DNA of 64,000 nt from Magallana gigas (GCF_963853765.1 NC_088859.1:33294001-33358000); one strand, 5' to 3'; shown: positions 1-64,000, numbered from the stretch's first letter. Notes: generated by a model from the sequence alone, not told the origin. Numbers and translations are program-made.

Positions 1-25000: not shown

Positions 25001-28000
25001 TCAAAATTGACGTGCTGGACAAGTAGATTTGGCTGCTTTGATTTGATAATTTTAAGTGGTTATGGATTTCAGTGTATATATAGAATTTTCTATTAAGCTA
25101 AAGTACATTCCGTCAATATTATCCATGGATTGAAATGTAGCAATAATTATCATTCTTGTTATCTTTCTAAATACGTGTAATCGATGATTAATAGAAATTC
25201 CTATTAATTGCTATTACTATAATTTGTAAAGTTTCCATGTAAATTTGTATTGCATTCCATTGAACGATGTTATCCGCATTTGGTTTTCTATTCATTCATC
25301 GAAAATTTGAAATGAAATTTTGACAATGCTAAATACGTTGAGGTTACAATCTCTCAGATTATCATTCGAAGTTGTATATTTAAAACGAAATGTTCCACAA
25401 TTTACCACAGATGTATCATCCATGCTTATTGGGTTTGACACACATGCTGCAAAACTCCGCGCCACCTGGCGGGCGTTTGCAGCACTCATTGGACTGTCGC
25501 TCGTCGCTGGTGTTTGCGTGGTCGCATTCAAGAGGATTTCTGTAAACTGTCTTGTTCTCTAAAAATAAAATAATTTTTATGAAAAAAATATCAATGAAGC
25601 CGTAATTAAGTTTCGTTCAAATTAAGCACATTGTGGTCTTTGAATTTCAAAGAATCGTATACTTGAAATCGTATAAAATCATTCAAATTTTTGTTGAGAG
25701 ACTACGTTTATTTAGTAATTAGTGACCTGAATAAGTTGTTCTTGGACAGGTTCAACTGGAAGATCTTCCACCACTTCAGTCTGGTCCACCGCTCCAGAAA
25801 ACAGATCACTGGTGCTGGTCACTGTCCCATTGGTCTAAAAAATAAGCATTGGAAGATTAGTCCGAAAAACACAATTCACTGCTGGGTTTTGATTTATACA
25901 ATAATACTTCATGAAGTAGCGTTCACAAGAACAAAAATTAAATATAAATGGTCAACTGATATACAGAATTATTATAGTGGTTTTAACCTTTAAGTGGGAG
26001 GACAGGTAGATGGAGGTTGTTGACTGGATGAGTCTCACTACAGCCATGCTGTTTCCTCCAGCATCGGTTATGGTGTAGTTGCGGTCAAAGACACTGAACA
26101 GTTCGTCCAAAGCTCCCGTGTCTTGTAGATTCGTCGGTACCATGCTTGTATCCGGGACCACCTTATAAAATCCAATGCATATGTTACATTAAAGTTTTAA
26201 AATCTAGAGAATTTAAAACTATCTATTGTTAGTTTTAAATTCTCTGAATTTTAAAACTTTAATGTAACTCATATCTAGTATATTTTAGTCAAAAGTCAGA
26301 TGTAAACTATCTAATTTAAAATGTCTGAAAAAAATATTCTAATGAAAATTTCATTCAGTAAAAAAAATGGATTAAATTAAAGCGTCCTAAATAAAACAGA
26401 TTACAGAAACTAGTCGTCGCACGAAATAAAGACAAGGCTTACCCGAACTTCTGTGTCTGCATGGTGAAACACGGCAAAATCCCCATATCGGTCATAAATC
26501 CGAACTTCTATTTCGATTTTGTAGTCTAACGTTTCACTGCCCACCGGCAAGGGAAGTTCAGTTGCCGTACTTTCACCTATTTATGAATCAAACGATGAAA
26601 ACAGTCCTTGTGAACATGTATGCATTTTAACATATAACGTTATATCTCCATACCTAAAAATATTACAAAATTTTACCATAACATGTACAAATTCAAACGT
26701 TGACATTAAAATTTTCTCTTTAATAACAGAAATTATGATTGAAATTGGCAAGCAATAAAACATCTTAATATGTTAGCATGATGAGGTACTCACTTCCTCT
26801 GAAAATCGGAACTGCACTTTGATAGTATTTAGTCGACCCGTCCGTTTCGGGGATATACGCAACGTATTCGTAAACAAGTGGTTCATTAAGTGTCGGGTCA
26901 CGTGTGTCACTTCGCTCTGCATAGATACCTTCGTCACGCCAATCCAGACAAATGACTGAGAAAGAGCTGGTCGAAGCGTTACCTATCCAAGTGAGTAAAA
27001 TTCTGTTCTTATATATGATTTTTTTTACAGCTGTTATAGTAAACTTTCATTTTCAGTTTGCAACCAATGTGCCATGAAAGTAATGATTGTATATCTCTTT
27101 GATATGAGCAATTCAGGAAAGAAATTTCAAAAAATACAATTTCTGAATAATTATCTTTAAACGAATTATTCTTCAACAATATTACAAGTGTAAATATATA
27201 TAATTATACAGGGTGTCCCATAATTTTGATTCCATCTTTTGATTAGATTTATTTAACCAAAATATCAATGCAATTTCAATTTATACGAATTTTAAATGGT
27301 ATTAGATATTTTGGGACACCCTGTCTATATCCAAGTGGCGCTGGAATACCCAACTAATATATCTATATCTTACCAGATATAATTATGCTATATTCAAGTG
27401 ACGTTGGAATAGCCAACTTATATATCTATATCTTACCATATATAATTATACTATATCCAAGTGGCGCTGGAATAGCCAACTTATATATCTATATCTTACC
27501 ATATATAATTATACTATATCCAAGTGGCGCTGGAATAGCCAACTTATATATCTATATCTTACCATATATAATTATACTATATCCAAGTGGCGCTGGAATA
27601 GCCAACTTATATATCTATATCTTACCATATAATTATACTATATCCAAGTGGCGCTGGAATAGCCAACTTATATATCTATATCTTACCATATAATTATACT
27701 ATATCCAAGTGGCGCTGGAATAGCCAACTTATATATCGATATCTTACCAAAGGCCATGACACTCGTGGTACTATGTGTTACGTAGTATTTATTTTGACTT
27801 GAGTAAAAGTGAATTTTACATGTGGGCAGATACCCGATTTTGGATCCGTTACACACGTCCCGTTATAGGGTGGGTAGTTCACTAGTATGCCCCACACAGC
27901 AAGTGTTGGGTCCTTCTCATTGGACGTCATATTTACACTTAAAGTGTACCTCTCTCCTGGCGTTAGTTGATTTGCCTTCAGAGTGATGAACGCCTCGCTA

Positions 28001-31000
28001 ATGGCTAAACATTAAACAAAACATTCAAAATAAAGCAAAAATTACAAAATAGTTATAGTAAGATAATTATACAACAAATTGTGCTTTGTTAGGGATTAAT
28101 AACACAAAAACTTCGACCTGATGAAAATGCAGAAAAGTACGGTTGTTAAAGAAACTGTTACGTGATTATTTGAACCATAAAATTATCTTTGCCATTACAT
28201 GTAACTTTCACTTATCATAATGGAGAGACATGCTCATGGATTGGCAAGATAAATATGACCTGCATTCCTTGATACCATTAATTAAATTCCAAGATTGTTA
28301 TCATAATCCATCTCACTCATCTTTGTTTCATGTTACTTTTTAATTATATAGAAACTGAGACTTTAAAATAATCGCAGCCATTAACCTCATTTGTATGAAT
28401 CATTTACGTCACTCGCCTCATTATTAATTTATGTAATTCCGGTTGAAAAATAATAGAATTATCAATTGCCAATCAAGAAAATAAATCTGTTTTGGCAGAA
28501 AATAGACTTGAGGGGACCTAGAAACGATTTGAGTTAAAAATTAATATTTCATTTTTTATATCTTAAATACTTTACTAGTGTAATTCGAATGATTGACCGA
28601 AATTTAAATGTTAGAGTGCAAGTTATAAGAGACACGGAGATCATGTAAACAAAGTCGAGTCTTATATTTGTTTACATGTAGAATTAAGTAAGGAAGTACC
28701 ATTTCTTTGACAAAATGACTCGTGACAAATAAGATAAACTGATTCAACGTGTTCATAAATGGTATACCAACAGAAAAAAGCAACATTTGATTGAAACTCT
28801 CAGCAATAAATCACATATGTAATTAATATCAAAGACTCGAGCTTTGTTTACAAAACCAAGAAATTCAACTCCTGTATCTTGATTGTAACTCAATATTTAC
28901 TTTCAAATTTTGATGAGGCATTAAAAATATATCCATATTTACAATTCTGTACAGAAAAATTAGAAAAATGAAATTTGAAATTTTGAGCTCAAATGGTGTC
29001 CAAGTCCCTTTTTAACAATAACTTTCCGTAAGAAATAGAGGGAACCATACTCAGAGATGTAAATATATTAGAGTAACCATTTCAATATGAATTAACTGAT
29101 AATTTGAATGATTATTGCATTCAAAAACTTGTCTGATTACAGAATTGTGTATCAATGAATAGGCGACTTGAAACGTAAATAATCAAAGTAAGTCAATGAG
29201 TCGACATCAGATCATGGTCTGTAGCCAGAAAACTATAAAAATGGAATACATTCATTAATTATATTTTATATATGGTAAAAAAGGAGGTTAACTGCTTATA
29301 GCCACAATATAACAAAACTGTGTCTTTGATGTAGGTTGATGTTTTTAAAAAAAAAGCGAATTATAATGATAAATGATTGCAACTGAATTGACAAATCCGT
29401 TTTATAATGAAATCTCGGAAATCTTAAAGGTTTCAGGAGGCAAACACCGCTTTTTATTATGTCTACACAGGGCGCTTTCGTTAATTGGTAAACACTAATT
29501 ATTGATGTTCAATTCTCGGCAGTTGCAATTGAATACATTTTTCCCAAGTTTTTATTGATTAAAGTCATCCATTTGATATTTTGGAATGAAAAAAAAAATT
29601 CTTAGCAGGAGCCAGAAAACAATTCACACTAGATTTGCATTTACTCGTGCCGGTATCCGGTACCCAGTTCAACACATTCATACTCAGTCCAGAAAATCCG
29701 CCCTATTCACTGTAGGGTGTATTTTAACCTTTGCTTTTACCTATTTATGTAATGAAAAAATATCATATTCTCTGGGTATTGTTAATGTCATGATCTTTCA
29801 TTGTTAGCTCTCCGACTAAATATTAATACACTCGACAAAGTATCATTGATCGTGAACTGGGCAATATTTTCTATCTTTGCAGTCTGTGTATTTGATATTA
29901 TCAACGTAAAATTAATGCAGTTGTGGCACATCATTTTTTAAAATGCTAATAAAGGCTATTATTCATATTCTGCATCTCGTATTGAGCAAAATTTAAACAA
30001 CACAATGGTATAGATTTGCAAAAACAGATTATTTTTCCTTACTTTGCCGTCTAAAAGAAGAGGCGAAAGCATTGTCAAATTGCTTTTTGATACACTAACT
30101 CTTATTTTGTATTACTAACTCAGAATCATTGATGTACATGTGTTCCATATTTTCAATGACAGTGCTAAATATTCCAGCCTTATGTTATTTTTTTTTGGGG
30201 GGGGGGGTGTCATTACAATACCCTTGTGTAAAAAATACTATGATACAGATTCAATAGGAGTTTTTTTCTAGAAAGAAAGAAAAAGAGTTCTTACGAGTTT
30301 CAGTCATGTTAATCAAAGACGGAATATCTTCGTAAGTTCCGTTAATAAAATGTTGCAATTTCCATTCATATTCTAAAACAGCGTTTGGTGTACAATCGTA
30401 GCAAATGGCAGTAATGCTCAACATTGACGTCACAGCGTACTTTTCCAAACAATTCATAGAACATCTGCAATGTAAGTATAAAAAAATAAATACAATGTTT
30501 TTAATTCTAAGATGAAATTGTGTAAATACTGGTTTGTTCCTTACCAACAAGTTTTTCCAGACAATTACTAGTAAATGATCTCAGGTGTATATACAGTAAA
30601 ATCAAATTTTGTTCGCCACTTACACGATGTTGACATCGTGGGGGATCGAGGAGACCACCTGTAGAAGCTGAGTGTAGTAAGACACTAGCTCGTCCTTGGC
30701 TACAGCCACCACGATGACGAAACCCACGTTTGGCTCCGATAGAGGTAAGGTTATGACTCCATTTGTAGGGAAAGCTTCATAATAATATATCGTATAGTTG
30801 TAATAAAATTCATGATCAAGTATATTGAATGATATATGTGATTCTTTAAGTAAACGATCTTTATCATTGAAGTTTGACCATCATATTTACTGTCATTATA
30901 ATCATTTGACAAAAGCTAGACAGTAAAGTACAATAAAAATGGTTTATATTTCTGATTGCCTTGTCAAAATGCAAAAGGTTTCATATACACTACAATAGTC

Positions 31001-34000
31001 GAAACTTAAAATGGCAATTTACTCTTCGATTAATTTTATCAAAGTTAATCTTTTATTACATATTGTTCATAAAATGTCAATGAACAACAGCTAATGAAAA
31101 TAATGGATAGTGGGGAAAAAACTCAAACTGTTAATCGTCTGTAACGAATGTGGGATTACAAAAGGTTCTTGTATAACTTGCGGCATAGATCTAGAGCAGT
31201 CTCGATATTTATACTATAGCTGTAGAAAACTTGAGTACAAGTTCTCAGATCTCGTGGGTATACGCATTGTGGTGCACCCATAACCTAGAAAATATGGGTT
31301 AAGTTATGTTAATTATAGATTCGTACCCGAGTCTGTACTGTTAGTGGTGTTACCAGATGTCAGATTGCCACCGACACGAAATAAATTCCTGCAATCATTC
31401 GCGAGACTTGGTCCGTACGATATATAATAATCAAGTCCTCCATTTCTGTTATATAGTTCATCTAGCTCTATGATATCTGATGTCAACTCTCTGTGTTAAA
31501 AAAAATAATGACAAAAGTTTTGAGTTTTCATGATGCAATTAATGTTTAGCTCAATCTATCAATCATGTGTTAAGTTCTCCCATTTATCATTTCTAGTGAC
31601 ACAGATACATGTAGTTACTGAAAATCAACTGTGTAACTCAATACGTTTAAATAATGTGTACAAATTTTAATTTTACTTACTTGTTGCAATACCAAGTGAA
31701 TGTCAATTCTTCGTTAAAACCATATCCCAACTGAGCATCGTACGATTCCGTTTTTGCGTCCAAATCTATTTCTCCGGAAGTGAAAGAAACAATGTACTTT
31801 GACCCACGAACAATGTGGGCATACGGTTTCGGCTTTTCAAATTTTATAAACGTGTATTCTTGCATCCATGTCCCATCCAAGGTCACGTTCAAACTGACCT
31901 TGTACAAGCCTGCTGGAATTGATCCTTTTGCAAATCGCACAGAACCTGTGGGTCTAAAAACGGGGGTGTAATTGTAAACATCTTCATCCATCCCTGTTAC
32001 ATTATAATACGTCCAATCGTAATCTGGACCCCTTTCTGGGCAATACACAAGCATGCGACTGGCTAGATCAACGTCTTTTGAGGTCAAAACAATCATGGGT
32101 GTTGTTCGATTGGAATACTGGCGATCGAAAATACCATTAATGGAAAAACATTCGTTCTTTACTAGAATTATGGAATTATTTGTATAGGTGTGGGCAAAGT
32201 TTTTACAGAGCAACTGGAAAAAGTGAAACCCTAGAGTGAGGTACTGGTAGTTATATACGATTGGATCACCATCAGTAAGGTTTTTTAATCTCGCGTGGAT
32301 TGCTTTGTCGATTCGATCTCCTGAAATGAATTCACACCTGATGTCGAGAACAGGGTCGGCGCCGTCCGGGACGCCAAATATAAACACTGCATTTCCTGGC
32401 GGAAGTTCAAGTTCAGACGGAACAGTCATATTTATTCCCACAAAAACATAGTCAACTCCAACATGAAACGGCAAATATAGTAATTCTGTAACTGTTCCAT
32501 TATAAGCAATGACTTTGGGCAAGTATTGACCTCGAAGATTATATATTGCAGTTTCAGAAACTGGGATTCCCGCAGATGCAGTACGAGTTCTCGGCGGCTC
32601 TATACTCAAATCCATTTCGTATGTTGCAGTTCCAAGCAAGTCTTTTGCCGTAAAGGTGAACACATCCTTTCCTGGACTGCCTTCGTACTTATCTGATGAA
32701 AAGTTTGCAACGCCCATCTTGATTTCGAACGGAATTTCTTCTTTCTCGGAACCATAAGTAACTTTAAGGATGCCATTAAATATTCCTCTGTCTTGAAATT
32801 CGTGCGTATAATTGAATGTAGGGTTTTCTAATGCTACCGGAGGACTACCGTCGCCGAAGTCCCACTCAAATTTCACTCGAGGGGGCACATAATTCATTTG
32901 ATACAACTGTGCACTGAATGTCACTGCAACCGGTACACTGCCTATTTCCCCAAAAGGCAGTAACTCTGTTGCATTGCCTCTTAATGTCATGTTCATAGGG
33001 ACTTCGGGCGGATGATTTACTATGAAATCTGCTATATCGAAATCTCTGATTGTAACGTTAGCAAAACCTGTCCATGAGCTAACTAAATTGCTACATTCAA
33101 ATAAAACTTTTTTACTTTTAGCAGAATTTTTAACATCATATTGATAACTTTTGGTCAATGGTGACCCATAAACAAACGTTGTCGGTTGATTGTCAAAACT
33201 TTTATCTTCAAAATCGAATTTACACGTAACATTGGTTGGGGAAGGCCGGTCTTCCATCATTGTAATATTGAAAATACCAAAACCGTCATCTATCGGGAAA
33301 TCCCCACCGGTTGGATTCAATTTCATGGTCGGTATCGGGTGTTGAGCAGTAATGTCAAATGTCTGAACAACAGCATAAAATGGATTCCATGCAGCCATGA
33401 TAACAGTATATCTACCCGGAACAGGGTAGTCAAATACCCAGGGAGTAACGCTAAAATTACTGTAGTAGATCAGGTCAGTTGTTGTAGCCATATCCCCATT
33501 CCCATACTCAATAGTGTATCTAAATCCCGCGTTTGGAGGGTTCAGAAAATTAAAAGTCGAACCTATTCCGATTGTTGAAAGGGACGATGAATTCAAAGTC
33601 ATATTGAGTTGGTCCCAGGCATAAAATGAAAAATTAAAGAGTTGATATCCCACGGCGTTTCTTACTTTTGCAACAAGGGTGTAGTTTCCCTGGATTAGGT
33701 ATTGACAAGTTAACGAGCTCCCATCCACAGATGTAATATTTTGAAACAACGGATTTAGCCTAGTAGTGTCGTTTTGGCCGTTACCATACAAAACCTCAAG
33801 GTACAGTTCGCCCATCGATATTACCTCTGTAATCGTCAAATTATTGGTAAGAGTGACAACAAACGGCTCCTGGGTTGAATACAGGCCCGGTGTGGTCTCA
33901 ACAACAAAGCTGACAGGCCGTCGAATGCCCATCACATTTATAGTTTTGTGCGTTGATGTGACGCCGTTTCTTACGAACACTGTAATGTTGTACGAGCGCA

Positions 34001-37000
34001 TTTCTGTGAACGTGAACGTTTTGACCACGTTTCTGACGGCTCCTTGATATGCGTCAATGCAGGTTGTTATATTTTGATCAACCATCCACTCAATTTCCAC
34101 ATTGGATCCAGTTGTCATGGTGACAAAGAAATCAGCAGGGTCAACCAGTGGAATGTATGTTCCGTAGGCAGTTTGGAGCTAAGAGTTAATGATTAAAGAA
34201 ATACTATTTTAAAAATGCAAGAGAGTCAAATAAAAGCTATTTTCAACAAAAAGAACTACTTAGAGAGAATTATTCGTATTTAAAGAAATGTGTTTTTCCT
34301 ATCAACTCTAAGAAGAAATTACATTTAATCCCGTTATCGCTTCTTCGTGATAAACAATCAAATCTTTGTTCCTGCCGGATCCTTTACACGGTTGAACTTC
34401 CGTCCTGAGTAAATACGTTCCAAGGGCCGGTAACTTGGATGAATCCAGAGTCACCGATGCTACGGTATTGGACGTCAGGACGGATACCACAGTGTCGTTG
34501 TTGTCTAGATAGGCCAGTACAGACAGGTCTGAACCGGAACTCTGAACAGCGAACGATATAGACTTTATCGAGTTTAAGGAGAGTCTGACAAAGTTATCGT
34601 TCAGTGACGTAGGTTCCAGGTATGTGACACTTCCGGTTGTGATACTTGAATCTGTGTATATAAGGATAAATTATGAAAAAAAATTACTGTATAAAGTTAT
34701 GAATGTTGAAGCTTTTAAACTTATTCACAAGATTAGTTTCTTCCATTGCTTTTTAAAATGTGATATTATGAGAAAATTGGCATATAGAGGCATGGTCAAA
34801 AAATTAACGATCAGATCTATGTAAAATTTTAAGATCTGATTTGTTTAGCTGTAAACTATTATTTGGTAAAGAAAAATTATATAACTCTACCTTTAAAATT
34901 TGGTATTTTCCTATATTTAGCTCTCCTTCTAAAGGAGATCAATACAGTCTAAAAATGGCCGCGACCATCGATCCCTCCTAAATACCCCAACAGTATATAT
35001 ATTGCCTCCTATTCTAACATGCATAAGCTATTTTTAATTCGATTTTTCCATCAACAACAAAAAATTATTCCAAGCTTAAACCTTAAAAATTAATTATAGA
35101 TTCTATATGTTGCTTTTTCTACAAAGGACTTATTATAAAATGCGTTTTCTTTATCAGATATAAATGGAAAAATCCGAAAATATACTATATCTGGGGGGGG
35201 GGGGGGTTTCTTTCGCATATTGCCATATTTTATTTTAAAGGGAGAAAAAATTGTAACTTTTTTGGCGTCAGTCATTTTGCGTAAAATAAAAAGCTTCTTA
35301 TAGCAAAAAATAAGAGATATAATTTGTGTGCATTTCATTTTTTGCGCTGTTAAAGTGCTCGCAAGAAAATTAGATCATCGCGAAAACTACCGGTAAGCTA
35401 AAAGATGTATACCTGTTGCACAGTCACATCCCATTAGAGTAACCTGTAAGCTACAGTCTCCAGAGCACGCCGTGGGAACAATCCGGAAGTAAGAACCATA
35501 AAGAGGCTGTGTAAACGTCAGGGTAGCGGAAGGTATTGCCTGTTTATAGATGAAAATGATTATGAAGTAAAAGAACTTTAAATTATTGACACGGTGCATT
35601 TTTGTACACATACACACACTGACCGTAAGACCATAACCTGTGATTATACTATTAGATATTTATATTCACGAGTTTTAACCGATTCATGCTTAAACACTCA
35701 TCGTGGAAATTTCACATTGTTATTGAAATCATTTCAAAAGTTGAATTTTGATTCAAGTCTCCTCTCAATTCATGGTCTTAGGGTCTTGATTTTCACTGTT
35801 TTGTACCAGACTCTCCCAAATGACGCCATCAAAACTGGTCATTACGTCACAAGCCGTGGTTGTGCCTTCGAGGTTTAACGACACGAATTTGTGCGGTTGA
35901 GAAAAGGTTGCCTGAAAGGAATAGAAAAAGATTTTACATAGTAAGGTTATTTTTATTGTATTCAGAATTTTGTTCATCAATATTGAAACTGAGGCTTGTT
36001 ATTATAAAGCGAAAGAACACTTTCCAAAAAAGTTCATTGATATTACAATAGATTAAAATTGAAATTTTCCTGGCCGCCAGAAAGCGGTCGTTTATATGGT
36101 ATGAAAGGAAAAAGTGACTACACGCGTTTCTGTGAAGCTACATGAATTGTTAACATCTAGTTCAGCCAACCACTTTGTCAAGGCAACGAAGCTTTGCTTA
36201 AAGGAAGCGTGGGGTTGAACGAGTTCAATTATGAAAACCAATTATAATCAAAGTACAGAAGTACTGATGGAAGATGTTATAGTGGATTATTATTTGGTTT
36301 GTATTATATTGTTTATTTGCTAAAATCCATATGAATTATACGCAGTTGTAACATATGTACATACATGTAATTATAAACATATCCATACACTCTATCTAAG
36401 CAAAAGCTCACGTCACTAGTAGTAATAATGTTATGCAATATTCTACAAAGAAAAATATTATTCATAAATGCACATTCATAGGAGGAGATACCCTATTAAT
36501 CAATAAATCAAAAAGTTATGTAAATGATAATAATAATGGTAATACATTAATTGGATATACGAATAGTCTGACATTCCCGTTTTTTACCAGCCTCACGCAG
36601 ATACATTGCGAGATGGCACAATTGTTTGCGATTATGAATGGCGAGGAGTTGAACTAACTTAAACATTGAAGGACAAGTCCAGTGATATTTTTTAAATACA
36701 ATACGCGTAGACATTTATAAAAAGGACAGATAAGTATAAAATGGAATTCATCCTCGACTTCACCTAAATTACAATATTTGCAGATGCGCATCGATATGAC
36801 AGTTCCATTATAACGGCCTTGCTCTACCAAAAGCATCTGCGATGACAGTCGATATTTTGTTAAAAAGGACAACAAGGTTTTCCGGAATATTTTTACGCAA
36901 ATAAAATTGTAAGGAAAAAGTGTCCAGCAGATACTTGTACAATAAACATTTAGAGGATGACTCGAAAAATGCATCTTCCTGTATAAAAACATCAGACAAC

Positions 37001-39704
37001 CTCTGCTTTACAATTTTTAAGAAAACATTAATGTTAGCCACACTCTGTGAAAGCCATACTTCATGCATACCCAGTGATACTAATAATTCTCTGACATTAA
37101 AACACCATGTATTTGGTATCAATTGTGAAACCAATTCTTCATAAATATTGCGTAATGTACAATTTTCTGTTTTAATCAATTTCAACCAATACTTAATGAT
37201 GCGCAATTTACGAATAATACTCATGGGTAGACGACCTAACTCTGTATAAACCATGAAGTTTGACGTACATTTTTTAGCTTTCAAAATTCTTTTACAAAAG
37301 TTTGTGTGAACGCGTTCTATTTCATCACCAGAATGAAAACCCCATATTTCGGAGCCATAGTTAAGAACGCTAGATACATATGTATCAAAAATGCTTAGTT
37401 TAGTCTCAATATTTAAATAAGTTTCATTACACACCTTCTGAATACCAAACATACATTTTCTACCCTGCATTGCAATTGTTTTCTGTGTAACATAAAAATT
37501 CCCATTAAAATTAATGTTGATTCCTAAATAATTGAAACAATTAACAATCTCAACATGCTTTTGGTCATAAGTCCAAACATTATTTTTACACATTTTGCCC
37601 GCATGTCGAAAAACAACTATTTTTATTTTATCAGTGTTCACACCAATATTCCAATCATTACTAAATTGATACAGTTGAATCAACATACTCTGTAGACTCT
37701 CTCGTGAATTAGCTATTAACACAGTGTCATCAGCATACATTAAAAGAAAAAGCGAAAGGTCTCTTAAATCAACAGGTTCATAGCAACTTCGTATAAAATC
37801 CATTTCAAAATCATTAATATATAGTGAAAAAAGAAAAGGCGACAATGCCTCTCCTTGCATAAGTCTAGTTGTAGACGAAAAATAATTTGACAGTTCAGAC
37901 TTATACACATGTATTTAACACATGATTTTAACTCGTAATAAACATGCTTAATAATACTTAACAACTTTCCCGTGATTCCATTTGTGGCAAGTTTGTATAA
38001 TAGCTTGTTTCTATTCACACTATCAAACGCTTTTCTATAATCAACAAAACAACAATATAATTTCTTTTTCTTTTTCAAATACAAAGATACTAAACTCGTA
38101 CGTGCAAAAATGGCATCTGTGGTACTTTACCCTGGCTTAAACCCAAACTGCGCATCACTTATGATACCATTGTCGTCAGACCAACGAAGTAATCTATTGT
38201 TCAACACAGTGATAAATATTTTTGCTAGATTACTAACCAGAGTTATTCCCCTGTAGTTGTTTACATCATTGGTGTTACCTTTTTTAAAAAGTGGAATTAT
38301 TACACCCACGGACCAGCTCCTTGGGAAAGAACCTGCATCAAAAATTTTATTAAAAAGTCTAACTAAAACTGGCAGAAAAACTCTTTAAATTTAACAAAGT
38401 ATTCATTGAACAGATGATCTGTTCCAGCAGCTTTACCACATTTTAATTTTTTTAATACAGAAAGTAATTCCTCTTCGTCTATAGCTTTATCTAATTCACT
38501 AAAAACAACCTCAGTGCTCGCCTGCACAGAAAATTGACTTTCAATGTATACAGTATTTTCATCTACGTTACAAACACTCTTAAAATGTTGATAAAAAGCA
38601 TCTAAATCTAAAGTACTATTGTTTTTCTTTTCTTGAAAATTTTGTAAAACTGATGATTTAGATTGTGTTTTCTTAAATTGTTAAGTCTATTACCTTCGTG
38701 TCTGACAAACCTCGTTCTAGTTCTAAGTACATGCTTTTTGTAGACACGTTTGTTTTCACATAAAGTGATACGATTTTGAACAGACCTTTCCCAATTAAAA
38801 ATACGTAAGGAGCTTTTATATACTTTGCGGAGCTCTTTACACTTGTCATCGAAACATATCTTATTACTACTAGAAGACATTTTGTTAATAGACGAACCAC
38901 ATGGAAAGTTAGATACATTACAAATAAGCATAAAAACACTGTTTAATATACTAGTGAAATTATTCACAACCTGATCTATACTAAAGGTCCCACAGTCCAT
39001 TTTCTCTAAAAGACTGTAAAAATCAGACACTTTACTGTGTAAAATACATCTCATGGACTCAAAAGCTTCCTCATTCCATCTTAATACACTGCCAGCCGTT
39101 ACATTACAGCAGAAAAATGTTTTCATTGTTATATCATTGATAGCTTTTAACATTATGAATACACAATTCAACTAGAGCGTGGTCTGACCATTCATTAAAA
39201 TCTTTCACAGTAACACTCGATTGCATCAAAATTGTCTTTACTAACTAAAACATAATATATGACACTCTAACCTAAATGATTAAAAAATTAATAATTTGCC
39301 CCGAGTATCCCCAGAAACCCTGCCATTACATATTCTAAGACCAGAGGCTCGACATAGTTCGAGTAATCTACGACCAAAATTATTGACATGTTTGTCTTCC
39401 GATTTACGTGAACAAGTATAAATCCTTATCACATGACAAAAATGCTATTTATGATATTTAACAAATCGTTAGACAAAATATCAAATTCAACATAATCTTT
39501 TGATTCACCAACACGACTATTAAAATCTCCAGCTATTATAATAACACCCATATCAATGTACTTCGCAATATAGCATAACAGAGTGTCAAAAAGGTCAATA
39601 TCATAATTAATATAGAATACACTGTTTTCGTGTGCAATGTAGACGAAACAGATATAAACGTCATTTTTATAAATACCTGACAATTTTACCCAAAACGTCA
39701 CCAA

Positions 39705-39743
<39 letters not shown>

Positions 39744-42700
39744 TGATATTAATTTCATTTGCACATACAATATATCATACAATATATATATACATGTAAG
39801 TATATTTAGCACAATTGAAAAGTCTGTTGACAAGATCAATTTCAACAAATTTAAGGGAGAGAAAATGAGGGACAGTAGGAAGTGGAGAGTGGGGGGAGAG
39901 AGTGGGGGAATTATGAGGATACATGTATCATGTCAGAAATATTTTATTAATAATTAGGCGTAATCAAAATATTTACTACCGAGTTGTTGTATTCAGACAA
40001 GGTATATATAAATCGTGCCTTATGTAAATATGTCAATGGTCAGGATCTACATGTACATGAGAAAAAGCCAGTCAGTCCATTGGTTTAAGAAATTATTATA
40101 TTTGCCTTGTTTTGTTGCAGTGTATTTAAGTGTAGTTATATGGGTTTTGAGATCAATCAGAAGTTCTTGGATTGATAAGTTTTCCTGTAGACATCTTTTC
40201 CTGTATATGTAAGATTTGATTATAAGAAAAATTATACCCAAATAAATTGAATTAGGGGTTCCTAATATAAATGATTTTTCCTCTAATGTAATATGTAAAC
40301 CTTTTCCGTCACATATTGATATAAAGTGGCTTAAAAGATTTTGGACATGTAAACAGTCCCAAAACAGATGCACGATAGTTTCTTCATTACTTTGACATAA
40401 AGAACACAACTTTGTGTCAGTTTTACCTATTTTAAATAAAAATGAGTTTGTTGTCAAAATATACTGATTTATTCGAAATTGCAACCATTGCAATTTAGAA
40501 TCCTTGGTGTATAAAAAGGGAAATGTGAAGATATTTTCCCACTGCAGGTCTAAAATTTCAAAAAACTTTCCCCATTTTACTTTTCCAAGAGGAGTAATGT
40601 TTTCTGTAGTAAGAATATTGTAGATATGTTTTGTTCCTTTTTTGTTGTTACAAAATGTTTTAATATTATGAGGAAGAAACGGTCTAAGGCTATTTGTTCC
40701 AATTTGAATTTTTGAGCTTGAGAGACTTGCTTTAATTGAATTTCTAAGTGATGCATAATTCAGAAAATTTGTTTTTATCTTAATTTTTTTTTGTAAATCT
40801 TGTAAAGAATAAAAATTTCCATTTTCATCAAGCAAATCTGCTATGTATACTATGTTCTTATCAAACCAGTTTGTATAGAAAACTGTTTTATTTTCAATTT
40901 TGATTTTCGGGTTGTTCCAAATGGGCTGAGTAATAAATTCATCCCATGATTGAACTTCTAATTTTTCTTGAATTATTTGAAAGACAGTAAATGTATCTTT
41001 CCAGAAAGGATTTTTTATTTCCTTTTTAACAACATTAATATAGTCTGATCCAGTTTTTAATATTTTTTCTATAGATACAGTTTTGCCAAGCAGCACTTTC
41101 CATTTTGTTTCTTGGGAATAAAGAATTCTTTTTATCCATGATGATTTTAATCCCAGATTGTAATTGTTAATATCAAGCATTTTTAAACCTCCATTAATAT
41201 AGTCTTGCACTACTTGCTTTCTTTTAAGTTTATCTACTTTGGAATGCCATAAAAAATTAAAAAGAGTTTCATTCAGATTTTTCATGAAAGTATTTGATGG
41301 GGAGGGTAGAGAAATGAAGAGGTGATTTAATTGTGCAATAAGCAATGATTTTATAAGAGTTATTCTGCCAAGTGGAGTAAGTCGTCGTTTACTCCATTGA
41401 TTGATGATATGCTTGATTTTTACTAATTTCTTGTCATAATTAAGTTTTGGTATATTTGTTAAGTCCACATCAAAATATATACCTAAAAGTTTAAAGGTGC
41501 TTGTCCATTGAAAGTTCATTTCCTCACATATCATATTAGAAGAGTATTTTTTACTACCAATCCAGACAAGTTGAGTTTTTGATATATTTATTTTGAGACC
41601 AGAAATTTGATAAAAGTTATTCAACTCTCTAATTGCTTCTCTGAGAGACCTCTCACTGCCATCTAATATAATAAGGGTATCGTCTGCATATTGTGATAAC
41701 AAAAATTCTGAATTATCTATGTTAATACCATTTATACCTTTATTATTTTTTAATTTAATAGCTAGTACTTCAGCACATAGTAAAAAGATATATGATGAAA
41801 TTGGATCACCCTGACGACAACCACGCTCTAATTTAAAAAAGTTGGATAAGTAACCTGCTTGTGATACAGAGGAGGAGGTGTTTTGTTGAAAAACTGATAT
41901 CCATTTTCTGAGCGATGGACCAAAGTTAAAGAATTGAAGCGTTTTATCAATAAATTTCCATGAGACAGAGTCAAATGCCTTTTCAAAATCAATCATTAAC
42001 AGTAATCCAGGAATGTCATTATTCTCAGTATATTGCATTAAATCATAAACAAGACGAGTATTTTCACCTATATATCTTCCTGGAACAAAGCCATTTTGAT
42101 CGGTACTGATAATTGAACTGATTATTGTTTTCATTCTTTGAGCAATGCAGCCTGACCCTATTTTATAAACTACATTTAATAAAGAGATTGGCCTCCAATT
42201 TTTCATGTAAAATTTACTTTTTCCATCTTTTGGTATGCAGGTGATTATACCCTGCTTTTGTGTAACAGATAACTCCCCTAGATTGTATCCGTGATTTATT
42301 GATCTAATAACAAAGTCTCCTAAGTGTTTCCAAAAGACTTTAAAGAACTCTGTAGTGAAACCGTCACTTCCAGGACTCTTATTATTCGACATTTTTTTCA
42401 ATACATGAGAGGCTTCATTATAAGTTATTTCACCTTCAAGGGTATTTCTTTGAGTATCGCTTAATTTAAAAATTTCAGAGTCTGATTCTAGAATCTCATT
42501 TAAATCATAGTCTTGAAATTCACCCTTGTTTTGATATAGATTTCTATAATAATTTTCTATCTCTAACAGGATTTCCTTTTGTCCATTGATTTCTTCGGAA
42601 CAATCTTCTTTTATTAATTTTGGGACAATTTTATTTACAAAATTTCTATTCTCAAGATTAAGAAAGTAACTTGTTGGTTTCTCTCCTTCACAGGTCCATT

Positions 42701-45700
42701 TAGCTCTTGATCTTACTAGACTTCCCATAAGTTTGTGATTTCTGATATTTTCTAATTCTTTCTTTTTAAAATTAATTGTTTGAATGTTTTCTTCATACTT
42801 TTCCTCCAACTGTTTTATTTGGTTTATTAAAAATTTCTCCTTTTCGTTATTTTTCTTTTTGGCATAGCTAGAATATGATATACATTTGCCCCTGATTTCC
42901 ATTAATAGTGTTTCAAGAAAGAGCTGGTCATTGACAGTGAATTGAATTTCATCATTTGGAATTTTGTCAATAGATGCATTGTTATATACGGGTACTGCAT
43001 AATTTTGTTTTATTTCTTGTATTTTTTTATTAACAACATCTAGGAATTCCTTATCATATAAAAGTGCATTATTGAACTTCCATAAACCTTTTCCATGTGT
43101 AAATTCATTGAATTTTAGACTAAGGAGTACTGGTGAATGATCTGACTTATAACTTGCTATGATTTCACTTTCTTGTGACATACACAGTAGGGTGTTTGAT
43201 ATTAAAAAGAAATCTAGTCTTGCTTGTTTAAGAGGGGTTGGTTTACGCCATGTGTACCTTTTCTTATCAGGGTGAGTTTCTCTAAAAATATCAATAAGAT
43301 TGAATTGATTTATTTTTTCTATTACTTTATCTCTTGCTTTAGGATTGTTAAGATGAAGATAATTGTAATAATCCAAATCGGGATCCATAATAAGATTAAA
43401 ATCGCCAACAACTATTATGTCTTTATTTCCTATTTCACTTACAATTTCAAAGAGTTCTTCATAAAAAAGGGGCGTGTCCTCATTTGGACCATACACTGTG
43501 ATCAAACTTAAACGATGGCTTTGAATGCTGAGGTCTAGTACCACAAAATTTCCAGAATCATTTGTAAAATTCTTATGTACTTTATATTCAAAATTGTTAT
43601 TGAAAAAAATTGCTACTCCTCTGGACTTTGAGGTAAAAGAATTAAAATAAACTTCATTGCCCCATTCGTTTTGAATACTATCTTCCATATCACAAGTGAA
43701 ATGAGTGTCTTGTAAACATAAAATATTGCATTGGGTTTGTCGATAATATTGAAAGACATCTTTTCTTTTCTTAAATTCGTGCAGACCCTGACAGTTAGCA
43801 GATATAATTTTTACCGAAGACATGTTACAGAAAAAGTTTGCTTACCTTGTACGATTCGCTGGAAATACAACAACACGGTCAAAAAATGCTCTTGTCCAAT
43901 AATTATACTAGTCTGAGGTTGATACATGATTGAGAAAGGAAACATACAGAAGGGGGAAAGAAAAGGAGTGCTCGATTGCTGGGTTTAAAGTTAAAGGCAC
44001 GTGCTGATGTACGGTGAATTTGGTTGAGGGGTTGAATGTTTACATTGGATATGCCGACACGTTACTAAAATTAGAGTAAACAATGGTAGACATAAATATT
44101 TCCGGAATTAAATTATAGGCATAATCAGAATGAAAAGTCGGCATTTGAATTAATTAATGGGATCTTTTCATGTGTTTGAAAATACATATACAGGTTTTTT
44201 TTTTTCAAAATACGTAATTATAAAGACAAGTAATTCGGACATTGTCCTTAATAGTTTATAGTGTGAATGAGGAAAATTCAGTTATTTTCCGGCGTCACTT
44301 GGATCATCTAGTTTGTTAACAAGGTCACAAACCAAGTTTTCCATGATGGAAAAACGGGCTGGGCCAATGTGCGAGCGCCCCATCCATCGCGTCAAAACAA
44401 TTGCAACGTCGTTGATCCGATTGTCTTGGAGGTACCTTAGCATTCTCCGTCCTGCCCCATGCTCCCGATCGTCGTGGTAATTTTCGATAGTTTTTCCACT
44501 TTGGTCGCGAAACCTGTATACGAGGATTCTGCTGTCGCAACTTGCAGCGTAAGGGTCTATTGATGTTTTTTTGTAGATATTCAGGGCCTCGTCCGAGGAC
44601 TGAATATTAGCACCAACCGCCATAAATTCAGACCCGTCTTTCTGCACCGGTTCCGTGGAGACAACCACAACGTCGTCCAAGGACTGATATTCCTCAGAGG
44701 AAATTTGCAAGGCATCCGCACTGGAAATAAGGGGTACCTCTTCCTCGTATTTCGTACCGTTTGGCATTGTTATCTCGTTTCTTTGAACTTTAACGTTAAT
44801 GTTCTGCTTGCGAAATGAATCCGCTTTATCAAAAAGTTTATTTCTAGCGGAGGTAAGGGGTGCGGGCTGTTGGGGAGTGATGAAGAAGGGTAAACGCTGT
44901 TTTGCAATTTTTTTTAGCCTCTGCGCGTTGAGAATCTCATCCTTTTTATTGCGATCCTTCAACTTAGCGGTTATTGTGACCGGTTTGTCATTGAACTGTG
45001 GGCGGACCCCGTTCCTGTGGATGCGGACAAACTCAACATCGACACCCAGTGATTGCTTTATATCATTGGGTATCGCTGTGGCCAAGTCCTCTTGTTGGGT
45101 ATAAGGATAGTTGTGAATCAATATATTGTCTTTCATCGATCTCGAGCGAAGATCAGTTATGTCATCATCGATGTGTGACAGTTTTCTGTCCATTCTAATC
45201 ACAACCGACCGCAGGAGATCAAGTTCACGCTTAAGTTGAGCATTTTCGGAGCGCAAGGTTGTAATTTCGGTATAATTACACTCGGCCTGGTCCGATATGG
45301 TTTTTAGTTTGTCACATAACGGACCCTGGTCACGCTCTGCTGAATGTTCGGTTTGCTTGGCTTTGGGTGAACTGTTGTCAGAATTTTTTTTGGATATTCC
45401 TTTGTTTCGTGTTTCCATGTTTCAAACAAACCCAAGTTGAAATTCCTCTTTTTTCCAGTATATATCAATACAGAACACTATTTGACACACAGTAAACCAA
45501 AATAGAATCCCACTTTGTATCAAAGACACTCCAATAAAACCAAAATCACCAGGACCAAAAAATTTACGTGCTCATGGCCTCGGGTGTCACGTGACTTTTT
45601 TCGTCACCAACATAATTACAAACTGAAAAGTGGGCTAATACTTCGTCTCTAACCAGAATTACCATTCCACCCCTTTTGCCAATGGTACGTGGGTACATAA

Positions 45701-64000: not shown

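Follow-up and report, generated by a model that had tools for sequence, protein, structure and literature searches.

A LINE family of the oyster Magallana gigas with a UPF0029 (IMPACT-type) domain in its ORF1 protein: anatomy and selective maintenance

Introduction

The ORF1 protein of human L1 (PDB 2yko, 2w7a, 2ldy) has the common order of coiled coil, RRM and CTD, that of a type II ORF1. Accessory modules have been recorded in the ORF1 proteins of other LINEs, namely esterase and PHD domains, CCHC knuckles and extra RRMs (Metcalfe & Casane 2014, PMC4120745). In bivalves, a survey of transposable elements found Tx1 to be the sole clade of the L1 superfamily, with 14 L1-Tx1 entries for C. gigas in Repbase (PMC10294476). 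Within the LINE retrotransposition machinery, the ORF1 proteins are understood least of all, and their accessory domains reveal the host processes that the elements must reach.

Conservation of the UPF0029 domain extends to all domains of life. What this "ancient" domain does and what it binds have been called "elusive"; its invariant residues gather on one face, which suggests a conserved binding partner (PMC4503747). Yih1 and IMPACT associate with ribosomes, actin and Gcn1, and they inhibit GCN2, their RWD domain competing for Gcn1 (PMC4503747). The regions of Yih1 sufficient for binding the ribosome, actin and Gcn1 have been placed over the linker region (PMC4503747), and ribosome binding by the ancient domain itself thus does not follow from that work. 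According to the figure legends in the correction to a 2025 Cell paper, YigZ is required for gut colonisation by E. coli.

Here we describe a LINE in a stretch of 64,000 nucleotides from Magallana gigas (GCF_963853765.1, NC_088859.1:33294001-33358000; below, the window, with positions counted from its first nucleotide), the ORF1 protein of which ends in a UPF0029 domain. To our knowledge, UPF0029 is not among the known accessory modules of LINE ORF1 proteins. The sequence-only reading that first drew attention to the locus likewise knew of no LINE ORF1 with this domain, and we found no description of a fusion between UPF0029 and a retrotransposon in the literature searched; papers on bivalve transposable elements (PMC10294476), on gastropod non-LTR elements and on L1 across 503 genomes do not mention it.

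Results

Structure of the element

The element at 39707-45601 on the minus strand is a recently inserted, full-length member of the L1 superfamily of LINEs and has a poly(A) tail; it is about 5.9 kb long, and both its ORFs are intact. Its features, in its own 5' to 3' direction, are the following.

45602..45612, minus strand: 5' target-site duplication TGTTGGTGACG, read directly, within the endonuclease region of an older LINE
45419..45601, minus strand: 5' UTR, the 5' end of the element lying at about 45598-45601
44282..45418, minus strand: ORF1, intact, 378 aa, L1-type ORF1p plus UPF0029
45137..45322, minus strand: ORF1p residues 33-94, a single long helix (DSSP on the AlphaFold2 model)
44906..45133, minus strand: ORF1p residues 96-171, RRM domain (2ldy, RRM-CTD, aligned to model residues 96-227)
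44735..44905, minus strand: ORF1p residues 172-228, CTD-like domain (2yko_B aligned to model residues 55-227)
44297..44671, minus strand: ORF1p residues 250-374, UPF0029 (IMPACT "ancient" / YigZ N-terminal domain)
43824..44281, minus strand: inter-ORF spacer, 458 nt
40047..43823, minus strand: ORF2, intact, 1258 aa (Pfam; human L1 ORF2p match)
39707..40046, minus strand: 3' UTR, with AATAAA at 39739-39744 and a 35-nt poly(A) tail at 39707-39741
39696..39706, minus strand: 3' target-site duplication TGTTGGTGACG, the same 11 bases as at 45602-45612

Membership of the L1 superfamily is seen in an ORF2 with APE and RT that is related to L1 ORF2p, in the poly(A) tail and in the target-site duplications. 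Pfam places the APE endonuclease at ORF2 residues 1-236, the RT at 530-783 and a zf-RVT-like C-terminus at 1110-1161, and human L1 ORF2p (9k6g) matches residues 2-889 with E=2.4e-93. The GC content is 0.43 in the ORF1 region and 0.29-0.31 in ORF2. As the bivalve survey reports no other clade of the superfamily, the element is probably Tx1, an assignment taken from the published survey rather than from an RT phylogeny. The older LINE that it interrupts, in the endonuclease region, is unrelated, and the reading frame of that LINE resumes across the insertion. A second copy in the genome (L002, on G000:C4) is 99.68% identical to the window copy (L001) over 2815 bp and shares the 5' UTR, ORF1, spacer and ORF2 with it; the identity ends at window position 45598, marking the 5' end of the element.

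These observations bear on the idea that ORF1 is a domesticated host gene, an ORF1-IMPACT fusion that merely adjoins the ORF2 of a LINE. The higher GC content of the ORF1 region and the listing of ORF1-UPF0029 as a gene in genome annotations would agree with it, but the target-site duplications and the poly(A) tail enclose ORF1 and ORF2 as one unit, the same unit is present in the second copy (99.7% identical), and the family has multiple copies including decayed ones with stop codons. We consider a host gene at this position scarcely credible.

Domains of the ORF1 protein

ORF1p was modelled with AlphaFold2 on the family alignment (mean pLDDT 86, pTM 0.73). In the model, residues 1-31 are disordered, and the helix of residues 33-94 aligns to the coiled-coil part of 2yko/2ykp and would, by analogy with L1 ORF1p, be a coiled coil. 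Two short linker helices lie between the CTD and residues 250-374, which form a compact alpha/beta domain. Comparison of the model with known structures gave the following matches (score; deviation / length; model residues).

2cve (TT1547): 14.7; 2.4 A / 114; 251-374
1vi7 (YigZ): 14.0; 2.8 A / 120; 250-374
6bqi (Yih1): 9.7; 4.2 A / 121; 246-373
2w7a (L1 ORF1p RRM): 10.2; 2.3 A / 84; 97-183
2yko_B (L1 ORF1p trimer): 9.8; 4.9 A / 161; 55-227
2ykp_A (L1 ORF1p trimer): 10.2; 4.0 A / 174; 51-315

The C-terminal domain thus has the fold of the YigZ N-terminal domain, and the preceding part has the L1-type (type II) order of coiled coil, RRM and CTD. Because of these fold matches to both L1 ORF1p and UPF0029 structures, the protein is read as an L1-type ORF1p that is complete and ends in a UPF0029 domain, which is appended to the CTD via a linker of about 24 residues and leaves only 4-8 residues to the C-terminus. 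The Pfam family Transposase_22 had no match in ORF1p (E<=1) or in 19 relatives (E<=0.01), and kinship to L1 ORF1p is, judging from the model, visible only at the fold level. A fold search of AFDB returned a full-length alignment only with two entries named "IMPACT-like protein".

Identity and conservation of the UPF0029 domain

The sequence-only reading had claimed that the last part of ORF1p, at 44315-44675 (residues ~249-368), is an IMPACT/UPF0029 domain and that the RWD domain is missing, and profile searches bear it out on both counts. PF01205 (UPF0029) matches ORF1p residues 262-363 with E=1e-15 (58.1 bits, cut-off 27) and all 19 aligned relatives, with a best value of 1.4e-24, in agreement with the Yih1 and fold matches. 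With whole ORF1p as the query, a phmmer search of all PDB sequences found yeast Yih1 (6bqi) at E=1e-10, and the value was 1.5e-11 with the domain alone and 7.2e-19 with a profile of 19 sequences. The bacterial TTHA1053 reached E=0.18 with this profile and gave no match with the single sequence. From the difference between Yih1 and TTHA1053, the LINE domain is by sequence of the eukaryotic IMPACT type. RWD (PF05773) had no match in ORF1p at E<=1 or in any of the 19 relatives at E<=0.01, and Pfam found no DUF1949 after UPF0029 in ORF1p.

This has consequences for a reading in which ORF1p is an IMPACT mimic that damps GCN2/eIF2alpha signalling and keeps translation on during retrotransposition. 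The eukaryotic type of the domain and the inhibition of GCN2 by IMPACT and Yih1 speak in its favour. However, the competition for Gcn1 runs through the RWD domain (PMC4503747), the very domain for which neither ORF1p nor the 19 relatives gave a match, and since RWD is absent, blunting of GCN2 is improbable.

Residue conservation was counted at IMPACT-invariant positions over 157 non-redundant LINE UPF0029 domains. R355 (99%), G352 (98%), D317 (97%) and R344 (94%) are the most conserved, followed by A294 and Y301 (both 87%), F356 and E319 (both 86%), F265 (85%) and H296 (83%), and the loop motifs S.F, A.H...YR, DDGE.GAG and R..GG..LG..RF are 70-99% kept across the LINE family. The window copy keeps S263, F265, Y301, R302, D316/D317, E319, R344, G352, R355 and F356. 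In its subfamily, His296 is replaced by Ser and Gly318 by Arg, both at positions that are nearly invariant elsewhere, and the substitutions suggest that the ancestral site may be modified in this subfamily.

The main rival to a binding role is that UPF0029 keeps an enzymatic or small-ligand activity, acting for instance on nucleotides, tRNA or the ends of RNA. The literature examined assigns no activity to UPF0029, and the subfamily of the window has lost His296 and Gly318, yet its ORFs are intact, its copies nearly identical and its evolution constrained. As the two residues were lost despite the constraint, a binding scaffold is easier to reconcile with the data than strict catalysis, and retained catalysis or ligand turnover seems unlikely to us.

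Copies in the genome

A tblastn search of the whole genome with ORF1p gave 112 matches with identities between 23% and 100%, many of them full-length and free of stop codons; decayed copies with stop codons are present too. The PF01205 model had 86 matches above the cut-off in the genome, 24 of them in stop-free frames of at least 379 aa. The host IMPACT gene accounts for two of the 86, which lie in different exons (C3:49675117-49676451), and the LINE-borne UPF0029 segments number at least 84. The host's own IMPACT is intron-bearing and located at a separate site (G000:C3, ~49.675 Mb), and identity to scallop IMPACT is 67-71% in its exons against 27-46% in the LINE copies.

The layout of ORF1 and ORF2 was examined in 30 genome loci; the most diverged copies lie outside this set and are known from the match tables. 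Wherever the flank suffices, an APE ORF2 begins about 390-850 nt downstream of ORF1-UPF0029, and the identity of ORF2 to the window copy drops alongside that of ORF1 (paired values 100/100, 65/65, 51/58-61, 40/42 and 42/30; over the loci as a set 100, 65, 58-61, 42 and 25-30%). Locus L031 (protein P0052) has no recognisable ORF2 in the 3.4 kb downstream and may be a decayed or truncated copy.

The family in other species

Database records name homologues in Saccostrea, Crassostrea virginica, Ostrea edulis, Magallana gigas and Pinctada imbricata, and the homologues with a named source are confined to Ostreidae and Pinctada. They are labelled "protein IMPACT homolog", "IMPACT-like" or uncharacterised. 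Proteins with 93-100% identity to parts of ORF1p are entered under Magallana gigas. In Pinctada (L034), ORF1 is followed by a related but frameshifted ORF2. Beyond the window copy, ORF1 with UPF0029 beside EN-RT, a pairing that the sequence-only reading had proposed to look for across metazoans, is found both in the 30-locus set, wherever the flank suffices, and in Pinctada.

Among 1.84 billion cluster representatives, a profile built from 19 full-length ORF1s found 517 at E<=1e-30. Among the best 150 of these 517, 117 have a near-complete RRM-CTD together with UPF0029, in constant order and with a median linker of 24 residues. Most representatives are 20-30% identical to the window ORF1p and fall into three large groups; the representatives of these distant groups reach only 28-36% identity to their closest counterpart in the oyster genome. 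An APE-RT-(zf-RVT) ORF2 lies downstream of ORF1 on the contigs of P0196 (L035), P0142, P0210 (L032) and P0177 (L036), which are members of two of the large distant groups and two further distant members, and the same layout was found on a Logan contig. L035 is a 7.4-kb scaffold from an ENA assembly that ends in a poly(A) run. Inter-ORF spacers of ~390-850 nt recur in related subfamilies and in other species, and the Atlas clusters that bear the fusion are labelled Mollusca.

Selection and origin

Saturation of synonymous sites leaves the NG86 dS undefined between subfamilies, and for this reason dN and the counts within pairs are reported in place of dN/dS. The between-subfamily dN was 0.27-0.64 for UPF0029, 0.24-0.69 for RRM and 0.34-0.88 for CTD, and UPF0029 had a lower dN than CTD in six of the seven pairs. 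For L004 and L005, two copies that share a subfamily, dS is 0.033 and dN is 0 over 337 codons. UPF0029 is thus under purifying selection comparable in strength to that on RRM, and the ORF1-UPF0029 fusion goes back to the ancestor of this large and old element family and has been kept by selection. A domain confined to this copy and evolving neutrally would have spoken against the sequence-only reading; we found neither, the domain being family-wide and under purifying selection, and full-length relatives do not as a rule lack it.

In a maximum-likelihood tree of LINE and IMPACT domains, which is unrooted with respect to YigZ, a single branch with SH-aLRT 99 divides the 157 LINE domains from the 15 IMPACT domains. 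This single split from cellular IMPACT fits the captured module that the sequence-only reading had proposed, and one capture followed by vertical descent in the element lineage would account for it. When 195 LINE domains were compared by BLAST to 87 domains of IMPACT proteins, those of bivalves were not preferred.

LINEs occasionally transduce or recombine with host sequence, and a piece of host IMPACT in this copy or in a young subfamily could have been a functionless passenger, a one-off chimera; the names "IMPACT-like" and "protein IMPACT homolog" that such proteins bear in public databases would suit this. Yet dozens of subfamilies that have diverged deeply, and other genera too, have the domain, always in frame, in constant order and adjoining ORF2, its dN is as low as that of RRM while dS is saturated, and the host IMPACT gene stands apart, being much closer to scallop IMPACT than the LINE copies are (67-71% vs 27-46%). 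It is very improbable that the domain is such a passenger. The passenger and the host-gene readings are both contradicted by the data on copy structure, conservation and selection.

Expression

The ORF1 sequence is present in twenty public runs. In two RNA-seq libraries of one study, contigs span almost the whole element with few differences, and one RNA-seq contig of 1794 bases extends from inside ORF2 over the spacer to within the part of ORF1 that encodes UPF0029. Sampling 1% of a poly(A) RNA-seq run gave 389 reads at >=97% identity, mostly on ORF2; their strand bias is compatible with sense transcripts, and the depth over ORF1 is low (0-2.5). These data are compatible with transcription of the element, and related copies or DNA carry-over could also give such reads and contigs.

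Discussion

The anatomy of the ORF1p-UPF0029 LINE family and its maintenance by selection are, in our judgement, close to certain. The explanation that we favour for the system as a whole, by a modest degree, is that of a selected fusion of an L1-type ORF1p in which UPF0029 acts as a docking module. In such a system ORF1p, presumably trimeric through its coiled coil as L1 ORF1p is, would coat the RNA of the element and, by the same analogy, may have chaperone activity, and the UPF0029 domains would be displayed on the resulting ribonucleoprotein particle. The displayed domains could then dock a conserved partner in the translation or RNA machinery, which may be the ribosome, a ribosome-bound factor or RNA itself. 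Docking would aid the loading of ORF1p in cis on its own mRNA, or the translation of ORF2 across the long spacer.

Taken separately, the docking role itself, with a partner in the translation or RNA machinery, is the likeliest of the roles considered, in view of the one face on which the invariant residues gather and of the association of Yih1 and IMPACT with ribosomes, actin and Gcn1 (PMC4503747); it is put forward as tentative and may well give way to another function. Of the functions that the sequence-only reading suggested, help with RNP or ribosome association is the most plausible, and a blunted translational stress response is weakened by the missing RWD. A more specific version, that the whole L1/Tx1 lineage captured UPF0029 once in order to tether ORF1p to the ribosome that is translating its own mRNA, appears doubtful. 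If ribosome tethering were true, cis-preference, the translation of ORF2 across the long spacer, or both, would be secured by it.

Whatever its role in the LINE, UPF0029 gains a defined context here, in a presumably RNA-coating protein beside a translated bicistronic mRNA, from which experiments on YigZ and IMPACT can take guidance. Should docking or tethering prove true, the LINE would provide a natural gain-of-function setting in which the function of the YigZ/IMPACT domain becomes directly testable. The results also matter for annotation. Sequences of the fusion are already public, under misleading IMPACT names, and because the ORF1s of these LINEs are labelled "protein IMPACT homolog" or "IMPACT-like", the annotations of oysters and pearl oysters inflate the apparent IMPACT gene family with transposon proteins.

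Compared to bacterial and archaeal YigZ (UPF0029 + DUF1949; 1vi7 and Thermus 2cve), the LINE protein has only a marginal likeness in sequence and no DUF1949. The C-terminal domain of IMPACT and Yih1 (RWD + UPF0029) is homologous to the LINE domain by both sequence and fold. However, the LINE protein is without the RWD domain and the acidic linker, and has a presumably RNA-binding ORF1p in their place, whereas the true IMPACTs found by the profile search all bear PF05773 and PF01205. The LINE fusion gene also differs from IMPACT in being intronless and multi-copy, with all sampled cellular IMPACTs on the other side of the tree, and the subfamily of the window lacks the invariant His and one Gly of IMPACT. 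Compared to L1/Tx1-type elements, the oyster LINE has a much longer inter-ORF spacer (458 nt), and its ORF1p has an extra UPF0029 domain of ~125 residues after the CTD. The principle is the same as in other modular LINE ORF1s, the gain of host-derived domains, and UPF0029 extends the known range of LINE ORF1 architectures by a new module.

Element and insertion site

The features of the element and its surroundings that are needed here are as follows (window positions).

43824-44281, minus strand: inter-ORF spacer of the element
45564..45863, minus strand: 99-aa ORF, the start of the APE endonuclease of an older LINE
within 45613-46100, minus strand, upstream of the element: tail of the older LINE's ORF1-like frame, followed by its APE endonuclease start

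The element is enclosed by this older and different LINE, whose remnants lie at 45613-46100 and 39000-39695 (minus strand). Its APE endonuclease frame resumes past the 3' target-site duplication, from 39695 downward, and contains stops. Within the element region (40001-46000), the 2-kb bin that includes ORF1 has a GC content of 0.43, compared to 0.29-0.31 over ORF2. Long inter-ORF spacers of approximately 390-850 nt were found throughout diverged subfamilies and species (related loci L004, L008, L016, L022-L024, L034 from Pinctada, and L035 from an ENA assembly scaffold). This length is consistent, and the translation of ORF2 has to cope with it.

The UPF0029 domain in the fusion and in the host

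Two residues of the UPF0029 domain are substituted in the subfamily of the window: residue 296 of ORF1p (44531-44533) is Ser in place of His, which is present in 100% of the sampled IMPACTs and 83% of the LINE copies, and the conserved Gly of the DDGE motif at residue 318 (44465-44467) is Arg. Both His296 and Gly318 are retained in other oyster subfamilies. The host has its own IMPACT gene at C3:49675093-49676487, found as separate exons with 67-71% identity to scallop IMPACT, and this is the sole cellular-looking UPF0029 locus from the genome search.

Among the 117 distant fusion proteins with near-complete RRM-CTD and UPF0029 (from the best 150 of 517 representatives, E<=1e-30), 17 carry an extra C-terminal tail of 60-157 residues beyond UPF0029, including P0177, P0192, P0183, P0172, P0110, P0160 and P0142. 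The 11 of these 17 tails that were inspected are low-complexity, acidic or S/T/P/Q-rich, and look disordered.

Possibly related ORF1 architectures

By tblastn of ORF1p, ORF1-like frames of 345-370 aa were detected in the host genome (for example C2:47756146, C9:21971404, C6:14309955 and C5:16158422), matching only ORF1p residues ~11-224 (coiled coil, RRM and CTD) at 25-29% identity. Such frames may belong to sister LINE families without UPF0029. In the fold search, 252 residues of an annelid-labelled ESM Atlas cluster of 415-aa proteins aligned to the ORF1p model (TM 0.53). Every member of this cluster has a NADAR domain (PF08719), and the cluster may represent a further case of host-domain capture by an ORF1.
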